A stretch of 64,000 nt of DNA, taken from the IMG/VR virus record IMGVR_UViG_3300027741_000030, positions 51,656 to 115,655 of that record. The stretch is one strand, 5' to 3'. Origin of the DNA: a virus. Each line of letters starts with the position of its first letter. The first letter of the stretch is position 1. The notes under the pieces were generated by a model that was not told the origin of the DNA, made no database searches, and was given only the letters and a program-made list of their open reading frames with translations. The translations under genes were made by a program, and so were the position numbers. Shown piece after piece: positions 1-64,000 of the stretch.

Positions 1-2605
1 ATTAGACAGCACTGGAAAAATTCCAGCAGCTCAATTAAATATTACAGAAACAATTCAAGACGTAGTTGGCTCAACGTTAGTTTCTGGAAGAGGATCAACT
101 TTTTATTATAGCGATCAAGATAATACAATAACTCTTACAGCAGGTTTAAGAGGACAAGGTTCAGTTTCCGTAACTAATGCAACAGATAATAATGATTTAA
201 TTGTTAAATTAAATCCAGTTGTTGCTGCTGATACAAAATTTACAGGACCTCTTGTTGAAGTTGGAACAGTAACAGCAACAGATGTTAATGCAACAAATGT
301 TTCAATATCTGGAAACTTAACAGTAAATGGAACAACTACAACTGTAAATTCAACAAATGTTACAATTGATGACCCAATGATCTACATTGGCGATAACAAT
401 CAATCAAATAGCCTAGATCTTGGTGTTGTAGCAGCATTTAATAATGGAACATATCAGCACTCAGGTCTTGTTCGTGATGCATCAGATGGAAAATGGAAAC
501 TTTTTTCAGGTGTAATAGCAGAACCAACAACAACAGTAGATTTTACAACGTATACAAAAGATTCTCTTGAAATTGGAGGATTGCATGCAGACTCAGCAAG
601 AATTGGAAATGTTACTAATGATGAAATTCAACATCTAGACGGAGTTAGCTCAGCAATTCAAACTCAAATTGATTCAAAGCTTTCTACAACTAGAGCAGAG
701 GCAATATATGCGCCAAAAGAATCACCTTATTTTTCTGGAACAGTAACTTTGCCAGAAGGAACAGTTACATCAGCAATGATTGCAAATGGCACAATTGTTA
801 ATGCAGATATAAATACTTATGCAGAAATTGATCAATCAAAAATTGCTAATCTTGTTACAAATCTTGCAGCAAAAGCTCCATCAGCATCTCCTACATTTAC
901 AGGCACAGTAGTTCTTCCTGCAAATACATCAATTGGAAATGTTTCATCAACAGAAATTGGTTATCTTGATGGAGTAACATCAGGAATTCAACAGCAACTT
1001 GCTCCAGTTCAAGGTTTAGTCAATTCAGTAAATACACTTGTAACTGATTTAAATTCAGCTGAAAATACAATATCTTCACTTGAATCATCTGTTACTTCAA
1101 TTAATACAACAACAAATAGCCTTCAAACACAAATTAATACAAAAGCATCAACTGCATCACTTACAGCACATGAGGCAGACACAACAAATATTCATGGCAT
1201 TGCAGATACAACTGCACTTGCTACAAAAACTTATGCAGATTCAGCAGTTTCAACTGCAGTTTCTGCACTAACAAAATCATCAGTTGGCCTTGCAAATGTT
1301 GATAACACATCAGATGCAAATAAGCCAGTATCTTCAGCAACATCAACAGCACTTGCGCTCAAAGCGTCACTTGCCTCACCAACATTTACTGGAACTGTTT
1401 CTGGTATTACAAAGTCTATGGTTGGGCTTTCAAATGTAGATAATACTGCAGATTCAGCAAAACCTGTTTCAACAGCACAGCAAACAGCACTTGATGCCAA
1501 ATTAGCGCTTGCTGGAGGAACAATGACAGGAGCACTTACACTTTCAGGTGCACCTACATCAGATCTTCATGCAGCAACTAAGTCTTACGTAGATGGAATT
1601 GCTTCTGGAATTAACTTTCATAAATCAGTTAAAATTGCAACAACAACTAACTGGTCAGCAGTATATGCAAATGGAACAAATGGTTATGGAGCAACATTAA
1701 CAGCATCCGTAAATCAATCAATTAACCCAGCAGATGGAGTAACTCTTGCTGTTGGTGATAGAATTCTTGTAAAATCACAAACAGATGCAAAGCAAAATGG
1801 TATCTATGATATAACTTCTGTGGGAGGTTCTTCTTCCAAGTGGGTTCTTACTCGTTCAGCAGATTCTGATAACAATCCAAATGGGGAAGTTGCAGGTGGA
1901 GATTTTACTTTCGTAACAGAAGGTTCTACAAATGCAAGTATTGGATTTATCTTGTCTTCACCATCAGGTGCAGCAACTCTTGGAACAGATAATATTGTTT
2001 ATACACAGTTTAACGCAGCACAAGCAGTAACTGTAGGTGCTGGTATTACTAAGTCTGGTTCAACACTTTCAATTGGAACTGGTGCCATTACATCAGATAT
2101 GATTGTAGATGGAACAATTGTTGATGCAGATATAAATGCTTCAGCAGCAATCGCACAATCTAAAATCTCAGGACTTTCAACAAGCCTAGGCTTAAAAGCT
2201 AACTTAGCAGATCCTACATTTACTGGAACAGTAACAGTTGATGCAGCAGGAGTAGCATTTACAGATGGAACTCAGACAAAAGAAGGCGTTCCATCACGGA
2301 CAACAATTATTTCAAAAACAACAGACTACACTCTTTCAAATCTTTCAGAACGTGATTCATTAATTGAAATAAATGCAGCAGGAGCTACAACATTAACAGT
2401 TCCAGCAGATTCATCAACAAACTATCCAGTAGGAACATCTTTGGATATTCTGAGAGTAGGAGCTGGAGCATTAACAGTGTCACCTGCAGCTGGCGTAACA
2501 TTAAATTACACACCAGGAAACAAGCTTCGTGCACAATGGTCATCTGCAACTCTTGTAAAGAGAGCAGCAAATACATGGGTACTTCTTGGAGACCTAACAG
2601 CTTAA
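1..2605 (+). CDS. Tail fibre-like structural protein, 5'-partial
   Basis: Frame is open from nt 2 (LDSTGKIPAAQL...), so the ATG at 377 is internal. Ala/Thr/Ser-rich, with repeats typical of phage fibres (SPTFTGTV, VGLxNVDNTxDxxKPVS, GDRILVKxQTxxxQNGIY). Confidence 0.75.
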   Translation, partial: LDSTGKIPAAQLNITETIQDVVGSTLVSGRGSTFYYSDQDNTITLTAGLRGQGSVSVTNATDNNDLIVKLNPVVAADTKFTGPLVEVGTVTATDVNATNVSISGNLTVNGTTTTVNSTNVTIDDPMIYIGDNNQSNSLDLGVVAAFNNGTYQHSGLVRDASDGKWKLFSGVIAEPTTTVDFTTYTKDSLEIGGLHADSARIGNVTNDEIQHLDGVSSAIQTQIDSKLSTTRAEAIYAPKESPYFSGTVTLPEGTVTSAMIANGTIVNADINTYAEIDQSKIANLVTNLAAKAPSASPTFTGTVVLPANTSIGNVSSTEIGYLDGVTSGIQQQLAPVQGLVNSVNTLVTDLNSAENTISSLESSVTSINTTTNSLQTQINTKASTASLTAHEADTTNIHGIADTTALATKTYADSAVSTAVSALTKSSVGLANVDNTSDANKPVSSATSTALALKASLASPTFTGTVSGITKSMVGLSNVDNTADSAKPVSTAQQTALDAKLALAGGTMTGALTLSGAPTSDLHAATKSYVDGIASGINFHKSVKIATTTNWSAVYANGTNGYGATLTASVNQSINPADGVTLAVGDRILVKSQTDAKQNGIYDITSVGGSSSKWVLTRSADSDNNPNGEVAGGDFTFVTEGSTNASIGFILSSPSGAATLGTDNIVYTQFNAAQAVTVGAGITKSGSTLSIGTGAITSDMIVDGTIVDADINASAAIAQSKISGLSTSLGLKANLADPTFTGTVTVDAAGVAFTDGTQTKEGVPSRTTIISKTTDYTLSNLSERDSLIEINAAGATTLTVPADSSTNYPVGTSLDILRVGAGALTVSPAAGVTLNYTPGNKLRAQWSSATLVKRAANTWVLLGDLTA

Positions 2606-2631
2606 TAAAATAAAAGAAATAGGGGAAAAAA

Positions 2632-3429
2632 ATGGCTAATAAGAAATTTGGTATTAAATCATCAGGACAGGATAACTTCCTAGCTCCATTTGCACCAACA
2701 ATAGGAACTGCGACAGATGTTGGTACTAACCGTCCATTTGGTAGCGGTGCAGTTACAGTAACATTTACACCTGATCCTACATACCCTGCAACATCTTTTA
2801 CAGCATCTGGTTACTGCAGTGTTCATAACATGACTCACTCAGCAACAGGATCATCTTCACCAATAACCATTACTGGTTTTGGTTCAGACATGACAACAAC
2901 AATTACTGTAACAGCTACAAATCAATATGGAACATCCCCTGCTTCAAATGCATCTAATACAGTAACAGTTACAACTGTTCCAGCAACTCCTTCGGCCCCA
3001 TCTGCAACAGCGCAGGTAAACCAAGACTCAGTATCTTGGTCAACACCTGCAAATGGAGGAAAAGCAATAACAGGTTATACATTAAGGTCAAGCGATGGCC
3101 CAACATATTCAACAGGATCAACTTCTTATACTGTTTCTGAAACTGCCAATACATCGCAAACATATTATGTAAAAGCTACAAATGCAAACGGAACTTCTCA
3201 AGAATCAGCCGCCTCAAATTCGGTTACAACTCTTGCACCGTTCTTTCCACCTTCATTCTTTGCACCACCAGGATTCTTTGCGCCACCTTCATTCTTCGCA
3301 CCTCCAGGGTTCTTTGCGCCACCTTCATTCTTCGCACCTCCAGGGTTCTTCGCACCTCCAGGGTTCTTCGCACCTCCAGGGTTCTTCGCACCTCCAGGGT
3401 TCTTCGCACCTCCAGGGTTCTGGGATTAA
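2632..3429 (+). CDS. Fibronectin type III domain protein with C-terminal (FFAPP[G/S])9 tail
   Basis: Two FN3-like segments (APTIGTAT...VTATNxYGTSPASxASN; WSTPANGGKAITGY...YYVKATNANGTS) followed by FFPPS(FFAPP[G/S])9FWD. SD-like AGGGG upstream. Confidence 0.8.
   Translation: MANKKFGIKSSGQDNFLAPFAPTIGTATDVGTNRPFGSGAVTVTFTPDPTYPATSFTASGYCSVHNMTHSATGSSSPITITGFGSDMTTTITVTATNQYGTSPASNASNTVTVTTVPATPSAPSATAQVNQDSVSWSTPANGGKAITGYTLRSSDGPTYSTGSTSYTVSETANTSQTYYVKATNANGTSQESAASNSVTTLAPFFPPSFFAPPGFFAPPSFFAPPGFFAPPSFFAPPGFFAPPGFFAPPGFFAPPGFFAPPGFWD
3241..3426 (+). repeat. Coding tandem repeat, 18-bp unit (TTCTTCGCACCTCCAGGG and variants) x9
   Basis: Nine in-frame units at 3256-3417 after a 15-bp FFPPS unit. 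Units 5-9 are identical and units 2-3 equal units 4-5. Confidence 0.95.
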
Positions 3430-3447
3430 TTAAATAAATTTTAGCTC

Positions 3448-3476
3448 TTGACAAAATAGTTTATAATTGATAAACT
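3448..3476 (+). promoter_or_regulatory. Sigma70-type promoter upstream of the oxygenase cluster
   Basis: TTGACA (3448-53), 17-nt spacer, TAAACT (3471-76) preceded by TGn. Confidence 0.7.
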
Positions 3477-3497
3477 ATAAATAAAGAAAGAGATGTT

Positions 3498-4172
3498 ATG
3501 ACACAAACATGGTCAAATAAAGAAATTTTATTTCCAGGATTATGGGTATATAAAGACGTAATTAAACCAGAATTAAATTTGGTTCCTAGACTGCTTAACC
3601 TAATTGACAGCAGTGCTGGAAGAATTAATTGGAAAGAAGCAACTGTTGGCTATAATGAAAATAGGCCAAAGTATAGGGATTGCCAAGATATAAAAATTGG
3701 TGAAATTAAAAATCCTAACAATCCATATGATTATGAATTTAATGAAATATGGAAATTAGCAAAACATGCACAGTCTGGTCCAGTCGAAGATTACTGCACA
3801 GCTCACAGCGTAAGAATGGATTTTTGGGAAGTAATGAATTTTATTTCTTATGGTCCAGGGCAACATTTTCAAGAACATGCAGATCACGGATTTTCTTACA
3901 GTGCAACCGTTTCCCTTGTTGCATATCCAAACGATGACTATGAGGGTGGAGAACTAGCTTTTCCAAAACTAGGAATTACTGTTAAACCACGAGCAGGAGA
4001 TCTATACATATTCCCTTCAAGCTATATTTATTCTCACGTGGCTCTTCCAGTTAAAAGCGGAAAAAAATATTCTATTGTAACTATGCTTGATTATAATGAC
4101 AATACGCATAACGATGAATACCGTGCATTAGTTGATAGAAGACTAGGCAATGATAAAAATAAGGGCATATAG
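3498..4172 (+). CDS. Fe(II)/2OG oxygenase, prolyl-4-hydroxylase-like
   Basis: HAD motif, YPNDDYEGGELxF, distal His (YSHVALPV), Lys at the 2OG-binding position (SGKKYSIV). Confidence 0.85.
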   Translation: MTQTWSNKEILFPGLWVYKDVIKPELNLVPRLLNLIDSSAGRINWKEATVGYNENRPKYRDCQDIKIGEIKNPNNPYDYEFNEIWKLAKHAQSGPVEDYCTAHSVRMDFWEVMNFISYGPGQHFQEHADHGFSYSATVSLVAYPNDDYEGGELAFPKLGITVKPRAGDLYIFPSSYIYSHVALPVKSGKKYSIVTMLDYNDNTHNDEYRALVDRRLGNDKNKGI

Positions 4173-4860
4173 AAAACAAAAAGATTCTGCAAACATATCA
4201 CAGCTTTCAGTTAAGAGAGACTGGATGGATGAAACATGGGAATCTCATGCATACAAATGTTTTCCAGTAAGCCTCACCAATCAGTTGGGATGGGGAATAT
4301 CATTTCCAGAGGATATAACTTTTATATGGGATGGGATTTCAGACTCTTCTTCAGATCATGTAAAAATATTATCAGGATTAAAATATGCACATTCAGGAAG
4401 AGGAAATGCCACAGTAAGCTTTAATACAGGCATTAGCTTTAAAACTGATGAAAATATAAGCCTACTAACAATGCCAGTTCCTAATTATTTAAGGGACGGC
4501 ATTCAGCCATTTACAACATTAATGAGCACTTCATTTTTTAATGGCGAATTGCCATGTGCTTTAAGAGTAACAAGACCAAATGTTGAAATAACAATTAAAG
4601 CAAATACTCCAATATTTTCAATTCTTCCAATTAACCTTGAAGAAATTCAAGATTCTGAAATAATATTTGAAGATGCAAGCCTTCTTCCAGAATTAAGTTT
4701 TGATCCAAAAGCTTATGGAGAAGAGGTATATAAAATAAATATGTCTGGAAAGTGGACAAATTTTTATAGAGATGCCGTTGATCATTTAGGAAACATTTTA
4801 GGAAAACATCAAATAAAATCAGTTAGGCTAAAGGTCCATGAGGACAAAAGCAACATATGA
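4150..4860 (+). CDS. Conserved hypothetical protein (DUF6065-like)
   Basis: KRDWMD...HAYKCFPVSLTNQLGW motif. Clear paralogue of 48870..49562. Confidence 0.6.
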   Translation: MIKIRAYRKQKDSANISQLSVKRDWMDETWESHAYKCFPVSLTNQLGWGISFPEDITFIWDGISDSSSDHVKILSGLKYAHSGRGNATVSFNTGISFKTDENISLLTMPVPNYLRDGIQPFTTLMSTSFFNGELPCALRVTRPNVEITIKANTPIFSILPINLEEIQDSEIIFEDASLLPELSFDPKAYGEEVYKINMSGKWTNFYRDAVDHLGNILGKHQIKSVRLKVHEDKSNI

Positions 4861-4887
4861 TAAAATTATATAAAAGGGGTATTAAAA

Positions 4888-5583
4888 ATGATGAGACAAA
4901 ATAATGAAATAATAGCAAACAGAGATATTGGTTTGCATGCTCCAAAATCAATAACCCCTTCAGGATTCTTTGGCAATTCATCTGACAATATAGTAGAGCT
5001 AGAAAACTTTTTAACAGAAGATGAAAGAGCAAGACTAATTGATTTTGCAATGAATAATAAAGTTTGGGATCAAACAGAAAGCCATGTTGATGAAGATGGC
5101 CTTGTCCTTTATGATGCTAACATATGGAAAGATAGAGTTTGCACATATCATTCTTTAATGAAATCAGATCCAAGTATACTAGAATTAATTAATTCCATGA
5201 TTGCAAGATTAAAAATTGAAGTAGATAAATTTTTTAATGTTGATGCAAAAGAAACTGGACCAGCAATTGTAAGGTGGCCAATAGGTGCAAGACAAGAACC
5301 ACATGCAGATAAAGAATTTCACACTGGAATAGAAAAGGGAAGACCAAATGATTTCCCCTGGTATGATCTAGCAGGCTTATTTTATTTTAATGATGATTAT
5401 GAGGGTGGAGAATTATATTTCCCACAACATGGAATTGAGTTTAAACCAAAAGCAGGAGCAGCTTATTTTTTCCCAGGAGACATGAACTATACTCATGGAG
5501 TTAGACCAGTAACCTCTGGAAATAGATTTACCTCCCCATTTTTTTGGACCATAATGAAACATTTGGATCAAGTTGAAAAATAA
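4888..5583 (+). CDS. Fe(II)/2OG oxygenase
   Basis: PHAD, YFNDDYEGGELYF, THGVRPVTSGNRFT. Confidence 0.85.
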   Translation: MMRQNNEIIANRDIGLHAPKSITPSGFFGNSSDNIVELENFLTEDERARLIDFAMNNKVWDQTESHVDEDGLVLYDANIWKDRVCTYHSLMKSDPSILELINSMIARLKIEVDKFFNVDAKETGPAIVRWPIGARQEPHADKEFHTGIEKGRPNDFPWYDLAGLFYFNDDYEGGELYFPQHGIEFKPKAGAAYFFPGDMNYTHGVRPVTSGNRFTSPFFWTIMKHLDQVEK

Positions 5584-6208
5584 TAATTGTTTAATTGATG
5601 ACAATTTTTTGCTTGATGAAGAGATAGATTATTTACAGCAAATAATGTACTCTTATGAAAACACCTTTAATTGGATATATACTCCCACAGGAAACATGGA
5701 CGCTGGAGATTATCGAGCAGTTCACACTAAAAATACAAACAATTCAATGCAATTTATTCACACAGCAAAATTAGGAAAAATAGAATATTCAAATTTTTCA
5801 AAAGATGCTGAAAAAGTTTTATATAAGTTTTGTAAAAAAAACAATATAGAGGTTATAGATGTTTTTAGAATTAAAGCTAATTTAATTCCAAAACAAAATG
5901 ATTATTTGCAAACAAATATGCCACACGTAGATAATGTTATTGATATTATTCCTGAACATACAGAGGGAGAGCATTATGTTTTTTTGTATTATGTAAACGA
6001 TTCAGACGGCCCAACAGTAATCTTTAATGAAAAATATAATGGAGAAAAAAAAGATATCTTTTCTATAAAACAAAAAATTAACCCAGTAGCTGGAAGAGGC
6101 ATATTGTTTAATGCAGACCAATACCACGCCTCATCTATACCTAAAAAAACAAACTTAAGATGTGTAATAAACATTAATTTAATAGGAAAAAAAATAAATG
6201 ATAATTAA
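5573..6208 (+). CDS. Fe(II)/2OG oxygenase (phage type)
   Basis: RIKANL...PHVD...YYVNDSDGPT...YHASS...RCVININ. Confidence 0.75.
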   Translation: MKNNNCLIDDNFLLDEEIDYLQQIMYSYENTFNWIYTPTGNMDAGDYRAVHTKNTNNSMQFIHTAKLGKIEYSNFSKDAEKVLYKFCKKNNIEVIDVFRIKANLIPKQNDYLQTNMPHVDNVIDIIPEHTEGEHYVFLYYVNDSDGPTVIFNEKYNGEKKDIFSIKQKINPVAGRGILFNADQYHASSIPKKTNLRCVININLIGKKINDN

Positions 6209-6638
6209 AAATTTAACCAAAAAAGAAATAGAGGCTTCCAGAGTCCTATTAGATCTGACCCTAGGCATAGAGCATTCAGGTAAATCTTTTTTTAGTCATT
6301 TATACAACACATTTTATATATTAAAAAAAATGAATTTAGACGAGGATACATGCCTGGCAGGAATGTATCATTCGATATATGGAACAGAGTATTTTAAGAT
6401 AGACAAACAGGTGCAAAAAGATGAAGTTATTAAAACAATTGGACAAAAAGCAAATAAATTGGTAGAATATTTTTGTACAGAAAACAGAAATGATTTTATT
6501 TTAAACGGTAAAATAGAAGATCAAGATAGGCTTTCTTTATTGTATATTTTATATGCAAACGAAATAGAGCAAAGAGGCGAAAAAAACATTTTGTTTTTAA
6601 ATCAAATAAAAGAAGAAATAGGAAAGAAATTGCTATGA
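6198..6638 (+). CDS. DUF6817-like (HD-related helical) protein
   Basis: HSGKSFFSHL...CLAGMYHSIYGTEYF motif. Confidence 0.55.
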   Translation: MIIKNLTKKEIEASRVLLDLTLGIEHSGKSFFSHLYNTFYILKKMNLDEDTCLAGMYHSIYGTEYFKIDKQVQKDEVIKTIGQKANKLVEYFCTENRNDFILNGKIEDQDRLSLLYILYANEIEQRGEKNILFLNQIKEEIGKKLL

Positions 6639-7462
6639 CAAACTTAGAGTATATTGAGCTATATCCAAGAATAGATGTTTATAGAAATGTTTTAAAAGAT
6701 CCACAGGCTTTATATCAAACTATGAAAAAATCTGAGGAAACTTCAAATGGAGAATACCTTTTAAAAACTTGGGATGCATGGGCAAAATTTGGAACCTACA
6801 CTCAAAAGAAAGACTTGGCTGAAGTTTCAGAAGATACAAAAACTAAAAATATGTTTATTGAAGAAAAAGATTTTGTAGATCAGGTTCAAGCAGCTTATGA
6901 TTTAGTTTTGTTGGATTACATAAAAAGACACAATGTTGAGTTAAAGCCAGGTTGGCATTTTAGCGGCTGCTCTTTTTCAAAATATAAAGATGGAGTAGAC
7001 ACTCTAAAAAATAAAATGACAATGCAGTATCACACTGATTTTATTATTGCAGAAAGAGAAATGCCTGGACCTAAGTTTCAATTAACATGTACAATGTACA
7101 TAAATGATGATTATCAAGGCGGAGACATAGAATTTTTTATTGATGGAAAGCTGATTAATCATAAGCCACAAGCAGGAGACATTCTTGTCTTCCCATCAGA
7201 CGAACCATATTTTCATGGAGTTAAAACAATATACAATGGCCAAAAGTTTTTTGTAAGAAATTTTGTAATGTACCCTTACGATGGAAGCCCTGAATGGCTA
7301 GCAAATCAAAAACAATTTGGTGCAGTAAATTGGATGAAAAAAGAATTTATTAGATTAGAAGAAGATACAAAAAGAAACATGAAATACGTTGAAGATGGTG
7401 TAGAAATTGCAGTAGAGATTGCACACGCAAACCATAATGTAGAGTCAAAGGAAAGTATGTAA
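6635..7462 (+). CDS. Fe(II)/2OG oxygenase
   Basis: YHTD, YINDDYQGGDIEF, YFHGVK...GQKFFVR. Confidence 0.85.
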   Translation: MTNLEYIELYPRIDVYRNVLKDPQALYQTMKKSEETSNGEYLLKTWDAWAKFGTYTQKKDLAEVSEDTKTKNMFIEEKDFVDQVQAAYDLVLLDYIKRHNVELKPGWHFSGCSFSKYKDGVDTLKNKMTMQYHTDFIIAEREMPGPKFQLTCTMYINDDYQGGDIEFFIDGKLINHKPQAGDILVFPSDEPYFHGVKTIYNGQKFFVRNFVMYPYDGSPEWLANQKQFGAVNWMKKEFIRLEEDTKRNMKYVEDGVEIAVEIAHANHNVESKESM

Positions 7463-8220
7463 TGGAACTAATAAAAATAGCAGAAGACATTCATCTATAT
7501 AAAAATTTTATAGAAGATGAAGAACTTGCTAAAGTAACATCTTTATTAAAAAAATTACAAAATACCGACAAAGACTATTGGAAGTCTATATCTTTTTATG
7601 AGTCATATTCCGCCAGATACCCTTATGATGGAGAACCAATTTTAGAAGAATTTGGTTTGCCTGCAACTTATTTTTCTGATCTAAGAAATAGGTTTAAAGA
7701 AGCAGCCGCACATGTTGCTAATCAGCCAGTTGAAAAAATGTCTCAAATAAGTTTTCATATTCAAAGATGGCTTCCAGGTTCTTTTGCACCAAAGCATTCT
7801 GACAACAGTGATAATGAAGGAAACATGGGAGCCTTTACAAGAAGCAGATACGCTGGATTTTTATACTTAAATGATGACTTTGAAGGAGGCACCTTAAAGT
7901 TTGAAGCACAACACGGAGAGCTGCCATTAGAAATAATTCCAGAAGCTGGATCTTTTTTAATATTCCACGGCGGTCACAAAAACATGCATGAGGTTACTGT
8001 AGTAAAAAAGAGCCCAAGATACACAATAGGTTCTTTTTGGGACGATAGAGAAGAATCAGATTATCCACAAGACGTAAGAGATGCTTGGGCTGAAGAGCTT
8101 AAAAAAGTTAGAGCAATTCAAGCTGAAGAAGCGGTAGAGTGGAAAGAAGTTAGAGAAAAGGGATTACGTCTAACACCAGATGGCAAGTCTATACCAGCAT
8201 CTGAAGTGGAAGATTTATGA
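7462..8220 (+). CDS. Fe(II)/2OG oxygenase
   Basis: KHSD, YLNDDFEGGTL, MHEV...RYTIGSFW. Confidence 0.85.
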   Translation: MELIKIAEDIHLYKNFIEDEELAKVTSLLKKLQNTDKDYWKSISFYESYSARYPYDGEPILEEFGLPATYFSDLRNRFKEAAAHVANQPVEKMSQISFHIQRWLPGSFAPKHSDNSDNEGNMGAFTRSRYAGFLYLNDDFEGGTLKFEAQHGELPLEIIPEAGSFLIFHGGHKNMHEVTVVKKSPRYTIGSFWDDREESDYPQDVRDAWAEELKKVRAIQAEEAVEWKEVREKGLRLTPDGKSIPASEVEDL

Positions 8221-8882
8221 TAGACGAAAAATCAAATAAATTTGATCCAAATGACATGTATCACATGTTTATACCAAATGTTTTAGAGAACAATATTTGG
8301 TATTATAAAAATGTTGTAAGCTATCCAAAAGAGCTATTAGATTTTATTAATGAAGTTGATAATGATGCTAGAAGCCACGGTAAAATAACAAAGTGGTTCC
8401 CTTGGACTGCTAGCAATAATGGCTCTTTAATATACGGAGATAACAAAAATGTTCTACCTTCAAATATGAAAGATGTCACAGACGCTGGAAGACTAGATCA
8501 AAAAATACTATATATATCAAATAGCATAAAGATGGCTTTTCAAATGTGTCTTGATAATTACTTTGCTTCAAGAAATATTGATTCGTCAAATTATGTTTTG
8601 CCAATGAGTGAGATTCCATTAAGAAGGTGGGGAGTGGGTCCTGGAATGGGTCCTCATTGTGATAACTATGACGGGCATACAAATCTTGCTTTTTCTATGA
8701 TTCTATATTTAAACAACAACTACGAAGGCGGGGAAATCGAGTTTCCAAATCAGGGAGTGTCTTTAAAGCCAGATGAGGGCAGCCTAATTATATTCCCAAG
8801 CAGTGAGCCATACCTTCACAAAGTAAATGAGATTAAATCGGGAGATAGGTACACATCACATCTTTCAGTATATACAAGATAG
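8217..8882 (+). CDS. Fe(II)/2OG oxygenase
   Basis: PHCD, YLNNNYEGGEIEF, LHKVNEIKSGDRY. Confidence 0.85.
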   Translation: MIDEKSNKFDPNDMYHMFIPNVLENNIWYYKNVVSYPKELLDFINEVDNDARSHGKITKWFPWTASNNGSLIYGDNKNVLPSNMKDVTDAGRLDQKILYISNSIKMAFQMCLDNYFASRNIDSSNYVLPMSEIPLRRWGVGPGMGPHCDNYDGHTNLAFSMILYLNNNYEGGEIEFPNQGVSLKPDEGSLIIFPSSEPYLHKVNEIKSGDRYTSHLSVYTR

Positions 8883-8898
8883 GTGGTATAATTAAAAA

Positions 8899-10095
8899 AT
8901 GAGCACAGTTCCTAATCAACACGGATTGCATTTTCCAAACTACACGGATTCTCCAGACGTGCCTAAAGACCTGTCGCTACTAGCTAAAGATATTGCAGAT
9001 CTTATTGATGCTAACCCTGGACCGCAAGGTGAAGTTGGCCCAGCAAACTCTCTTGATGTAATTGCAACAAACACAATTACAGCAGGCCTAAATGCATCTG
9101 TAACAATTTCAGGAACAGCTCCATCACAACATTTAACGTTTAACATTCCCAAAGGACAAGATGGTGTGTTAGGTGGTCCAGGACCATCAAATGTTTTAAC
9201 AATAGGAACAGTAACTTCGGGAGCAACAGCAAGCGCATCAATTACTGGAACATCTCCATCTCAAATTTTAAATTTAATTTTACCGATAGGTCCCACAGGA
9301 TCAACTGGCGCAACAGGAGCGCAAGGAGCAAAAGGAGATGCAGCAGCAACTATAGCCGTAAACTCCACTACAACAGGAGCTGCAGGAACAAGTGCATCTG
9401 TAACAAATTCTGGAACATCAAGCAATGTTTTATTAAACTTTACAATTCCAAGAGGAGCAACTGGAGCAACTGGAGCAACTGGAGCGCAGGGTCCTACTGG
9501 AGTTGATGGAGCAACTCCAAGCATAGATCCAATATCATTAAGAATTGGTCTTATGTCACCAAATACATCCTCAACTGGAGTTAACTCAAACTGGTATCCA
9601 TTTTCTACAAACTTATATTCTTTAGGAAAAGATACATCTGATGGTGGACCAGCAAGATATTGGAAAGATATTTTTTCTAATGGAACAATAAGAGCAGCAT
9701 CTGTTATTGCAACAGGAAACATGTACATAAATACATCTACAGTAGTTACATCAGATGAAAATTTAAAAAATACAATAGCTCCATCTAATCTAGGTCTTAA
9801 TTTTATTAACTTGTTAAATCCAGTAAGCTACAAGTTTAATGTTGGCGGAATAAATTATTCAGTAGATGAAGATGGCAATCAAGTTGAGACTGCAGTTCCA
9901 GGTAATAGAACTCATTATGGCCTTATAGCTCAGGAAGTTAAAGAATCTCTAGACAGTTTAAATATTGAAGATTTTGGCGGATGGGTTCAAAAAGAAGATA
10001 AAACTCAAGCTTTGAGATATGAAGAATTTATAGCGCCATTAATTAAAGCAGTACAAGAACTTTCAGCGAGAGTACAAGCTTTAGAAGAAAAGTAG
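8899..10095 (+). CDS. Collagen-like tail fibre with C-terminal intramolecular chaperone (peptidase S74-like)
   Basis: G-X-Y runs (GATGATGATGAQGPTG); SDENLKxxI...GLIAQEV...LRYEEFIAPLIKAVQEL. Extended -10 TGGTATAAT at 8884. Confidence 0.8.
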   Translation: MSTVPNQHGLHFPNYTDSPDVPKDLSLLAKDIADLIDANPGPQGEVGPANSLDVIATNTITAGLNASVTISGTAPSQHLTFNIPKGQDGVLGGPGPSNVLTIGTVTSGATASASITGTSPSQILNLILPIGPTGSTGATGAQGAKGDAAATIAVNSTTTGAAGTSASVTNSGTSSNVLLNFTIPRGATGATGATGAQGPTGVDGATPSIDPISLRIGLMSPNTSSTGVNSNWYPFSTNLYSLGKDTSDGGPARYWKDIFSNGTIRAASVIATGNMYINTSTVVTSDENLKNTIAPSNLGLNFINLLNPVSYKFNVGGINYSVDEDGNQVETAVPGNRTHYGLIAQEVKESLDSLNIEDFGGWVQKEDKTQALRYEEFIAPLIKAVQELSARVQALEEK

Positions 10096-10101
10096 GTAAA
10101 G

Positions 10102-11907
10102 ATGTCATATAAGAATGCGGTCTTAAATGATCATCCAAATTCATTTTACCTTTTAGACGAAGTAAGATCTGGAACAGTAGGATCATACTCTGGAATTATT
10201 TCTCAGTTTGCAACATATCAAGATTTAAAAGATAGCGGTATTACATATTCTGCATTAAGCGGATTACCAATTATCGACTATTCAGGAAACATAAATAATG
10301 GATATGCAATAAGCACATCAAGCAAAGAACTTATGCCATTAGTGCCAGGAAGCATAAGAGGCACACAAGTTCTTGAGCAAACAATAGTTGCATTTAGTCC
10401 AAAAGGAATAGCAACAAAATATTTTAACGATAATTCTTTTAGCATAGAGGCCTGGGCAGTTTTGCCAAGCTATGATGTAGACGCTACAATTGTCGCAGAC
10501 CCAGACCTGGGAATTGGAATATTTTATGAAAACGGAAACATAGTATTTAAAGTAGGAGATATACAGACTAGCTATACCGTATCAAATTCAAGATCAAAAT
10601 ATATTGTTGCATTATTTGAAAACAGATCTATATCCCTTTATATTGATGGTGTAATTGTTGATAAGCAACCAACCAACAATTATAAATTTACAAATGAATA
10701 TATTAATTTTATAAGCAGCACATCAGAGGAACAGCTGGTTATAGACTCTGTAGCGTTTTATAAATTTGCCCTTTCTCAATCTCAAATAAACAATCATTAT
10801 AATGAAGGCATAAAAGAAATAAAGTACTCTCAAATAGTAAATCTTGATAACGGATATTTGTTTAGCATGAATGTAGAGCCAATTAAACCAAAATTTAAAT
10901 ACTCTTATCCAGAATCAAAATCATGGAGAGAGATTTATGGAGATAATGTGTCTATAGCAGATGACGGATCATACCTTTATTTTAAAAAAACTTTAGACTC
11001 TGCAACCTCAGAATTTTCTTTTATAGATTCTTTTATTGTTCCAAATTATTTAAACTTAACAACATCTCAAATTTATTGGGAATATGATGTTGACGGAATA
11101 TCAGTAGAAGTCAGCACCAACGGATCTAACTGGCAAGAATGCCAAAATGGAAACCCATTGCCATATTTTAATAAAAATGAAAATCTGTTTTCAGATTTGC
11201 TTTATTTGAGAGTTACAATTTCATCAGCTGATACAACAAAATATTTGCCAATATTAAAAAGCTTAGAAATTTTGTTCTTTAGTTCAAAAAATTTTTACAG
11301 CGATAACTCAGGCTACTATTTATCTTCAGACTATGACTATTCACTTCCTAAAAAAAATAATAGAATTTTAGCATACGATAAAAATAATGGTTTACGCATG
11401 TACAGCGGCCATGGATTTTATTTAAATAATGTGCCCTCAATTAAAACAGTTGAAATGATATTTACTCCAAGATATTCAGAAAACGTTCTTGTTTCTGCTA
11501 CGTCAAAAATATACGAGTGGAACCAGGCTGGAACTATAACAAAGTCAGGAATTGCCTCAATATATGTAAATGGTATAGATCAAACAAACAGTACAAATAT
11601 ATGGGATTTTATATCTCCAGATTTGCCACATCATGTGGTTATAACATTTTCTTCTCAGGCCACAAATCTTAAATTTAATCAAAATCAATCAGATTCCAAG
11701 TCTGGTTTAGGACACATGTATAACAATCTTGCTATATACCCAGACGAGCTTGGGGAATATAATACATTAAATCATTATACGCTTTATACAAATAGAATAG
11801 TAAATTCAATTAACGACACCTCATTAACAATATCAGAAAGCACATCAGGTAACGATTCTACGTCTGTCAGATTGATTTTAATACAGCCAGAAGCCATAAG
11901 TATATAA
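10102..11907 (+). CDS. LamG/concanavalin-like domain virion protein
   Basis: FSIEAW...ISLYIDG...IDSVAFYKFALSQSQINNHY pattern; located among structural genes. Confidence 0.6.
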   Translation: MSYKNAVLNDHPNSFYLLDEVRSGTVGSYSGIISQFATYQDLKDSGITYSALSGLPIIDYSGNINNGYAISTSSKELMPLVPGSIRGTQVLEQTIVAFSPKGIATKYFNDNSFSIEAWAVLPSYDVDATIVADPDLGIGIFYENGNIVFKVGDIQTSYTVSNSRSKYIVALFENRSISLYIDGVIVDKQPTNNYKFTNEYINFISSTSEEQLVIDSVAFYKFALSQSQINNHYNEGIKEIKYSQIVNLDNGYLFSMNVEPIKPKFKYSYPESKSWREIYGDNVSIADDGSYLYFKKTLDSATSEFSFIDSFIVPNYLNLTTSQIYWEYDVDGISVEVSTNGSNWQECQNGNPLPYFNKNENLFSDLLYLRVTISSADTTKYLPILKSLEILFFSSKNFYSDNSGYYLSSDYDYSLPKKNNRILAYDKNNGLRMYSGHGFYLNNVPSIKTVEMIFTPRYSENVLVSATSKIYEWNQAGTITKSGIASIYVNGIDQTNSTNIWDFISPDLPHHVVITFSSQATNLKFNQNQSDSKSGLGHMYNNLAIYPDELGEYNTLNHYTLYTNRIVNSINDTSLTISESTSGNDSTSVRLILIQPEAISI

Positions 11908-11969
11908 ATTTGTCACAAGCTCAGACAAAATCTGGACTTTAGCTACAACTAATGGTATGATTATGGTCT

Positions 11970-12308
11970 ATGGATATCTTAAACAAAAATACTAAAATTA
12001 TTGAAGAAACCACCCTAGGGATATATGTGTGGGAAATGCCTGACGGCAGATGGATTGGAGACGACGATGGCAACTTTCTTTCGATCACGTCCAAAAAAGG
12101 TAATAGATCCAGAATCGATGCTTTGGCTAGAGAAGTTCGCTCGTTTGGTATATATGAGGGCAATCCCAAGTTCCTTTCAGGGCGTAGAAAAATTGACGAC
12201 GAAGAGTTTGAGCATCAAAACGAAAGACTCAAGTGGGGACTCACACCAGATCCTTTAGATATTGGTGTTTACAAAGACGCAATGCTTAGGGATGGTAAGG
12301 TTCAATGA
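11970..12308 (+). CDS. Hypothetical protein coupled to the portal gene
   Basis: ATGA overlap with portal; extended -10 TGGTATGAT at about 11953. Confidence 0.6.
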   Translation: MDILNKNTKIIEETTLGIYVWEMPDGRWIGDDDGNFLSITSKKGNRSRIDALAREVRSFGIYEGNPKFLSGRRKIDDEEFEHQNERLKWGLTPDPLDIGVYKDAMLRDGKVQ

Positions 12309-13891
12309 GAGCTGAATATATTGAAGATGATGAAACCTCATCAAATACTATAGATATTTCAAACAGTGCAGATTGGTTTCATTTTCAAAAATCTGAAGAG
12401 CATGACGACCCATTTAAAATTAGTCTAGATGAAATTAAAAAGCTTCGTGGCCTAGGCACCAACTTTAAAAGAAAAATAAACCGTGACTTCTCAAAAGCCT
12501 TTGTTGGAAAAGAAGGGGTAGCAACACAACAAAATTTATTGCAGCAGGCAATCAGCGGATATGCATTATTTGATTTAGTTGAGCCAACCTACAATCTTGA
12601 ATATCTTTCAAAAATATATGAAATATCAACATATAACTATGCAGCAATTAATGCAAAGGTTTCAAATATTGTTGGATTAGGATATACGTTTGCAGAAACA
12701 CCTAAAGCAAAAGATGCAATGGATCAGATTACTGATGACAAACAGCTTGAAAGAGCTCGTACAAAAATAAATAGAATTAAGAATGGCTTAGATCAATGGC
12801 TTGATGATTGTAACGAAGAAGAGTCATTTACAGAAACCCTTATAAAGGCTTACACAGACCTTGAGGCCACAGGAAACGGGTACATTGAGATAGGACGTAC
12901 AACGGGTGGAGATATAGGCTACATCGGTCATATACCAGCTAAAACAATGCGTGTGCGTAGATTCCGTGACGGCTTTATTCAATTGCTTTATGGCAAGGCT
13001 GTATTCTTCCGTAACTTTGGAGACCTAGAAACGCCTAGCCCGATTGCTGGCCAAGAAGACAGACCAAATGAGATTATTCATTTAAAGAAATATACACCAA
13101 TGAATAACTATTATGGTGTTCCAGATATTATTGCAGCACAGCAAGCTTTAGCAGGAAATGAATTTGCAGGAAGATATAACCTTGATTACTTTGAAAACAA
13201 AGCGGTTCCAAGATATATTATTACAGTTAAGGGAGCAAAGCTTTCTCCAGAGTCAGAAAGAAAATTACTTGAGTTTTTTCAGGTCGGCTTAAAAGGAAAG
13301 AATCACAGATCTCTTTACATTCCACTTCCAGCGGATACACCAGACTCAAAGACTGAATTTAAGATGGAGCCAATTGAGGCGGGAGAGCAAGAGTCCTCAT
13401 TTAACATCTATCGTAAAACAAATAGAGATGAAATCCTTTTAGCTCATCGTGTTCCTATTAATAAAATTGGAACTCCTGAAGGTGTTAATTTAGCTGTAGC
13501 AAGAGATGCGGACAAGACATTTAAAGAGCAGGTTTGTCGTCCAGCACAAGATAGACTAGAAAAGAAATTAAACTATTTAATTGCAGAAAAAACAGATGTT
13601 GTCGAATTAAAGTTTAATGAGCTAAGCCTTACAGACGAAATAACTCAAAGCCAGATAGATGAGATTTATTTAAGAATGCAGGTTATTACTCCTAACGAAG
13701 TAAGAATTAGAAAAAATATGATTCCTAGAGATGGTGGAGATGAAGTCGTTGAATTAAAACCTCAGCAGGCGGCAGACCAACAGGCCAAATCTACTGGAAA
13801 TAAAACTAGAGACCAACAAAGAGCTTCAAATGCCCCAGATAAAAATGGGGAAGGTAGAAATGCCAAGGGAGATGGTCCAAAAGTCAAATAA
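12305..13891 (+). CDS. Portal protein
   Basis: DLEATGNGYIE, EIIHLKKYTPMNNYYGVP, YFENKAVP, RDEILLAHRVP, ITPNEVR. Confidence 0.9.
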   Translation: MRAEYIEDDETSSNTIDISNSADWFHFQKSEEHDDPFKISLDEIKKLRGLGTNFKRKINRDFSKAFVGKEGVATQQNLLQQAISGYALFDLVEPTYNLEYLSKIYEISTYNYAAINAKVSNIVGLGYTFAETPKAKDAMDQITDDKQLERARTKINRIKNGLDQWLDDCNEEESFTETLIKAYTDLEATGNGYIEIGRTTGGDIGYIGHIPAKTMRVRRFRDGFIQLLYGKAVFFRNFGDLETPSPIAGQEDRPNEIIHLKKYTPMNNYYGVPDIIAAQQALAGNEFAGRYNLDYFENKAVPRYIITVKGAKLSPESERKLLEFFQVGLKGKNHRSLYIPLPADTPDSKTEFKMEPIEAGEQESSFNIYRKTNRDEILLAHRVPINKIGTPEGVNLAVARDADKTFKEQVCRPAQDRLEKKLNYLIAEKTDVVELKFNELSLTDEITQSQIDEIYLRMQVITPNEVRIRKNMIPRDGGDEVVELKPQQAADQQAKSTGNKTRDQQRASNAPDKNGEGRNAKGDGPKVK

Positions 13892-13908
13892 GTTTAATCG
13901 ACTGTTAT

Positions 13909-13937
13909 TTGCTTTATATGATATAAGACTATAAAAT
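13909..13937 (+). promoter_or_regulatory. Promoter for head genes
   Basis: TTGCTT-N17-TAAAAT, same pattern as 19578-19606. Confidence 0.55.
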
Positions 13938-13944
13938 TAAGCAT

Positions 13945-15300
13945 ATGAACATCGAAAAGTCGCATTGGTCCAGCGATGGAGAAAACCTCCATCTCTCAGT
14001 TCCATTTACAAAAGTTAATCGTGAGACCAGAACCGTGTCTGGTTTTGCTACGCTAGATAATGTTGATCAAACAGGTGACGTTGTAACTGCAGAAGCAAGT
14101 CTAAAAGCATTTGAAAATTTTAGAGGAAATCTTCGTGAGATGCACCAGTCAATTGCAGTTGGTAAAGTAGTTTCATTTAAGCCTGAAACATACTACGATC
14201 AAAAGTCTCAAACATTTTATAATGGAGTTTACGTAACATCTTACATTTCAAAGGGTGCACAAGATACTTGGGAAAAAGTTCTTGACGGCACTCTTTCTGG
14301 TTTTTCAATCGGCGGAAAAATTAAAGAGTCAGACAATGAAGTTAACAAAGCTACAGGTGAAGCAGTAAGATTTATTAAAGATTATGATTTAGTAGAACTT
14401 TCAATTGTAGATTCGCCAGCAAACGAACTATGTAATATCTTTTCAATTGAAAAGGTTGGCGGAAAAATGGTTTATAAAGGTTTAGCAACTCAAGTTGTTA
14501 CAGAAAATATTTTTTATTGCGAAGAAAGCGATTCTGTATTTATGTCTACAGAAAAAACTTTTGAATCACCAGTATCAGGAAAACCAGCCACGCTAATTGG
14601 TTGGGTAGAAAGTTCTGATATTAATAAATCAAAAGAAATAAATAAAATTCTTGCTTCATTTAAGAAGTCAAGATTACCGTTGCCTGAAACACAATTAGCA
14701 AAACAGGCAAACGTAGAAGGAGGTAATAAAATGTCACATCATGATGAGAATGTTGTAGATGCTCCAGTAGCAGAAGCAGCAATCGTTGAAGAGACACCAG
14801 TTGCAGAAGCAGTAGAAGCTCCAGCAGCAGATGAATCAAACGTCAATCTTTTTGACAAGTCATTAGAAACTACTGATGTAGTTGCTGATGAAACCTCTGC
14901 CGACAACGTTGAAAAAGCAGCCGATACAGTAGAAGTTATGGTTGATGAACCTGATTTTGCAAAGATGTTAGGCGATCTAAAAGGCTTTTTCGCAGACACA
15001 CTCACAAAAGCTACAGAAGCTAATGCTGCACAAGTTACAGAAATTAAAACATCTGTAGAAGCTTTCAGCAAGAGCGTTGACGATAGAATTTTTGAGTTGG
15101 CAGAAAAGCACAGCGCACTTAGTGATGCTGTTGCAGAAATAAAGGGCACCATCGATGGTGTTCAAAAGCGTGTAGATGCCGTAGAAGGCGAAACCGCAAT
15201 TAAGAAGTCCTCTGACCTTGGCGGGTCTGAGGTTTTTACTAAATCAAAATCAAAATGGTCTGGAGCTTTCCTCGGTTCCGTAAATGAAATCTTTAACTAA
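13945..15300 (+). CDS. Prohead protease (HK97-type) with C-terminal scaffold-like region
   Basis: VSGFATLDNVDQTGD, LREMH, LSGFSIGG, ELSIVDSPAN; acidic coiled-coil C-terminus. Confidence 0.85.
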   Translation: MNIEKSHWSSDGENLHLSVPFTKVNRETRTVSGFATLDNVDQTGDVVTAEASLKAFENFRGNLREMHQSIAVGKVVSFKPETYYDQKSQTFYNGVYVTSYISKGAQDTWEKVLDGTLSGFSIGGKIKESDNEVNKATGEAVRFIKDYDLVELSIVDSPANELCNIFSIEKVGGKMVYKGLATQVVTENIFYCEESDSVFMSTEKTFESPVSGKPATLIGWVESSDINKSKEINKILASFKKSRLPLPETQLAKQANVEGGNKMSHHDENVVDAPVAEAAIVEETPVAEAVEAPAADESNVNLFDKSLETTDVVADETSADNVEKAADTVEVMVDEPDFAKMLGDLKGFFADTLTKATEANAAQVTEIKTSVEAFSKSVDDRIFELAEKHSALSDAVAEIKGTIDGVQKRVDAVEGETAIKKSSDLGGSEVFTKSKSKWSGAFLGSVNEIFN

Positions 15301-15321
15301 AATAAGGTAGGTGAAATAAAA

Positions 15322-16371
15322 ATGAGTAATGAATTATTAGAAAAGGCCGCAGCAGCAGGTACAACAGTATCAACTGGCTTTGGCTCAACAACTGGTGGTT
15401 CAGGCGTACACGTTGCTTCAGAAAATGGCAACGGTGGACTTCTAAACCCAGAACAATCAGCACGATTCTTGGACTATATGTTCGATGCTACCGTAATTGG
15501 TAAAGTTGCACGTACTGTCCGAATGAAAGCTGACACAACAGAGATTGATCGTATGTCTATTGGTGAGAAGCTTGTAAAGCTTGCATCAGAAGGCGAGAAC
15601 ACAGCTGCTAACAGCGGTGTAACTTTCTCAAAAATCTCTCTTACAACAAGAAAACTTCGCATGGATTGGGAACTTTCAACAGAGTCTCTAGAAGACAACA
15701 TTGAAGGTGCTGATCTTGAAGATCACATTGCCAGAATGATGGCAACACAGGCAGGTAACGACATTGAAGATGTTATCCTAAACGGAGATACATCACTTTC
15801 AAGCGATGCTCTTTACAAGTCATTTGACGGTGCAGTTAAGAAGGCAAAGACATACGGTCACGTAGTTGATGCAGCAGGTGCGGGAATTTCTCGTGCAGTA
15901 TTTAACTCAGCACTTAAGGCACTCCCACGTAAGTACAAGCAGCGTCGTACAGACCTTCGCTTCCTTTCAGGATCAAACTTGATCCAAGATTACCTATACT
16001 CTAACTCACAGAACATTCAGAACGTTACTCCACAGGATATTGCTTCAGGCATCATCCGTGGTGATGTTCCAGTTCTTGGTGGTCCAGCAGGATATGTAGC
16101 TCCATACGCATTTGGTATTCCAATCGTTGAAGTTCCATTGCTTCCTGAGACACAGACAGGTACATATTCAAGCCCATCAGGTTCACATGGAGATATCCAC
16201 TTGACATTCCCAAATAACGTTGTTATTGGTATCAAGCGTGATGTAACTGTTTACCGTTTCTTCTGGCCACGTAAAGACTCAATTGAGTACACAATGTACA
16301 CAAGAGTTGGCGTACAGATTGAACAAGCTGATGCTTGGGTAGTCGTAAAGAACGTTAAGGTTGCTTCTTAA
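15322..16371 (+). CDS. Major capsid protein
   Basis: GGLLNPEQS...ELSTESLEDNIEG...NGD; follows the protease; biased codon usage; followed by a terminator. Confidence 0.9.
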   Translation: MSNELLEKAAAAGTTVSTGFGSTTGGSGVHVASENGNGGLLNPEQSARFLDYMFDATVIGKVARTVRMKADTTEIDRMSIGEKLVKLASEGENTAANSGVTFSKISLTTRKLRMDWELSTESLEDNIEGADLEDHIARMMATQAGNDIEDVILNGDTSLSSDALYKSFDGAVKKAKTYGHVVDAAGAGISRAVFNSALKALPRKYKQRRTDLRFLSGSNLIQDYLYSNSQNIQNVTPQDIASGIIRGDVPVLGGPAGYVAPYAFGIPIVEVPLLPETQTGTYSSPSGSHGDIHLTFPNNVVIGIKRDVTVYRFFWPRKDSIEYTMYTRVGVQIEQADAWVVVKNVKVAS

Positions 16372-16393
16372 TTAAATAAGAATTAACTACCGA

Positions 16394-16428
16394 AAGGCCC
16401 CCAATTAAATTTGGGGGCTTTTCATTTT
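16394..16428 (+). terminator. Rho-independent terminator
   Basis: GCCCCCAA/TTGGGGGC stem followed by TTTTCATTTT. Confidence 0.85.
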
Positions 16429-16476
16429 AATTTAACAATGCTATAATTAAAGCACCTAGAAAGAGGAGAACTAAAT

Positions 16477-16869
16477 ATGTCATTTGACACATTAACAGTA
16501 GCTGAATTAAAGGAAATTGCAACCGAGTTTGCTGTAGACACAGAAGGTCTAAAAAATAAAAAAGACGTAATTGCTGCAATGGCAGAAGAAGGTGTAACAT
16601 ATTCCGTATATGCAAAAACACTAGAAGCAGTAGAAGCAGCAACAGAAGAAATTGAAGTTTTACCAAAATTTGACCCAAAAAATCAACCAGAGGATACAGT
16701 TTTGGTACGCATGACAAGAGCAAATTACAGATATGATGCTCATGGATATACGTTTACAGACAAACATCCATTTGTAGCAATGTCAGAAGAAGACGCTCAA
16801 TTAATCTTTGATACAGAGGAGGGTTTTCGTTTAGCGACACCAAAGGAAGTTCAAGACTTCTATAACTAA
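16477..16869 (+). CDS. Head-associated protein with N-terminal HeH/Rho-N-like motif
   Basis: LTVAELKEIA...KKDVIAA; AGGAG SD; extended -10 TGCTATAAT at 16439. Confidence 0.55.
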   Translation: MSFDTLTVAELKEIATEFAVDTEGLKNKKDVIAAMAEEGVTYSVYAKTLEAVEAATEEIEVLPKFDPKNQPEDTVLVRMTRANYRYDAHGYTFTDKHPFVAMSEEDAQLIFDTEEGFRLATPKEVQDFYN

Positions 16870-16885
16870 ACGTTAACATAAGTTA

Positions 16886-17863
16886 ATGGAGATATTAGTA
16901 GGCACCAATTCACCAATTACTCATAGAATTTTTTGGAAAGGCGAAACTGTCGATGCCGACTCTTTGCCTATAGTAAAGATTTATGACATCACAGAAGATC
17001 CTGCTGTCACACCCGCAATAAACCCTGGAACTTTAATAACAACCATAACATCAGAAAAAAGAGAAACTGATGATGGTGTTTATGTTGCATATCTTCCTCT
17101 TGAATTAACAGATAGAGACAAGCAGCTAAAGGTTGTATGGGAATATGTAGTAGACGGAAGCCCAGTTAGAAAAGAGCATAAGCTTTTTGTTCAAACTCCA
17201 TATACTGATTTGACTCAAGCTGCAGAAGTTTTAGGGGTTGGAGCAGATTATTCTGACCCTAATAACAAAACATTCTTTGATTTATTAGAGGCAGAAAAAT
17301 ATGCTAGAAAATTAATTGAAAATTATACACAGCAACAATTTTATTTGTATGATGATGTTACTGTGGTATATGGAGCTGGAACAGATATTTTGCCGCTCCC
17401 ATATAAACTTTCTGAGTTGCATGAATTACATTCAAATGATATTTTGCTTGTAGATAATATTAACAATATCAATAACTTAGGTTATGATATAGTAGTTTCA
17501 GAAAGCGGATTTGGAATAAGAATTAATCGTGCTAATATGCTTGACAATACTGTATATGTTGCAAATGGTATGGTTCCTCCAACAATTAATGATTATGCAG
17601 GAGTTTTTGCTAAAGATGTTACCTACAGAGTTTCTGGCAAATTTGGATGGTCTGAAATTCCAGATGAAGTAGATCTTGCATGTATAGAATTAATGAAAGA
17701 TTATTTCTCTAAAGATAAAGTTTGGAGAAATAAATACATTAAAAACATCTCCACGTTTGACTGGAAATTTGAATACGATTCAACAACATTTTCTGGAACT
17801 GGAAACAATTATGTAGATCAACTACTTCTTCCATACGTTTTAAATAAGATGGTTGTTATTTAA
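16886..17863 (+). CDS. Head-tail adaptor
   Basis: ARKLIENYT...GKFGWSEIPDEVDLACIEL; synteny. Confidence 0.65.
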   Translation: MEILVGTNSPITHRIFWKGETVDADSLPIVKIYDITEDPAVTPAINPGTLITTITSEKRETDDGVYVAYLPLELTDRDKQLKVVWEYVVDGSPVRKEHKLFVQTPYTDLTQAAEVLGVGADYSDPNNKTFFDLLEAEKYARKLIENYTQQQFYLYDDVTVVYGAGTDILPLPYKLSELHELHSNDILLVDNINNINNLGYDIVVSESGFGIRINRANMLDNTVYVANGMVPPTINDYAGVFAKDVTYRVSGKFGWSEIPDEVDLACIELMKDYFSKDKVWRNKYIKNISTFDWKFEYDSTTFSGTGNNYVDQLLLPYVLNKMVVI

Positions 17864-17864
17864 T

Positions 17865-18293
17865 ATGAGCAGTATAGTAGACTCCCTTATGCCAATGGAG
17901 GCTGACATATATGTTCAAGAAGATGAACAAGATCCAGACACGGGAGCAATTAAAAAAAACTGGAACTACTCTAGAACTATAGCATGTTCAGCAAAAGGAA
18001 TAATATCAAATTCTGGCACAGCAAGATCTGGAGATAAACAAAATTTTTCAAATAGATATGCCAATGAACAAACAATTGAAATTAGAACAAATCTTCAAAT
18101 TAACTATAGAGAAAAAATTAGCAATATTAGGGATATTCAAGGAAATGTAATTTGGAAAGAATTAAACTATCCGACAGAAACTCCAACTGTTTTTGAAGTA
18201 TTTAGTTCAACACCAATAACCGATCCTTTTGGAAATATTCTTGCATATAATTCTATTGCAAAAAGATCGGAAAATCAAGAAATTGGACTCTAG
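17865..18293 (+). CDS. Head closure/stopper protein
   Basis: Synteny; QDPDTGAIKKNW; ATG at 17865 preferred over TTG at 17853. Confidence 0.55.
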   Translation: MSSIVDSLMPMEADIYVQEDEQDPDTGAIKKNWNYSRTIACSAKGIISNSGTARSGDKQNFSNRYANEQTIEIRTNLQINYREKISNIRDIQGNVIWKELNYPTETPTVFEVFSSTPITDPFGNILAYNSIAKRSENQEIGL

Positions 18294-19071
18294 CGTAGCC
18301 TTAATTCAAACTGCAAGCGGACTAGAAAGACTTATGGCTGGATCAGTTCCAGGAGTTCTTAAAGATAGTACTGTGGCGCAAGTGTCAGCTTTTTTATATT
18401 ATGAAGCATCGGTTTTATCAAAGCTTACAACAAATGATGCATTTAAGAAATTGTTTAAGACAACAGTCTTTAATCAAATAGAAAAAGATTTTTCAGAGTA
18501 TTTAGATTCGCAAGCAAGAATAAAACAAAAATCTTTGCAGCATGTTTATGAGTGGAATAAGGCTGGAAATCCAGCAGCTAGATTATTTAAGTTAAACAGG
18601 TTAGACACAGAAGGCCTTTCGTTTAGAATTAATTATGATTTTAAATTATCAAAATCAACAGTTCCTTCAACTAATAAGCTACAAAAGAAAAAATATGTAT
18701 TTGCAAACAAAGCCTCAATTATGGAATCTGGTATGCCAGTAGTTATAAGGCCAAGATCTGCAGAAAGACTTGTTTTTGAATTAGATGGAGAAACTGTATT
18801 TATGCCAAAAGGAACTTCAGTAACAGTAAAAAGACCTGGTGGCACAGCATCAACAAACCAATTTGCATTAGCCTACGGTAGATTTTTTGGCGGACCACTA
18901 GTTAATTCATCTATTAAATCTTCAGGCCTACAAAGAATATTTAACTCTAAAATGGCGGCAACCCTAGATGTTCCAATGAATATAAAGAAAGTGCAATATA
19001 TCTTTAGCCCTGGTAAAATAAGATTACAAGCAGATGCAGCATTAGAAAGATCATTTGGAGGCTCACTATGA
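18283..19071 (+). CDS. Neck/tail completion-type protein
   Basis: Synteny between stopper and terminator; likely TTG start at 18283 (ORF track starts at 18229). Confidence 0.5.
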   Translation: MDSSVALIQTASGLERLMAGSVPGVLKDSTVAQVSAFLYYEASVLSKLTTNDAFKKLFKTTVFNQIEKDFSEYLDSQARIKQKSLQHVYEWNKAGNPAARLFKLNRLDTEGLSFRINYDFKLSKSTVPSTNKLQKKKYVFANKASIMESGMPVVIRPRSAERLVFELDGETVFMPKGTSVTVKRPGGTASTNQFALAYGRFFGGPLVNSSIKSSGLQRIFNSKMAATLDVPMNIKKVQYIFSPGKIRLQADAALERSFGGSL

Positions 19072-19577
19072 CAGTAGATTATAAGATAGACGCAATGTTT
19101 GAGCTCCGTAAATTTCTATGGAAAGAACTAAAGGCTACAGGAATTTTTGATAAAAACGACTATTATTCAGATAATCTAAACGCTGAAATTATTCCTATAA
19201 TTCCAGTTCAGCAGTCCCCAGAATTAGATCAATTCTTAAATGGTAAAAAGCATATAGTCTACGACAAGATTGGATTGTCATTTGAGGACATATGGCTACT
19301 GGCATGCGAAAAGGTTTTATTTACAATATATTCAACTGACATAACAGATATATATGAAATAAGAAACTTAATGATGGACCTATTCAGAAGAATGGACGAG
19401 TCCGCAAGAGATGTCAATAATAGCTCAGATTCAACTAAATTAATATTTCATAGCATACATGTTGTAGAGACATCACCCATCGAGCCTTCCTCTGAGCTAA
19501 AGGGCTTCTTGTCGGCAGATGTGATTTTAGAGGTAAAATACTCAAGAACAACAGATGGCAGAGGAAGATTTGATTAG
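19068..19577 (+). CDS. Tail terminator
   Basis: Immediately upstream of the major tail protein; 169 aa. Confidence 0.55.
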   Translation: MTVDYKIDAMFELRKFLWKELKATGIFDKNDYYSDNLNAEIIPIIPVQQSPELDQFLNGKKHIVYDKIGLSFEDIWLLACEKVLFTIYSTDITDIYEIRNLMMDLFRRMDESARDVNNSSDSTKLIFHSIHVVETSPIEPSSELKGFLSADVILEVKYSRTTDGRGRFD

Positions 19578-19606
19578 TTGCTTTTAGTCAACTTATCCAG
19601 TAAAAT
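19578..19606 (+). promoter_or_regulatory. Promoter for major tail protein
   Basis: TTGCTT-N17-TAAAAT. Confidence 0.55.
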
Positions 19607-19696
19607 TGAACTTGAGGTAAAAAGCCTAGCCAGCTTTGATTAGATTTAAAATGTAAGTCAATATATATATATTTATTTAACAGGAGGTTTTACAAC

Positions 19697-20431
19697 ATGG
19701 CAAAGTTTAATAATGCTAAGAATATCCTTGTTGGAGCTTCACCGCTCTTTTTGTCTACTAAGGACATCACAACATCAGGATACGTAGAAAACATGGAGCC
19801 TGGTACAGTTGCAGGTGTAGCTTTCGAAAACGAAACTACAACAGGAACACCAGTAGTTAAGACAGCAGGAAAGTCTTATACAGATACTCTTAATGCAGAT
19901 TCAACAAACAAATTCCGTAACGTAGGTTACACAAACAACGGTCTTCAAATTACTTACAACCCATCATACGGTTCAGTAACAGTAGATCAGCTTCTTGATA
20001 CAGCAAAGCTTTTCAAGGAGACAATGGAAGTTATGATCGCTACAGAAATGGCAGAAGGTACTCTTGAGAACATTCTTGCTGTATTTGGTCAGGGAACATC
20101 AACTCTTAACGATTCAGGAACAGGTGTATCTGCAAAGCGCACACTTGGTCTTGAAGCAGGTGCTCTTGGACAGGCTCCAAATGAGCGTCAATTAGTTGCA
20201 GTCGGTGCAGCACCACAAGGTGGATCAGCATCAGCTGACGGTACACTTGGTTTAATTACTGAGCGTGTATATTATGCACGTCGTGTTCTTTCTGTACAAC
20301 AGTCACAGTTCTCTTTGGCTCGTAACGCAGCAACAACATTCCCAGTAACATTCCGTTTGCTTCCAGACGGTGCTAAGTCAGGTCAGGAATACGGACTAAT
20401 TATTGACCGTATCCTTTCAACTCACGCATAA
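19697..20431 (+). CDS. Major tail protein
   Basis: NILVGA...VGYTNNGLQITYNP...VDQLLD...TEMAEGTLEN...FPVTFRLLP; strong SD AGGAGG. Confidence 0.85.
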   Translation: MAKFNNAKNILVGASPLFLSTKDITTSGYVENMEPGTVAGVAFENETTTGTPVVKTAGKSYTDTLNADSTNKFRNVGYTNNGLQITYNPSYGSVTVDQLLDTAKLFKETMEVMIATEMAEGTLENILAVFGQGTSTLNDSGTGVSAKRTLGLEAGALGQAPNERQLVAVGAAPQGGSASADGTLGLITERVYYARRVLSVQQSQFSLARNAATTFPVTFRLLPDGAKSGQEYGLIIDRILSTHA

Positions 20432-20454
20432 TTAATACAAATTAATTAATAGAT

Positions 20455-20494
20455 GCCCCCCAAGAAATTGGGGGGTTTCTTATTGCTCTTATAT
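20455..20494 (+). terminator. Rho-independent terminator
   Basis: CCCCCCAA-GAAA-TTGGGGGG followed by TTTCTTATT. Confidence 0.8.
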
Positions 20495-20540
20495 TTTGCA
20501 TATGATACAATAATTAAGACAGAATCCTAGGAGGATTAAA

Positions 20541-20873
20541 TTGGCAACTACAGTATATGATGTTGAAGAAATTCAACTACAAAATGGCGCAACAGTTAAG
20601 CTCAAGCCTTTAACAATTAAAGAGCTTCGTGAGTTTATGAAAGTCATTCAAAGAACACAAGAAGTTACATCAGAAGATGAAACATTAACAATTCTTATTG
20701 AGGCATGTGGAGTAGCTTTAAAAAAGCAGCTTCCAGACCTAGTAGCAGATAAAGACGCATTTGAAGACACACTTGACGTTCCAACTATCAACCGCATTTT
20801 AGAAGTTTGCGGAGGAATTAAGATGGACGACCCAAACCAACTAGCGGCAGCAGTACTGGCTGGTCAGAACTAG
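20541..20873 (+). CDS. Tail assembly chaperone (gpG-like)
   Basis: TTG start with AGGAGG; located between major tail and tape measure genes; upstream promoter TTGCTC-N17-TACAAT (20483-20511). Confidence 0.8.
   Translation: MATTVYDVEEIQLQNGATVKLKPLTIKELREFMKVIQRTQEVTSEDETLTILIEACGVALKKQLPDLVADKDAFEDTLDVPTINRILEVCGGIKMDDPNQLAAAVLAGQN
20831..20837 (+). promoter_or_regulatory. Programmed -1 frameshift slippery site C CCA AAC
   Basis: X XXY YYZ heptamer in the chaperone frame; the -1 frame is open from 20822 (after TAA 20819-21) to 21205. Confidence 0.75.
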
Positions 20874-21205
20874 ATCTAGCCGCTTTAGAAGGGGAAGTTT
20901 TTCTTCTTGGTAATTGGATAAATTACGAACAACTAGAAGACAATCTTTCAATGCCAGAGTTAATCCAGACTTTTAAATCAATGCAAAAAACTGAATCAGA
21001 AAAAAGAAAATTCTTAGCTTCAATTCAGGGTGTAGATTTAAATGAAAACAGTAATCAAAATGAGGAGGGATCTTCCTTCGAAGATGTTAGAAGAAGAGCA
21101 CTTGGTATAAATGCATCAGCAGATGATGTTGTTTCACTACAAGGTTCATTTGCCAGCGAAGCTGGTTTCGGCATTGGAGCAGGATTAGGATACTCTATAG
21201 AGTAA
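20837..21205 (+). CDS. Frameshifted extension of tail assembly chaperone (gpGT-like)
   Basis: The -1 frame reads PTSGSSTGWSELDLAALEGEVFLLGNW...MPELIQ..., extending the 20951 ORF upstream to the slippery site. Confidence 0.75.
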   Translation, partial: PTSGSSTGWSELDLAALEGEVFLLGNWINYEQLEDNLSMPELIQTFKSMQKTESEKRKFLASIQGVDLNENSNQNEEGSSFEDVRRRALGINASADDVVSLQGSFASEAGFGIGAGLGYSIE

Positions 21206-21214
21206 TATAAGTAT

Positions 21215-24200
21215 ATGGCAGATAATTTAATCACGACCAATATTACCGCCAATGCAGACTTTACGAGTTTAAAAACTCAATTAGCTGCAGTTACTGCCCA
21301 ACTCATAAAACTTCAAGAAACAACTGCTGGAACAAACGCAAAACTTGCAAATCAAATTGCAGTAATGAACAAGTCTTTTGCAGAGACTATGCGTTCTACT
21401 GGACAGTTTTCCTCACATTTTGTTTCTTTAACTTCAGACGTAGAAAAGTTTGGAAAGAATTTAGATCGTGGCCGTCTTAAATTAAATGATTACTATAATA
21501 CTTGGAACGGCCACACTAAAAAAACAAGCAATTTAATTAAAGATCTTGCAAAACAGCAAGTAATGCTTGAACAATCGATTATTCAACCATTAGGCAAAAA
21601 TGCACAAGGTCTAATGCAATACAATATAATGGTTGCAAAAGGTCTTGATGAAATAAAAAACAAAACAGCTTTAGCTAGACAAGAAGCTGCAATTATGAAT
21701 AAGGTCATGCAAGACGGAGCTGGCCAATTAATTAACTGGGGTAAAAATACACAGTGGGCAGGCCGTCAGCTTACTGTAGGACTTACAGTGCCTCTTGTTG
21801 CATTTGGCGCAGCAGCACAGAAAGCATTTAGAGAAGCAGATGCAGAGCTTGTAAGATTAACAAAAGTTTATGGCGGATTAGCAGCAACTTCATCTCAAGA
21901 TTTAGCGCAAGTTAGAAAAGATGTAAGCGCAACTGCAAAAGAAATTGCTAGCTCATATGGAGTTGCTTATAAAGATACAATATCTTTAGCTGCAGATTTA
22001 GCAGCAACAGGTAAACAAGGAAATGATTTACTTCAAGCAACTCAACAAACAACAAGGCTTGCAGTACTTGGTGAAGTAGACAGACAAGATGCTATGAAAG
22101 CAACTCTTGCTATTCAAAATGCATTTAAACAAAATACAGATCAGCTAACAGAATCAATTGATTTTCTTAACGCAGTTGAAAACCAAACATCTACAAGCCT
22201 TGCAGATTTAACAGAGGCAATTCCAAAAGCTGGTCCAGTAATTAAATCTTTAGGCGGAGATGTAAAAGATTTAGCTTTGTATCTTACAGCAATGAAAGAA
22301 GGAGGAGTTAATGCTGCAGAAGGTGCAAATGCAATTAAATCAGCAATGGCTTCTCTTATTAATCCAACAAAGGTTGCAACAGAGATGTTTGCTTCTTTTG
22401 GAATTGATCTTAGGGGAATAGTAACAAAAGACGCTGGAGATTTAACACAAACAATTTTAGATTTGCAATCAGCATTAGATGGGTTAAATCCATTAGATAA
22501 ATCAAGAGCAATTGAACAACTTTTTGGCAAATTTCAATTTGCTAGAATGTCAGCGTTATTTGAAAACTTAGGAAAATCTGGATCACAAACTCTTCAAGTT
22601 ATGGATCTTATGAAAGCAAGTGCATCAGACCTTGCTAATATATCTTCACGAGAATTAAAGTTGATGACAGAATCAGCATCAGGACAGTTTAAGCGAGCCT
22701 GGGCTTCTGTTCAGGCAGACCTAGCTTCTACTGGAGAACAATTCTTAAGAGTAAGTACAAAAGTATTAAATGTTGTAGATAAAATAATAAAGTTTTTTGA
22801 AAACTTACCAAAACCAATTAAAACATTTTTAAATGTTTTGGGAGGAATTACAGCAGTTACTGGACCAATAATCATGCTTACTGGTGTTTTAGGAAATTTC
22901 CTTGGATACATAATTAAAGGTATATTTCATTTAAAGCAATTAGGAAAAGGTGGGCAAGGGTTTAAACTTCTTACACCTGAAATTATGGCAGCGGAAGCTG
23001 CAGCAAAAGGACTTGCAACATCATTTTATAGTGATTCAGAAGCAACAATTGTTTTATCTAATGCTGTAAATACACTTGCAGAATCATTTGCTAATCTTGA
23101 AATGAAAGCAAATGCTGCAAAAGTTGCTGTTCAACCAGCAGTTACAACTGTTGCAGGAAATGCTGTAGCACCAGGAGTTTTTGGACAACGAGTAGTTGAT
23201 AAAAATAATCCATTAATTGGTGCACCTTATTCAAGAGATATGTCACATTTGATTCCAACTCAGATGCCACAGGCGGGAACAATTTTTGGAACAGTGCCAG
23301 GAGCTGGACCAGTAAACGTTAGAATTGGAAAAAATCCTCAAGCCTACATGGATCAGGATATGCCAAAGATTCCTGGGGTCACTTCAGTAAATAATGTTTC
23401 CACTGGAATTGTTGCTTCAGAAGCTGCAAAATGGCATGCAATGACTGCAGCAATTGCAATGCAATCAGAAGCAGAAATTAAATTACTTAAAACAGAAGTT
23501 ATGGCTACAGGAACTGTAACTGAAAGTTTATCTCAATCTTACCAAGCACTTCTCCCACAATTTTCTGAAATCACACAATTAGCAGCAGCTGAAACAAAAG
23601 CAATTGTTGCAGATTTACAAGCAAGTAAAATAACTGTTGATGAAGCTAGAGCAAAAGTTATTCAAATGAATGCAACTGTTGAAGCAATGCTTGCAGAAAC
23701 TGCAGCAGCCACAGCAGCTGGAATGGGAAGAACTGTTAATTTAACAACCGTTCCACTTACATCACAGCCAGTAGTTGATCCAGCTACAGGAAAATCAAAC
23801 ATGAAAGAAATGTTCCATAAAGGAACAACAAAAGAAATTGCAGATAGAATTGCAAGAGCTTTAGGCGGAGTTAGAACTTCAGGTGCTGGATATAACATTC
23901 ATACAACAAAGCCACAGCAATTAAACTCTGGAGGAAGAGTATATAATCCATCAAGAGACGGTAACATAGTCCCTGGAGACACATCAATTAACTATGATAA
24001 TACTCCAGCAGTTTTGCAAGAGGGCGGATATGTATTAAATCAAGGCGCTTCAAAAAATAATCCAGACTTAGTTAGTCTTGCAAAAAATTCCCGCAACTCT
24101 GGAGGAAAAATTGTACCAGCTGTAGTAACTCCAGGCGAAACTTATTTCCCTCCAGAAGTTGCTGAGACAATAATGCCTACACTTGAAAAAGCTAACAAAG

Positions 24201-27200
24201 GTTCAAAAATATCATTAAGAAATGTCGGCGGATATATAGGTGGTCTTGTAAAAAGATCAAAGAAGAACTATGGAATTAGTTTTGAAGATTCAGAGCAGAT
24301 GCGTAGATATGTTGAATATCATACATCATCAAATTTTGATCAGTATGCAAAAGCGGCTTCAATTGCAAATGATGCAGAAGCATTAGTTTCTTTAGGATTA
24401 AATCCAGAACAAGCTGTAAAAGAGGCTGACCGCTGGTTTGAGGAAAGATACAATAAGGCTTTAGAAAATAACAATGGCATATTTAAGCAATCAGAATTTG
24501 ATAAAGTTACACAAGAAAGTTATTCTGATTTACAAAAACATTTAAAGAAAAGATACGGTATAACAAAACCTATCTCAAAAGAATGGCGCACACTTTCAAA
24601 GTCTGGAAGCCAGCAAATGAAAACTCAAAGCTGGAGATATGTACGTGGAAAAGTTGATTATACAATAAGAAATAAAATATTTGATTTACTTGGAGAACCA
24701 GGAAAGAGATTAAAAAAAGAAGCCGTTTTTGCAAATCAAGAACGAGCACACTACACCTCTGGAAGCACACAGGCTAAGTCTGGATTTAATTATTTAGGAC
24801 AGGCAGTAATACAGCCTTGGGAAATTAATCAGCTTGCTCACGAGCTTTCAAGATATGGAGTTATACAAAATTCATTTTCTTTGTCATCTGCTGAGAATAA
24901 ACAGCAGTTTGATAGAATTGCAAAAAATTTAGGGTACTTAGATCACGATGACATGTTGGAAAGCTTAAAGGGCAAAAAGAGCTCTCCAGCAAAACCTCCT
25001 AGAGTATTTAAAGTTGAAAATGGAATGACAGCGCCATTGCGTAAAATGGTTTCTTCTTCCCCTGCACAATTTAAAAATTACATGAGATTGCCAGCCGTAG
25101 CAAGAATGCTCGCTATGTCTGGAGCAAGATTTAATGCTGGAGGAGCAGTTGGTGGCTCAGTTCGCAAAGATAAGCATAATTATGGAAAACTCCCAGCATG
25201 GATAATCAGAAATGAAAAGATCAAAAACTTAGCCAACACTGATCCAGCACATGGTGTTTTACAAATTGGTAAATATCACCCAGCTTTGCATGTTAGAAAT
25301 CAATATGTTGCTCCTTCTATTAGATATAAGAGTAACTATGAACCATTTACATGGGATAAAGGACCTCAAGCTGGCCAAACAGTATATTCTCCAAGAAGAA
25401 CTGGTGGGGTGCCAGCATTTGAAACTGGAACAATAGAAACAAGAGCAAAGACAGCTTTATACAATTACATGCAAGGTGATTATCAAGCAATTAATGATCC
25501 AGCAGTCCAAACATACCTTTCAACTTTAAGAACTAAATTTACAGGAACACTTCATAGAGGAGTTAGAAACATATCTAGCCTTCCTCCTGTAATTAGTAAT
25601 CTAATTAAAGAAGGCAAATGGGATGAGCTTGTAGGTAAAGAATTTATTATGCGTCGCTCATCATGGAGCACAAATAAAGATACCGCAGAAGGATTTGGAC
25701 AATTACAGCTTATTGCAAATGTAAAAAATAGAAATGCTGTTCCAGCTTCTGAAATATTTCCAAACTTAACATTTCAATCTCCACAGGGACCAGTACCAGT
25801 AAACGAAAGTGAAGTTTACATGGGAGGTAAGTTTAAAGTTATTGCAGCTGATAAAAATAGATTAAAGCTACAAGCAATATATGATGCTGCTCGTGAAAAT
25901 GGCGGACCAGTAAATGCTGGAAGACCTTATCTTGTTGGAGAAAAGGGTCCAGAAATCTTTGTTCCAAAAAATGCTGGAGGTGTAATTCCAGGATATAACG
26001 TTGGCGGAATGGTAAAGTCAATGATTATGAGCACACTCGGATACACGGGTGGATCGATGCTTGGAGGAATGACAGGTTTGCCAGGCGGAGCAATGATTGG
26101 CGGAATGCTTGGCTCAATGTTTGGAATGGGCGGAGACTCATCTATGGGAAGAAGTCCAAGGCCACAACCAGAAGGCCCACGTATGGAAAATGGAATGTTT
26201 TCAAAAAACTTTTCTATGGAGCATTTTACAAAACCAATAGGTCCAGCAGGAAAACTTGCAGATAAATTAAATCTGCTTGGATTATCAGGTGGAAGATTTT
26301 CTAATGTTTTAGCAAAAATAGGACCACTTCTTGCAAGACTTCCAATGGCATTTAATCCAGTTGGGGTTGCAATTGCAGCAGTAACAGCAGCTACAGTTCT
26401 CGGGGTTAAAAGATGGAAAGACCATAATGAACATTTAAGAATTGGAATGCTTCAATATAGTTTAACTGCAGAAGCAGCAAAAAAAGCTGGAGTAAAATTT
26501 ACTGATTACAATACAAAGTTAGCAGACACTGTTGCAAATATTAAAGCAATAAGAGAAAGAAATCAACTTCTTTATGAAAGCATGGAGTCTGCTGGAATGC
26601 CAATAGAAATGACTATTGAACAATATAAAAAATTGCGTAAAGAAGTTAAAGATTCTTATGCAGATCAAATTAAATTAATTAACCAAACAAAGGGTGAAGG
26701 AAATACAAGAAAGCTTGCAGAAGACCTTAAAATTGAATTAATGGCAGCAGGCATGTCAGCAGAAGATGCAACAAAGAAAATTTGGGCAATGTTTAAACTT
26801 TCTGAAAAAGCAAAAGACGCTGCAACATTTACACTAGGAAACTCTGGCTTTAATAAAATAAAAGATGGCCAATCTGTAGCAGTCAGTGCAATATCTAGAT
26901 ACAACGCTGCTGCAAAAGAAGGCGGGCGTGAAGGCGCAGGTGCAGTACAAACTGGACTAACATCAATAGATGCTGGCATACAAGACATGATTGCTAGAAG
27001 TAAAAAAGCAGCAAAAGCAGATAAGTCTGGAAACACAAAAGTATTAACTGAATATCAGGCACAAGAAGCTATGCTTAATAAATTAAATTCTCTTGAGTCA
27101 TCAAAAGCAAGATTAACAAAAGCAACAAGAGATGAAATGATTAAGCAAAACCCAGAACTTAAAAAGATTATTAATCCACTAGACACAATTGTAAGTCTAT

Positions 27201-28708
27201 GGGGAAAGATGAATCTTGCAGCAAAAGGCTTTACAGGTAATTTAGAAGCTCTAGGTCCAAAAGCAGTTGAAACATTATCTAAGATTGCTGATGCTGTTTC
27301 TGAAGCAACAGCTTCTTCAAACAAAACTGGACTATTAAAAGATCAATATGCAATGCTTGATAAATTAACTGCACAACAAAAGGCGTTAATGAAGGCTGCA
27401 AAAGGACAAAGCGTAGCACAGCAAATAAGTACTAAAGATCAACTTAAAGCTCTTCAGGCACAAATTGATGCAAACAATAAACTTGCGGATGCAAGATTAA
27501 AAGCTCTTGATGCTGCAAAACAAGAAGGAGATATAGCAAGAGAAATTGCTAAGAAGCAAGCAGAGTATGATGCTGCCTTAGCAACAGGTAATTCAGCTGC
27601 AGCACAACAGGCAAGCTTAGATATTCAAGGGCTTCAATCAGATCAGCAATATCTTGCACAGAAAAAAGCAATTGAAGATGCGCTTAAATTACAAAATGCA
27701 CCACTTGAAGCAAAAATAAAAGCAATTAACGAAGGTCAAGAAAAACTTTCAAATCAAGCAGCCCTTGCAGCTGAAAGTTTAGGAAAAATTAATGAAAAGA
27801 TAGCAACACAAAAACAAAAAATTGATGACGTTAATTCAGCAATGACAACATTTAGAATAAATGCAATCGCAGCTGGCAAAACTCTTGAAGAGTATGCTTT
27901 GACCAAAGAAGGAAAACAAGATGCTGCAGCAGTTGTAGGTGCATCAAAGACAGCGGGAATAAAAGTGCCTACCAGTGGCGGCGGTCATTACGAAGGAAGC
28001 ACATTTGTTCCAGACAAAAAGAATGTTGGATCACAAGCACTAGACTTAGTCAATCAGACTGAAGATGCTGTAGCCTCAGCTCTATCCTCAAAGGGCATTC
28101 AAATGGGTAGCGGAGACATCTACATTGTTGGAAAAGATGGAAAGAAAACAAAAGTTGATGCAACTTCATATCAAGATGGTAAAAAATCTAGTGCAGGTAT
28201 AAACAAATCCATGGTAAATGGAAAAGAAAAACTATCTGTTCAAGCATTGCAATTAACTGCAGAAAAAATACCTACAAAACAGGGAACAGAATTTTTTATT
28301 AAAGACCAAAAATACAAGATTACTGGGCCAGTGGGTTCTAACGGATATCTTCCAATTGAAAAAGCTGGATACGGAACAATGAATCTAAATCCAAGAATTC
28401 CTACAATTGTTGGAGACAGAGGCCCAGAGCTAGCATTTGGCGGAATGATTATTCCTAATATGGCTAAGGTGCCATTTTCTTCTCCAAGATATGATGTAAA
28501 TAAAGCAAATCTTAGATTTGAATCAATGCGTGATAGTTCAAGCGGAAGCGTAATTAATCTTACTCAAAACATTTATCCTTCAGACGGAATGAATACAGAA
28601 GCATTTGTAAGACAAGTTGTTCAGCAAACAAAGCAAGCTATTGGACAAGATACAAAATTAAATGCTAAAATGGTAGGAAATTCAATGAATGTGAGTATTA
28701 GATCATGA
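21215..28708 (+). CDS. Tape measure protein with inserted ADP-ribosyltransferase-like domain
   Basis: 2497 aa following the chaperones; TP901-like core (LTVGLTVPL, AENQTSTSLxDL); GGxV...YLVGEKGPE motifs; LHRG/SSWST/ESE at 25550-25813. Confidence 0.9.
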   Translation: MADNLITTNITANADFTSLKTQLAAVTAQLIKLQETTAGTNAKLANQIAVMNKSFAETMRSTGQFSSHFVSLTSDVEKFGKNLDRGRLKLNDYYNTWNGHTKKTSNLIKDLAKQQVMLEQSIIQPLGKNAQGLMQYNIMVAKGLDEIKNKTALARQEAAIMNKVMQDGAGQLINWGKNTQWAGRQLTVGLTVPLVAFGAAAQKAFREADAELVRLTKVYGGLAATSSQDLAQVRKDVSATAKEIASSYGVAYKDTISLAADLAATGKQGNDLLQATQQTTRLAVLGEVDRQDAMKATLAIQNAFKQNTDQLTESIDFLNAVENQTSTSLADLTEAIPKAGPVIKSLGGDVKDLALYLTAMKEGGVNAAEGANAIKSAMASLINPTKVATEMFASFGIDLRGIVTKDAGDLTQTILDLQSALDGLNPLDKSRAIEQLFGKFQFARMSALFENLGKSGSQTLQVMDLMKASASDLANISSRELKLMTESASGQFKRAWASVQADLASTGEQFLRVSTKVLNVVDKIIKFFENLPKPIKTFLNVLGGITAVTGPIIMLTGVLGNFLGYIIKGIFHLKQLGKGGQGFKLLTPEIMAAEAAAKGLATSFYSDSEATIVLSNAVNTLAESFANLEMKANAAKVAVQPAVTTVAGNAVAPGVFGQRVVDKNNPLIGAPYSRDMSHLIPTQMPQAGTIFGTVPGAGPVNVRIGKNPQAYMDQDMPKIPGVTSVNNVSTGIVASEAAKWHAMTAAIAMQSEAEIKLLKTEVMATGTVTESLSQSYQALLPQFSEITQLAAAETKAIVADLQASKITVDEARAKVIQMNATVEAMLAETAAATAAGMGRTVNLTTVPLTSQPVVDPATGKSNMKEMFHKGTTKEIADRIARALGGVRTSGAGYNIHTTKPQQLNSGGRVYNPSRDGNIVPGDTSINYDNTPAVLQEGGYVLNQGASKNNPDLVSLAKNSRNSGGKIVPAVVTPGETYFPPEVAETIMPTLEKANKGSKISLRNVGGYIGGLVKRSKKNYGISFEDSEQMRRYVEYHTSSNFDQYAKAASIANDAEALVSLGLNPEQAVKEADRWFEERYNKALENNNGIFKQSEFDKVTQESYSDLQKHLKKRYGITKPISKEWRTLSKSGSQQMKTQSWRYVRGKVDYTIRNKIFDLLGEPGKRLKKEAVFANQERAHYTSGSTQAKSGFNYLGQAVIQPWEINQLAHELSRYGVIQNSFSLSSAENKQQFDRIAKNLGYLDHDDMLESLKGKKSSPAKPPRVFKVENGMTAPLRKMVSSSPAQFKNYMRLPAVARMLAMSGARFNAGGAVGGSVRKDKHNYGKLPAWIIRNEKIKNLANTDPAHGVLQIGKYHPALHVRNQYVAPSIRYKSNYEPFTWDKGPQAGQTVYSPRRTGGVPAFETGTIETRAKTALYNYMQGDYQAINDPAVQTYLSTLRTKFTGTLHRGVRNISSLPPVISNLIKEGKWDELVGKEFIMRRSSWSTNKDTAEGFGQLQLIANVKNRNAVPASEIFPNLTFQSPQGPVPVNESEVYMGGKFKVIAADKNRLKLQAIYDAARENGGPVNAGRPYLVGEKGPEIFVPKNAGGVIPGYNVGGMVKSMIMSTLGYTGGSMLGGMTGLPGGAMIGGMLGSMFGMGGDSSMGRSPRPQPEGPRMENGMFSKNFSMEHFTKPIGPAGKLADKLNLLGLSGGRFSNVLAKIGPLLARLPMAFNPVGVAIAAVTAATVLGVKRWKDHNEHLRIGMLQYSLTAEAAKKAGVKFTDYNTKLADTVANIKAIRERNQLLYESMESAGMPIEMTIEQYKKLRKEVKDSYADQIKLINQTKGEGNTRKLAEDLKIELMAAGMSAEDATKKIWAMFKLSEKAKDAATFTLGNSGFNKIKDGQSVAVSAISRYNAAAKEGGREGAGAVQTGLTSIDAGIQDMIARSKKAAKADKSGNTKVLTEYQAQEAMLNKLNSLESSKARLTKATRDEMIKQNPELKKIINPLDTIVSLWGKMNLAAKGFTGNLEALGPKAVETLSKIADAVSEATASSNKTGLLKDQYAMLDKLTAQQKALMKAAKGQSVAQQISTKDQLKALQAQIDANNKLADARLKALDAAKQEGDIAREIAKKQAEYDAALATGNSAAAQQASLDIQGLQSDQQYLAQKKAIEDALKLQNAPLEAKIKAINEGQEKLSNQAALAAESLGKINEKIATQKQKIDDVNSAMTTFRINAIAAGKTLEEYALTKEGKQDAAAVVGASKTAGIKVPTSGGGHYEGSTFVPDKKNVGSQALDLVNQTEDAVASALSSKGIQMGSGDIYIVGKDGKKTKVDATSYQDGKKSSAGINKSMVNGKEKLSVQALQLTAEKIPTKQGTEFFIKDQKYKITGPVGSNGYLPIEKAGYGTMNLNPRIPTIVGDRGPELAFGGMIIPNMAKVPFSSPRYDVNKANLRFESMRDSSSGSVINLTQNIYPSDGMNTEAFVRQVVQQTKQAIGQDTKLNAKMVGNSMNVSIRS

Positions 28709-29151
28709 CTTTAACATTGCCCGTAGGTTCGGCTTTATTTATACAAGATGCTAATGGAACTTGGCAAAAGTTAACTGAGCATAACAGATCACCCATATCT
28801 TTTGATACTCAAAGAATTGAAAGAACATCTAGGATGTCAAACGGAAGTCTTAGAAAAGTATTTGTAGCAGATAAAAAATCTTTGTCTACTTCATGGACCA
28901 TGGTACCTTCATATAATTCAATGACTGTAGACGGCGGTTGGGGAGCTGAAGATTTAAAATCATTTTATTTAAGTGCAAAAGGTCAAGGTACATTTAATGT
29001 TAGAATAGCCTATAATCTATCTAGAACTGAAGATTTTATTGCTACATTTACCTCATGCTCATTTAGTATTATAAAAAGAAATGTTAAGGCTAGCTCTTCT
29101 GACACGCCACAGCTTTTTTGGGATGTATCTATTTCATTGGAAGAAGTATAA
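28705..29151 (+). CDS. Distal tail-like minor tail protein
   Basis: ATGA overlap with TMP; RMSNGSLRK...WDVSISLEEV. Confidence 0.6.
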   Translation: MTLTLPVGSALFIQDANGTWQKLTEHNRSPISFDTQRIERTSRMSNGSLRKVFVADKKSLSTSWTMVPSYNSMTVDGGWGAEDLKSFYLSAKGQGTFNVRIAYNLSRTEDFIATFTSCSFSIIKRNVKASSSDTPQLFWDVSISLEEV

Positions 29152-32100
29152 TGTTAACGGCATCTTCTAGTGTTTTAAATGCAATAAATAAATCAACAAG
29201 CATCTCAATTACAAATGGATGCATGCTTGAATATAATATGAATGACATTATCCAGGGTACCTCTATAACGGCTCCAGAAGGGGTTTTAACGGCCTCTTTA
29301 ACAGCTTCTGCAGATCAGGGAGGGTATACCTACAAACCCTTTGAAAAGCTATTTCCAATAACCAGCATAATTGACCCAAGACGCCCAAAATACGCTGGAA
29401 TTCAATACATGATTGCGGGAGATCCAAGCTTAGCAACAACGCTATCAAGTGGTGTGGGGTCAAAAGATACATACGCTTCTTCTAAAGAATTTTCTAAAAG
29501 GCTTTATTTTTCAAGTATAAAAACTGCATATAAATATTGGGTTACACCGAAAGCATCTGGAAACTCATTATCAAATTGTATTTTATCATTAACATATCCT
29601 GCAGCAAAAACAGCAGTGTCAAACAAAATAACTATTAAGTTTGAGGTATCTCATTCAAAACCTACATCTTGGAATCTGAAGCTATTAAACTTGTCTGGCT
29701 CTGAATCTACTATATATACAGGAACAACCTGCCCAGATTCTGGAATTGTAAATCTTTATTATAATGGATCTACATGGACAGAGACAGAGCCATCATTACC
29801 ATCAACAGGAGTTGATTTAAGCGGACTAAAGCTACAAATAAATTCAATTAGCACATCAGGTGGGTATTTAGGAATAATAGAAATGTCTGCAAGGTATATT
29901 GTAGATATAACACAAAGGCTAGAATCATTTACTATATCCCAAAGCGCATCAGATTCAGTGGATGGAATTGTTCCAGTAGGCTCTGTTACAGCAAACTCAA
30001 TTTCACTTAATTTAAATTCATACGATAGGGTATGTGAAAATTATGACAAAGCAATAGCTTTTAATAAAAGTAAAATTAATTTGTATAAAAATGTTATGGT
30101 TAAGCCCTATGTTGTTATTGAATCTGAAAAAATAAATTTAGGTGTTTATTATTTAGAATCATCAGACATAAGTGAATTTGGAGATGTATCAATTACTGCC
30201 TTAGATGGGGCTAAAGAATTACAGTATATTAAGCCACCAGATACTGTGACAAAAGATATGTCTTCTGTTGCAATAATAAGAAGATTGCTTGACTCAGTTG
30301 GATTTACAAATTATAAGTTTAATGTTGCTGAAACAGATACGGCAACTATAACTCCAAATTATTGGTATACAGATCCAAACAAAACCGTGTGGGAACATAT
30401 TCAAGATTTATGTAAAGACACTCAAATGGTTGCTGTATTTGATCAAAATGATGTTTTGCAATTTTACCCAAGAGATTACATATTTGCAAAAAATAAATCT
30501 CCACAAATGTCATTTAGGTATAGTGCAAAATCTGACAAGCTTTCAAACATAGCATCTTTATCAGTAGAAACTGTCCCATCTGCAAAAGCAGTTAAGGTTT
30601 TGTATAGCCCGCAGCTTAGTTCTTCGTACGACATTAGCTCAAAAGATATCCTATATAGTTCTCCAGTAGTATCTCTTGGAGCAGCAGCACTCACTAAAGA
30701 TCTTTTACCAAATGCTCCAGCAGAGGGAACACAAGGAACAGACGACTATGCACCTCTAGGTGTAGCTTATTTGGAGCCAGTTGTAATCAGAGGGCAAGAA
30801 AAGCAATTATATTCTTATAGCGGTTATCTTGTTATTGAAAAAGAAATTATTGAATACGATGCAATACAATATCAATATCAAGACATTAACGATTCGTCTG
30901 TTAAGTATAAATGGATGCAATCTGAATCTGATGTTCAAAAAAGCCAGGGCCTTGCAAAACCAAATACTTTTGCTCCAACAGGTAAATATAGAATAAAAGC
31001 TAGAAATGTTTTTAATGTTGTTTCCAGCACTGACACCGCTTCATTGACTCACATTGTAAATACTGACACATTAGCAGCAGAATGGGAAGGTAAAAAATGG
31101 AACAGCGTTGCTGGAACAATTACATCAGATCAATCTGTTTTTACATTAAAAGAAGTTGTTGCATCAACAACAAATAATTTATTTAATCCAATACCAAAAT
31201 CTATGATGACGCTGTTTGCACCTAATGCAACTACAGTTGTAAATGCAGATAAAACTTTGCCAAATTCTTATAATCAAAATACAATTTATTCAATGGCAAC
31301 AACTAATGCAAAGTATTTAAATGGCAACAGCTTTGTTATAGGAACCAACATGTACTTCCCCTTAATTAAAGATCCAAAAACTCAGTTAGGCACTGGAGAG
31401 CAAAGAGTTACCTCTGGCTTGGCATTTTCTTTAAGCCCAGATAATAGAAGCGGATACCTTCTTACAGTATCAACATCTCAAAATTCTAATGGTGAAAAGA
31501 ACTATAGAGATGTAAATTTTTATAAAATAGTTGATGGAAAACCTGTGTCTATGACTAACTCTCAAAAAGATACAGACGGAACAATTATTACAAATATTAA
31601 TGGCGGTCAACTTTATAGAATAGATATTCGTGCAAACTATTCAATACCAGCTGGAGGAACAACCAAAGTTCTTGCGCTTAAAATTTTAATAAATAATAAA
31701 ACATTTGTTGTTGTTGACTCTAATCCATTAAGCATAACTGAAAAAATTGGTCTATTGTCTCTTCAGGGGACATCTGCTTTTGACTACGTCTATTCATCTT
31801 CAATAACCTCAGCAGAATTTTTAGCCAATAATAGTTTTAATTTGTATAAAGGATTTTTAGGTGGAGAATCTTCTGTTGTTAAAAATTTTGGAGACTTTAT
31901 TTTTGATCAAGGTAAAAAAGTAGAGAGCCCTTCCTGGATAAAAGAATTTGGTCCAGTAGCAAGAGAACTAAGAAGAATACAAACTAGATACACTACTCCA
32001 GGATTTCCAAAATATTCTCAGCTTGTAAATAACCCAGACGTTACAATTGTTGGCGAATCAATAGATTCTTTTACAATGGATATATTTGCAATGAATAACA

Positions 32101-32534
32101 GTGGAGCTTTTGCCTCATTAGCAAATGGTGAAGAAAAATCTTTTACTGTTGTAGGAGATTTTATTGTTCCATCTGATCCATTTCAATATATGGATTCCAC
32201 ATTAACAGATTTAGACAAACAAGAACAAGTTAGTTTTGAGTCTACATGGATTCAAAGAGAAACAGAGGCTAGAGATTTAGCAAAATGGATGACTGAGCAA
32301 TGGTCTAAGCAGCAAAGAGTAATTACCCTAGAAACATTTATAAACCCATTGATTCAAATAGGAGATGTTATTGAAATTTCTTATCCAGAAAATAAAATAT
32401 ACTCTTCAGAAGATACAGGTATACCTTCAGGATATTTGGCAAGCAAGTTTGCAGTGCTATCTTTAGACACCACTTATGATAATCAATCTTCTCCAACAAC
32501 AAGAATAACCTGTAGATCGATTTATACTGGATAA
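29151..32534 (+). CDS. Large minor tail/baseplate hub protein
   Basis: Synteny; C-terminal NPLIQIGDVIEI hub motif; TAATG coupling favours the start at 29151. Confidence 0.65.
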   Translation: MLTASSSVLNAINKSTSISITNGCMLEYNMNDIIQGTSITAPEGVLTASLTASADQGGYTYKPFEKLFPITSIIDPRRPKYAGIQYMIAGDPSLATTLSSGVGSKDTYASSKEFSKRLYFSSIKTAYKYWVTPKASGNSLSNCILSLTYPAAKTAVSNKITIKFEVSHSKPTSWNLKLLNLSGSESTIYTGTTCPDSGIVNLYYNGSTWTETEPSLPSTGVDLSGLKLQINSISTSGGYLGIIEMSARYIVDITQRLESFTISQSASDSVDGIVPVGSVTANSISLNLNSYDRVCENYDKAIAFNKSKINLYKNVMVKPYVVIESEKINLGVYYLESSDISEFGDVSITALDGAKELQYIKPPDTVTKDMSSVAIIRRLLDSVGFTNYKFNVAETDTATITPNYWYTDPNKTVWEHIQDLCKDTQMVAVFDQNDVLQFYPRDYIFAKNKSPQMSFRYSAKSDKLSNIASLSVETVPSAKAVKVLYSPQLSSSYDISSKDILYSSPVVSLGAAALTKDLLPNAPAEGTQGTDDYAPLGVAYLEPVVIRGQEKQLYSYSGYLVIEKEIIEYDAIQYQYQDINDSSVKYKWMQSESDVQKSQGLAKPNTFAPTGKYRIKARNVFNVVSSTDTASLTHIVNTDTLAAEWEGKKWNSVAGTITSDQSVFTLKEVVASTTNNLFNPIPKSMMTLFAPNATTVVNADKTLPNSYNQNTIYSMATTNAKYLNGNSFVIGTNMYFPLIKDPKTQLGTGEQRVTSGLAFSLSPDNRSGYLLTVSTSQNSNGEKNYRDVNFYKIVDGKPVSMTNSQKDTDGTIITNINGGQLYRIDIRANYSIPAGGTTKVLALKILINNKTFVVVDSNPLSITEKIGLLSLQGTSAFDYVYSSSITSAEFLANNSFNLYKGFLGGESSVVKNFGDFIFDQGKKVESPSWIKEFGPVARELRRIQTRYTTPGFPKYSQLVNNPDVTIVGESIDSFTMDIFAMNNSGAFASLANGEEKSFTVVGDFIVPSDPFQYMDSTLTDLDKQEQVSFESTWIQRETEARDLAKWMTEQWSKQQRVITLETFINPLIQIGDVIEISYPENKIYSSEDTGIPSGYLASKFAVLSLDTTYDNQSSPTTRITCRSIYTG

Positions 32535-32551
32535 AATGGTAGAATGTAAAT

Positions 32552-32917
32552 ATGAGCAATATTAAACAGCCAGCGTCAAAAACAGCAAAGCCGCAAAAGC
32601 TTTTGCTGTTTCCTGGAGACCCATTAATAAAAACATTAAAGCCAGACTATTACGTAATTGTTGACCCATCAACATTAGAAGAGATTGGTGTTTCTGGATT
32701 ACAAAATACAGATGAGCAAACAACTGTTGAAGATGATGAGGCTGCAGCGGAAGAAGAATTTTATGGTGGCCTAGAAGCTCCAAATCTAGAAGATATAACT
32801 TTGATAAGTAAAAAAATGATTACAGACGATAATAAAAACCAATATGTTGAATTTGTTTTTAACATTAAAAATCACGTAGGCGATAAAGTGGTAGGAGTGC
32901 ATGGATATGGACAATAA
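32552..32917 (+). CDS. Hypothetical protein (tail region)
   Basis: ORF with extended -10 TGGTAGAAT at 32537. Confidence 0.5.
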   Translation: MSNIKQPASKTAKPQKLLLFPGDPLIKTLKPDYYVIVDPSTLEEIGVSGLQNTDEQTTVEDDEAAAEEEFYGGLEAPNLEDITLISKKMITDDNKNQYVEFVFNIKNHVGDKVVGVHGYGQ

Positions 32918-33863
32918 TTTAAATGTAACTGGAGAATATTTTTTTTATGAAGATGGAAAAGAAATATATCGCAGTAAAAATATTTTAACTAAATTTGGTA
33001 AAAGATACATTACTCAATACCTTGCAGGAAAATCTACTTCAAATTTAAAAGATATAGCGCTAGGAGTTGGATCAACAGCAGCAACAATAAATGATACTCA
33101 ACTTGAATTTGAATTTTATAAATCAGTTGTAAACATGAGCAGCGTAGATATACAGACTAGTCAACTAACTGGAGAAAGCACATACGGAATAGTTTATAAA
33201 TCAACAGTCCCAGTAGACGTAGCTGGAGTTATAAGCGAGGTTGGTTTATTTCCTTCAGTGACATTTGGCAGTACAGATTATGCAGGAAATTCAATATCAA
33301 CTTTTGAAAATAATCAAGAGTGGTACGATTCAAATAAAGAATTTGCACAATCATTAACATCTCCTGAGCCAAAAATTGGAACCTACTATATTTCAATTGG
33401 TGCAGCATCTTCACAATCTAAAAATTATTTTTATAATTTTAATTTAGATATTTCTGGGTATAGTTCAAATGACAGTCTAACATTAGCGTACTACCAGTCT
33501 GATTTAAATTTAGACTATGTGTTTGTAAGAACATATGATTCAAATGACAGATATTATGAAATTAGGTACCCTTCAAACAATTCAATAGGATATAAAATAA
33601 ACTCTTTAACTTTAAACAATTTATATACTAGTGGATACGGAAATGGAACACCCGATAATGAGTCTATTGTTAAAATATCAGTAGGGGTTAAAGCAAAGTC
33701 TTCGGGCTCAACAAATGTTTTATTTGATGGCTTAAGAATTAATGATGAAGATGCGTTTAGATCTGACTACGGACTAATAAGCAGATCAGTTTTATCTACA
33801 CCAATTGTAAAAACTTTGGGAAAGCAAATGGACATAGAGTATAGATTGGGAATTAATTTCTAG
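32901..33863 (+). CDS. Minor tail protein
   Basis: KNILTKFGK...IALGVGSTAATINDTQLEFE...ISEVGLF motif common in tail/baseplate proteins. Confidence 0.6.
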   Translation: MDMDNNLNVTGEYFFYEDGKEIYRSKNILTKFGKRYITQYLAGKSTSNLKDIALGVGSTAATINDTQLEFEFYKSVVNMSSVDIQTSQLTGESTYGIVYKSTVPVDVAGVISEVGLFPSVTFGSTDYAGNSISTFENNQEWYDSNKEFAQSLTSPEPKIGTYYISIGAASSQSKNYFYNFNLDISGYSSNDSLTLAYYQSDLNLDYVFVRTYDSNDRYYEIRYPSNNSIGYKINSLTLNNLYTSGYGNGTPDNESIVKISVGVKAKSSGSTNVLFDGLRINDEDAFRSDYGLISRSVLSTPIVKTLGKQMDIEYRLGINF

Positions 33864-36514
33864 TGGCAAGCTATTATGCAGATAATCCAGGAAATGCAAA
33901 TTTTTTATTTCCTGATTTACAAAAAAATACAAATGAAGCTGCAGCTGCCGCATCTAAAACATCACCAGGTTCATATGAAGTAAAGCTAAAACTTCCTCTA
34001 ACAAGAGCTGCAAAAGTTTTTTCTTTTTGGTTTAATTATTTATATGAAAATCCAGAAACAAAAATTGTTACAGAAGGCCCAAGATCACCGACAGTTCAAT
34101 ATGGATTTGATGTTCCAAATTTAACAAAATCAGTTCTTAACTTAACATTAACTGCAGGATTTAAATCTTACGGTGTTAAATTTGAAATAGATCCAACTAG
34201 TGTTCAAGAAGATATTGTAATATATGAAAGTCTTACGGGAGCATTTGGTGGAGAACAATATATAGTGTATGTAGGAACATCTACAAATGTAACCATTAAT
34301 ACATCAGATTTTGCACCTAGATGGGTTTTAGTTAGAACTAGAGATAAATGGCTAACAGCTAATCACTCAGATTCAACCGCTGGTCCAGTAACTCCTAAAA
34401 ATGCTGATCCAGATACCTCTACTCCGCCATCTGCACCGCAGTCCGCATCTGTAGCTGGATCTATAGATGCAAATGATAAAAGTGGTTTTAGCGCAAAGCT
34501 CACAGCTTCTTGGACGGCAAACTCGGATAATAATACTTCAGGGTATGTGATAAGATGGACAACTCAAAATCCAGCAACAACAATTAGTCCTTTATGGGAA
34601 TATGGGCAGGTTGATGGTAAAGCAACCACAACCTTTGACATAACTGGTTTAATTCCAAACACACTTTACTATTGGCAAGTAACAGCAAAGAGTCCTTACA
34701 ATGCTTTGACATGGGTAGGCTCTCAATCTGGAACAGTAGGTCCAATTGTAGATGCAAATGCTCCAGCAGATGCTTTTGCACAATTAAGATCAATTATTTC
34801 AATAGGCGGAAAAACAGCAGACCTGTTTAAAATAGGAACAGGAATATCTCAATCTATAAATACATCTACAACAATAACACCATCACAAACTTCAGGTAAT
34901 TATAGTGGAATAATTCTTAATAAATCAACAACAAATTTCGGACACAACTACTGGCTAAATACAGGGCAATTCAGAGTAGGCAGTGCAACAAACTTTTTAT
35001 ATTGGGACGGATCAGATTTATATACAACAGGTAAAATAAATGCAACTGGTGGCTCTTTTAGCGGAGATGTTCAAATATCAACAGGATCTTTGTATGCTGG
35101 AACACAACCAAATACTGGTGCAAGAGTAAGATTAAATAGCGCAGGTTTATTTGCATATGACACAAACAATAATCAAACAGTTGCAATTACTCAAGCTGAT
35201 GGAAAATTAGATGCAAGGCAAGGTTCTATTGCAGGTTGGACTATAAATGTAGCGTCTGGACAAACATATGGAACTATATCTCGAAACGCAACAATATTTG
35301 ACAGCAATGGTAATATAACTTTAGGAGATATAACAGGAACTCTTCCTTCAATTGTAAGGATGAGTGCAACAGATTCAACATACAGACTTTGGGTAGGATC
35401 TCAATCTGCATCAGCTGCAGCATTTAAAGTAGATTTAAATGGAAAGCTTTATGCAACAGGAGCGGTAATTGATGGAAGCGCATCGATTTCTGGAACAGTT
35501 ACAATAGGTGGAACCACTGCGTCAACAGTTGTTTCAAATGCATCAACAGCAGTATCTACTGCAAACACTGCATCTTCTAGTGCAAGCACCGCATTGGCTA
35601 ACGCACAAGCAGCTGCAACAGAAGCAAATACAGCTAAAGTTTCTGCAGCAGCTGCAAAAGCTATTGCAGATGCAGCACTTCCATCAACAAGCTTTAATGG
35701 TGATGCAATTGCTTCAAGAATTAATAGTCCAACAACAACTACAACAATTGATGGTGGAAAATTAACCACTGGAACAGTTAGGGCCAATGCTGTTGTTTCA
35801 GATTTTATTTCAGCATTTTCTATAAATGCAGATAATATTACTACTGGAACACTAACTGGTAGAGATATATCAATTGCTGGTGATTCAAATACAAATAGAT
35901 TTAGAACTTCTTATAATAGAAATACTCCAGTTAGCTTGTCAACTGTAAGCTCATTGGGAATAAACGCCATAGCAATGATTAGCGTTAATACTTCTGGTGT
36001 AGTAAGTCACTGGTATCCTTTTTTAGATGCGGAATCAGATATTGGAACTACAACTTATAAATGGAGATATATTAGATCTAATAATGGAACTATTCAAACT
36101 TCTGATATAAGAAAAAAAACAAATATAACAGACTCAGATCTTGGGTTAAATTTTATAAATTTATTAAGGCCAGTAAAATATAATAATAAATATGACCCAC
36201 AAATTCCAGAGGTAAATGAAAATAATCAACCTATATTAGATGAAAATGGAAATAGAGTCATCAAGCCTGGTCATGGATACACTGGGTCTAGGTATCATTA
36301 TGGACTTATAGCTCAAGAAGTAAAATCAACATTAGATCAAGTAGGAATCGGAGATAGTTTTTCTGGATGGACTCTTGATAATTTAGAAGATCCTGATTCA
36401 TATCAGGGTTTATCTTATGATAAATTTATTGCTCCAATGATTAAGTCTATACAAGAGCTATCAGATATGGTAGAATCGTTACAACAAGAAGTAAATACAC
36501 TGAAAGGTATATAA
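33863..36514 (+). CDS. Tail fibre/spike with FN3 domain and C-terminal S74-like chaperone
   Basis: ITGLIPNTLYYWQVTA (FN3); SDIRKKTNI...HYGLIAQEV...YDKFIAPMIKSIQEL. Confidence 0.8.
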   Translation: MASYYADNPGNANFLFPDLQKNTNEAAAAASKTSPGSYEVKLKLPLTRAAKVFSFWFNYLYENPETKIVTEGPRSPTVQYGFDVPNLTKSVLNLTLTAGFKSYGVKFEIDPTSVQEDIVIYESLTGAFGGEQYIVYVGTSTNVTINTSDFAPRWVLVRTRDKWLTANHSDSTAGPVTPKNADPDTSTPPSAPQSASVAGSIDANDKSGFSAKLTASWTANSDNNTSGYVIRWTTQNPATTISPLWEYGQVDGKATTTFDITGLIPNTLYYWQVTAKSPYNALTWVGSQSGTVGPIVDANAPADAFAQLRSIISIGGKTADLFKIGTGISQSINTSTTITPSQTSGNYSGIILNKSTTNFGHNYWLNTGQFRVGSATNFLYWDGSDLYTTGKINATGGSFSGDVQISTGSLYAGTQPNTGARVRLNSAGLFAYDTNNNQTVAITQADGKLDARQGSIAGWTINVASGQTYGTISRNATIFDSNGNITLGDITGTLPSIVRMSATDSTYRLWVGSQSASAAAFKVDLNGKLYATGAVIDGSASISGTVTIGGTTASTVVSNASTAVSTANTASSSASTALANAQAAATEANTAKVSAAAAKAIADAALPSTSFNGDAIASRINSPTTTTTIDGGKLTTGTVRANAVVSDFISAFSINADNITTGTLTGRDISIAGDSNTNRFRTSYNRNTPVSLSTVSSLGINAIAMISVNTSGVVSHWYPFLDAESDIGTTTYKWRYIRSNNGTIQTSDIRKKTNITDSDLGLNFINLLRPVKYNNKYDPQIPEVNENNQPILDENGNRVIKPGHGYTGSRYHYGLIAQEVKSTLDQVGIGDSFSGWTLDNLEDPDSYQGLSYDKFIAPMIKSIQELSDMVESLQQEVNTLKGI

Positions 36515-36669
36515 TGGATAAAGCAGAATTGGTAATACAGGCATTGCAGCAAAGAATTGGCGAAGTTGTCTCACAATATGAGACTCATATTGCAGTTCTA
36601 CGTGCAGAAATTACACAATTAGTAGAACAAATTAAAAATCAGGAAGCTACACCAGAAACACAGGAGTAA
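36514..36669 (+). CDS. Small coiled-coil protein (51 aa; absent from ORF track)
   Basis: MDKAELVIQALQQRIGEVVSQYETHIAVLRAEITQL...; TAATG-coupled to the fibre gene and fills the gap to the next gene. Confidence 0.7.
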   Translation: MDKAELVIQALQQRIGEVVSQYETHIAVLRAEITQLVEQIKNQEATPETQE

Positions 36670-36671
36670 AA

Positions 36672-37106
36672 ATGGCAGACTTAAAATCAAAGAATATCAA
36701 TGCTGGTGACCCAGTAACGGCGGAGCTTATTAATAACATTATATTAGATTTAAATGAAATTAATAAAGGCTCTACAATTTCTACGATTACTCTTGCAAAC
36801 ACAACTGCATCAGGATCATCTACAACCGTATCCAGCACAGTTCAGGCTGTTGGCCCACAGATAGTATCGATGTCTGGAGGATCAACTGTTACTGAAAGAG
36901 AGTTTAAATTTGCTAAGCCATTTGCAGAAGCTCCAAAATGTTGGGTTCAAATTTATACAGAGGGTCTAGATCAACCAACATTTGCACAGTCTCAAGTTTT
37001 CACACAGGTAACTTTAGTTACAACAACATCTGCAAAGGTAAAGTTTAGAACATCAACTTCAACTAAATTAAAGGTTGTTCTTTTTGCTACAGGAGTTTTA
37101 GCCTAA
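36672..37106 (+). CDS. Small structural protein, possible H-type lectin-like C-terminus
   Basis: INAGDPVTAELINNI...FKFAKPFAEAPKCWVQ; AGGAG SD. Confidence 0.45.
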   Translation: MADLKSKNINAGDPVTAELINNIILDLNEINKGSTISTITLANTTASGSSTTVSSTVQAVGPQIVSMSGGSTVTEREFKFAKPFAEAPKCWVQIYTEGLDQPTFAQSQVFTQVTLVTTTSAKVKFRTSTSTKLKVVLFATGVLA

Positions 37107-37110
37107 ACTA

Positions 37111-37138
37111 TTGACAAGTCATAACCATATGTTACAAT
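37111..37138 (+). promoter_or_regulatory. Promoter starting the replication module
   Basis: TTGACA-N16-TACAAT with TGn extension. Confidence 0.65.
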
Positions 37139-37150
37139 TACTGTAACATC

Positions 37151-37176
37151 AAAGTCACGTACCCGTGACTTTTTTC
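37151..37176 (+). terminator. Hairpin with U-tract (terminator or attenuator)
   Basis: AAAGTCACG-TACC-CGTGACTTT followed by TTT. Confidence 0.7.
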
Positions 37177-37191
37177 GCATAAAGGTAAATA

Positions 37192-37992
37192 ATGAGTAAC
37201 GATTTAAAGTGGATGCTATCATCCGACCAGCAGTTTCCATATCAGGATGATAAGATGATCGCCCTATGGTTTAAAGTAATGAAATGGTTTAAGCCAGATG
37301 TTGTTGACTACCTGGGAGACACTGACGATCAGGCATGCTATAGTAAGTACACAGAAGGTCGTTCTGCAGAGTTTATGCAACTTCACAAAGATGACAGTCG
37401 TGATTTAATTGTTCCAATGATGAGGCATGAAGCAAAGGGTGCTAGAGATTTCTACGCCAAAACACGAGAGATGCTTCCAGATGCACAGCTATTCTCAGCG
37501 CTTGGAAATCACGACATTAGAATTTTTGATTATATAGACAAAAAACTTCCAGACTATGCAAATGAAGTAACACCAGAAGCACTCTGGTCTTTGGACTCAT
37601 TGGGATACGATTACATATATTACGATGAACTCCCTAAACTTCGTTTTGGAGATATACATGTACACCATGGACTTTCAATTGCAACAACTGGATCTGCAAG
37701 AAAAGATATGGAAGACATGCAGATATCTTTAATTAGAGGACACTCTCACAGAATTGCATCGCATATGGTAACATATGAGCTTAGAAACAATGGTCAAGGA
37801 GAAACACTTCGTGGCTATGAGATTGGTCACATGTGTGACGAAAAAGGTCCAGGAATGAAGTACACACAACATCATGATTGGCAAAAAGGATTTGCAGTAG
37901 CGCATATTGTAAATGATTATCCTCATATTCAAATGATCCATGTGTCGCCAGACTATAGCTGTGTAGTGGATGGAAAGTTTTTTACACTATAA
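37192..37992 (+). CDS. Calcineurin-like metallophosphoesterase
   Basis: SDQQ, GDTDD, GNHD, HHG, GHSHR motifs. Confidence 0.85.
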   Translation: MSNDLKWMLSSDQQFPYQDDKMIALWFKVMKWFKPDVVDYLGDTDDQACYSKYTEGRSAEFMQLHKDDSRDLIVPMMRHEAKGARDFYAKTREMLPDAQLFSALGNHDIRIFDYIDKKLPDYANEVTPEALWSLDSLGYDYIYYDELPKLRFGDIHVHHGLSIATTGSARKDMEDMQISLIRGHSHRIASHMVTYELRNNGQGETLRGYEIGHMCDEKGPGMKYTQHHDWQKGFAVAHIVNDYPHIQMIHVSPDYSCVVDGKFFTL

Positions 37993-38177
37993 TGTGGTGC
38001 GGTAAATGTGGTGGAAGAGTTTTTGTAGATAGAGTATTTTCACAAAAACTACATATGGAATTATTCTGTATCATGTGCGGCAAACGCTGGATGTGCAATA
38101 AAGAAACGAGTGCTTTCGGAAAATGGCTGGATCAAAAAGAAACGGCAAATCAAAAAACTTACGGTATTTCTTCTTAA
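37992..38177 (+). CDS. Zinc-ribbon protein
   Basis: CGKC...CIMC. Confidence 0.7.
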   Translation: MWCGKCGGRVFVDRVFSQKLHMELFCIMCGKRWMCNKETSAFGKWLDQKETANQKTYGISS

Positions 38178-38608
38178 ACGAAAAAGTACATAAAGTTTTA
38201 AGGTCATCCAGATCAAAAGATGAATTGGTTGCCTGGTGCTATCCAGACAGAAAGCGTGTAATGTATTCTTATTCGCAGGTAAAGAAATATATGGAAAACG
38301 CATACACAATTGTTGAAGTTTCTAGTATGTTAAATAAGCATAGAGTAACCATACAAGATTATATTTTAGAGGGTAAGGTTATGACGCCAGCCAAAATATA
38401 TCCAATAGGTGAGCCAGACAGTAAGTCTTGGTCAAAATATATGTTTAATGAAAAAAATATATTTGACATACACGAACATATATTAGATTCAGGACACTCA
38501 GGAGAACTTCCATCTAAAGCAGAATTAAAGGGGCTTCTCAAAAATAACTTTATATTGTATACTAAAACAGAAGAAGGAAAATTTATTCCAGTGTGGAAGG
38601 CGGAATAG
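38123..38608 (+). CDS. Putative HTH DNA-binding protein
   Basis: YTIVEVSSMLNKHRVTIQDYI, a MerR/excisionase-like helix pattern. Confidence 0.55.
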   Translation: MAGSKRNGKSKNLRYFFLNEKVHKVLRSSRSKDELVAWCYPDRKRVMYSYSQVKKYMENAYTIVEVSSMLNKHRVTIQDYILEGKVMTPAKIYPIGEPDSKSWSKYMFNEKNIFDIHEHILDSGHSGELPSKAELKGLLKNNFILYTKTEEGKFIPVWKAE

Positions 38609-38718
38609 TGGCAAGTAATAGAATCGTGATCTGTACAGAATGTTCAAAAGAGCTAGAAGTCAGATCAGGTTTTGCACACATGACATTATCTAATCATATA
38701 AAGAAGGAGCACAAGTGA
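38608..38718 (+). CDS. 36-aa C2H2-type zinc finger (absent from ORF track)
   Basis: GTG start; MASNRIVICTECSKELEVRSGFAHMTLSNHIKKEHK; overlaps both neighbours. Confidence 0.6.
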   Translation: MASNRIVICTECSKELEVRSGFAHMTLSNHIKKEHK

Positions 38719-38918
38719 CAACAAGGGTTAAGGTTGACTTATCTTTTACACGAAATCTAGGTAACTATGAAAGCATAAAGATTGGCATAGGTATTGAAGA
38801 TGACGTTAGGCAGGGTGAGACAGTTGATGCTGCAACCGAAAGAGTTTATGCTTTTGTTGAAAGTAAACTGATTCAAAAAACTCAAGAAGTAGAAGAAGAG
38901 TTAAAGAGTGGCAAATAG
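38715..38918 (+). CDS. Hypothetical protein
   Basis: TRNLGNYESIKI motif; AAGGAG SD. Confidence 0.6.
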   Translation: MTTRVKVDLSFTRNLGNYESIKIGIGIEDDVRQGETVDAATERVYAFVESKLIQKTQEVEEELKSGK

Positions 38919-39231
38919 CAAAGAGCCATATATCTTGCTTACAATGTATCAAAATTTATATAAAGATAAATATGGCAAGCCTGTAACCATAAATAAGTTT
39001 CGTGAAAAATGGGCTATGCAAGATGTAATAGATAGTGTAGGATTTGATCGTGCAAAAAAATTGCTAGAGTACTACTTTGGGTTAACAAAAAATGGACACC
39101 CACTTCAGTTTTTCTTTTATAACTTTGACAAAATGGATGAGCTAAAAAAAGAGATTGAAAAAGATAAAGAAAAACGTCGTTTGTTACTGGAAGAAACGAA
39201 GAAAATGGTAGAGCAAGGCGGAATAGAATGA
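38908..39231 (+). CDS. Hypothetical protein upstream of helicase
   Basis: Translationally coupled to dnaB. Confidence 0.55.
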   Translation: MANSKEPYILLTMYQNLYKDKYGKPVTINKFREKWAMQDVIDSVGFDRAKKLLEYYFGLTKNGHPLQFFFYNFDKMDELKKEIEKDKEKRRLLLEETKKMVEQGGIE

Positions 39232-40490
39232 ATACAGAAGCTACATTAATTTCTGCTGTTTGTAAAAACAAAGATATCAGCACACTATTGGCAGATAACG
39301 TAGATGATTTATTTACCTCTCATAAAGACATTTGGGAAGGTCTTAAGTCATACTATTATAAATTTAAAGCTGTTCCAGAGGTAGGAATTCTTCAAGAAAA
39401 GTTTAAAGACTTTGAGCCAGTAGATACAAAAGCAGAGACAGGCTACTACCTAGATACATTAAAGAATGAATTTTTATCTGCAAAACTAAAGAATATACTT
39501 TTAAAAAGTGGGTCTGCATTAAAAGAAGATGCTGCCTCTAGAGTTCTTGAGCAAATGCAAAGCCAGCTAGCTAGCTTAAGTAGATTTACAAACAATGTAC
39601 GAGACTTAGATATTACAGATGCAGATGCAGCAATTAGGCATATGGAGTTGTTACGTGTTAGGTCTGCCGAAATGGGAGGATCTCCAGGCATCAAGACGGG
39701 CTTTGAGGCTATTGATTTAGCATATCCAACAGGTATGGCTCCAGGCCACCTGATTGTTGCTATTGGTTGGCCAGGCCGTGGTAAGACATGGTTTACCTCA
39801 TACCTTGCATGCAAAGCATGGGAGCAAGGATTTAAGCCAATGATTGTTTCTCTTGAAATGTCTCCAGAAAATATGCGTGACCGTATTTACACCATGCTAG
39901 GCTCTGGATTATTTAAGGCTTCTGATTTTTCAAAGGGCAATATTAATATAGATGATTTTCGTTCTTGGTCACAGAAGAAGTTTGAAAATAAGAACAGCTT
40001 TATTTTAATTTCAAATGAAGGAAATACTGAAGTTACTCCAGCAACTATTCAGGGTAAAATAGATCAGCATAAGCCAGACTTAGTTATTCTTGATTACCAC
40101 CAGCTATTTAATGATAACAAGCGAAGCAATTCTGAAGTTGAGCGTAACCGAAATGTTTCTCGTGAATTTAAGATGCTAGCGGTATCTAATAATATTCCAA
40201 TTATTGATATTACAGCAGCAACTGCAGACGATGTTTCAGACCAAGATAACCCACCAATGATGTCTCAAGTTGCCTGGTCAAAGGCAATTGAGTATGATGC
40301 AGACATGGCTATGGCTGTACATAGATACCCAGGTACAAATATGATTGAGATTGTATCACGCAAGAATCGACATGGACACGAGTTTGGTTTATACTTAGAT
40401 TGGGATATCAACAGGGGTATCGTCAAAGAAATTTATGAGAATCCATTCCAAAATAATGAATCACAAACCAATCAAAAGATTTCAAATTAG
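39228..40490 (+). CDS. dnaB: Replicative DNA helicase (DnaB-like)
   Basis: Walker A GWPGRGKT, SLEMS, LVILDY, IEYDAD, KNRHG. Confidence 0.92.
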   Translation: MNTEATLISAVCKNKDISTLLADNVDDLFTSHKDIWEGLKSYYYKFKAVPEVGILQEKFKDFEPVDTKAETGYYLDTLKNEFLSAKLKNILLKSGSALKEDAASRVLEQMQSQLASLSRFTNNVRDLDITDADAAIRHMELLRVRSAEMGGSPGIKTGFEAIDLAYPTGMAPGHLIVAIGWPGRGKTWFTSYLACKAWEQGFKPMIVSLEMSPENMRDRIYTMLGSGLFKASDFSKGNINIDDFRSWSQKKFENKNSFILISNEGNTEVTPATIQGKIDQHKPDLVILDYHQLFNDNKRSNSEVERNRNVSREFKMLAVSNNIPIIDITAATADDVSDQDNPPMMSQVAWSKAIEYDADMAMAVHRYPGTNMIEIVSRKNRHGHEFGLYLDWDINRGIVKEIYENPFQNNESQTNQKISN

Positions 40491-40746
40491 AGTTGAATTT
40501 CTAGACGACTCTGATATTATTCGAATTAAGCATCAATACGAAAGTATGCTTACGCATCAGATGAGAGATAAAGGATATCTTAGGGTACTTGACATAGATA
40601 CCAACTTTTCGGTAGAATTTGACGGTACAACATGGGTGTTCTTAATGACACTCTATGGAACATATGTGGGAAAGAAGAAAGCATGGCAATCAGAAGCAAT
40701 TACGCAAGGAAAGCTGATCCCACGCACTACGCTATCTCGCAAGTAA
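40456..40746 (+). CDS. Hypothetical protein
   Basis: Lies between helicase and primase; probable start MNHKPIK. Confidence 0.55.
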   Translation: MNHKPIKRFQIRVEFLDDSDIIRIKHQYESMLTHQMRDKGYLRVLDIDTNFSVEFDGTTWVFLMTLYGTYVGKKKAWQSEAITQGKLIPRTTLSRK

Positions 40747-41675
40747 AAGCAATTGTAAAAGCTTTAGGGCTTCATGAAACTTCAGAAGCAAATAATAATT
40801 TACTTCTATATTGTCCTTTTCATTCCAATAGACATACTGCAAGCTTTAGCATTAGCTGCGAAAATGGAGCATGGCTATGCTATAACCCAGCATGCGGAGA
40901 GTCTGGTAATTTAGTTGAGCTTGTTAAAAGAATACTACACAAAAATGATTTTGAAGCACTAAGGTTTATTGCAGCTAAGCAAAACGAAACTCTAGAAAAT
41001 TTTGATGAACTTCTTGAAGGCATAATAGAAGATAAGCCAGAATTTGAAAAGTTTCCTGAAGAAACTCTTGTAAAGCTTTCTAATGAGTTAGCTTCGACAC
41101 AAGAAGGAAAAGATTATTTTAAGTCTAGAGGCATAGAGCAGCAATCAATTATTGACTTTAATTTAGGCTACTCTAAAAATATGGGAATGGTAACTGTCCC
41201 AGTGCATAGCCCAGACGGAGTTGCTATTGGAATTGTCGGTAGATCAATCGAAGGAAAGTCATTTAAAAATAGTACAAATTTACCTAAAAGCAAAACAATG
41301 TTTAATATACATCGTGCTAAAAAAATTGGCAGCAATGTAATAGTAGTTGAGTCTAGCTTTGATGCGATACGTGTTCACCAGGCTGGATTTCCAAATGTTG
41401 TAGCAACACTTGGAGGATCTTTGTCGTCAGAGCAGCAAAGGCTCCTAAATAAATATTTCAGCACAATCGTTATAATGACTGATGCTGATGAAGCTGGTCG
41501 TGAGCTTGGACTAAGTATTGCAAATAGATTAAATGCAAAAGATATCTTGTGGGCTTCTTATGATTATGGTAAGATATACCCTCATGACGCAAAAGATGTA
41601 GGAGATATGACAGAAGAAGAGATACAGAAATGTATTAAAAATTCTGTATCTCATATTGAATATGTCAGTTGGTAA
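40683..41675 (+). CDS. dnaG: DNA primase (CHC2 zinc finger + TOPRIM)
   Basis: CPFH...CYNPAC; VVESSFDA; MTDADEAG; KDVGD. Confidence 0.9.
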   Translation: MAIRSNYARKADPTHYAISQVKAIVKALGLHETSEANNNLLLYCPFHSNRHTASFSISCENGAWLCYNPACGESGNLVELVKRILHKNDFEALRFIAAKQNETLENFDELLEGIIEDKPEFEKFPEETLVKLSNELASTQEGKDYFKSRGIEQQSIIDFNLGYSKNMGMVTVPVHSPDGVAIGIVGRSIEGKSFKNSTNLPKSKTMFNIHRAKKIGSNVIVVESSFDAIRVHQAGFPNVVATLGGSLSSEQQRLLNKYFSTIVIMTDADEAGRELGLSIANRLNAKDILWASYDYGKIYPHDAKDVGDMTEEEIQKCIKNSVSHIEYVSW

Positions 41676-41733
41676 TGCTATACTAATAATACAGATGGAT
41701 CTATACCATCGACTATATAAATAAGGAGATACA

Positions 41734-42405
41734 ATGGGTATCGTTAAAGGACTAAAAGACCTAAATAAGGTTATGGATGCACCGCAACACTCAGGCGGAG
41801 ACGGAGTGAAAGCACGTTGGGCGAAGCTAGAAGATGCAGAAAGCGTAAAGGTTCGTTTTCTTCAAGAGCTTGATCCAGATTCACCAACATACAACGAAAA
41901 AGCTGGACTTGGTTTTATTGCAGTAGAACACACCAATCCAAAAGACTATCGTCGCAAGGCACTTTGCACAATGGAGGATCAAGGCAAATGTTACGGTTGC
42001 GAACAACACAGAAAAGATTACAAGGCAGGATGGAAGGGTCGTTCAAGACTTTACATCAATGTACTAATTGATGATGGAAAAGAAGATCCATATGTTGCAA
42101 TTCTTTCACAGGGTTCAAGCGGAAAAACAATTACGCCAACTTTAATTGAATATGCAGGAGAAATGGGATCAATCACAAATCTAATGTGGCGTGTTAAGCG
42201 TTCAGGAACAAAGACTGATACAAGCTACACAATTATTCCACTTGCAAAAGATGAATCACCATTTGATTCATCATCACTTGAACTGTACGATTTAGAAACA
42301 ACTGCAGTTCGTGATCTACCATACACTGAGCAAGAATCATTCTTCGCTGGTGAAGGCGGACATACAGAAGAAGCTTCTGCATCAAGCAGCAGCGTAGACT
42401 GGTAA
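41734..42405 (+). CDS. Single-stranded DNA-binding protein (gp32-like)
   Basis: VKVRFL...C..CYGC...; acidic tail ending in W; AAGGAG SD; extended -10 at 41676. Confidence 0.7.
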   Translation: MGIVKGLKDLNKVMDAPQHSGGDGVKARWAKLEDAESVKVRFLQELDPDSPTYNEKAGLGFIAVEHTNPKDYRRKALCTMEDQGKCYGCEQHRKDYKAGWKGRSRLYINVLIDDGKEDPYVAILSQGSSGKTITPTLIEYAGEMGSITNLMWRVKRSGTKTDTSYTIIPLAKDESPFDSSSLELYDLETTAVRDLPYTEQESFFAGEGGHTEEASASSSSVDW

Positions 42406-42416
42406 ATTAAATAGTT

Positions 42417-42449
42417 AGGGGCAGTCTATTGACTGCCCCTATTCTATTT
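42417..42449 (+). terminator. Hairpin terminator after ssb
   Basis: AGGGGCAGTC-TATT-GACTGCCCCT followed by ATTCTATTT. Confidence 0.75.
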
Positions 42450-42463
42450 GATAGAATGACATC

Positions 42464-42667
42464 ATGATTTCATATGATATTCCAGATCCTTTTGAAACAT
42501 TTGTAGCTAAAAAATATGCTAAAGCTAAAGGCTATGTATATGATTTTTTTGGTAGAGAATGGCATTATAAATGTACATGCAATGAAATACTATATGGTCC
42601 AACAAGAAAAACTATGACTAAGATAAGACTTTATCATACAAGAAACGAATGCACAGGCGGATACTAA
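42464..42667 (+). CDS. Small hypothetical protein (possible Zn-binding)
   Basis: CxC...H...C; TAATG-coupled to dnaE. Confidence 0.5.
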   Translation: MISYDIPDPFETFVAKKYAKAKGYVYDFFGREWHYKCTCNEILYGPTRKTMTKIRLYHTRNECTGGY

Positions 42668-45600
42668 TGAGTTTTACACACCTACATGTTCATTCATACT
42701 ACTCATTAATGGATGGGCTAAATTCGCCTAAAGAATTATGTCAGGCAGCATTAGATGCGGGACAAACAGCAATTGCAATCACAGACCATGGAACATTGTC
42801 ATCTCATCGTGATATGCAAATTGCAGCAAAAGAATTAGGAATAAAACCAATACTTGGAGTAGAAGCGTACATTTCGCCTACAGATAGATTTGATCGCTCC
42901 TCTAAAACAGATAAATCAATTCAGGCATACAATCACATCATACTTCTTGCAAAAAATAAGAAGGGCCTAGAAAATATAAATATTTTACAGGAGCTGGCAT
43001 GGAACGAAGGTTTTTATCATAAGCCTCGTATTGATAGAGAGGTTTTAAATGATTATAGCGAAGGTATTATCGTTCTTAGCGGATGTCTTAATGGACTCAT
43101 TAGTAAGGCTATCGATAAAGGTAACATGGAGGAAGCAGAACTTCTTCTCAAAAGCTTTAAACAAACTTTCGGACAAGATTTTTACGTGGAAGTGCAATCA
43201 CATAACCCTGTGGAGATCAACTCTGCCCTTCTAGAATTAGCAGATAAACTTGGAATTAAAGCGGTGGCAACAGGAGATGCTCACTTTGCTAAAGAAGAAG
43301 ATAGAATCCTAGAAGAAGCATTATTGATTCTATCAACATCTCCTAAGTTTGATAAAGATGCTGACTTTGATATGTCTAGAAATATGAAAGATATGTTAGA
43401 TAGATTTAATTATCTTTATTCTGACCGTAAAATTTCATTTCAAGGTATGAATTTATTTATTCAAAGCCGTTCTGAGATAGAGGCAGACTTTAATAAATCT
43501 GGAATTAATAGAACAGACATCTATGATAATACAATGGAAATTGCAGACAAGATAGGAGAATATGACTTCTATCAGGGATTAGACCTACTGCCAGTTCCTA
43601 AAACAGATGCCGATGAAAGGCTTAGGGAGTTGGCTGAAAATGGCTTAGATAGGCTTCAGAAGGCTTCTGACCCTGCGTACATTAATAGACTTAACGAAGA
43701 GCTATCTATTATTGCTAAGAAAAACTTTGCTTCATACTTCTTGGTGGTGGGAGATATGATTAATTGGGCTAAAGAAAATGATATTCGTGTTGGTCCTGGC
43801 CGTGGCTCAGCTGCTGGATCATTGGTTTGCTATGCCTTGGGAATTACAGATGTAGATCCAATTGAATATAACCTATTGTTTTTTAGATTTATTAATGAAG
43901 AGCGTAATGACTTTCCAGATATTGACACCGACTTCGAAGACCGTCGCCGCAAAGAAGTTAAGGATTATTTAAAGAAAAAGTTTAAGCATGTGGCATCAAT
44001 TTCAACATACACTTATTTTAAAGATAAGGGTGTGGTTAGAGATGCTGCTCGTGTATTTATGGTTCCGCTTCAAGAAGTAAACCGTGCATTAAAAACTGTT
44101 GATACATTTGAAGACTTTATTGATTCTCCAAATACAAAAGAGTTTAGAATGAAATACCCAGAGGTAGTTTGGCTTGCAGATAGGTTGCGTGGAAGAATTC
44201 GTTCAGTTGGAGTTCATGCTGCAGGTGTTGTAGTTGCTAAAGATGACTTAAGAAAGTTTGCCCCAGTAGAGTCTCGTGAAGATTCACAAGATAAAGTGTC
44301 TGGAAGAATTCCTGTTGTTGCATACGATATGGATACAGTTGCGGATATTGGCCTAATCAAGCTAGATGCTTTGGGACTTAAGACATTGTCTGTAATCTCG
44401 GACACACTAAAATCAATTAAGGAAAGAACAGGTAAAGAGATTGACCTTTCAAAACTTTCACTTGATGATCCAAAGGTTTATCAGATGCTCAGTGATGGGT
44501 ATACAAAGGGAGTTTTTCAAGCAGAAGCAACCCCATACACAAACTTATTGATTAAGATGGGTGTAGACAAGTTTGAAGATCTTGCTGCTTCTAATGCTCT
44601 TGTGAGACCAGGTGCGATGAATACAGTAGGTGCTTCTTATATAAATAGAAAAAATGGAAATGAGGCAGTTGACTTTAGCCACACTATCATGAAGCCGTTT
44701 ACCGAGAACACATATGGTGTTATTATATATCAAGAGCAAGTTATGCAGGCATGCGTACACTTGGGCGGTATGACTTGGGCAGAGGCTGATAAGGTCCGCA
44801 AGATTATTGGAAAGAAAAAAGATGCAAAAGAATTTGACCAGTTCAAGGATAAGTTTGTTACTGGGGCTTCAGAACACATTACTAAGAAAAAAGCAGAAGC
44901 GCTTTGGCACGATTTTGAAGCGCATGCTGGTTATTCTTTTAACCGTTCCCATGCTGTTGCTTACTCTATGCTTAGTTACTATACTGCTTGGCTTAAGTTT
45001 TATTATCCACTTGAGTTCATGTTTTCAATTCTTAAAAATGAAAATGACAAAGACGCAAGAACAGAATATTTGATTGAGTCAAAAAGACTTGGCCTTAAGG
45101 TATTGCTTCCACATATTAATGAATCAGAGCTATACTTTTCATTACAAAAAGATTCTATTCGATTTGGTTTAGCTGAAGTAAAGTTTATTTCAGATAGCAT
45201 TGCAAACAAAATAATAGAAAGAAGACCTTACAGTGATTATGCTGATTTTATTGAGAAGGCATCGAAAAAAGGTTCTGGCATTAATAGCCGTGCTGTTACT
45301 GCTCTTAACGCCATCGGCGGTGCTGCGTTTCCTGATAACAAAAGGCAAGGAAACGAAAAAGACAATTACTACGAATACTTAGGAATACCAACATTTAATC
45401 TTGAGGGCATTCCCCCTAGAATTAAAGCTCAGGCTAGACCAATCAATGAGTTTGATGACCTAGGTTCGTTCGTTATGTTTGGAATGGTTAAGTCTATTAA
45501 GCGAGGTAATGGCTGGGCTAGAGTTGAGCTTGTTGATGAAAGCGGAACAGTTGGACTATTTCACACAGAACAAACTCAAATTGAAACAAATCAAATGTAT

Positions 45601-45936
45601 TTTATTCTAGTAGGAGATAATCGTATTGCTAGATACATTAAGGTTTCTGACATTGATCCAAAATCAGATGATCTATTTATTGATTACCTATATAGAAAAG
45701 AATATGATCTTGAAGAAGATGAGTATATTGTAGTAAACTTTACTCCATATACTACAAAAGCTGGAAAACAAATGAGTCATATTGTGTTGTCTAATAAGAA
45801 AAAAGAGCTTACTAGAGCTATTGCTTTTCCAGCTCTGTATAAAATGACTCTTGCAAAAATGCGAGAGGGAATGAAGTGCAAGGTTGTGTTATCTAAACTA
45901 GATGACGGAACATTAAGTATAAAGGAGATAAAATGA
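42667..45936 (+). CDS. dnaE: DNA polymerase III alpha subunit
   Basis: PHP motifs HLHVHSYYSLMDG, TDHG, DAH; GPGRGSAAGS; PDIDTDF; HAAGVV; KLDALGL; YSFNRSH. Confidence 0.97.
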   Translation: MSFTHLHVHSYYSLMDGLNSPKELCQAALDAGQTAIAITDHGTLSSHRDMQIAAKELGIKPILGVEAYISPTDRFDRSSKTDKSIQAYNHIILLAKNKKGLENINILQELAWNEGFYHKPRIDREVLNDYSEGIIVLSGCLNGLISKAIDKGNMEEAELLLKSFKQTFGQDFYVEVQSHNPVEINSALLELADKLGIKAVATGDAHFAKEEDRILEEALLILSTSPKFDKDADFDMSRNMKDMLDRFNYLYSDRKISFQGMNLFIQSRSEIEADFNKSGINRTDIYDNTMEIADKIGEYDFYQGLDLLPVPKTDADERLRELAENGLDRLQKASDPAYINRLNEELSIIAKKNFASYFLVVGDMINWAKENDIRVGPGRGSAAGSLVCYALGITDVDPIEYNLLFFRFINEERNDFPDIDTDFEDRRRKEVKDYLKKKFKHVASISTYTYFKDKGVVRDAARVFMVPLQEVNRALKTVDTFEDFIDSPNTKEFRMKYPEVVWLADRLRGRIRSVGVHAAGVVVAKDDLRKFAPVESREDSQDKVSGRIPVVAYDMDTVADIGLIKLDALGLKTLSVISDTLKSIKERTGKEIDLSKLSLDDPKVYQMLSDGYTKGVFQAEATPYTNLLIKMGVDKFEDLAASNALVRPGAMNTVGASYINRKNGNEAVDFSHTIMKPFTENTYGVIIYQEQVMQACVHLGGMTWAEADKVRKIIGKKKDAKEFDQFKDKFVTGASEHITKKKAEALWHDFEAHAGYSFNRSHAVAYSMLSYYTAWLKFYYPLEFMFSILKNENDKDARTEYLIESKRLGLKVLLPHINESELYFSLQKDSIRFGLAEVKFISDSIANKIIERRPYSDYADFIEKASKKGSGINSRAVTALNAIGGAAFPDNKRQGNEKDNYYEYLGIPTFNLEGIPPRIKAQARPINEFDDLGSFVMFGMVKSIKRGNGWARVELVDESGTVGLFHTEQTQIETNQMYFILVGDNRIARYIKVSDIDPKSDDLFIDYLYRKEYDLEEDEYIVVNFTPYTTKAGKQMSHIVLSNKKKELTRAIAFPALYKMTLAKMREGMKCKVVLSKLDDGTLSIKEIK

Positions 45937-46160
45937 CAGAAGAAGTAAAAGTTTCTACAGCAGAAGAAGTTTTTGGTTCGCTCAGCGTTCCTAAAATTCT
46001 AATTGCCACTTTGCAAATGCTGGGAGAAATCGTTGTTCCAACAGATTTATTTTTAAATGCAGGAACAGAAGATCAAGAGCTTGAGGTTGATTATAATTCT
46101 GATAATCAAACATTTACATTTAAGTTAAAGGAAAATAATGTACGAGAAGAAAATATCTAA
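45933..46160 (+). CDS. Hypothetical protein
   Basis: ATGA overlap with dnaE; AAGGAG SD. Confidence 0.55.
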   Translation: MTEEVKVSTAEEVFGSLSVPKILIATLQMLGEIVVPTDLFLNAGTEDQELEVDYNSDNQTFTFKLKENNVREENI

Positions 46161-46551
46161 AAAAATATTGGGTAGACATAAGCCAGAAGAGCGTAGACAT
46201 AAGCCAGAAGAGCCTAGAATGGTTACTGATTATGGCCTAGACGCACTGGCTGCAATATTGCATGAAACTGCAATTGAAAAGGGATTCTGGGATGGACCTA
46301 AAAATTTCGATGTGTTTGGAAATAAGATTGCTCTTATTCATTCAGAGGCAACAGAAGTTCTTGAGGCAGTTAGAAAAAACAAAGGTTCTGAATCTATTGT
46401 TGAAGAAATGTCAGACATTTTAATTAGAACTCTTGATCTATATGCAGCCATGAGAAACGCTGGCTTTGTAACAGATAGTTTGGATGAAATATTATCAAAT
46501 AAAATGAATAAGAATAGGTCACGTCCAAAGCTTCACGGCAATTTGTTTTAA
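46138..46551 (+). CDS. MazG-like nucleotide pyrophosphohydrolase
   Basis: IALIHSEATEVLEA...EEMSDILIRTLD...KMNKNRSRP. True start may be 46219. Confidence 0.75.
   Translation: MYEKKISKKILGRHKPEERRHKPEEPRMVTDYGLDALAAILHETAIEKGFWDGPKNFDVFGNKIALIHSEATEVLEAVRKNKGSESIVEEMSDILIRTLDLYAAMRNAGFVTDSLDEILSNKMNKNRSRPKLHGNLF
46172..46213 (+). repeat. 21-bp perfect tandem duplication
   Basis: GTAGACATAAGCCAGAAGAGC x2. Confidence 0.9.
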
Positions 46552-46579
46552 TGATATACTATAACAAAGAGAGAGATCA

Positions 46580-47584
46580 ATGACTATAACAATAGATAAT
46601 ATTCTAGCAGGACTAGATCCAAAAACAAGAGCACGAGTTCAATCTGCACAAAATGTAAAAGTTAAAAAACAAGTAACTCCCAGCATTGGCCTTAATATGG
46701 CTTTAAAAGGTGGTCTTGGATATGGCAGACAAGTACTTGTATGGGGAAATAAATCTGCTGGCAAGTCTTCGTTTTGTTTGCAGATGATAGCCCTTGCACA
46801 GCAAGAAGGCAAAACATGCGCTTGGATTGATGCAGAAGCATCATATGATCAGTCGTGGGCAGAGAGTTTAGGAGTAGATTCTTCTTCCCTTATTTACTCA
46901 CCAGCAAAAACTGTTAATGATATGGTTGATGTTGCAACAAAGCTAATGGATGCTGGTGTTGATATTATAGTTGTTGATTCAATCTCTGCGTTATTGCCAG
47001 CAATTTATTTTGAAAAAGACGGAAATGAAATGAAAAATTTGCAAGACACAAAGCAAATCGGAGCAGAAGCAAAGGATATGACTCATGCAGTCAAAATGTT
47101 AAATTATGCAAACAAAAACACACTATTGGTTCTCATCTCACAGCAAAGAAATCAGTTTGGATCTATGCATGCCTCCCACATCCCGACAGGAGGTATGGCA
47201 GTTAAGTTCTTCTCTTCCACTGTCATTAAATTATGGTCTTCAGAAGCTGAAGCTAATGCGATTAAAGCGGGCATTAAAGTTGGTGACAAGATCATTGAAC
47301 AAAGAGTTGGCAGGCCAGTCAATTGGATTATTGATTACAACAAGCTCGGCCCCCCTAATCTTTCAGGACAGTATGACTTCTACTACCAAGGAGAATCATT
47401 AGGGGTTGACAGAGTTGGAGAAACCCTTGATGTTGCAGAAATGGTTGGAGCTGTTGAAAAAGGCGGAGCATGGTATACAGTTAATGGAGAAAGACTACAG
47501 GGCAGAGCAAAAGCAGTTGCTTATCTTAGAGACAATCCAGAAGTTGTAGGCAAACTAATTGGAGAAATCAATGCCAAATCTTAA
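46580..47584 (+). CDS. recA: RecA-like recombinase
   Basis: GNKSAGKS, WIDAE, VVDSISAL, TGGMAVKF, GAWY. Confidence 0.93.
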   Translation: MTITIDNILAGLDPKTRARVQSAQNVKVKKQVTPSIGLNMALKGGLGYGRQVLVWGNKSAGKSSFCLQMIALAQQEGKTCAWIDAEASYDQSWAESLGVDSSSLIYSPAKTVNDMVDVATKLMDAGVDIIVVDSISALLPAIYFEKDGNEMKNLQDTKQIGAEAKDMTHAVKMLNYANKNTLLVLISQQRNQFGSMHASHIPTGGMAVKFFSSTVIKLWSSEAEANAIKAGIKVGDKIIEQRVGRPVNWIIDYNKLGPPNLSGQYDFYYQGESLGVDRVGETLDVAEMVGAVEKGGAWYTVNGERLQGRAKAVAYLRDNPEVVGKLIGEINAKS

Positions 47585-47762
47585 TGAGTTTTTGAATAAA
47601 GAAACAAAGGTAGCAAACGATTCTACATTTGAAAACCTTCCAGGAACAAGACCTTGCTCCAAATGTGAGATTGATGTAGATGGTGGGCTGTGGGATCCTA
47701 AGAATTTAATAATGAAATGGACGTGTCCGTCTGGACACGAGACTGTACACAGGTTTGGATAA
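47571..47762 (+). CDS. Zinc-ribbon protein
   Basis: CSKC...WTCPSGH; GGAG SD before ATG 47571. Confidence 0.6.
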   Translation: MPNLNEFLNKETKVANDSTFENLPGTRPCSKCEIDVDGGLWDPKNLIMKWTCPSGHETVHRFG

Positions 47763-48570
47763 TATTAAAATGGATAAGCTTGTTGTTGCCCCTCAAATTG
47801 TTGTTTATAAAAACATTTTTAAAAACTCCAAGGAACTTATAGAAAATCTTGATATAGATAGAGAAGACTCTCTGTTTGATGGGTGGAGACAGTGGTATCA
47901 GCAAGGTTTTAGAAAAGATGTGGTCTTTGATTTAAATGAAAATTACCCAGAGACACAGGAGTCTTTATACTTAAAAGAAGCTTGTGAAATTGTAAACTTT
48001 ATTAGACAAGATTATTTTAATGATTTTGAAAAAGATAAAGGTGTTTGGCCTACGTTTATTAATAATTGGGATTCTTTAAAAAAAACACAAGACATATTTT
48101 ATTTAGACTACTTCAGATATGTAAAAGAACAAAATCATTATTCTGATGAAAAACTATTAATGGAATACCATGTAGATGAATTTCCAGTAGTGAACGAAGC
48201 TAAGACAAGAAGACATGTTGTAACTATTAACTTTTATTTAAATAACGAATACACTGGGGGAGAGATATCTGCATATGACGCTATCTCAAATAAGATCTAT
48301 ACATATAAGCCACAACCAGGTGATGCGGTTGTAATGCCATCAACCGAGCCTTTCTATCATGGAGTAAAGGGATTTAAAGATGCAGACAGGTATTTTTTAA
48401 GATCATTTATAGATTATAGAATGGACTCTGAAGAAGAATGGGTTGCTAAATATAAGTTAAATCAATCTGATAGACACAAAGAAGTTCAGCAACACGAAGA
48501 CGATTATGTTTCAAAAGACTTGCAGATGATAACAGTGTCTTCAGCAGAAGAAGTTATAGTTGGTAATTAA
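47755..48570 (+). CDS. Fe(II)/2OG oxygenase
   Basis: YHVD, YLNNEYTGGEI, FYHGVK...RYFLR; resembles 6635..7462. Confidence 0.82.
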   Translation: MDNIKMDKLVVAPQIVVYKNIFKNSKELIENLDIDREDSLFDGWRQWYQQGFRKDVVFDLNENYPETQESLYLKEACEIVNFIRQDYFNDFEKDKGVWPTFINNWDSLKKTQDIFYLDYFRYVKEQNHYSDEKLLMEYHVDEFPVVNEAKTRRHVVTINFYLNNEYTGGEISAYDAISNKIYTYKPQPGDAVVMPSTEPFYHGVKGFKDADRYFLRSFIDYRMDSEEEWVAKYKLNQSDRHKEVQQHEDDYVSKDLQMITVSSAEEVIVGN

Positions 48571-48877
48571 TTTGTCAGAGAGATCAGAAGTTAAAAGAGA
48601 CGGTGCTAAAGCTCAAAAAAATAGTGGTAGGGGAGAATATCAAAAGGGTGACGCACAATGGAAACAATTTCTTGTTGATTATAAAGAAGCATCATCATCT
48701 TTTACTTTAAATAAACAGGTCTGGTCTAAAATATGCACAGACACATTTAAAGTTAATAGAGATATGCATCCAGCATTAAAGATAATAATAGGAAATGAGT
48801 CAAAGGTTAGACTTGGTATAATAGAGTGGACAATTTTAGAAGAGCTAATAGAATTTTGGGAGAAAAATAATGTATGA
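48560..48877 (+). CDS. Holliday junction resolvase-like PD-(D/E)XK nuclease
   Basis: NSGRG...KGDA...VDYKE...W.KI motif. Confidence 0.65.
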   Translation: MVINLSERSEVKRDGAKAQKNSGRGEYQKGDAQWKQFLVDYKEASSSFTLNKQVWSKICTDTFKVNRDMHPALKIIIGNESKVRLGIIEWTILEELIEFWEKNNV

Positions 48878-49562
48878 ACTAGATGTATATAAAGATAATA
48901 GCAGAATGCCAAGTGCAAAAATAAGACAGCTTAAAACAAAAAGAGACTGGATGCATGAGGTTACTTATAACTGTACACCAGTTACCTTGGTAAACACACT
49001 TGGATATGGTATATATTTTGAAGAAGACATAGCATTTTCTTGGGATGGAGATAGAAAAAATCCAGCTGAGGCAACCATAGGTAAACATCTAGTATGGTCT
49101 GGAAGAGGAGAGGGAACTGTAAGCTTTAATACAAATTTAATATTTAGAACAGATAAAGATGTTAGCATGCTTACACTTCCAGTCCCAAATCAATTTATTG
49201 AAGGGGCAGAGGTTATATCTACTATATTATCTACATCTTTGTTTACAGGAGCATTTCCAATAGTATGGAAGCTGCACCATCCAAACAAAGAATATGTTGT
49301 GCCAGCAGGAACAAATATAGCTTGCTTGCTTCCAATTTCAATCGCTCAATTTCAAAATTCAAATATAAATGTAATAGATAAAATTTTTGATCCATCAAAA
49401 AGAATTCAAGATAGACCAGAGTATCTTAAAAAAATTCAAGAGTACGTTGAACAAGGAAAAAGAATTAGAATGTATAAAAAAGCTATTAATGAAAATAATG
49501 AAAAAATTGGTGAGCACGAAGTTGAAAATTTAACAATGAATGTGACATATAAAAATGACTAG
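48870..49562 (+). CDS. DUF6065-like protein (paralogue of 4150..4860)
   Basis: KRDWM...YNCTPVTLVNTLGYGI...SGRGEGTVSFNT...LPVPN. Confidence 0.6.
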   Translation: MYELDVYKDNSRMPSAKIRQLKTKRDWMHEVTYNCTPVTLVNTLGYGIYFEEDIAFSWDGDRKNPAEATIGKHLVWSGRGEGTVSFNTNLIFRTDKDVSMLTLPVPNQFIEGAEVISTILSTSLFTGAFPIVWKLHHPNKEYVVPAGTNIACLLPISIAQFQNSNINVIDKIFDPSKRIQDRPEYLKKIQEYVEQGKRIRMYKKAINENNEKIGEHEVENLTMNVTYKND

Positions 49563-49659
49563 TTTATTTTTTGGAGTTATGATAGGATTCTCTATAGGTT
49601 ATCCATTAGGATTATTTATAGATCAACTAAACAAAAGGATTAAGAATGACAGAAGATAA
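49555..49659 (+). CDS. 34-aa single-TM protein (absent from ORF track)
   Basis: MTSLFFGVMIGFSIGYPLGLFIDQLNKRIKNDRR; overlaps both neighbours. Confidence 0.55.
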   Translation: MTSLFFGVMIGFSIGYPLGLFIDQLNKRIKNDRR

Positions 49660-49981
49660 AAATACACTTCAACTAATTAGCGATATTACAGAGTTTAATG
49701 ATCTTCATGAGTACATGCAGGACGAGCATTTAGACAAAGCCCTTGCCATAGTTGTTAAGATATTAATGAATCCAGAAGTTCCCTCTGCAAAAGCACCTAT
49801 GCTTATAATGGAGCTCCAGGCAATGTCTACTAAGTTTGCTGTGATGGCTTCAGTTTATTCTACTATCGCCAAAGACAAATCTGGAACAGTAAACAATAAC
49901 AAGAAGAACGTATACTATTCTGTAAAGGAGTCCATAGACAAGCTTGTAGATGCACTTAAGTATGTCGTTAGGTACAACTAA
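49646..49981 (+). CDS. Hypothetical helical protein
   Basis: ORF within the core replication operon. Confidence 0.55.
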   Translation: MTEDKNTLQLISDITEFNDLHEYMQDEHLDKALAIVVKILMNPEVPSAKAPMLIMELQAMSTKFAVMASVYSTIAKDKSGTVNNNKKNVYYSVKESIDKLVDALKYVVRYN

Positions 49982-49984
49982 TAA

Positions 49985-50776
49985 ATGGGTAGAGATATAG
50001 TAAAAAATCTTAAATTTAAAAAACATGCTGGTAAGCATTTTGATCCAGAAAGATTTGCTCAGCTGCTCGATGAGTCGTATCGTAATACTAAACGTGCTGA
50101 TGGAGAGATGACAAAAAAATCATTTAGCCCAAGCTCCCTGGGATATGGACACGGAAGATGCCCCAGATACTGGTACATGGCTTTTTCTGGCGCAGTATTC
50201 ATTGATGAAAATGATGCAGTTGCCGTAGCAAACATGGCACAGGGAACTCAAGCTCATGAAAGACTTCAAAAGCTTATTTCTACTATGCCAGAGTGGAGGG
50301 CGGAAGAAGAAGAAATTGTTAGCGAGTACCCACCCATCAGAGGCTTTATAGATCTTATCATGGAGTATGATGGTGAAACGGTTATAGGCGAAATCAAAAC
50401 AGCTAAGCAGGAAGTATGGGATACGAGACAATCAGAGATGAAATCATCTGCAAACCACATGCTTCAGCTACTAACTTATATGAAATTAAAGAACGCAAAA
50501 GAAGGATTCTTTTTGTATGAGAATAAAAATACACAGGAAATATTAATTATTCCAATATCAATGAATGATAAGAATAAAAAAATTATCGAGGATGCATTTT
50601 TGTGGATGCAGGAAGTATATGATAATTTTAAAGACGGAGATCTACCAATGAGACCCGCAGGATCTACAAAGTCAAAAATGCCATGTACGTATTGTCCAAT
50701 TAAAAAAGAGTGCTATTCAAAAGAAACTCCTTTGGGAACTGTTCAAATTGAGCTGTTTGAGGTGGCAGGTATATGA
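49985..50776 (+). CDS. Cas4-like PD-(D/E)XK exonuclease
   Basis: CPRYW, GTQAHE, GFIDL, EIKT, QLLTY, CTYCPIKKEC. Confidence 0.85.
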   Translation: MGRDIVKNLKFKKHAGKHFDPERFAQLLDESYRNTKRADGEMTKKSFSPSSLGYGHGRCPRYWYMAFSGAVFIDENDAVAVANMAQGTQAHERLQKLISTMPEWRAEEEEIVSEYPPIRGFIDLIMEYDGETVIGEIKTAKQEVWDTRQSEMKSSANHMLQLLTYMKLKNAKEGFFLYENKNTQEILIIPISMNDKNKKIIEDAFLWMQEVYDNFKDGDLPMRPAGSTKSKMPCTYCPIKKECYSKETPLGTVQIELFEVAGI

Positions 50777-51051
50777 TTTGTGTAAACTCAGAATGTAAAA
50801 AAGATTTTAATCCTAAAACACATAATCAAAAATACTGTTCTGATGAATGTTGCAGAATAGCAACAAACAAAAGAATTATGGAAAAATATTATGAAAAAAA
50901 AGCAATAAAAAATGGAGCTATTAGAAGTTGTAAAAAATGCAAAGCAGAACTTAGCAGATACAATAGCGAAAATGTTTGCTCAATCTGTCAAAAAAATAAC
51001 TATAAAAAATCTAAGGATCTTCTCTTGGAGATAATAAATGAAATTAGCTAG
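50773..51051 (+). CDS. Cys-rich zinc-finger protein
   Basis: CVNSEC, YCSDEC, CKKC, CSIC. Confidence 0.65.
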   Translation: MICVNSECKKDFNPKTHNQKYCSDECCRIATNKRIMEKYYEKKAIKNGAIRSCKKCKAELSRYNSENVCSICQKNNYKKSKDLLLEIINEIS

Positions 51052-51604
51052 CTTAGTTAAAACAAAAGCTTACAGGGTTTTGGGTATAGACGCCTCAACA
51101 AATTCAATAGCCTTTTGCTTAATGGAAAATGATGTTCCTTTAAAATGGGGTAAGGTAAACCTATCTGGCGAAGACATCTATGAAAAAATACATGATGCAA
51201 AAAATAAAATGTCAGTAATGTTAGATGAATTAAAGTCTGATTACATAGCAGTAGAAGGCGCAGTGCTTGTCAGATCACCAGACGCTGTGATAAAATTGTC
51301 TTACGTATACGGAGTAGTTATTGCTGAACTAATGTCTACTGGCGCAAAGGTTATTACAATTAGCCCGTCCGCTTGGCAGTCATACATAGGCAATAAGAAC
51401 CCAACTAAAGATGAAAAGTCTGCAATAAGGCTGGCTAATCCAGGCTATGCGGATTCATGGTATAAAAATCAATTACGTAATATGAGGAAGCAGAGAACTG
51501 CTGACTACTTTAATAAAAAATATGGTTTACAAATTGTGGATTTTGATGTTGCAGATAGCTTTGGTATTGCACATTATAGCAACCAGGTGCTTACAAAACG
51601 ATGA
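51038..51604 (+). CDS. RuvC-like Holliday junction resolvase
   Basis: VLGIDAS, IAVEG, DVADSFGIA. Confidence 0.8.
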   Translation: MKLASLVKTKAYRVLGIDASTNSIAFCLMENDVPLKWGKVNLSGEDIYEKIHDAKNKMSVMLDELKSDYIAVEGAVLVRSPDAVIKLSYVYGVVIAELMSTGAKVITISPSAWQSYIGNKNPTKDEKSAIRLANPGYADSWYKNQLRNMRKQRTADYFNKKYGLQIVDFDVADSFGIAHYSNQVLTKR

Positions 51605-51744
51605 AGCTGTATCAGAGTAAAGACTGGCTATATAGAAGATATGTAGTTCAAAAGAAAAATGTGACAGAGATTGCTAAAGAGTGTAATGTGTCTGCTATGA
51701 CTATACAGAGATATTTAGAAAAATTTAATTTGATGAGGAAATAA
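51601..51744 (+). CDS. 47-aa HTH protein (absent from ORF track)
   Basis: MKLYQSKDWLYRRYVVQKKNVTEIAKECNVSAMTIQRYLEKF; coupled at both ends. Confidence 0.7.
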   Translation: MKLYQSKDWLYRRYVVQKKNVTEIAKECNVSAMTIQRYLEKFNLMRK

Positions 51745-52547
51745 TGTTAGATCGTAATTTATTAATAAATCATCCAGAACCAGAAAAAATAGAATGGCTA
51801 AGGATTAGTAAAGAAGATTATATTGAAATTGAAAAAGTTGCAACCGATAATGTTGTTTTTTTTGATCCGTTTGTTATTGATAATTTTTTTAATGAGAATG
51901 ATTTTGAAGAGCTAAAAGAATATTTATTTAATAAAGACAAATCAGAATTTGAATATCAAGAGAATATGAAGAAGTTAGAAAAAGTTGTTGATCTGCCAGA
52001 AAAATTTGTTGATATGGCAACTAAAAAACTAAAGAGTATTTTAAATACAGAAGATTTAATAATGACTCATTCAAGATTTGCACATCATCAAATATCTAAA
52101 GATAAAGAAAAGCCAAATGTTTATTTCCATATAGATAGATCTCCAGGAACTTACATGGTAAACATACATATAGATGGCAATAAAGAATGGGGATTTGTTG
52201 TAAACGATAAAGAGTTCGTTACAAAACCATCACAATCAGTTTTGTGCCAGCCAGAATTTGATTTCCACTACAGGCCTGAGTGGATAGGCGATGATGAAAA
52301 TGAATATCATCAAGCTTTGTTTTTATTTTTTGTAAATAAAAATCATTGGTCAATAAGTAAAGATAATTTAGAACAAACCAGATCTGATTATTTAAATAAT
52401 AAATATAATTTTGGAAAAGATTTTAAAAATTCAAAAGAGTTAAGAGGCTTTGCAGATCAAAAATTTGAAATGTTTTTTAAATATTATAAAGAATTAAATA
52501 AAGATTTATTAAAAAAAACTAACCCAGGATTTGGAAAAAAACAATGA
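51744..52547 (+). CDS. Divergent Fe(II)/2OG oxygenase-like protein
   Basis: IDNFF N-terminus, FHID, FHYR...LFLFF pattern. Confidence 0.5.
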   Translation: MLDRNLLINHPEPEKIEWLRISKEDYIEIEKVATDNVVFFDPFVIDNFFNENDFEELKEYLFNKDKSEFEYQENMKKLEKVVDLPEKFVDMATKKLKSILNTEDLIMTHSRFAHHQISKDKEKPNVYFHIDRSPGTYMVNIHIDGNKEWGFVVNDKEFVTKPSQSVLCQPEFDFHYRPEWIGDDENEYHQALFLFFVNKNHWSISKDNLEQTRSDYLNNKYNFGKDFKNSKELRGFADQKFEMFFKYYKELNKDLLKKTNPGFGKKQ

Positions 52548-52876
52548 CACCTAAAACATACCCGAATAAAGAAGGCGGATACCAAGCTTGGATAACTGAC
52601 CTTCAGTTAATTTCAACAGATGCCCCATCAGGACATAAGATTATTGTAGAATGCTTAGAGATAGCAGAAATGCTAATTAAAAAGAATATATCATACGGAA
52701 ACTCTGCCCTGGAACCAATTCGTATATTTTCAAAGGCGGACTCAAAAGAACAGATTCGTGTACGTATTGATGACAAGCTTAATAGAATTCAAAATGATCA
52801 GGCTTTCCCAGGAGACAATGACATTGACGATTTAATAGGCTATTTAATTTTATTAAAAATTGCAAATAAATCTTAG
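52544..52876 (+). CDS. Nucleotide-modification-associated domain protein (DUF1599-like)
   Basis: KKNISYGNS...RIDDKLNRI...DLIGYLILL. Confidence 0.6.
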   Translation: MTPKTYPNKEGGYQAWITDLQLISTDAPSGHKIIVECLEIAEMLIKKNISYGNSALEPIRIFSKADSKEQIRVRIDDKLNRIQNDQAFPGDNDIDDLIGYLILLKIANKS

Positions 52877-52903
52877 TCAACTAAAACATGGTATAATAAT
52901 TAT

Positions 52904-53452
52904 ATGACAGAATTAGAGCCAGCAGTTCATTTTGACCGTATGAATAAAGTTGTTCAGGAATTGCTTAAGGGCAATTCAGCAACCCAGATAGCCACACTAA
53001 CAGGTTTCTCAAGAAAAGAAGTTTTAGAATATGTAGATGAGTGGAAATCTGTTGTTCATAATGATCAAAACATGCGTGACAGAGCAAGAGAGGCTATCTC
53101 TGGTGCTGACGAACATTATGCAATGCTCATCAAAGAAGCCTGGAAAACTGTTGAAGATGCGGACACACAAGGCCAGCTCAACGTTAAAGCTGGAGCCCTT
53201 AAGCTTATAGCAGACATAGAGACAAAAAGAATTGCAATGCTTCAGTCAGTAGGAGTTTTAGAAAACTCACAGCTTGCATCTCAGATTGCAGAAACAGAAA
53301 GAAAGCAAGAGCTACTTGTTGGCATTCTAAAAGAAGTTACCGCTGGATGCCCTAAGTGCAAGATGGAAGTTGCAAAACGTTTGTCTCAAATAACTGGTAT
53401 AGTTGAGTCTATAAAAATTGAAGATGCAGAGGTTATAACTAATGTTCAATAA
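52904..53452 (+). CDS. HTH + coiled-coil protein, probable terminase small subunit
   Basis: LLKGNSATQIATLTG HTH; lies upstream of TerL; extended -10 at 52889. Confidence 0.55.
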   Translation: MTELEPAVHFDRMNKVVQELLKGNSATQIATLTGFSRKEVLEYVDEWKSVVHNDQNMRDRAREAISGADEHYAMLIKEAWKTVEDADTQGQLNVKAGALKLIADIETKRIAMLQSVGVLENSQLASQIAETERKQELLVGILKEVTAGCPKCKMEVAKRLSQITGIVESIKIEDAEVITNVQ

Positions 53453-54068
53453 AGATGGCTTTAAAGAAATTGGTAAAAATATATATGTATATAACAACTT
53501 TTTGTCAGACGAAGAATGCAATTTAATACTTGAAGATATTTTAAAATTAAAAGAAGAGGATTGGTCGGTAATACCTGGAACTAAAACTAAAGATTATTTT
53601 GGATCTATTGATCATTTAAAATCAATAATAAATGTAAGAAAAAAAATAATTTCTTTGATGTCAGAAGATAGTTATTGCACAATAGGTGGTAGAGTTCAAA
53701 AATTGCTTAAAGGTGCATATAGAAATCCTCATGCAGACATATATCAGTATCAAAATGTAGTTGATAAATCAGATAAATATATTAATGGACAAGATTTTGA
53801 ATTAGCAGATTTAATAACACATGGAACAATACTTTATTTTAATGAATTTGATGGAGGAGAGCTATGCTATTCAAATCAAAACAATTTAACATATAAGCCC
53901 AAAAAAGGTGATTTCCTAGTGCATGGTGCAGAAGAAGAATGCAGGCATGGAGTAAAAGAAATTTTAAGTGATGTTCGTTATTTTGCTGTAGGACATTTTT
54001 TTAAACACGTCAAAGTCCCAGCTGGATCTAATTTTAAATATACTCCAGCAAACAAGGCTCTGGGATAA
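53442..54068 (+). CDS. Fe(II)/2OG oxygenase
   Basis: NFLSDEEC, PHAD, YFNEFDGGEL, RHGV...VRY. Confidence 0.82.
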   Translation: MFNKDGFKEIGKNIYVYNNFLSDEECNLILEDILKLKEEDWSVIPGTKTKDYFGSIDHLKSIINVRKKIISLMSEDSYCTIGGRVQKLLKGAYRNPHADIYQYQNVVDKSDKYINGQDFELADLITHGTILYFNEFDGGELCYSNQNNLTYKPKKGDFLVHGAEEECRHGVKEILSDVRYFAVGHFFKHVKVPAGSNFKYTPANKALG

Positions 54069-54070
54069 AA

Positions 54071-55873
54071 ATGTCATTTGATTTTTCTGATTTAATTGAT
54101 ATTTTAGATGGTGAAGAGTTTGAAGAAAAGCCAGTAGACTTAAGAACATTTGTAAATGATCCAAACTATTTAGGCCTTCCTCCGCTATCTGATTATCAGT
54201 ATATATTGATAGAAAAAAGCTCTCAGATATATAAAGAGTCTACATTAAAAAAATTATTTGGAGAAGATGAGGGTGCAGTTAGGTTTAAACAAACTGCCAA
54301 TGAAGTAGTTGCTCAGCTAGGTAAAGGTTCAGGAAAAGATTACTGTTCTACAATTGCTGTGGCATACATAGTATATTTACTTCTCTGCTTAAAAGATCCA
54401 GCAACGTATTACGGTAAACCTGCTGGTGACTCTATTGATATTATTAATATTGCTATTAACTCACAGCAAGCAACCAACGTATTCTTTAAAGGGTTTAAAA
54501 GCCGAATAGACAAGTCGCCATGGTTTGTTGGTAAATATTATTCCAAGGCATCTGAAATTCAATTCAGTAAAGCTATAACAGTACACTCAGGTCACTCAGA
54601 AAGAGAAGCTTGGGAGGGATACAATGTTATTGTTGTAATCCTTGATGAAATTTCTGGATTTGCAATTGAAAATACTACTGGGCACGATCAAGCAAAAACT
54701 GGTAGTGCGGTATATGACATGTACAGGGCCTCAGTAGATTCACGTTTTCCAGACTTTGGAAAAGTAATCTTACTATCATTTCCCAGATTTAAAAATGACT
54801 ATATACAGCAAAGATATGATGCTGTTGTTGGAGAAAAAGAAACTGTAGTTAGAGAGCATAAATTTAAGATGTACGAGGAGCTACCAGATGGCACAGAAGG
54901 CAATGAGTTTGAGATACAATGGGAAGAAGATCATATTGTATCTTATAAAATACCTAAAGTATATGCTATTAAACGCCCAACTTGGGAGATTAACCCAGTT
55001 AGAAAAATTGACGATTTTAAAACAGCATTTTACACAAACCCAACCGACGCCCTTTCAAGATTTGCATGCATGCCCCCCGACGCAATTGATGCATTTTTTA
55101 AATCAAGAGAAAAAGTAGAAAAAGCTTTTAATGTTGGCGCAATTGCAGTAGATAATTTTGGAAGACTTGAAGAATGGTTCTTGCCAGACCCAGATAAAAA
55201 ATATTACATACATGTAGACTTGGCTCAAAAACATGATCATTGTGCTGTAACTATGGCACATATAAACAAATGGGTAAACGTCAAAGTCACAGACACCTAC
55301 TCTCAGCCAGCTCCAATAGTAGAAGTAGATGCTGTAAGATACTGGACACCAACTAAAGATAAGTCGGTAGATTTTACAGAAGTAAAAGACTATATTCTTT
55401 CTCTTAAGACAAGAGGATTTAATATAGCAATATGTACCTTTGACAGATGGAACTCTCATGATATGATGCAACAACTAAAACAATACGGCATCAATACAGA
55501 GATTCTGTCTGTCGCTAAAAAACATTATGATGATATGGCAATGGTTGTTGCTGAAGAAAGATTAATTGGGCCACATATACCTTTGCTTATAGACGAATTG
55601 TGCCAGCTTAGAATCATGAGAGACAAGGTGGATCACCCTAGAAAGGGTTCAAAAGATTTAGCGGATGCTACTTGTGGAGCTATATTCAATTCAATTAGTA
55701 GAACAAGATTTGATAACAATCAAGAAATTAATGTGCATACTTATGAATCAATGAGTTATGATAATGATTTTGGGTCCAAAGATGACCCAGATACAACATC
55801 TTATAATATGATCAGGGCACCAAGAATGCCCCAAGATTTAAGAGAAGCAATGGACAGGATGCAAATAATATGA
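54071..55873 (+). CDS. Terminase large subunit
   Basis: GKGSGKD, VILDE, HVDLAQKHD, FDRWNS, DHPRKGSKDLADA. Confidence 0.9.
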   Translation: MSFDFSDLIDILDGEEFEEKPVDLRTFVNDPNYLGLPPLSDYQYILIEKSSQIYKESTLKKLFGEDEGAVRFKQTANEVVAQLGKGSGKDYCSTIAVAYIVYLLLCLKDPATYYGKPAGDSIDIINIAINSQQATNVFFKGFKSRIDKSPWFVGKYYSKASEIQFSKAITVHSGHSEREAWEGYNVIVVILDEISGFAIENTTGHDQAKTGSAVYDMYRASVDSRFPDFGKVILLSFPRFKNDYIQQRYDAVVGEKETVVREHKFKMYEELPDGTEGNEFEIQWEEDHIVSYKIPKVYAIKRPTWEINPVRKIDDFKTAFYTNPTDALSRFACMPPDAIDAFFKSREKVEKAFNVGAIAVDNFGRLEEWFLPDPDKKYYIHVDLAQKHDHCAVTMAHINKWVNVKVTDTYSQPAPIVEVDAVRYWTPTKDKSVDFTEVKDYILSLKTRGFNIAICTFDRWNSHDMMQQLKQYGINTEILSVAKKHYDDMAMVVAEERLIGPHIPLLIDELCQLRIMRDKVDHPRKGSKDLADATCGAIFNSISRTRFDNNQEINVHTYESMSYDNDFGSKDDPDTTSYNMIRAPRMPQDLREAMDRMQII

Positions 55874-56100
55874 GCGAATACCAAGAAAAAGCAAAAGAAT
55901 GCAAATGCTGTAGCAAGCATGTGCCCCTACCTACCGTACTAAGAGAATACTCTGGCATAGTTGTATGCCCAACAACATTTGCAAATATAGTAGAGTATAA
56001 AAGGATATGGGAATCGTATGGACAAAGACCTATGGGAAGCATTAGAAAACATTTTTCAGAATACGTACAGCAGATAGTAGAAAAAGAATTTGTTAAATGA
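55870..56100 (+). CDS. Small Cys-containing hypothetical protein
   Basis: CKCC...CPT; overlaps both neighbours. Confidence 0.5.
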   Translation: MSEYQEKAKECKCCSKHVPLPTVLREYSGIVVCPTTFANIVEYKRIWESYGQRPMGSIRKHFSEYVQQIVEKEFVK

Positions 56101-56999
56101 ATTTAGATATATGGAAAGAGTCATCTTATCCACTAAAGAATGACATATCTGATTGGCAAAATGTTTGTAACGAGTATGGCTTTAACTCTAAAGAATTTTC
56201 TAGCTCAGCAGATTTTTTAGCTTTAGGGTGTTCTATGACATTTGGGATAGGTGTTGAAGAAAATAAAAATTGGGCAGACATAATTTCTAAAAATGCTAAT
56301 TTAAATGGACACAACCTATCAGGATGTGGGAAATCAATAATGTGGAGCATAAATAAATTTTTTTCATACGTAAACAAATTTGGTAATCCAAAATTTGTAT
56401 TTTGTTTTTTCCCAGAGTTTTATAGGATTGAAATTGCTTCAAGAGCTGATCACATGATTCCAAAATACAATCATTTCCCAAAAAATAATTTAAACGAAAA
56501 AGATATTATAAGGTACGGAGTCTGGAATAAAAATAATAATAAAAATGAATTTAAAATAAATGAATCTTTAATTGCAGAAAACGTAATCCCAAAAGAAACT
56601 TCTTTTGATATATCAATTCAATATATAAAGATGTTAGAAATGTATTGTAATTCTAACAACATAAAGTTATTTTGGACAACGTGGTCTCAAGAGGAGTCTG
56701 ATTGGCTAGATTTAAATGTACAAAATACTGAATTTAAAAATTATATATCAAGCGATATGAAAAATTGGCATTGCAGAAGTGTTGATAATATGAAAGAAAT
56801 TTTTTGTCAAAACATATCTCAATGCTCTTCAAATGACGAATGTAGTTTTGCAGATAGCTGCCATCAAGAATATTCAAATGAAAAAAATTTTTATTATCCA
56901 AGGGATGCATATACCTCACCAGCCGTACATTTTGGCTTTCATAGACAAATTCATATTGCAGAAATGTTTTTAAAATCTATTGACGTTCCTGTAGTTTAA
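56097..56999 (+). CDS. SGNH/GDSL-like hydrolase
   Basis: LGCSMTFG (block I), NLSGCGKS, C-terminal HFG...HIAE. Confidence 0.55.
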   Translation: MNLDIWKESSYPLKNDISDWQNVCNEYGFNSKEFSSSADFLALGCSMTFGIGVEENKNWADIISKNANLNGHNLSGCGKSIMWSINKFFSYVNKFGNPKFVFCFFPEFYRIEIASRADHMIPKYNHFPKNNLNEKDIIRYGVWNKNNNKNEFKINESLIAENVIPKETSFDISIQYIKMLEMYCNSNNIKLFWTTWSQEESDWLDLNVQNTEFKNYISSDMKNWHCRSVDNMKEIFCQNISQCSSNDECSFADSCHQEYSNEKNFYYPRDAYTSPAVHFGFHRQIHIAEMFLKSIDVPVV

Positions 57000-57008
57000 A
57001 TGTATAAT
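56980..57008 (+). promoter_or_regulatory. Promoter for tRNA-ahpCD unit
   Basis: TTGACG-N17-TATAAT, 10 nt before the first tRNA. Confidence 0.7.
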
Positions 57009-57018
57009 TTACTAACTG

Positions 57019-57092
57019 GCGCCAGTAGCTTAGTTGGTTAAAGCCCCGAACTCATAATTCGGTAATCGTAGGTTCGAGTCCTACCTGCCGCA
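57019..57092 (+). tRNA. tRNA with CAT anticodon (Ile2/lysidine type or elongator Met)
   Basis: Cloverleaf: acceptor GCGCCAG/CTGCCGC (one C-C mismatch), anticodon arm CCGAA-CTCATAA-TTCGG, T arm GTAGG-TTCGAGT-CCTAC. Lacks initiator features. Confidence 0.88.
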
Positions 57093-57093
57093 C

Positions 57094-57165
57094 ACCTCTG
57101 TAGCTCAGCGGAAGAGCAACAGACTTCTAATCTGTTGGTCGCTGGTTCAATTCCAGCCAGGGGTA
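57094..57165 (+). tRNA. tRNA-Arg(TCT)
   Basis: ACCTCTG/CAGGGGT; ACAGA-CTTCTAA-TCTGT; GCTGG-TTCAATT-CCAGC. Confidence 0.93.
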
Positions 57166-57200
57166 CGATACACCGTATCACTTATATATAAGGAGAAAAA

Positions 57201-57737
57201 ATGAAAACCGTAGGAGATAAACTCGGTAATTTTGCCGTTACTGGAGTTAAACCTGGAGCTTTGTCTTATGAAGACAGCTCTTTTGAAACAATTACGCAAG
57301 ATTCTTTTCCAGGCAAATGGAAAATTATTGCGTTTTACCCAAAGGATTTTACCTTTGTTTGCCCAACAGAAATAGTTGCGTATGATGCATTAGTTAATGA
57401 TTTTAATGACAGAGATGCAATTCTTATGACGGGTTCTGTTGATAATGAATTTTGTAAAATTGCATGGAGAAATGCACATGAAGATCTTAAGAAGACAAAC
57501 TCATGGTCATTTGCAGATACAGCACATCAACTTGCAAACGATTTAGGAGTTCATCATCCATCAGGTGTTGCTTATCGTGCAACATTTATTATAGATCCAG
57601 ATAACATTATTCAGCATGTTACATGCAATAACCTTGATGTAGGACGTAATGCTGATGAAGCCTTACGTGTATTGGATGCACTTCAAACAGGAGAGCTATG
57701 TCCATGCAATAGGCCATTAGGAGGAGAAACTCTATGA
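57201..57737 (+). CDS. ahpC: Peroxiredoxin AhpC
   Basis: FYPKDFTFVCPTE, RATFIIDP, GRNADEALRVLDALQTGELCPC. Confidence 0.95.
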   Translation: MKTVGDKLGNFAVTGVKPGALSYEDSSFETITQDSFPGKWKIIAFYPKDFTFVCPTEIVAYDALVNDFNDRDAILMTGSVDNEFCKIAWRNAHEDLKKTNSWSFADTAHQLANDLGVHHPSGVAYRATFIIDPDNIIQHVTCNNLDVGRNADEALRVLDALQTGELCPCNRPLGGETL

Positions 57738-58249
57738 CAAATTGGGTTACTCAACTTCAAGAATCTATTCCAGAATTTGCAAAAGACATTAAGCTTAATT
57801 TAGATGCAGTAATAAATAGATCAGAAATTGATCCAGAATATGCATTACATATTGCAATAGCATCAGCATTTGCTACTGGAAATTCAAAGCTACTAGCTTT
57901 TTTGGTTGCTAATTCAAATGATGAATTGGAAAAAAATGCAGCACTTGGAGCAGGTGCTGTCATGGCTCAAAACAACGTTTGGTATCCATATTCAAGAAAA
58001 TCACATAACGAAGAATTTAGACAAGTTAATGGTCAGCTTAGAATGAATATAATTGGAACCCATGGCGGAACTACAAAAGCTAAATTTGAATCATATGCAT
58101 TAGCAGCATCAATAATTGGTAAATGTGATTATTGTGTTTCTGGGCATTTTGATCTTCTTAAAAATGAAGGTTACACCAATGAACAGTTGCGTGATATTGG
58201 AAGAATTGCAGCAACAATTAATGCATTAGCAAAAATACTTAACGCATAA
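57734..58249 (+). CDS. ahpD: Alkylhydroperoxidase AhpD
   Basis: IPEFAKDIKLNL, MAQNNVWY, LRMNII, FESYALAAS, CDYC...H; coupled to ahpC. Confidence 0.9.
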   Translation: MTNWVTQLQESIPEFAKDIKLNLDAVINRSEIDPEYALHIAIASAFATGNSKLLAFLVANSNDELEKNAALGAGAVMAQNNVWYPYSRKSHNEEFRQVNGQLRMNIIGTHGGTTKAKFESYALAASIIGKCDYCVSGHFDLLKNEGYTNEQLRDIGRIAATINALAKILNA

Positions 58250-58254
58250 AAAAA

Positions 58255-58280
58255 CTCCTTGGCAAGAGAATAAACTGCCA
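58255..58280 (+). ncRNA. Putative H-type pseudoknot motif, copy 1
   Basis: CTC-CT-TGGCA-A-GAG-AATAAAC-TGCCA; covaries with copy 2. Confidence 0.5.
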
Positions 58281-58283
58281 TAC

Positions 58284-58356
58284 GTTCCTATAGCTCAGCT
58301 GGTAGAGCAGCAGACTTTTAATCTGCGGGTCGATGGTTCGATACCATCTGGGGACA
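58284..58356 (+). tRNA. tRNA-Lys(TTT)
   Basis: GTTCCTA/TGGGGAC; GCAGA-CTTTTAA-TCTGC; GATGG-TTCGATA-CCATC. Confidence 0.93.
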
Positions 58357-58376
58357 CATATGATAGAATATAAGTT

Positions 58377-59132
58377 ATGACTAGAAAAATATTAATAATT
58401 GGAGATTCTCATTCGGCTAAACTTTCATTTGGCCTTAATAATTTTTTACAAAAAAATGAATCAAATGACACTAGGCAAGAATCTGATCATCAATACAGAA
58501 CAAAGTATATAGATAAACTTGGAAATAGTGTGTGGATGGAAGACTCTCTTGTAACTTATAAAAATGAATCTTTAAATTTTTATATATCTTGTCACCCAGG
58601 AAGATCTGCTTTACATTTTGATTTTGAAAATTTTGCAAGCGGAACTCAAAAAGAAATTTTAAGCGATTGGAATGAAGAGGGCAAAATAATAATGCCGTGG
58701 TTTGGGTATATAGATATAAGAAATTGGTTGCCGCAAACAGATTTAAAAAATTATGTTAATGTTTCAGGTGTTATCTCTAGATATATTGATAATGCTTTGG
58801 CTAAATTTAACAAAGCTAGGATTATATTTATTGAACCTATGCCTCAATTTATATGTATAGTTACAAGCAAATTTAGATTTTTTCATACAGATCCAGCTAT
58901 AGAGTTTGAAGATAGGCATGAGTTTCATTTAATGTTTGTAGAAGAGTTAAAAAAGCAGTGTTTAGAAAGAGGCCTTGATACCCCAGTAAACATAAGAGAA
59001 ATTTTGGGTACAGACATGATAGAGCCATGGATGCAGCCTAAAAAACCAATTAATTACCTATTAAATGATCATTTATTGCCAGAACATTACACAAAAATTT
59101 TAAAATATATATATGAAAATGTTGGAGTATAG
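58377..59132 (+). CDS. SGNH-like hydrolase/acyltransferase
   Basis: IIGDSH at the N-terminus, NDHL near the C-terminus; extended -10 at 58361. Confidence 0.5.
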   Translation: MTRKILIIGDSHSAKLSFGLNNFLQKNESNDTRQESDHQYRTKYIDKLGNSVWMEDSLVTYKNESLNFYISCHPGRSALHFDFENFASGTQKEILSDWNEEGKIIMPWFGYIDIRNWLPQTDLKNYVNVSGVISRYIDNALAKFNKARIIFIEPMPQFICIVTSKFRFFHTDPAIEFEDRHEFHLMFVEELKKQCLERGLDTPVNIREILGTDMIEPWMQPKKPINYLLNDHLLPEHYTKILKYIYENVGV

Positions 59133-59164
59133 ACCATAAATCACAAAAATGGTATACTGAGATT

Positions 59165-59614
59165 ATGGATACAATAATTAGTTTATTAAAAAAATGGCAA
59201 GCAAATTCAGTTGTGCTTTATTCAACAGCACACGGGTTTCATTGGAACGTAGAGGGACCACTATTTACTCAGTATCACGCATTTTTTGAAAAAATATATA
59301 CAGATATATATGAAACTGTAGATACAATTTCAGAATTTTTAAGAAAATATGATGTACAAGCGCCTTATACTCTTCAAGAATTTATTCAAAATAATACCTA
59401 CGGAGATGTACAGATGGATAGCAATTCTCCAATTGCTATGTCAAAACAACTTTTATCTATGATTGAATACATGATTCAAGATGTTAAGATTTTGTTTGAC
59501 GAAGCAACCTTACAAAAAGAACAAGGATTGGCTAATTTTTTAGCAGATAGACAAGATCAACTTCAGTTCCACGCTTGGTGGTTGAGATCTTCGCTAAAAC
59601 AAACAGTAAACTAA
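59165..59614 (+). CDS. dps: Dps (ferritin-like DNA protection protein)
   Basis: HGFHWNVEGPLFTQYHAFFE...DTISE...WWLRS. Confidence 0.9.
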   Translation: MDTIISLLKKWQANSVVLYSTAHGFHWNVEGPLFTQYHAFFEKIYTDIYETVDTISEFLRKYDVQAPYTLQEFIQNNTYGDVQMDSNSPIAMSKQLLSMIEYMIQDVKILFDEATLQKEQGLANFLADRQDQLQFHAWWLRSSLKQTVN

Positions 59615-60291
59615 TGAAAGATATTGTTGTAGTGACTGGTGCTTCTCGTGGAATTGGTAGAGCAACTTCAATACTACTTGCAGAAAACGGATACCATGTA
59701 ATTGCAATTGCAAGAAATAAAAAAAGTCTTGAAGCAATTCAAAATGATAATATAGAAGTTCATGTTGTAGATATAACAGAAAAAGATCAAGTTTATAATT
59801 TTTGTCAAAAACTTATTGGAAAAAATGTAGTAGCATTAATAAATAATGCAGGTGGAAAAGTTGGTTTTTCTGATAATATATTAGATGATGATATAGAAAA
59901 TTGGTCAAAATCATTTGATTTAAATGTAACATCTGTTGCAAACATAACAAAACAAATTGTTCCAATTATGGAAAATAATGGCGGAGGAAATGTTGTTGTT
60001 GTAACAGCAATGCAAGGTCATTTTGCTTATAAAGGTGGAAGTCTTTATAATGTTGCAAAACATGCAGAGGTGACGCTTACTGAAATTTTAAGATTTCAGC
60101 TATGCAACAAAAATATTAGAGTTACTGAAGTAGTACCTGGGCGTACTGAAAGTTATGATCATAAAGATGGGTCAAAGAACACATTAAGGCCAGAAGATGT
60201 AGCTGAATCAATTAGGTGGTCCATAATGGCACCAAAACATGTTAATATAGAAAAAATATATATATCACATGTTAATCCAGTTAAAAAATAG
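59614..60291 (+). CDS. Short-chain dehydrogenase/reductase
   Basis: TGASRGIG, NNAG, YNVAK; TAATG-coupled to dps. Confidence 0.88.
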   Translation: MKDIVVVTGASRGIGRATSILLAENGYHVIAIARNKKSLEAIQNDNIEVHVVDITEKDQVYNFCQKLIGKNVVALINNAGGKVGFSDNILDDDIENWSKSFDLNVTSVANITKQIVPIMENNGGGNVVVVTAMQGHFAYKGGSLYNVAKHAEVTLTEILRFQLCNKNIRVTEVVPGRTESYDHKDGSKNTLRPEDVAESIRWSIMAPKHVNIEKIYISHVNPVKK

Positions 60292-60301
60292 GAGAAATAA
60301 A

Positions 60302-60826
60302 ATGGCAGAAGAAACAAGACATCCAAATGCAGTAAAAGTTTTAGCAGCAGCAAAAAAGTATGCTGATGAAAAATATGTAGAGGGCCCAAATAACGATACA
60401 ATTTTTGGTAAACGTTATGGAATGAATAATCAACCTTGGTGTGCAATGTTTGTATCAGGTTGTTTTGATGATGCAGGATTAGTTCACCTAGTTGCTGCTT
60501 CAACAAAAAGGGGTTTTGCATCATGTGATGCAGGAGCACAATGGTTTGCTAAGAACAAAAGAATTGTTCCAATTGGGCAAGCACAGCCAGGAGACATCGT
60601 ATTTTTTAACTTTGACAAGAACCCAACAGACACAGAGCATGTTGGAATTGTTTACTCAAATGATGGAAAAAACCTAATTACTTTTGAAGGAAATACTAGC
60701 GGTGATGCAAAAGGATCTCAAGCAAATGGAGACGGTGTTTTTAAAAAGAAGAGAGCTTACAGTCTTGTAATGGCAGTTGCACGTCCAGATTGGGATGCAC
60801 CAGCACCAGTAAAGAAGGCTAAGTAA
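60302..60826 (+). CDS. CHAP-domain peptidoglycan hydrolase (endolysin candidate)
   Basis: PWCAMFVS, PGDIVFF, HVGIV, EGNT; AGGAG SD before 60302. Confidence 0.85.
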   Translation: MAEETRHPNAVKVLAAAKKYADEKYVEGPNNDTIFGKRYGMNNQPWCAMFVSGCFDDAGLVHLVAASTKRGFASCDAGAQWFAKNKRIVPIGQAQPGDIVFFNFDKNPTDTEHVGIVYSNDGKNLITFEGNTSGDAKGSQANGDGVFKKKRAYSLVMAVARPDWDAPAPVKKAK

Positions 60827-60828
60827 TT

Positions 60829-61353
60829 ATGAAAAAGCTGGGACTAACAATAATTGGATTATCAATAGTCCTATTAACATTTCAAGCAAGTGCAGCAACA
60901 CCAGATTGGGTAGTTCAGGATAAAAAAGTTACTCCTGGAGCTATTAATAAAGATGTTACACAAGCAAACATTGCTACAACTGTTTGTAAAGTCGGATGGA
61001 CAAAAACAATTCGTCCAACTGTTACTTATACAAACAAGTTAAAGGATACTCAGCTAGCAACAACATATAAATCATATGTTGCAATTTGGGGCTCAAAACC
61101 ATCTGCATATGAAGAGGATCATTTAATTTCTCTTCAGCTTGGCGGACATCCATCAGACCCTAAAAATCTATGGCCAGAGCCATATGCAGGAATTGGTGCA
61201 AGAAAGAAAGATGTTACCGAGACCGCATTAAAGCGTTTGGTATGTGATGGAACAATGAAATTGGTTGATGCTCAAAAAGCAATTTTAGATTGGCCTACAG
61301 CCTATAAGAAATATGTAAAGCCAACAGATCAGCCAGACACTTCCGATAACTGA
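60829..61353 (+). CDS. Secreted protein with HNH-like motif
   Basis: Signal peptide MKKLGLTIIGLSIVLLTFQASA; YEEDHLISLQLGG...NLWPE. Confidence 0.6.
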   Translation: MKKLGLTIIGLSIVLLTFQASAATPDWVVQDKKVTPGAINKDVTQANIATTVCKVGWTKTIRPTVTYTNKLKDTQLATTYKSYVAIWGSKPSAYEEDHLISLQLGGHPSDPKNLWPEPYAGIGARKKDVTETALKRLVCDGTMKLVDAQKAILDWPTAYKKYVKPTDQPDTSDN

Positions 61354-61360
61354 AAGTAAA

Positions 61361-61427
61361 TGCTATAATATATTAGTACCTGCCTTATGGGGGTACTAAT
61401 TTAACTCGCTTAAAAGGAGCAAAAATG
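61361..61427 (+). promoter_or_regulatory. hsp20 promoter and ROSE-like structured 5' UTR
   Basis: TGCTATAAT (61361); hairpin ATTAGTACC/GGTACTAAT; CTCGCT-TAAA-AGGAG hairpin sequestering the SD. Confidence 0.65.
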
Positions 61428-61841
61428 GTAACAAATTTCGCTATGGATCTTTTTAAAGATCCATTTTTTATTGGTTTCAACCGAGAGTTGGAGCGATTTA
61501 ATAGTTTAAGTAAAGTAAATAATACAGCATTTCCGCCGTATGATTTATTGAAATTAGATGAAGACAACTACCAGCTATCGCTGGCTGTTGCTGGATTCAC
61601 AAGAGAAGATTTAACTGTATCAATTGAGGACGGAAGTCTATGGATTACAGGTGAAATTAAAGAGGTAGTAGATGCCGAAGTTGTTCATAAGGGCATTGCT
61701 GCACGTAAGTTTACAAGAATCTTTGAATTAAGTGAATACATGGAAGTTTCAAATGTAGAGCTAAAAGACGGCATGCTTCATATCCGTGTAGTTAGAAATC
61801 TACCTAAAGAAAAACAACCTAAAATTCTGAAAATTAAATAA
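61425..61841 (+). CDS. Small heat shock protein (Hsp20/IbpA-like)
   Basis: FPPYDL, LAVAGF, HKGIAARKFTRIF, LKDGMLHI. Confidence 0.92.
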   Translation: MVTNFAMDLFKDPFFIGFNRELERFNSLSKVNNTAFPPYDLLKLDEDNYQLSLAVAGFTREDLTVSIEDGSLWITGEIKEVVDAEVVHKGIAARKFTRIFELSEYMEVSNVELKDGMLHIRVVRNLPKEKQPKILKIK

Positions 61842-61849
61842 CAAAATGA

Positions 61850-61875
61850 GACCTGGGTATGTCACAAAACTGCCC
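61850..61875 (+). ncRNA. Putative H-type pseudoknot motif, copy 2
   Basis: GAC-CT-GGGTA-T-GTC-ACAAAAC-TGCCC. Confidence 0.5.
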
Positions 61876-61896
61876 ACTATAATTAAAGGATAGGTA

Positions 61897-62085
61897 ATGC
61901 CAGTATACGAATACAAGTGCTCATATGATGATGCACATCCAACAATGTCAACTCATAGATCAATTATGGATGAAGATCCAGGATACACATGCGTTGAATG
62001 TGATTCGGTAATGACAAGACACTTTACTCCATTTGGTATACAGTTTAAAGGTAATGGTTTTTACAAAACAGATAATGTTAAGTAA
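61897..62085 (+). CDS. FmdB-family zinc-ribbon protein
   Basis: MPVYEYKC...CVEC...FKGNGFYKTD. Confidence 0.85.
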   Translation: MPVYEYKCSYDDAHPTMSTHRSIMDEDPGYTCVECDSVMTRHFTPFGIQFKGNGFYKTDNVK

Positions 62086-62153
62086 TTTAAACTAACACTC
62101 TGCTATAATTACTAAGTAAGCAAAAAATATTGCATTACTTTGGAGAGCCTTAG

Positions 62154-64000
62154 TTGACTAGAAAGATTAAATATTTTTTAACCAGCCTTTTTATAATCGG
62201 CTGGCTTTTCCTTTTTGGACCCAGCGTTGCATATGGTGATGAAGTACCAGCACCCGCAGAGCAGGTAGTTGTAAGTCCTGCACAACAAGCGGTTAACACA
62301 GCACTTGCTACAGCAACGACAGAAGTTGCACAAGCTGTAGCGGCATCAGATACAGCAACTGTAACAATAGCAACAGCGGTTCGGGCTGTATCAGCATCTA
62401 ATACTGCTGTAGTAGCAGCAAATACAGCAGTTGCAGCAGCAACCACTGCGGTTGCAGAAGTATCAAATGTGTCCACAGCGGTAGACACAGCAACAGCAGT
62501 TACTCAGACAGTTACTCAAACCGTGACTAGCGTAACTCAGGCAGTAGCAGCAATCCCAGTAAGCGCTACAACTCAAACACCAGAAGTTGTGGCAGCTCAA
62601 GCAGTAATATCAGCAGCAGTCCCTGTAATTGAATCAGCAACAGCCACGGTTATAGCCACAGCAACTCCATTAATGACAACAACACCAACTACAGTTGCAC
62701 AAGTTGCTACAGCAATTGCAACAGAAGTTGCACAATCTGTAACAGCTTCTACTGCAGTTCAAGCAGCACAAACAGCAATAAATACTGCTACTTCAACAGT
62801 TGCTACAGCAAGTACGGCTGTGGCAGCAGTAACACCTGCACGGACAGAAGCTCAAACACAATTAACTCAAGCAAATATAGCAATTAATAATGCTCAAGAT
62901 GCGGTAAATGCATTAGCAGCAACAATTGGAGCATCAACAAATGTGTTAGCAAATACAGACGATGCTGGCGTTCGTATGAACCTTCCATTTAATTTACGTA
63001 TGGGAAACACTATTTATAACAATGTGTATGTAGGTTCCAATGCGACTCTTACTTTTGGCGTAAATGAAGGACAAAATTATTATTCAACACCAACTGCCCC
63101 TTCTATTTCTATAGCAGGATATGACTGGACTACTTGGAGTAGTGGCTCTGGAGTTACCTACTCAACAACAACTAATACTCTTTCGGTGGCTTGGGATGTT
63201 CGTGTTTATCCTTTAAGAACAGCCGATACTCAGATGACACAAATTAGATTTAACGCTGATGTAAACCCAGCAAACGGTGCTTGGTTGGCAGATGTAAGTG
63301 TTACTGGTCCTATACCTAATGGTGCTCGTTTTAATGTTCGTGAGACTACTAACGGAACAGTAACCCCTATTACTGATACAAATTCTGGACCTGGATTTAA
63401 TGGAACTATTAGTCAAGGTGCATCATTTACACCTACACCAGATCCTTCAACAGCAGCAATTCAAACAGCAATTGATACGGCTAATGCACAAATTGCTACA
63501 TTAAACTCAGCAATTACAACAGTTGTTGCAACAAATACAGCAAATACAAATACAGTAATTGCTCCTATTGCAACAGTTTCACAAAATACTGTGACTGCAT
63601 TAGCAACAGCAAACACAACATTAACTGCAAAAGTAGCAGATCTTGCAATTGTTTCTACAGCAGTAGAAAAAGTAACTACTGCACCTGCAATAATTGCAGA
63701 AGCACAAACAGTAATTAATGCAATTCCAGCACCTGCACCAGCTCCTACTCCACCTGCGGTTGAGCCACCTGCGGTTGAGCCACCTGCGGTTGAGCCACCT
63801 GCGGTTGAGCCACCTGCGGTTGAGCCACCTGCGATTGAACCACCTGCAGAAGAACCACCTGCGGTTGAGCCACCTGCGGTTGAGCCATCTGCGGTTGAGC
63901 CACCTGCGGTTGAGCCACCTGCGGTTGAGCCACCTGCGGTTGAGCCACCTGCGGTTGAGCCACCTGCGGTTGAGCCAGAGGCGGGATCAACAGAAGATGT
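62154..64000 (+). CDS. Large secreted Ala/Thr/Val-rich surface protein with Pro repeats, 3'-partial (absent from ORF track)
   Basis: TTG start after GGAGAG; signal peptide MTRKIKYFLTSLFIIGWLFLFGPSVAYG; frame open to the window end; extended -10 at 62101. Confidence 0.8.
   Translation, partial: MTRKIKYFLTSLFIIGWLFLFGPSVAYGDEVPAPAEQVVVSPAQQAVNTALATATTEVAQAVAASDTATVTIATAVRAVSASNTAVVAANTAVAAATTAVAEVSNVSTAVDTATAVTQTVTQTVTSVTQAVAAIPVSATTQTPEVVAAQAVISAAVPVIESATATVIATATPLMTTTPTTVAQVATAIATEVAQSVTASTAVQAAQTAINTATSTVATASTAVAAVTPARTEAQTQLTQANIAINNAQDAVNALAATIGASTNVLANTDDAGVRMNLPFNLRMGNTIYNNVYVGSNATLTFGVNEGQNYYSTPTAPSISIAGYDWTTWSSGSGVTYSTTTNTLSVAWDVRVYPLRTADTQMTQIRFNADVNPANGAWLADVSVTGPIPNGARFNVRETTNGTVTPITDTNSGPGFNGTISQGASFTPTPDPSTAAIQTAIDTANAQIATLNSAITTVVATNTANTNTVIAPIATVSQNTVTALATANTTLTAKVADLAIVSTAVEKVTTAPAIIAEAQTVINAIPAPAPAPTPPAVEPPAVEPPAVEPPAVEPPAVEPPAIEPPAEEPPAVEPPAVEPSAVEPPAVEPPAVEPPAVEPPAVEPPAVEPEAGSTED
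63750..63974 (+). repeat. 15-bp coding tandem repeat (PPAVE) x15
   Basis: CCACCTGCGGTTGAG x15, including variants PPAIE, PPAEE and PSAVE. Confidence 0.95.

Follow-up and report, generated by a model that had tools for sequence, protein, structure and literature searches.

A Phe-Pro repeat protein encoded beside six prolyl-hydroxylase-like oxygenases in a lake phage, a candidate substrate for virion hydroxylation

The window analysed here, a 64,000-nt stretch from an uncultured 116-kb lake phage, carries the gene for a repeat protein directly after a tail-fibre gene, 26 nt beyond its end, followed by genes for six proline-hydroxylase-like enzymes (Table 1). An earlier note had read the repeat protein as an FN3 protein ending in FFPPS(FFAPP[G/S])9FWD, had placed DUF6065 and DUF6817-like genes among the enzymes and had set the whole block between two fibre genes. 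Our analysis bore out this anatomy, with an fn3 match that is weak (residues 120–196, E = 1.7e-4, 22 bits against a cut-off of 25 bits). The DUF6065 gene overlaps that of oxygenase 1 by 23 nt, and the sole real intergenic gap of the block holds a promoter-like site. The stretch around this site is kept in one related locus (L009) and partly in another (L012); promoter-like sites in the region were no more numerous than in shuffled sequences.

Table 1. Features of the block and of a distant second oxygenase–DUF6065 pair, in window coordinates.
Feature	Position	Strand	Evidence or remark
Tail fibre, 1002 aa, 3′ part in window	1–2605	+	gene starts 403 nt before window
FN3-type protein, 265 aa, C-terminal FFPPS(FFAPP[G/S])9FWD; proposed substrate, putative virion fibre appendage	2632–3429	+	
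18-nt tandem repeat, 9.2 copies, last five units identical	3256–3421	+	Tandem Repeats Finder
Promoter-like site, TTGACA-17-TAAACT with TG	3448–3476	+	consensus match only
Oxygenase 1, prolyl-4-hydroxylase-like 2OG/Fe(II), Lys at 2OG site	3498–4172	+	PF13640, 6.6e-13
DUF6065 protein; predicted dUTPase-like beta-barrel and helical C terminus	4150–4860	+	PF19541, 5e-29
Oxygenase 2, Arg type	4888–5583	+	PF13640, 2.3e-8; triad in alignment
Oxygenase 3, Arg type, divergent	5573–6208	+	PF13640, 24 bits (below cut-off); phrog_274, 2.5e-30
DUF6817/HD_4-like small protein	6198–6638	+	profile match
Oxygenase 4, Lys type	6635–7462	+	PF13640, 3.5e-8; weak PDB match to prolyl 3-hydroxylase 1
Oxygenase 5, Arg type	7462–8220	+	PF13640, 2.5e-10; alignment
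Oxygenase 6, Arg type	8217–8882	+	PF13640, 3.3e-12; best PDB match a PKHD-type hydroxylase
Second fibre, short collagen-like Gly-X-Y runs and Peptidase_S74 chaperone domain	8899–10095	+	profile match
Second oxygenase (47755–48570) and DUF6065 paralogue (48870–49562), far from fibre genes	47755–49562	+	

In the repeat, seven units carry PPG and three carry PPS. The earlier units differ in their DNA only at third codon positions of the repeat-protein frame, which therefore is the frame under selection; two other reading frames are also open. A similar Phe-Pro tract lies on a 1024-aa fibre-associated protein encoded upstream, and wherever a genome has a second repeat-bearing protein, its repeat type matches that of the first. 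Homologues of the carrier are numerous (more than 680 at 50–60% identity), with diverse Phe-rich tails.

Alignment of the six enzymes confirmed an intact HxD...H iron-binding triad in every one, and all but oxygenase 3 matched PF13640 above the cut-off. The basic residue that binds 2OG, about ten positions past the distal His, is Lys in oxygenases 1 and 4 and Arg in the other four, as had been noted from the sequence; in oxygenase 1 it is K190, invariant in 32 orthologues. In collagen-type prolyl 4-hydroxylases (P4Hs), a Lys binds the C5 carboxylate of 2OG, and PHD- and PKHD-type enzymes use Arg. Sequence searches of the PDB matched oxygenase 1 to Bacillus anthracis P4H (1e-5) and, marginally, to the P4H of the chlorovirus PBCV-1 (5c5t, E = 0.034). 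Oxygenase 1, the sole oxygenase modelled, gave an AF2 model with a pLDDT of 90, and almost all of its top 40 Foldseek matches were protein prolyl hydroxylases, with a single exception, at rank 44, among the top matches listed. They included PBCV-1 vCPH (5c5t), Pseudomonas putida PPHD (4iw3, acting on EF-Tu), Chlamydomonas P4H with a (Ser-Pro)5 peptide (3gze), B. anthracis P4H, PHD2 and human C-P4H-II; the model, a predicted double-stranded beta-helix, matched the first three with TM scores of 0.65–0.72 on the target. The model thus supports a protein prolyl-hydroxylase-type fold for at least oxygenase 1.

The DUF6065 protein and the HD-like gene hint instead at nucleotides, and the block could act on nucleotides or small molecules, these two proteins handling a nucleotide that the oxygenases oxidize. 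The AF2 model of DUF6065 (pLDDT of 95) matched dUTPases (Foldseek E = 1e-4; VIA-align Z = 10.5, 119 of 120 residues aligned), which points to a dUTPase beta-barrel fold, and the clade of related phages with Pro-poor tails has a distant DUF6065-like gene beside a class II ribonucleotide reductase. However, identity to dUTPases is 8–17%, the conserved columns of DUF6065 appeared by eye unlike dUTPase motifs, and herpesvirus proteins among the matches are dUTPase folds reused as non-enzymatic scaffolds. The DUF6817/HD_4-like gene occurs only in the window and in loci L009–L011 (4 of about 80 loci) and is an accessory insertion outside the conserved core. Oxygenase 1, moreover, matches protein prolyl hydroxylases rather than AlkB or TET/JBP. 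We consider a nucleotide or small-molecule role distinctly improbable.

To place the block among its relatives, we compared about 150 related phage loci and one unrelated phage. In every related locus, and in the unrelated phage too, the repeat protein has the same type of tail fibre upstream. Among the enzymes, oxygenase 2 is the best-conserved member of the cluster, and oxygenase 3 was found only in L009–L011 and L014. Downstream sequence of 6 kb or more was available for 80 related loci. Each of the 64 with Pro-Pro-rich tails carried 4–10 oxygenases and 1–2 DUF6065 genes, whereas the 16 with Pro-poor tails (FSPFGVFG, (GAF)n or FGFTPFG) all carried 0–2 oxygenases and no DUF6065. Tail type and enzyme cluster, whose co-occurrence the earlier note had proposed checking, thus agreed in 80/80 related loci, but tail type and cluster change only once on a tree of p112 and portal, so that this agreement amounts to one deep event and weighs less than the raw count. 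A tree of the FN3 domain needed four changes, only two of them forced by well-supported branches. Genome-wide, five complete Pro-Pro-type genomes held 8–12 PF13640 genes, versus 0–2 in five Pro-poor-type records (59–87 kb).

The pairing also recurred outside this group. In a phage record of 204,904 bp (97% complete), a fibre gene is followed by one for a non-FN3 protein of 135 aa that bears an (FFxPPx)n tail, and beside it lie an oxygenase 2-like gene on the opposite strand, an oxygenase 1-like gene and a DUF6065 gene; oxygenase 4 has a 50%-identical homologue in the same phage. For the portal, protease, capsid, tape measure and terminase of the window, this record has no homologues. The fibre gene is shared as well, so the whole cassette may have moved with the enzymes as passengers.

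These data bear on the reading of the oxygenases as accessory genes with other targets (EF-Tu, ribosomal proteins or metabolites) that piled up in a hypervariable spot between fibre and portal genes, their adjacency to the repeat reflecting linkage and shared ancestry. The single change on the portal tree favours it, and because the repeat physically adjoins the cluster, linkage alone could hold both together. Gene content at this spot is very variable. About eight further PF13640-type genes are scattered elsewhere in the genome, one of them with the second DUF6065 gene in the replication region, so that not all such enzymes can be linked to the fibre block. PPHD, which ranks second among the fold matches of oxygenase 1, acts on a host-type target, and the nearest relatives from isolates are cyanomyophage 2OG oxygenases with no tie to fibres (PMC3037559). 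Against this reading, none of the 64 sampled Pro-Pro-type loci has lost the cluster despite the range in its gene content, the Pro-poor sister clade is poor in such enzymes genome-wide, and the trio turns up again in a phage of unrelated head and tail, there with a different carrier domain, gene order and strand. On balance, we regard accessory enzymes with other targets as rather unlikely.

Collagen-like proteins are classic P4H substrates, and the target might be a different virion protein encoded in the block instead of the Phe-Pro tail: the upstream fibre, the collagen-like second fibre with its Gly-X-Y runs, or a lectin-like 601-aa protein. That the 205-kb phage has the fibre along with the cluster fits this idea. 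The upstream fibre type, however, also occurs in the Pro-poor clade, where the enzymes are missing, and among 41 portal-reaching Pro-Pro-type loci the collagen-like fibre is absent from 21 that still carry oxygenases and the 601-aa protein from two. Furthermore, Pro in the Gly-X-Y runs lies mostly at X rather than Y. A principal target of this kind seems improbable to us, and the collagen-like fibre is possibly a further substrate but not a required one.

In most relatives a Hint domain lies behind the repeat (match to 2lwy, 3.6e-9), and in L134 a Peptidase_S74 chaperone lies directly behind it (6.5e-10). The window protein has no C-terminal Hint domain with its Cys/Ser start and stops at ..GFWD; a relative 77% identical to it runs on as ..GFWGC into a 166-aa Hint domain. 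By eye, many Pro-Pro-type relatives appeared to have Gln at the block-B His position of the Hint domain, and Hint activity in those relatives is therefore uncertain.

Such caps, typical of fibre maturation, mark the repeat as a virion fibre segment rather than a RiPP precursor. The earlier note had offered multi-core precursor peptides as an alternative, since a repeated core adjoins several tailoring enzymes; on this reading the oxygenases would tailor the units, which would then be excised as small peptides. Small Cys-rich motifs, which end some relatives' repeat proteins, would also suit it. This alternative did not hold up: the repeat is carried by an FN3 or fibre-associated domain, encoded behind a fibre gene, the repeat units have no cleavage sites, and no leader, protease, cyclase or exporter of a RiPP system was found in the window block or in the approximately 150 loci, for which some recurrent families were Pfam-scanned. 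We find it scarcely credible.

The argument that the repeat offers X-Pro-Gly sites to collagen-type enzymes likewise found no support, as relatives with FFPPFFP tails, which have no Gly or other small residue in the repeat, have even more oxygenases. In the window repeat, Gly or Ser falls at every sixth residue and the other triplets begin with Ala; the collagen triplet pattern is fitted only by the Pro-poor (GAF)n relatives, with a weak Collagen profile match.

Taken as a whole, the locus is best explained by hydroxylation of the Phe-Pro repeat, as a virion appendage, by the neighbouring oxygenases, an explanation to which we give an even chance. From the comparison with about 150 related phages and an unrelated one, the repeat emerges as the likeliest target of these otherwise orphan phage oxygenases. 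The earlier note had cast the repeat as substrate; the structural evidence from the oxygenase 1 fold and the comparative evidence from the co-occurrence support this in part, whereas the RiPP alternative and the X-Pro-Gly argument found no support. Relatives also carry other protein- or glycan-tailoring families at the same spot, an Asp/Asn beta-hydroxylase and Sulfotransfer_2, in line with such modification. We propose that the FN3-type anchor protein, made right after the tail fibre, would form a thin virion appendage, its C-terminal Phe-Phe-x-Pro-Pro-x tract acting as a stiff polyproline-type stalk. Late in infection, the 2OG/Fe(II) oxygenases would hydroxylate prolines, and possibly other residues, of this tract and likewise of the tract on the upstream 1024-aa protein, with the two Lys-type and four Arg-type paralogues perhaps serving different positions or chemistries. 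Hydroxylation might stabilize and solubilize the very hydrophobic repeat, as in collagen and the Hyp-rich wall proteins of plants and algae. In relatives, the tract would be matured by a self-removing C-terminal cap, either Hint (bacterial-intein-like, BIL) or Peptidase_S74; the window gene would have lost the cap and now stops one residue past the cleavage position.

More tentatively, and with somewhat less confidence than in hydroxylation of the repeat itself, lake phages of Actinobacteria may tailor their particles in the style of an extracellular matrix: a polyproline-type Phe-Pro fibre segment would be multiply hydroxylated by dedicated prolyl-hydroxylase paralogues with a dUTPase-fold DUF6065 partner, in relatives also Asp/Asn-hydroxylated or sulfated, and then matured by a Hint or S74 cap. 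Few unexplained genes are as common in aquatic phages as those for 2OG-Fe(II) oxygenases, which are routinely annotated as metabolic genes. If the repeat is the substrate, this would be the first case of a system that hydroxylates a bacteriophage particle post-translationally, and the uncharged Phe-Pro tract would represent a new type of fibre material; our literature search found no paper on either. If the wider tailoring line is real, it would supply the first substrate for orphan phage 2OG-Fe(II) oxygenases, including those of cyanophages, and shift the class from auxiliary metabolic genes to virion-modifying enzymes. A concrete, synthesizable candidate substrate lies beside the enzymes, and the pairing occurs on two unrelated backbones, which makes this long-open question directly testable.

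Last, we compared the block with known systems. For the 2OG oxygenases of cyanophages, roles in DNA repair or in 2OG metabolism have been discussed. Those of T4-like cyanophages, present in several copies per genome and of orphan function (PMC3037559), are the nearest relatives of the window enzymes among isolated phages, at 27–40% identity; neither a Phe-Pro repeat protein nor a DUF6065 homologue turned up in searches of isolated phages. With the self-cleaving C-terminal domains, BIL/Hint domains and the Peptidase_S74 intramolecular chaperone of phage fibres, the likeness lies in the relatives, whose repeat precedes such a domain, and in the end of the window protein at the site where a Hint domain would cut, although the window gene itself has neither. 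Human C-P4H, Chlamydomonas Cr-P4H-1 (3gze/2jig) and B. anthracis P4H (3itq) share the double-stranded beta-helix, the HxD...H triad and the Lys with oxygenases 1 and 4, and their substrates are structural extracellular proteins with polyproline-II-type repeats. Oxygenase 1, however, is only 13–20% identical to them, a PDI subunit and a peptide-substrate-binding domain are absent, and the window repeat, with Gly only at every sixth residue and none in many relatives, is not a collagen triplet repeat.

The claim that no such system had been described was overstated, as PBCV-1 P4H hydroxylates the virus's own Pro-rich repeat peptides in vitro (PMC3634087, PMC7019647), although no hydroxyproline was found in PBCV-1 virions (PMC7019647). 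This chlorovirus enzyme and its repeats are the closest known case. PBCV-1 A085R (5c5t), the best fold match of oxygenase 1, is a small collagen-type viral P4H with Lys at the 2OG site, and the virus encodes short Pro-rich tandem repeats such as (Pro-Ala-Pro-Lys)n. PBCV-1, however, is a eukaryotic virus with one enzyme, whereas the window belongs to a bacteriophage with six clustered paralogues and DUF6065, whose genes adjoin that of a Phe-rich, uncharged repeat capped in relatives by Hint or S74.

The arrangement described in the earlier note, a repeat-tailed FN3 protein followed by six oxygenases, a DUF6065 gene and a DUF6817-like gene between two fibre genes, was borne out in every element. 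The window covers the right-hand 64 kb of an IMG/VR virus record, 115,655 bp long and rated complete by CheckV. The repeat-protein open reading frame (ORF) begins after a 26-nt gap behind the upstream fibre gene and is followed, after 68 nt, by eight tightly packed or overlapping genes: six 2OG/Fe(II) oxygenases, one DUF6065 gene, which overlaps the first oxygenase gene by 23 nt, and one small DUF6817/HD_4-like gene. Downstream of the second fibre lie, in order, a lectin-like 601-aa protein, a 112-aa protein and the portal. The promoter-like site listed in the table is a consensus match only, and such sites are no commoner in the region than in shuffled sequences. Because the portal shows 56–58% identity to those of large Streptomyces siphophages (Stanwilliamsviridae) and related contigs come from lake metagenomes, we infer that the record probably represents a freshwater phage of Actinobacteria. 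Among the isolated phage genomes available, blastn and tblastn gave no match to the block as a whole, to the repeat protein or to DUF6065.

Features of the repeat-protein locus and of related loci. Coordinates are those of the window unless the full record (G000) or a related IMG/VR locus (L-number) is named.
Feature	Position	Remarks
Upstream fibre gene, 1002 aa	end at 2605	
Repeat-protein ORF, 265 aa	2632-3429	weak fn3 match; C-terminus FFPPS(FFAPP[G/S])9FWD
18-nt tandem repeat	3256-3421	9.2 copies; encodes the tail
Promoter-like site	3448-3476	
Oxygenase 1	3498-4172	Lys at 2OG position
DUF6065 gene	4150-4860	
Oxygenase 2	4888-5583	Arg at 2OG position
Oxygenase 3	5573-6208	Arg at 2OG position
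DUF6817/HD_4-like gene	6198-6638	
Oxygenase 4	6635-7462	Lys at 2OG position
Oxygenase 5	7462-8220	Arg at 2OG position
Oxygenase 6	8217-8882	Arg at 2OG position
Second fibre	8899-10095	short Gly-X-Y runs; Peptidase_S74 chaperone
ORF of tape-measure size, 2497 aa	21215-28708	
PF13640 oxygenase of second pair	47755-48570	replication region
DUF6065 paralogue of second pair	48870-49562	replication region
Three tRNA genes (Met-CAT, Arg-TCT, Lys-TTT)	57019-57166 and 58284-58357	early or replication region
1024-aa protein	G000:C1:44769-47843 (= L034:8770-11844)	~3.8-4 kb before the window
Sulfotransfer_2 and Asp/Asn beta-hydroxylase genes	L012:11281-12538	
S74-capped repeat protein	L134:9634-10284	minus strand

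The final five copies of the 18-nt repeat are identical and the copies that precede them vary solely at third codon positions of the ORF frame, so the array has undergone recent expansion and selection acts on this frame. The encoded repeat contains neither Lys nor Arg and so offers trypsin no site. More than 680 homologues (50–60% identity) share the FN3 N-terminus, whereas their tails vary among Phe-rich low-complexity repeats: FFxPPx, FFPPFFP, FSPFGVFG, (GAF)n and FTPYSF. A collagen-triplet reading of the window repeat was rejected, as Gly or Ser stands only at every sixth residue rather than every third. The long, perfect (Gly-Ala-Phe)n tails of a sister clade (L052:9995-11323, L064, L075 and L097) are formally collagen-type triplets with a weak Pfam Collagen match; the Hint-like domain of these homologues opens on Ser, or lacks a nucleophile altogether, in place of Cys, and the phages that carry them have almost no oxygenases. 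The genome of the window also encodes a second Pro-Pro-tailed protein, of 1024 aa, located straight after a fibre gene with an Mtd_N domain and built from Cys-rich modules, (PT)n linkers and terminal FFxPP[D/N/T] units; two loci (L016 and L019) hold relatives of it with a Hint domain after the repeat.

In most long homologues of the repeat protein, the repeat is followed by a 160–200-aa Hint/bacterial intein-like domain (profile search: PDB 2lwy, 3.6e-9, and mini-inteins; Pfam Intein_splicing and Hint_2). DNA comparison with L012, a relative with 77% identity in the repeat protein (its Hint-bearing form lies at L012:9986-11281), revealed 1.74 kb that is absent from the window. This segment encodes the Hint domain and, in addition, carries genes for a Sulfotransfer_2 protein and an Asp/Asn beta-hydroxylase. 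The window protein ends ..GFW/D-stop, one residue past the Hint cut position, where relatives read ..GFW/GC.. or ..GFW/C..; the window system is a variant from which the Hint cap has been lost. The two additional L012 genes separate the Hint-capped repeat protein from oxygenase 1, and the pair is present in ~10 related loci. In L134, an (FFxPPx)n repeat runs directly into a Peptidase_S74 chaperone (6.5e-10) that replaces Hint; this intramolecular chaperone is known from trimeric phage fibres, from which it removes itself after folding. Further homologues carry tails capped by small Cys-rich knobs. Because Hint, Peptidase_S74 or Cys-rich caps follow the repeat in relatives, the repeat is best read as a stalk that joins an anchor domain to a cap, either small or removable, and hence as a fibre part and not a peptide precursor. 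The RiPP-precursor reading, raised earlier from the layout of a repeated core beside several oxygenases, was rejected on this ground and on the lack of any recognised leader, protease or exporter in the block, and we consider it highly improbable.

Two IMG/VR scans yielded ~100 syntenic loci with a common order: fibre, repeat protein, variable block, in some a collagen-like fibre, 601-aa protein, 112-aa protein and portal. Co-occurrence was counted in those 80 loci for which 6 kb or more of downstream sequence was present, a Pro-Pro-rich tail being defined by at least seven PP dipeptides. All 64 loci with such tails contained 4–10 oxygenases and one or two DUF6065 genes; all 16 loci with Pro-poor tails contained 0–2 oxygenases, and none had DUF6065. 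Repeat type and oxygenase/DUF6065 cluster, whose co-occurrence the earlier note had proposed to check, therefore agree in 80 of 80 loci. The place of DUF6065 is occupied in Pro-poor loci by a gene distantly resembling it, together with genes for a class II ribonucleotide reductase and a protein of 1250 aa. Genome-wide, five complete Pro-Pro-type genomes have 8–12 PF13640 genes, against 0–2 in five Pro-poor-type records (59–87 kb), and wherever a locus has a second repeat-bearing protein its repeat type is that of the first. With kinship ignored, tail proline fraction correlated with oxygenase number (Spearman rho 0.60 over 75 loci; 0.46 over 50 distinct Pro-Pro-type tails), and the mean number of enzymes was 7.0 with FFPP-only and 5.8 with FFxPPx tails. 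The argument that the enzymes would recognise X-Pro-Gly in the repeat fails on this point: FFPPFFP tails lack Gly altogether, yet have the most enzymes.

In a tree of the 112-aa protein and portal, a single branch with full support separates the tail types, requiring one change; the FN3-domain tree needs four, just two of them forced by well-supported branches. This gives one to four independent contrasts, where a sign test requires at least six. As the repeat physically adjoins the cluster, recombination inside the repeat gene would give the FN3-tree picture without any functional tie. With one change in the portal tree and this adjacency, the evidence within the family reduces to one deep split, the retention of both features and some mobility of FN3 relative to tail type. 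That retention is without exception, despite long divergence and heavy turnover of block content. An account in which the oxygenases have unrelated targets and their proximity reflects linkage is accordingly a serious if unlikely alternative. Modification of another virion protein is improbable: the type of upstream fibre is common to both clades and does not predict the enzymes, and of the 41 Pro-Pro-type loci extending to the portal, 21 lack the collagen-like fibre. With half of the cluster-bearing loci lacking it, this fibre was set aside as a substrate.

A degenerate DNA pattern for FFxPPxFFxPPxFF retrieved further contigs, eight of them with a distinct architecture. Here the gene straight behind a fibre gene encodes a protein of 130–150 aa whose N-terminus is unrelated and not of FN3 type and whose tail is (FFxPPx)n; its neighbours, checked with Pfam, are an Oxy2-like gene (resembling oxygenase 2) in opposite orientation, an Oxy1-like gene (43–46% identity), DUF6065 (30–34%) and one more oxygenase. 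One of the eight is a 204,904-bp record (97% complete) in which the window's portal has no homologue. When 99 ORFs of the window genome were compared with it by blastp, 28 matched, mostly fibre parts, DNA polymerase, ribonucleotide reductase and oxygenases; portal, protease, capsid, tape measure and terminase were all without a match. Pro-Pro tail, P4H-like enzymes and DUF6065 thus recur in a phage whose virion backbone is unrelated, where the carrier domain and the order of the genes also differ. Transfer as a cassette that included the fibre is possible; with or without it, the association outlasted rearrangement and deep divergence. In L179 and G003 (the 204,904-bp record), this ~205-kb phage type has a GC content of 37% and an unrelated head and tail, and the region around 96–106 kb holds a fibre, a 135-aa FFxPP-tailed protein with a Cys-rich end, three adjacent oxygenases and DUF6065.

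All six block oxygenases belong to the prolyl-hydroxylase clade (PF13640) and retain HxD...H; the whole genome has at least 10 PF13640 matches and ~14 oxygenase-like ORFs by blastp. Sequence searches against solved structures gave weak matches (B. anthracis P4H, 1e-5; PBCV-1 P4H, 0.034; also a PKHD-type hydroxylase and prolyl 3-hydroxylase 1). Oxygenase 1 was modelled with AlphaFold2 from 32 orthologues (pLDDT 90), and the best Foldseek matches of the model were nearly all protein prolyl hydroxylases: PBCV-1 vCPH, P. putida PPHD bound to EF-Tu, Chlamydomonas P4H with a (Ser-Pro)5 peptide, B. anthracis P4H, PHD2 and human C-P4H-II. Because of these matches, at least oxygenase 1 most likely acts on peptidyl proline, the fold being silent on which protein. 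That one or more of the clustered oxygenases act on the repeat is a proposition we regard as evenly balanced.

The DUF6065 model (pLDDT 95) comprises a dUTPase-like beta-barrel (residues 1–170) followed by helices, and matches dUTPases with a Foldseek E of 1e-4, a VIA-align Z of 10.5 and 8–17% identity. This fold keeps alive, at low odds, a reading in which the block acts on nucleotides or small molecules, which we hold to be quite improbable. Tight pairing with an oxygenase, seen twice, suggests that DUF6065 is a partner of the oxygenase. The second pair lies far from the fibre genes; its DUF6065 paralogue is 37% identical to the block's and is separated from its oxygenase by a 105-aa ORF. 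Co-folding of oxygenase 1 with DUF6065, run without controls, scored 0.00 and gives no verdict. A locus search with a narrow DUF6065 alignment returned eight MAG contigs; all are pieces of this phage group that had been binned with bacterial genomes, so they offer no independent cellular context. The control genome of Caulobacter vibrioides has matches to both PF13640 and PF19541 (DUF6065), which, if neighbours, would be such a context. A ~240-aa family outside the window is faintly DUF6065-like (Pfam 18 bits; L015:1798-2565, L020:13584-14327 and L052:12272-12985, for example); it stands beside DUF6065 in 37 Pro-Pro-type loci, whereas in the Pro-poor clade it comes immediately after the repeat-Hint gene.

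Literature searches found no paper dealing with DUF6065, the Phe-Pro repeat or the occurrence of hydroxyproline in phage virions, and nothing on this system under Hint domains in phage tails or phage P4H with collagen-like fibres. Cyanophage relatives of these oxygenases are still unexplained (PMC3037559). Hydroxyproline was not found in PBCV-1 virions (PMC7019647), which calls for caution over the window repeat too. The closest known case to the Pro-Pro tail and its oxygenases is PBCV-1 itself, with its P4H and that virus's own Pro-rich repeats (PMC3634087).

Follow-up and report, generated by a model that had tools for sequence, protein, structure and literature searches.

Tape measure proteins (TMPs) are commonly regarded as passive rulers, sometimes with a wall hydrolase. 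The TMP of an uncultured phage with a 116 kb genome (115,655 bp) raises the question of whether such a ruler may also carry proteins that are exchanged between phages and brought into the host. The window considered here is a stretch of 64,000 nucleotides from this genome; coordinates are positions in the window, all features lie on the plus strand, and residue numbers refer to the TMP. An initial annotation had read the middle of this protein as a polymorphic effector array with linkers that serve as recombination or proteolytic release sites.

The Tape Measure Protein and Its Central Region

The TMP gene (21215–28708) is a single ORF of 2497 aa. PF10145 (PhageMin_Tail) matches residues 239–438 with 99.6 bits against a Pfam gathering cut-off of 33.2 (E = 2.9e-28), and the PHROG match is the TMP entry phrog_10030 (E = 5.8e-120). 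Upstream are a tail-tube-like ORF with an Ig domain and a pair of small tail-chaperone-like ORFs, and minor tail and tail proteins are encoded downstream. A GE.GPE-type motif, IVGDRGPELAFGGMIIP (28400–28459, approximately residues 2396–2415), is the true C-terminal copy of a motif that is similar and equally placed in the TMPs of cultured phages. From the PF10145 domain, the gene position, and the C-terminal motif, the ORF is a TMP of the TP901 / PhageMin_Tail type.

The middle of the protein is reasonably likely to be a cargo bay in which residues 1–1002, comprising the ruler and a constant block, are followed by slot 1 (residues 1021–1306) and slot 2 (residues 1325–1555). The proposed bay ends with a second, internal occurrence of the C-terminal motif, after which come a glycine-zipper stretch (26036–26149, residues 1608–1645) with seven GxxxG repeats and a hydrophobic, transmembrane-like segment (26327–26407, residues 1705–1731) with a Kyte-Doolittle 19-residue mean of up to 1.78. 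Glycine zippers in the C-terminal regions of TMPs and in the T6SS effector Tde1 have been tied to membrane permeabilisation and translocation (PMC10240207).

Linkers and Other N-x-GG Elements

Recurring N-x-GG motifs were initially proposed to delimit cassettes. All six motifs are present where they had been placed (residues 904, 961, 1003, 1307, 1586, and 1595), compared with a mean of 1.05 in composition-matched shuffles of the TMP (P ~0.0008), and all six fall inside residues 900–1610 where 0.41 are expected. The delimiting role holds for two long linkers and a decayed third copy and fails for the other three motifs; the six are of three distinct element types. LNSGGRV and RNSGGKI were rejected as cassette fences because both lie within a constant block, flank A (23795–24220, residues 861–1002), and fence nothing. 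Flank A is conserved at 37–99% identity in all relatives compared. RENGGPV was also rejected, being part of F3 (GGPV..GRPYLVGEKGPEIFVP...GGVIPGY; 25880–25996, residues 1556–1594), the internal copy of the canonical TMP C-terminal motif. F3 aligns to the protein's own C-terminal copy with z = 4.1 and is the sole part that matches cultured phages, where it is located 50–65 aa from the TMP C-terminus. A search with residues 881–1662 (782 aa) matched 3046 representative proteins, of which nearly all below the top ~60 were matched through the F3 motif only. Less than half of the TMPs in the family contain the hexapeptide G-x-[VI]-P-N-[FY], usually in a single copy located where F3 ends.

The fences themselves are two linkers of 18 residues each, L1 (NVGGYIGGLVKRSKKNYG; 24221–24274, residues 1003–1020) and L2 (NAGGAVGGSVRKDKHNYG; 25133–25186, residues 1307–1324), and the decayed third linker, YNVGGMVKSMIMSTLGYTG (25997–26050, residues 1595–1612), which includes YNVGGMV and is represented in relatives by GG.V..GK.NYG. 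The pattern NxGGxxGGxVxxxKxNYG that had been noticed in the two long versions withstood analysis, as L1 and L2 are identical at 10 of 18 residues with a local alignment z = 9 against shuffles. When searched as a regular expression in every ORF of the genome, this long form (N.GG..GG.V...K.NYG) returned L1 and L2 only, with 0.06 matches expected. The linker core is GG-x-[VI]-x-x-x-[KR]-x-x-[YF]-G. In a logo of the linkers from relatives, GG is conserved at 70%, V/I at 65%, and K/R at 59%, the 100% value for Y/F-G being a requirement of the regular expression used; after the final G there is no conservation. Just ~36% of linker instances have the Asn of NYG, and a distant clade has GG.IPG.FAQ.LFGGG in place of NYG. 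Most relatives have an L2-type linker before slot 2. The linkers are disordered in both structure models, whose confidence is modest (pLDDT = 64 and 52), with L1 at a pLDDT of 24–32.

Each long linker precedes a globular, aromatic insert unlike the Ala-rich TMP, as had been described, both in terms of predicted folded models and in terms of composition; the aromatic content is 10.5% after L1 and 9.5% after L2 versus ~5% in the Ala-rich parts of the ruler.

Exchange of Modules among Related Phages

In approximately 200 metagenomic relatives from freshwater phages, both flanks are kept and the sequence between them differs. A relative is encoded by 133 IMG/VR contigs, and 120 homologs of near-equal length keep flank A and F3 with 458–841 aa between them. 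No cultured phage was found within this TMP lineage, matches to cultured phages being limited to the F3 motif. The initial annotation had anticipated that the TMPs of related phages would align with constant flanks and different domains between the NYG linkers, which is the arrangement observed, and the domains are often unrelated. Immediately past the YG of L1, the sequences of relatives pass into unrelated families. Cutting the relatives at their linkers produced 27 piece families, some of which merged upon profile comparison to leave at least seven unrelated slot-1 superfamilies and two slot-2 families; the inserts are polymorphic rather than invariant. Slot 2 contains either an ADP-ribosyltransferase (ART) module or module M2 (350–490 aa) in mixed combinations with slot 1, and the slot-1 families F1, F5, F8, and F13 were each found with ART and with M2. 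The two slots assort independently.

TMP pairs that are 95–99.7% identical upstream contain different slot-1 modules; in three pairs, with upstream identities of 99.4%, 99.0%, and 98.9%, the modules are unrelated. In three independent pairs, the points at which DNA homology is lost and regained lie no more than 3 residues from the edges of the linkers. A comparison of this TMP with relative L001 gave a DNA identity of 94.8% that stops at residue 1325, directly past the NYG of L2. For 149 TMPs, a tree built from their N-terminal 940 aa requires at least 27 changes of slot-1 type (the minimum possible being 9) and at least five of slot-2 type, counts that come from FastTree only and could be inflated by recombination within the N-terminal part. 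The evidence from near-identical pairs is independent of the tree. Within this phage lineage, the slots are units of exchange, with whole modules replaced by unrelated ones at the fences.

Exchange boundaries fell on linkers in four comparisons, as would be the case if the linkers were mainly DNA-level recombination sites that promote homologous or site-specific cassette exchange. This role, one of the two originally assigned to the linkers, is highly improbable. L1 and L2 share only 31 of 54 nucleotides, and relatives encode the conserved Gly, Lys, and Tyr with varied synonymous codons, making the linkers poor substrates for homologous recombination; flank A, the ART core, and F3 would provide far better homology for crossovers. 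Selection that spares only in-frame joins of autonomous domains would likewise place boundaries at the linkers. From the codon comparisons, the linkers are conserved as a peptide and not as DNA.

The Slot 2 Module

The assignment of the second insert (25187–25879, residues 1325–1555) as an ART was upheld by structural comparison. A Foldseek search of the module identified C3 exoenzymes (C3bot), Certhrax, HopU1, VIP2, and iota Ia with a probability of 1.00 (E = 1.5e-5 to 3e-4), and the matches include ART toxin/immunity pairs from Serratia and Listeria. At E <= 0.001, 77 PDB chains match the module and all of the top matches listed are ARTs. The core of the model has a pLDDT of 65–88. The catalytic signature consists of R1448, S1483-x-S1485, and E1531-x-E1533; among 80 unique family members, R1448 and S1483 are present in every one and E1531 and E1533 in 79. 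The retention of these residues indicates selection for enzyme activity. PF03496 scored 12.1 bits (E = 0.12) on the module, under its cut-off of 23.4, because the module is too diverged for the Pfam model. As modeled, slot 2 of this phage is an R-S-E-type ADP-ribosyltransferase with its predicted fold and catalytic residues intact.

The Slot 1 Module

Slot 1 was mapped to 24275–25132 (residues 1021–1306), in agreement with the limits of approximately 24275–25130 first given for this insert. Insert 1 belongs to family F1, which has 83 members and forms one superfamily with F13 and F16. An alignment of the family (A1) contains a nearly invariant (D/E)RAH motif, with His1179 (24749–24751), and an invariant Asn, Asn1205 (24827–24829); the His/Asn pair is kept across 20–45% identity. 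The AF2 model presents helices with a pLDDT of ~90 and a β-β-α element (strands 1175–1179 and 1197–1201, helix 1202–1213) that is predicted to carry both residues, with a local pLDDT of only 65–81 and an inter-strand loop below 50. Insert 1 is thus predicted, as had been supposed, to be a conserved globular domain and not an ordinary TMP helix. Searches with Foldseek against the PDB, VIA-align (wide), and BFVD identified no fold match to the insert. The ERAH...QPWEINQ region had been compared, speculatively, to the motif of a His-Me-finger (β-β-α-metal) nuclease, in which strand 1 ends in a catalytic His and the helix bears a metal-binding Asn or His; no nuclease match was obtained from Pfam, PDB-profile, Foldseek PDB, VIA-align wide (best Z = 4.5), or BFVD searches, although whole-model searches can miss a small motif within a larger domain.

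Beyond insert 1, no Pfam match was found for 10 representative alternative modules drawn from ten piece families, and a function is recognizable in one of ~10 module types. As a description of the cargo, effector is backed only by the intact catalytic signature of the ART; the other modules are without assignable function. The sizes of slot-1 modules are fairly uniform (~200–320 aa), so a structural or length-keeping role would fit as well. The modules could then be interchangeable structural or envelope-acting filler that varies to escape host defences or receptors recognizing the TMP, with the linkers as packing or chaperone-binding elements. Such a role would agree with constrained slot sizes, with the absence of an enzyme signature in most modules, and with the resemblance of the fences to the last part of the canonical TMP C-terminal motif, itself a structural element. 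Folded domains of 250 aa in three copies are also too large for the lumen of a siphophage tube. Filler is nonetheless quite unlikely, given that the catalytic residues of the ART and the His/Asn pair of insert 1 have been kept, and that modules are replaced by unrelated folds as opposed to diverging quickly. In addition, wall-acting domains are located elsewhere; longer relatives have peptidoglycan-acting CHAP, LysM, and OmpA domains far downstream, outside the cargo bay.

Proposed Delivery and Possible Processing

The preferred reading is that the tail probably delivers changeable proteins to the host. The TMP contains no Cys in its 2497 aa, which together with the glycine zipper and the transmembrane-like segment provides a context for translocation. 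The Cys-free modules would travel unfolded or extended inside the tail tube and exit along with the TMP when the phage infects. The region with the glycine zipper and the hydrophobic segment would insert in the membrane and the modules would refold in the host, where the ART may modify a host protein early in infection in the manner of T4 Alt. The fences would serve as flexible joints that keep the modules autonomous and interchangeable, and there is some lesser chance that they are also cut, freeing the modules.

Release by proteolysis was the other role originally proposed for the linkers. In its full form, the NYG linkers would be programmed cleavage sites for a host or phage protease, or for assembly-dependent self-cleavage, and the TMP would become separate free proteins in the virion or the host. 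The linkers are predicted to be disordered and exposed, their conservation stops sharply at Y/F-G like a site that is read on its N-terminal side, and it is the peptide level at which they are conserved. There are precedents in the cutting of the TMP beside an embedded enzyme in T5, with cutting also reported for lambda (PMC10038345), and in the polyvalent proteins, for which processing into separate units has been proposed (PMC5512222). However, no peptidase domain was detected in the whole TMP or its segments (no peptidase family at E <= 1), and with no further copy of the linker motif among the phage proteins, it is not a site shared with substrates of a head protease. With Asn in about a third of the linkers, Asn cyclization cannot be general, which argues against a universal Asn-based self-cleavage, and in the distant clade another sequence takes the place of NYG. 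Programmed cleavage is accordingly held to be possible at a rather low likelihood. A broader proposal, which we regard as doubtful, is that TMPs are a general programmable delivery vehicle and form an injected-polyprotein system. Under this proposal, the fence peptide (GG.[VI]...[KR]..[YF]G), having arisen from the last part of the canonical C-terminal motif, would be both the plug-in site and a processing code by which the TMP, once ejected, is divided in the host cytoplasm into free effectors, among them the ART, nuclease-like proteins, and many others. If true, a large unexplored effector repertoire would be implied.

Literature searches returned no description of fenced, swappable TMP cassettes. 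What emerges is that the ruler middle of ~200 freshwater phage TMPs resembles a two-slot bay with contents that are swapped among near-identical phages. If the modules are delivered, siphophages would have a new route for bringing ready-made proteins into the host before gene expression, and the at least 10 uncharacterized module families would be candidate host-takeover or anti-defence proteins. The fence peptide would then provide a simple sequence rule with which to find such cargo in metagenomes and to construct chimeric TMPs in laboratory phages.

Comparison with Known Systems

Several TMPs combine a tail-length ruler with an enzyme that acts on or in the host, as proposed here for the ART. 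In Thermus phage P23-45, the TMP gp96 is fused to a virion RNA polymerase responsible for transcribing the pre-early phage genes (PMC10770324), T5 pb2 has a metallopeptidase motif and is cleaved after R1127, between a hydrophobic stretch and the peptidase motif (PMC10038345), and the TMP of mycobacteriophage TM4 has a peptidoglycan hydrolase motif (PMC1796659). As in T5 pb2, the cargo adjoins a hydrophobic stretch, here with a glycine zipper. Unlike these single fixed domains, the present TMP has two slots, a repeated fence peptide, and unrelated modules that are swapped, and its cargo is an ART and unrecognized domains instead of a wall hydrolase or RNA polymerase.

Polyvalent proteins (Iyer, Burroughs, Anand, de Souza, and Aravind, 2017) are large proteins of phages and conjugative elements that combine variable sets of unrelated domains, among which are ARTs. 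They are believed to be delivered together with DNA, some having been shown in the phage head, and often contain a metallopeptidase (MPTase) for processing (PMC5512222). The text of that paper makes no mention of tape measure proteins and describes no repeated fence peptide (PMC5512222). Both cases involve a single large phage protein in which unrelated domains are variably combined; here, the carrier is a TMP, not a head- or DNA-associated protein, and a processing peptidase is not detectable.

Among polymorphic toxins, CdiA with its VENN motif and Rhs proteins with their DPxGL motif have a variable C-terminal tip and an immunity gene, and MARTX toxins use their own cysteine protease for release. 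The TMP resembles CdiA, Rhs, and MARTX in having a constant part with a role, here putative, in delivery, a short conserved peptide at the junction, interchangeable modules beyond it, and recombination boundaries at that junction. In contrast to polymorphic toxins, the carrier is a virion protein, its modules are internal, and tail-protein genes are found next to it instead of an immunity gene. Unlike MARTX, no cysteine protease was seen in the TMP.

T4 Alt is an ADP-ribosyltransferase that is packaged in the virion and injected with DNA. No sequence relationship of the ART module to T4 Alt was detectable beyond the fold class. Like T4 Alt, the module would be a virion-borne R-S-E-type ART expected to act on host proteins as infection begins; whereas T4 Alt is a separate protein packaged in the head, the ART described here is an internal module of the TMP.

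Layout of the tape measure protein

The tape measure protein (TMP) is encoded by a single 2497-codon ORF (21215–28708, + strand) within a 115,655-bp single-contig phage genome. The protein matches PF10145 over residues 239–438 (99.6 bits) and the TMP PHROGs over residues 38–848 (best E 5.8e-120). A head protease, a capsid protein, an adaptor, an Ig-bearing tail-tube-like protein and two small chaperone-like ORFs are encoded upstream, with minor tail and tail proteins downstream. Every test applied identifies it as a TMP. There are no cysteines in the protein, and the median number among 217 relatives longer than 2000 aa is also 0 (maximum 6).

The central region holds two slots, together referred to as the bay, that are bounded by linkers or fences. 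Downstream of the bay and directly after an internal motif, F3 (residues 1556–1594), is a glycine zipper with seven GxxxG repeats (residues 1608–1645, nt 26036–26149, + strand), followed by a transmembrane-like segment (residues 1705–1731, nt 26327–26407, + strand). A second hydrophobic stretch is found at residues 537–571 (nt 22823–22927).

The canonical GE.GPE-type C-terminal motif of TMPs occurs twice, internally as F3 (25880–25996) and at the true end (28400–28459). With two such end motifs, the 2497-aa protein looks like one unit composed of a ruler, cargo and end motif, joined to a second ruler and end motif. The CHAP, LysM and OmpA domains of longer relatives are located near residues 2500–2900, and since they are remote from the bay, the bay is not the usual insertion site of wall hydrolases. 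Relatives P0053 (residues 2724–2919) and P0058 (residues 2514–2606) are examples in which CHAP plus LysM, or OmpA, is found in the C-terminal half of the protein.

N-x-GG motifs and linkers

Six N-x-GG motifs, considered by the initial annotation to be the linkers of an effector array, are present at residues 904, 961, 1003, 1307, 1586 and 1595. Shuffled TMP sequences contain a mean of 1.05 (P about 0.0008), and 0.41 would be expected within residues 900–1610, where all six are observed. The six do not form one linker class, as they belong to three different elements; the linker assignment applies to L1, L2 and the remnant YNVGGMV, which are of an NYG type. The two long forms, L1 (NVGGYIGGLVKRSKKNYG, nt 24221–24274, + strand) and L2 (NAGGAVGGSVRKDKHNYG, nt 25133–25186, + strand), do share a genuine pattern, being identical at 10 of 18 residues (alignment z = 9). 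Among all ORFs of the whole genome, the long-linker motif matches only these two sites, with 0.06 expected. The sequences that follow L1 and L2 are also unlike a TMP, with more aromatic residues and less alanine than the ruler parts.

YNVGGMV is what remains of a third NYG-type linker (L3), and relatives present GG.V..GK.NYG at the same position. Most relatives have three linkers, near residues 1005, 1260–1320 and 1590–1640. From 546 distinct instances, the linker logo reads N-x-G-G-x-[LI]-G-G-x-[VI]-x-x-G-K-x-N-Y-G with nothing conserved beyond the final G; the Y/F-G is invariant because the regular expression required it. Linkers and F3 have pLDDT values of 24–33 in both AF2 models, which are of modest confidence, and are predicted to be disordered.

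The other motifs have different origins. LNSGGRV and RNSGGKI are located in flank A (residues 861–1002), a block that is 37–99% conserved in every relative and is never a boundary. RENGGPV is the start of F3, with the motif GGPV..GRPYLVGEKGPEIFVP...GGVIPGY, which is the sole part of the region matching cultured phages. This motif is 50–65 residues from the TMP C-terminus in Roseobacter phage CRP-701 and Pseudoalteromonas phage C7, and a second copy is found near the C-terminus of the window TMP itself (z = 4.1). Thus, F3 represents the canonical end motif of TMPs in an internal copy. A reading of flank A as an F3 duplicate that has diverged was also considered and is not claimed (alignment z = 1.8, P = 0.07). 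A hexapeptide, G-x-[VI]-P-N-[FY], is present in fewer than half of the TMPs in this family, usually as a single copy that closes F3 immediately ahead of the third linker; it may share with the linkers an origin in the canonical end motif.

Exchange of modules between the fences

A search of residues 880–1650 against 5.8 billion proteins identified 213 homologs of TMP size, and 120 of these were retrieved. An exhaustive HMMER search returned 3046 representative proteins, with only 41 reaching an E value of 1e-30. A megablast of 50,697 phage records with the TMP gene as query identified no cultured relative, and a tblastn search of residues 881–1662 against cultured phages recovered the F3 motif only (Ralstonia, Vibrio, Roseobacter, cyanobacterial and Pseudoalteromonas phages). 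A host scan of genome contigs from 185,579 species genomes gave a single match, L083 (CAIYXB010000128.1), a 1.5-kb contig from a Lake Loclat MAG, which suggests a freshwater origin.

A comparison of the related TMPs bears out the cassette-like organization initially proposed, with flanks kept and different modules between the NYG linkers. Flank A ends ...GG...NYG in nearly all relatives, unrelated families start directly after the G, and the distance from flank A to F3 ranges from 458 to 841 residues. When the TMPs were split at their linkers and the resulting pieces clustered, with 65% of the longer piece covered, 27 families were obtained, a count made from regex-defined linkers that misses variants, such that 23 of 209 TMPs had no linker and 56 of 209 had one. 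Slot 1 contains F1 (the insert 1 family of the window, 83 members), F4, F5, F6, F7, F8, F10, F11, F13–F17 or singletons, and slot 2 contains either F0 (an ADP-ribosyltransferase, ART; 87 members) or F2 (a module of 350–490 aa; 75 members). Profile-profile comparison merges {F1, F13, F16}, {F4, F11} and {F8, F10, F14}, while F5, F6, F7, F15, F0 and F2 stay unrelated. Representatives of ten alternative piece families had no Pfam matches. For F2, a PDB profile search identified no relatives and the protein atlas returned unnamed clusters only, together with a weak LepB_N/Sca4 match that was not used.

The contents of the two slots assort independently of each other. F1, F5, F8 and F13 are each found with both slot-2 types. 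A tree calculated with FastTree only, from the first 940 residues of 149 TMPs, requires at least 27 changes of slot-1 superfamily, where nine would be enough to account for ten states and 65 are obtained with shuffled labels; the slot-2 type changes at least five times. Evidence independent of the tree is provided by near-identical pairs. Unrelated slot-1 modules are carried by L042/L043 and L065, by L006–8 and L009, and by P0108 and P0130, despite identities of 99.4%, 99.0% and 98.9%, respectively, over the N-terminal 940 residues.

The DNA of these relatives locates the boundaries. Between L006 and L009, 97% homology ends one residue past ...NKKLNYG of L1 and restarts at the YG of L2. Between L042 and L065, homology of 99.7% ends after ...GGPGNTSG and restarts, at 99.5%, precisely with the first G of GGM[VI]PGKFA, a variant of L2. 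L068 and L080 present the same pattern. By megablast, the TMP gene of the window is 94.8% identical to L001 over residues 1–1325, the last being the first residue after the NYG of L2, and the match restarts at residue 1400 at 89%. From these boundaries, the fences are the edges of the exchanged units. The bay is a two-slot, fence-delimited and recombining region.

The initial annotation also suggested that the linkers serve as recombination sites. This is not supported by their DNA, as L1 and L2 are identical at just 31 of 54 nucleotides and the conserved Gly, Lys/Arg and Tyr are encoded by mixed synonymous codons across relatives, making them poor substrates for homologous recombination compared to the long conserved flanks. 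The same data indicate that selection acts on the linker peptide.

Slot 2 and the ADP-ribosyltransferase

Slot 2 of the window TMP (residues 1325–1555, + strand) is, by predicted fold and catalytic residues, an R-S-E-type ART. The model core (pLDDT 65–88) was matched by Foldseek with a probability of 1.00 to C3 exoenzymes, Certhrax, Serratia and Listeria ART toxin/immunity pairs, HopU1, VIP2 and iota Ia. The Pfam ART model scored 12.1 bits, below its cut-off of 23.4. R1448, S1483-x-S1485 and E1531-x-E1533 are invariant in 79–80 of 80 unique family members, and by these residues the active site is judged intact.

The N-terminal sub-modules of the ART alternate between a short KLPAWIIRNEK type and longer ...FAKYPNGQMP... 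types; for example, L001 aa 1329–1447 corresponds to window residues 1326–1399. As the ART core is 63–80% identical while these sub-modules differ, slot 2 is itself mosaic. In L009:7216–8070, an ART module without the E-x-E region is fused directly to F3 as decayed cargo. P0168 (399 aa) combines an ART module with an F3-like motif and ends in a C-terminal tail of the canonical TMP type, and is either the product of a TMP gene that is split or an ART that stands alone with a TMP end.

Slot 1 and insert 1

Insert 1 (residues 1021–1306, + strand) represents a real family. In an alignment of 12 sequences, 19–94% identical to the window copy, an NDA motif, (D/E)RAH with His1179, and Asn1205 are kept. 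The AF2 model (pLDDT 64 overall) consists of a confident helical bundle and a ββα element that carries His1179 and Asn1205. The (D/E)RAH...NYLGQAVIQP.EIN sequence resembles the DRGH...N motif of Serratia/EndoG-type nucleases, a candidate likeness that none of the tools supported and that is an unverified lead. Of the His-Me-finger reading first offered for insert 1, the guessed ββα topology is present in this model of modest confidence; however, Pfam, PDB profile, Foldseek PDB, VIA-align wide and BFVD searches gave no credible match, to a nuclease or otherwise. Insert 1 may be considered a domain that matches no known fold and carries a candidate nuclease-like motif.

Proposed function of the bay

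Glycine zippers of this kind occur both in the C-terminal regions of TMPs and in the T6SS effector Tde1, and in Tde1 they are required for membrane permeabilisation and target-cell entry (PMC10240207). One precedent is the TMP of P23-45, which bears a virion RNA polymerase responsible for pre-early gene transcription (PMC10770324). In the working that we propose, the cysteine-free modules would ride the tail tube unfolded and exit together with the TMP, the glycine zipper and hydrophobic part would enter the membrane, and the modules would refold in the host and act early, like T4 Alt. The fences may be flexible joints that render the modules autonomous and exchangeable.

[quoted passage not shown] Cutting at the fences of the present TMP is possible but rather unlikely, as no peptidase is seen in the TMP, the linker Asn is not conserved and no other virion protein contains the motif. 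Self-cleavage by Asn cyclisation at N|Y was rejected with Asn in only about 36% of linker instances, and the idea that head-protease substrates have the site in common was rejected because no other ORF of the genome contains the motif.

The bay may be likened to polyvalent proteins (PMC5512222) but lacks features that define them, having neither a processing peptidase nor a head-associated carrier. It may also be likened to polymorphic toxins that have a junction motif, yet features that define these are lacking as well, as there is neither a C-terminal tip nor an immunity gene. TMPs are unmentioned in the text of the polyvalent-protein paper (PMC5512222), and no description of fenced TMP cassettes was found in the literature searched.

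Variation downstream of F3

A further non-homologous short tract is found downstream of F3/L3 in TMPs that are otherwise 96–99% identical (L043 aa 1823–1914, L065 aa 1806–1902). In many relatives, F3 is also separated from the next conserved block by 300–440 additional residues. From these sequences, the tract and additional residues suggest a third slot that would be empty in the window TMP.

Follow-up and report, generated by a model that had tools for sequence, protein, structure and literature searches.

ADP-ribosyltransferase (ART) modules are common cargo of polymorphic toxin systems. Among phages, we know of ARTs acting before phage gene expression only as head-packaged proteins (T4 Alt, MuF fusions), and the only enzymes embedded in tape measure proteins (TMPs) are, to our knowledge, cell-wall hydrolases. 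T4 Alt and ModB, MuF-ART fusions and polyvalent proteins are, like the domain described here, R-S-ExE ARTs encoded by phages, and the virion contains Alt, the MuF fusions and the polyvalent proteins, which are presumed to be injected. A precedent for an enzyme within a ruler is the TMP of mycobacteriophage TM4, in which a peptidoglycan-hydrolase motif lies in-frame without being required for tail assembly itself, and whose embedded enzymatic motifs act at infection (PMC1796659). VIP2-like ARTs have also been described in 24 freshwater phages, some of them predicted to infect Actinobacteria (Kavagutti et al., 2019; PMC6802176). A TMP-embedded ART was not found in the literature searched, and the word 'tape' is absent from a 2022 survey of viral NAD/ADP-ribose systems. 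What is new here is an ART that forms a swappable cassette within a TMP.

The phage in question is an uncultured freshwater phage of 115 kb, analysed in a window of 64,000 nucleotides (positions 51,656 to 115,655 of IMG/VR record IMGVR_UViG_3300027741_000030), to which the coordinates in Table 1 refer. A preliminary description of this DNA had placed an ART domain within the TMP at 25187-25891, and this has been borne out. On the + strand this interval is stop-free and encodes aa 1325-1559 of a single ORF, its translation contains the peptides quoted earlier, and the numbering given for L1446-H-R1448-G, E1531 and E1533 holds. The ORF matches PF10145 at aa 239-438 (E 2.9e-28), TIGR01760 (E 9e-31) and PHROG TMP families (best E 6e-120), and its aa 6-698 show about 32% identity to annotated TMPs of Streptomyces phages. 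It sits among tail genes, with major tail and chaperone-like ORFs before it and distal/minor tail ORFs after it, while PHROG matches identify portal, protease, head protein, adaptor and Ig-domain protein upstream and a minor tail protein downstream. By Pfam, TIGR01760, PHROGs and gene order, the 2,497-aa ORF is a TMP, belonging to a family with at least 594 stretches in IMG/VR. Judged solely by a portal resembling that of Streptomyces phages and by a GC content of 35%, the likely hosts are low-GC freshwater Actinobacteria, which are abundant and poorly studied.

Table 1. Features of the TMP gene and of the predicted ART cassette that it contains (window coordinates).
Feature	Position	Strand	Basis or remark
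TMP ORF	21215..28708	+	2,497 aa, one open frame
First hydrophobic segment of TMP, aa 535-571	22817..22927	+	Kyte-Doolittle window mean up to 1.89
Delimiter copy 1, GGYIGGLVKRSKKNYG, aa 1005-1020	24227..24274	+	regex match
Cassette 1, domain without assigned function in variable centre, aa 1012-1312	24248..25150	+	relatives comparison
Delimiter copy 2, GGAVGGSVRKDKHNYG, aa 1309-1324, left border of ART cassette	25139..25186	+	regex match
N-terminal extension of ART cassette, aa 1325-1404, beta-rich	25187..25426	+	
N-x-D-P-x-H-G-x-L-x-I-G motif, aa 1341-1352, invariant	25235-25270	+	alignment of relatives
Predicted ART catalytic core, aa 1405-1559	25427..25891	+	
R1448 codon, [YFH]-R-G motif on strand beta-1	25556..25558	+	conservation + ModB alignment
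S1483-W1484-S1485, S-T-S counterpart	25661..25669	+	conservation + model
E1531-S-E1533, predicted E-x-E catalytic motif	25805..25813	+	conservation + ModB/ModA alignment
GRPYLVGEKGPEIFVP motif, aa 1569-1584, first conserved element past cassette	25919..25966	+	
Glycine-zipper region, aa 1589-1637, seven overlapping GxxxGxxxG	25979..26125	+	
Second hydrophobic, transmembrane-like segment, aa 1702-1734	26318..26416	+	Kyte-Doolittle mean up to 1.78
Ala/Lys/Glu-rich ruler part, probably helical, aa 1761-2300	26495..28114	+	composition
Second G-D-R-G-P-E motif near C-terminus, aa 2400-2405	28412..28429	+	

The model of about aa 1325-1560 is that of an R-S-ExE ART, as had been anticipated, with the catalytic set on the expected elements: in model numbering (to which 1324 is added to obtain TMP numbering), the R is at the end of strand 116-126, the S-W-S closes strand 152-161 and is followed by a helix, and the E-x-E opens strand 209-222. 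The predicted domain displays the split beta-sandwich and NAD+ cleft of the ART fold, with pLDDT values of 56-69 in the N-terminal 80 residues and in the loop ahead of the E-x-E, the short strands as which the N-terminal extension is modelled being given as 56-86; single-sequence AF2 of the domain gave a pLDDT of only 38.7. In a fold search the nearest structures were those of the C3/VIP2/iota/Vis/Tre1 group, the neighbours also including C2-I, CDTa, Certhrax, ExoS, HopU1, ART2.2 and a Listeria ART (PDB 8za7), and the viral matches were filled by phage ARTs. Identity to the C3/VIP2-type neighbours is 12-20%, and alignments with VIP2, iota Ia, C2-I and CDTa involve only the C-terminal catalytic domain (model 82-232 versus chain 237-413) of these toxins, in which a second, N-terminal ART-like domain serves as the adaptor to a B component. 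The original label of cholera-toxin/VIP2/T4 Alt type can thus be kept for the R-S-ExE signature and the VIP2 group and needs refining for cholera toxin, which is not the nearest structure, and for Alt, to which profile similarity is not significant.

The residues on which this assignment depends are strikingly conserved, in counts that extend to relatives of about 30% identity. R1448 is invariant (41/41), in a motif that reads L-H-R-G here and [YF]-R-G in the relatives, and both E1531 and E1533 are invariant (42/42). The serine motif had been recognised correctly as S-x-S and assigned to the wrong residue: S1482 is either S or A, while S1483, with which the S-W-S begins, is invariant in 42 of 42 relatives, the third position being S or T and the usual T in the middle being replaced by W or F. 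In the N-terminal extension, N17, D19, P20, H22, G23 and G28 (domain numbering) are invariant as well. The domain therefore combines the features that define the R-S-E clade, namely a (predicted) ART fold, aromatic-R-G, S-x-S/T and E/Q-x-E, and a conserved R/S/E-x-E pattern of this kind is not due to chance. As modelled, aa 1405-1559 is a predicted C3/VIP2-type R-S-ExE ART core with an intact and invariant catalytic set. That it might be a catalytically silent relic, of use to the tail now as a mere spacer, plug or folding unit, would be in keeping with the fact that the domain is optional, i.e. a tail can be built without an ART, and that many TMP centres in the family carry other, unrecognisable inserts. 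Such a relic would not, however, have retained R, S, E and E without exception in 41-42 sequences whose identity is otherwise no more than 30-40%, nor would the NAD-site motifs be expected to be the best-conserved parts of the domain, as they are, which makes this scenario very unlikely.

Sequence searches alone identified the domain marginally or not at all. Aligned with T4 ModB, to which it is weakly similar by hhalign (E 2.4e-4, 125 columns, a probability of only 44%), the domain pairs R1448 with ModB R73, which is catalytically essential since the R73A mutant is inactive (PMC10468400), and E1531/E1533 with ModB E171-Q-E173, while S1483-W1484-S1485 falls on the ModB D-S-F-T-T-S stretch, at most one residue off register. 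E1531/E1533 also align to ModA E163-Q-E165, and no significant similarity was found by hhalign to either Alt (E 0.67) or ModA (E 0.2) as a whole. The Pfam ADPrib_exo_Tox profile (PF03496) matches weakly across the R motif (profile positions 19-63, E 0.089), scoring 12.6 bits against a gathering cut-off of 23.4, and produced any match in only 3 of 27 relatives (best E 0.065). The domain is therefore classed with the fold clade, as a divergent representative, and not with PF03496 as curated, and no curated ART family was assigned to it by sequence methods alone: there is no match to the domain itself in NCBIfam or PHROGs, only chance matches (E>0.4) were obtained among PDB sequences using phmmer and two profile searches, and the ESM Atlas feature search was uninformative, yielding one DUF4765 cluster and otherwise clusters without a name. 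Neither at the DNA nor at the protein level does the domain match any GenBank phage, and hence no cultured phage with the cassette was found, while 185,579 species genomes contain no relative of it and thus offer neither a prophage nor a clue to the host.

E-x-E fold neighbours with a known target, i.e. iota, VIP2, C2, Vis, Certhrax, ExoS, HopU1, Tre1 and ART2.2, modify arginine. Because this is true of every one of them, the TMP ART is, by analogy, most likely arginine-specific. The fold alone does not tell the substrate, and some R-S-E enzymes are NADases or modify DNA or RNA (Scabin, pierisin). ModB itself also transfers NAD-capped RNA (PMC10468400). An ART fold acting on something other than protein arginine, as an NAD+ glycohydrolase or as a modifier of nucleic acids or small molecules, therefore deserves mention, and is in our view distinctly unlikely. 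The presence of binary actin-modifying toxins among the structural neighbours would also be consistent with an anti-eukaryote 'Trojan horse' toxin that kills protist grazers swallowing infected cells, a role that has been suggested for VIP2-like ARTs in phages from fresh water (Kavagutti et al., 2019; PMC6802176). For the present domain this appears highly improbable.

Comparison with other TMPs revealed how the arginine-specific ART that we favour is accommodated in the protein. Among the 56 closest long TMP relatives, whose N-termini are 65-92% identical, the ART is present in seven and missing from 49; six of the relatives without it become homologous again precisely at aa 1560, and in one ART-less relative (L061) similarity stops at aa 1312. 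In 43 database relatives the ART is almost always found around aa 1200-1600 of proteins of 2,000-3,700 aa with TMP N-termini, its N-terminal extension was detected only in ART-bearing TMPs, and a profile search aimed at short proteins with the domain on its own yielded only three, of 127-399 aa, which are possible contig-end truncations. Judged from these alignments, the ART (about aa 1313-1559, some 245 residues) is an optional, self-contained and exchangeable cassette with sharp borders and a patchy distribution, and, on the same comparison, the TMP family as such can do without it. GC and GC3 (0.174 in the cassette, as in the rest of the gene) bear no sign of recent foreign origin. The GG..GG..NYG delimiter on its left side was considered as a universal cassette border. 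The motif is real and occurs once or twice per protein, with a spacing of about 300 aa in several, yet no more than 10 of 55 long relatives contain it, and it was therefore rejected in that capacity.

What follows the ART bears on how it might be delivered. The GRPYLVGEKGPEIFVP motif lies about 15 aa past the ART in nearly all ART-bearing relatives, PHROG 30701/1538 match at aa 1554-1598, and the PYLVGExGPE motif, the glycine zipper and the hydrophobic segment come directly after the cassette; the glycine-zipper region is kept in 34 of 43 relatives and the Ala/Lys/Glu-rich ruler part in 33, while the second G-D-R-G-P-E copy also exists in several of them. Glycine zippers are common to TMPs and a T6SS effector, and mediate membrane translocation of the latter (PMC10240207). 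This outlines a model in which the predicted ART would be assembled into the tail as a segment of the TMP, would exit the tail tube along with it at the start of infection, and would then be held at the cytoplasmic membrane, or passed through it, by the glycine-zipper and hydrophobic segments. There it would use host NAD+ to ADP-ribosylate one or several host proteins before any phage gene is expressed, possibly for takeover or for neutralising a defence. We consider it somewhat better than an even bet that the ART leaves the tail with the TMP and modifies host protein(s) early, most likely on arginine; in other words, the phage probably brings in a ready-made, predicted host-modifying enzyme with its tail contents. 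An obstacle to delivery is that a folded domain of 17-27 kDa, probably in several copies, must fit or unfold within the narrow tail tube.

A different timing could be envisaged, in which the ART is active late in the producing cell, in newly made TMP, and modifies host or phage proteins or itself, its presence in virions being incidental or structural. TMP is indeed made late in infection in a cytoplasm containing NAD+, the 115-kb genome has no ADP-ribosylhydrolase (PF03747) or macrodomain (PF01661) gene to restrain the enzyme, and a domain in the middle of the TMP would still need a route to the cytoplasm after ejection. However, late action does not need fusion into the ruler protein, and a cassette that always directly precedes the PYLVGExGPE motif and the glycine zipper, both of them membrane elements, is more in keeping with delivery than with action in the cytoplasm, so that late action seems unlikely. 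Should early delivery be correct, part of the TMP would have to reach the cytoplasm in active form, and effectors would be delivered by tails and not by heads alone.

The ART may not be the only cargo of its kind. Cassette 1 and its flanks have no Pfam match, similarity to it is found in 0 of 43 ART-bearing representatives, and within the family it is fully similar only to L060 and L078 and partially to L131, L057 and L061. Many TMP centres hold other, unrecognisable inserts, and nothing was revealed when Pfam was run on the variable centres of 10 relatives without an ART; single-linkage clustering of variable centres was uninformative because shared linkers joined almost all of them. A tentative proposal, to which we would give somewhat less than an even chance, is that the TMP centre is a general effector slot between the N-terminal ruler part and the PYLVGExGPE/glycine-zipper translocation element, filled with different cargo in different phages, the ART being the first that can be read. 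Siphovirus tails would then resemble Rhs/T6SS toxins in being polymorphic devices for protein injection, and among the inserts that cannot be read there would be a store of new enzymes for takeover or anti-defence. The sharp borders make the ART cassette a concrete, testable module, for which the ART-less relatives provide a natural comparison set as well as a source of same-slot inserts without assigned function.

How, then, does this ART compare with what has been described in other systems? It differs from the C3/VIP2-type R-S-E toxins by having S-W-S in place of S-T-S and, at its N-terminus, a beta-rich extension of 80 residues that has an invariant motif of its own, and whereas those toxins are secreted or travel through secretion systems, it lies within a protein of the phage tail. 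Among phage enzymes, ModB aligns across the whole core with matched catalytic residues, while ARTs of the Alt/MuF type are head-internal or fused to head, portal or MuF proteins and the present one is inside the tail TMP. Other TMPs do contain enzymes, such as TM4 with its motif and a relative (P0035) with CHAP and LysM domains at aa 2493-2687, but these work without a cofactor and outside the membrane, on the cell wall, whereas an ART depends on cytoplasmic NAD+ and on a target inside the cell. There is a parallel in organisation with the polymorphic toxin systems (Rhs/T6SS, CDI, MuF toxins), although, unlike in these, no immunity gene was found in the phage genome, the module is internal rather than C-terminal and the scaffold is a structural protein of the virion. 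What they share with the TMP is a conserved delivery scaffold combined with an exchangeable effector delimited by sharp recombination borders.

Positions 25187-25891 (+) encode residues 1325-1559 of a single 2,497-codon ORF, 21215-28708 (+), and the peptides quoted for them in the preliminary description were reproduced, free of stops, on translation. The description of the carrier as a tape measure protein (TMP) holds on all counts: Pfam PhageMin_Tail on aa 239-438 (E 2.9e-28), TIGR01760 (E 9e-31), nine TMP families in PHROG (best E 6e-120), resemblance to proteins annotated as TMPs in ~130-kb Streptomyces phages (~32% identity across aa 6-698), and gene order all agree. The ORF has the neighbours expected of a TMP in a head-tail block: genes for portal, protease, head protein, adaptor and an Ig-domain protein precede it, and one for a minor tail protein of 1,138 aa follows. 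The source record is a 115,655-bp IMG/VR virus rated complete, whose portal (12305-13891) is 56-58% identical to those of 121-134 kb Streptomyces phages (e.g. BillNye, Muntaha, StarPlatinum), and the window has a G+C content of ~35%. The phage may represent a low-GC freshwater branch of this actinophage group, and we infer a low-GC freshwater actinobacterium as host.

By sequence methods alone, identification of an ADP-ribosyltransferase (ART) is marginal. Pfam ADPrib_exo_Tox matched the R-motif region only (E 0.089; 12.6 bits vs a cut-off of 23.4), this stretch being its sole match in the whole phage genome, and searches of PDB sequences with a single sequence and two profiles returned no match for the domain. 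When 1.84 billion representatives were scanned exhaustively with phmmer, 43 relatives emerged, nearly all of them proteins of 2,000-3,700 aa in which the domain lies at ~aa 1200-1600; DNA loci of relatives were gathered from IMG/VR and JGI metagenome contigs, and 36 sequences were aligned. A single-sequence AlphaFold2 model was not usable and was replaced by one based on this alignment, which was (mean pLDDT 78.6, core blocks 86-95). Foldseek against the PDB gave 69 chains at E<=1e-3, and among the matches listed every one is an ART, with other branches of the superfamily far lower (Scabin 4.3, diphtheria toxin 3.2, Tpt1 3.2, Arr 2.5, RhsP2 2.3). A viral structure library returned phage ARTs, ModA/ModB homologues and MuF-ART fusions, and all fold matches span model residues 82-235 (TMP aa 1405-1559). 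Model and fold searches therefore return the ART fold that had been suspected, an assignment we regard as almost certain, and the modelled fold is shown to be of the C3/VIP2 type. The ranking in the fold search speaks against the idea that the domain modifies a non-protein substrate or acts as an NADase, which we disfavour.

Across 42 domain sequences, with identity down to ~30%, R1448 (41/41), S1483, E1531 and E1533 (42/42 each) are invariant. The R / S-x-S / E-x-E signature initially proposed is thus correct for the arginine and both glutamates, but its serine motif starts at S1483 rather than S1482, a position that is S or A among relatives. R1448 is found in the model at the end of the first core strand, S1483-W-S1485 at the end of the next strand with a helix immediately after, and E1531-x-E1533 at the start of a strand preceded by a long loop, so that the three motifs occupy the canonical R, S-T-S and E-x-E positions of the predicted structure. 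A core profile aligned with T4 ModB (E 2.4e-4 over 125 columns), pairing R1448 with R73 and E1531/E1533 with E171/E173, and placing S-W-S on the D-S-F-T-T-S stretch of ModB with a register within one residue; the ModB R73A mutant is catalytically dead (PMC10468400). The invariant catalytic residues argue against a catalytically silent relic, a reading we also disfavour, and the ART is probably catalytically competent. Since those neighbours in the fold list that combine E-x-E with a known target are all arginine-specific (C3, with Q-x-E, targets asparagine), the domain is expected to be an arginine-specific protein ART.

Features of the tape measure protein and their coordinates
Feature	TMP residues (aa)	Window positions (strand)
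Conserved TMP N-terminal domain	1-530	
Hydrophobic segment	535-571	
Conserved helical and linker part	600-1011	
Delimiter copy 1, GG-Y-I-GG...K-N-Y-G	1005-1020	24227-24274 (+)
Cassette 1	1012-1312	24248-25150 (+)
Delimiter copy 2	1309-1324	25139-25186 (+)
Beta-rich extension with invariant N-x-D-P-x-H-G-x-L-x-I-G	1325-1404	
Predicted ART core	1405-1559	
G-R-P-Y-L-V-G-E-K-G-P-E-I-F-V-P motif	1569-1584	25919-25966 (+)
Glycine zipper, seven overlapping GxxxGxxxG	1589-1637	
Hydrophobic segment	1702-1734	
Ala/Lys/Glu-rich part	1761-2300	
Second G-D-R-G-P-E motif	2400-2405	28412-28429 (+)

The TMP family is very large, the N-terminal 530 residues matching at least 594 IMG/VR stretches, from which the best 80 (L056-L135; 65-92% identical) were taken with 10 kb of flank. 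Despite such similar N-termini, ORF lengths in the family run from ~2,040 to >3,860 aa; the family centre measures ~200-830 residues across relatives, and a Pfam scan of ten centres gave no match. Among the same 80, the ART is present in only seven of the 56 relatives with an ORF >1,700 aa and absent from all four with the closest N-termini (90-92% identical). Pairwise comparison with six ART-less relatives showed similarity being lost between aa 996 and 1312 and returning at exactly aa 1560; in one of the relatives, L061, it extends up to aa 1312, and the swap, for ~490 unrelated residues, is confined to the ART cassette (aa 1313-1559). The cassette is thereby shown to be modular and exchangeable, its borders, as drawn from these alignments, being the second delimiter on the left and, on the right, the point where the conserved PYLVGExGPE element begins. 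The domain extent originally proposed, 25187-25891, thus coincides with a natural module. Its GC3 equals that of the remaining TMP gene, and nearly all ART-bearing relatives have Y-[LIVM]-V-G-E-x-G-P-E at most ~15 residues past the ART.

Of 55 long relatives, only 10 have the delimiter motif (consensus GG-x-[IV]-GG...K-x-N-Y-G); several of these have copies ~300 residues apart that flank a unit similar to cassette 1. The latter, a second cassette of ~300 residues bounded by two delimiters immediately upstream of the ART cassette, has no match in Pfam; it is found in none of the 43 ART-bearing database representatives and is shared with IMG/VR relatives L060 and L078, and partly with L131, L057 and L061. 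G-[ED]-x-G-P-E is present twice, just after the ART cassette and ~100 residues before the C-terminus, as in several relatives, which may mean that the TMP arose by joining two TMP-like units. P0035, an ART-bearing relative of 3,678 aa, also has a CHAP domain (E 1.6e-6) and a LysM domain (E 6.5e-12) towards its C-terminus (aa 2493-2687). Enzymes other than the ART thus occur in the family; the finding also fits a Gram-positive host and implies that a wall hydrolase and an intracellular enzyme can be combined in one ruler protein.

N-x-D-P-x-H-G-x-L-x-I-G (aa 1341-1352; 25235-25270 (+)), ~60 residues ahead of the ART core, is found only in ART-bearing TMPs. It resembles the D-P-x-G-L autoproteolysis motif ahead of Rhs toxin tips and could be a processing site releasing the enzyme.

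The ART cassette is directly ahead of membrane-active-looking elements (glycine zipper, hydrophobic segment). An active, TMP-borne enzyme would leave the virion along with the TMP when the phage infects, the zipper and the hydrophobic segments would enter the cytoplasmic membrane, and on the cytoplasmic face of that membrane the ART would meet NAD+ and its target. TMPs share glycine zippers with the T6SS effector Tde1, whose passage through the target membrane depends on them (PMC10240207). For lambda, HK97 and T5, work cited there has established that the TMP is ejected and forms a channel, and an enzymatic motif of the TM4 TMP acts in infection (PMC1796659). We lean towards this scenario in full. 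A rival is that the ART acts late, in the producing cell, in keeping with which no ADP-ribosylhydrolase or macrodomain genes were found in the phage genome. VIP2-like ARTs of freshwater phages have been proposed to act as 'Trojan horse' toxins against grazers (PMC6802176); for the present domain we disfavour this role, given its internal position in the TMP and the lack of binary-toxin features. As to what delivery at infection would serve, the patchy distribution and sharp borders of the cassette, reminiscent of polymorphic effector systems, are more easily reconciled with a part in an arms race (takeover or anti-defence) than with a structural function.

No paper describing a TMP-embedded ART came up in full-text literature searches that combined tape measure with ADP-ribosyltransferase, and the word 'tape' is absent from a survey of 21,191 viral proteomes (PMC9503650). 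The ARTs that phages are known to carry in the virion are head proteins, namely T4 Alt, MuF-VIP2 fusions (PMC7302621) and polyvalent proteins (PMC9503650), whereas the ART described here is inside the TMP of the tail. Both the enzyme class and the strategy of packing it ready-made into the virion are known; what is new is the carrier and the topological problem that comes with it.
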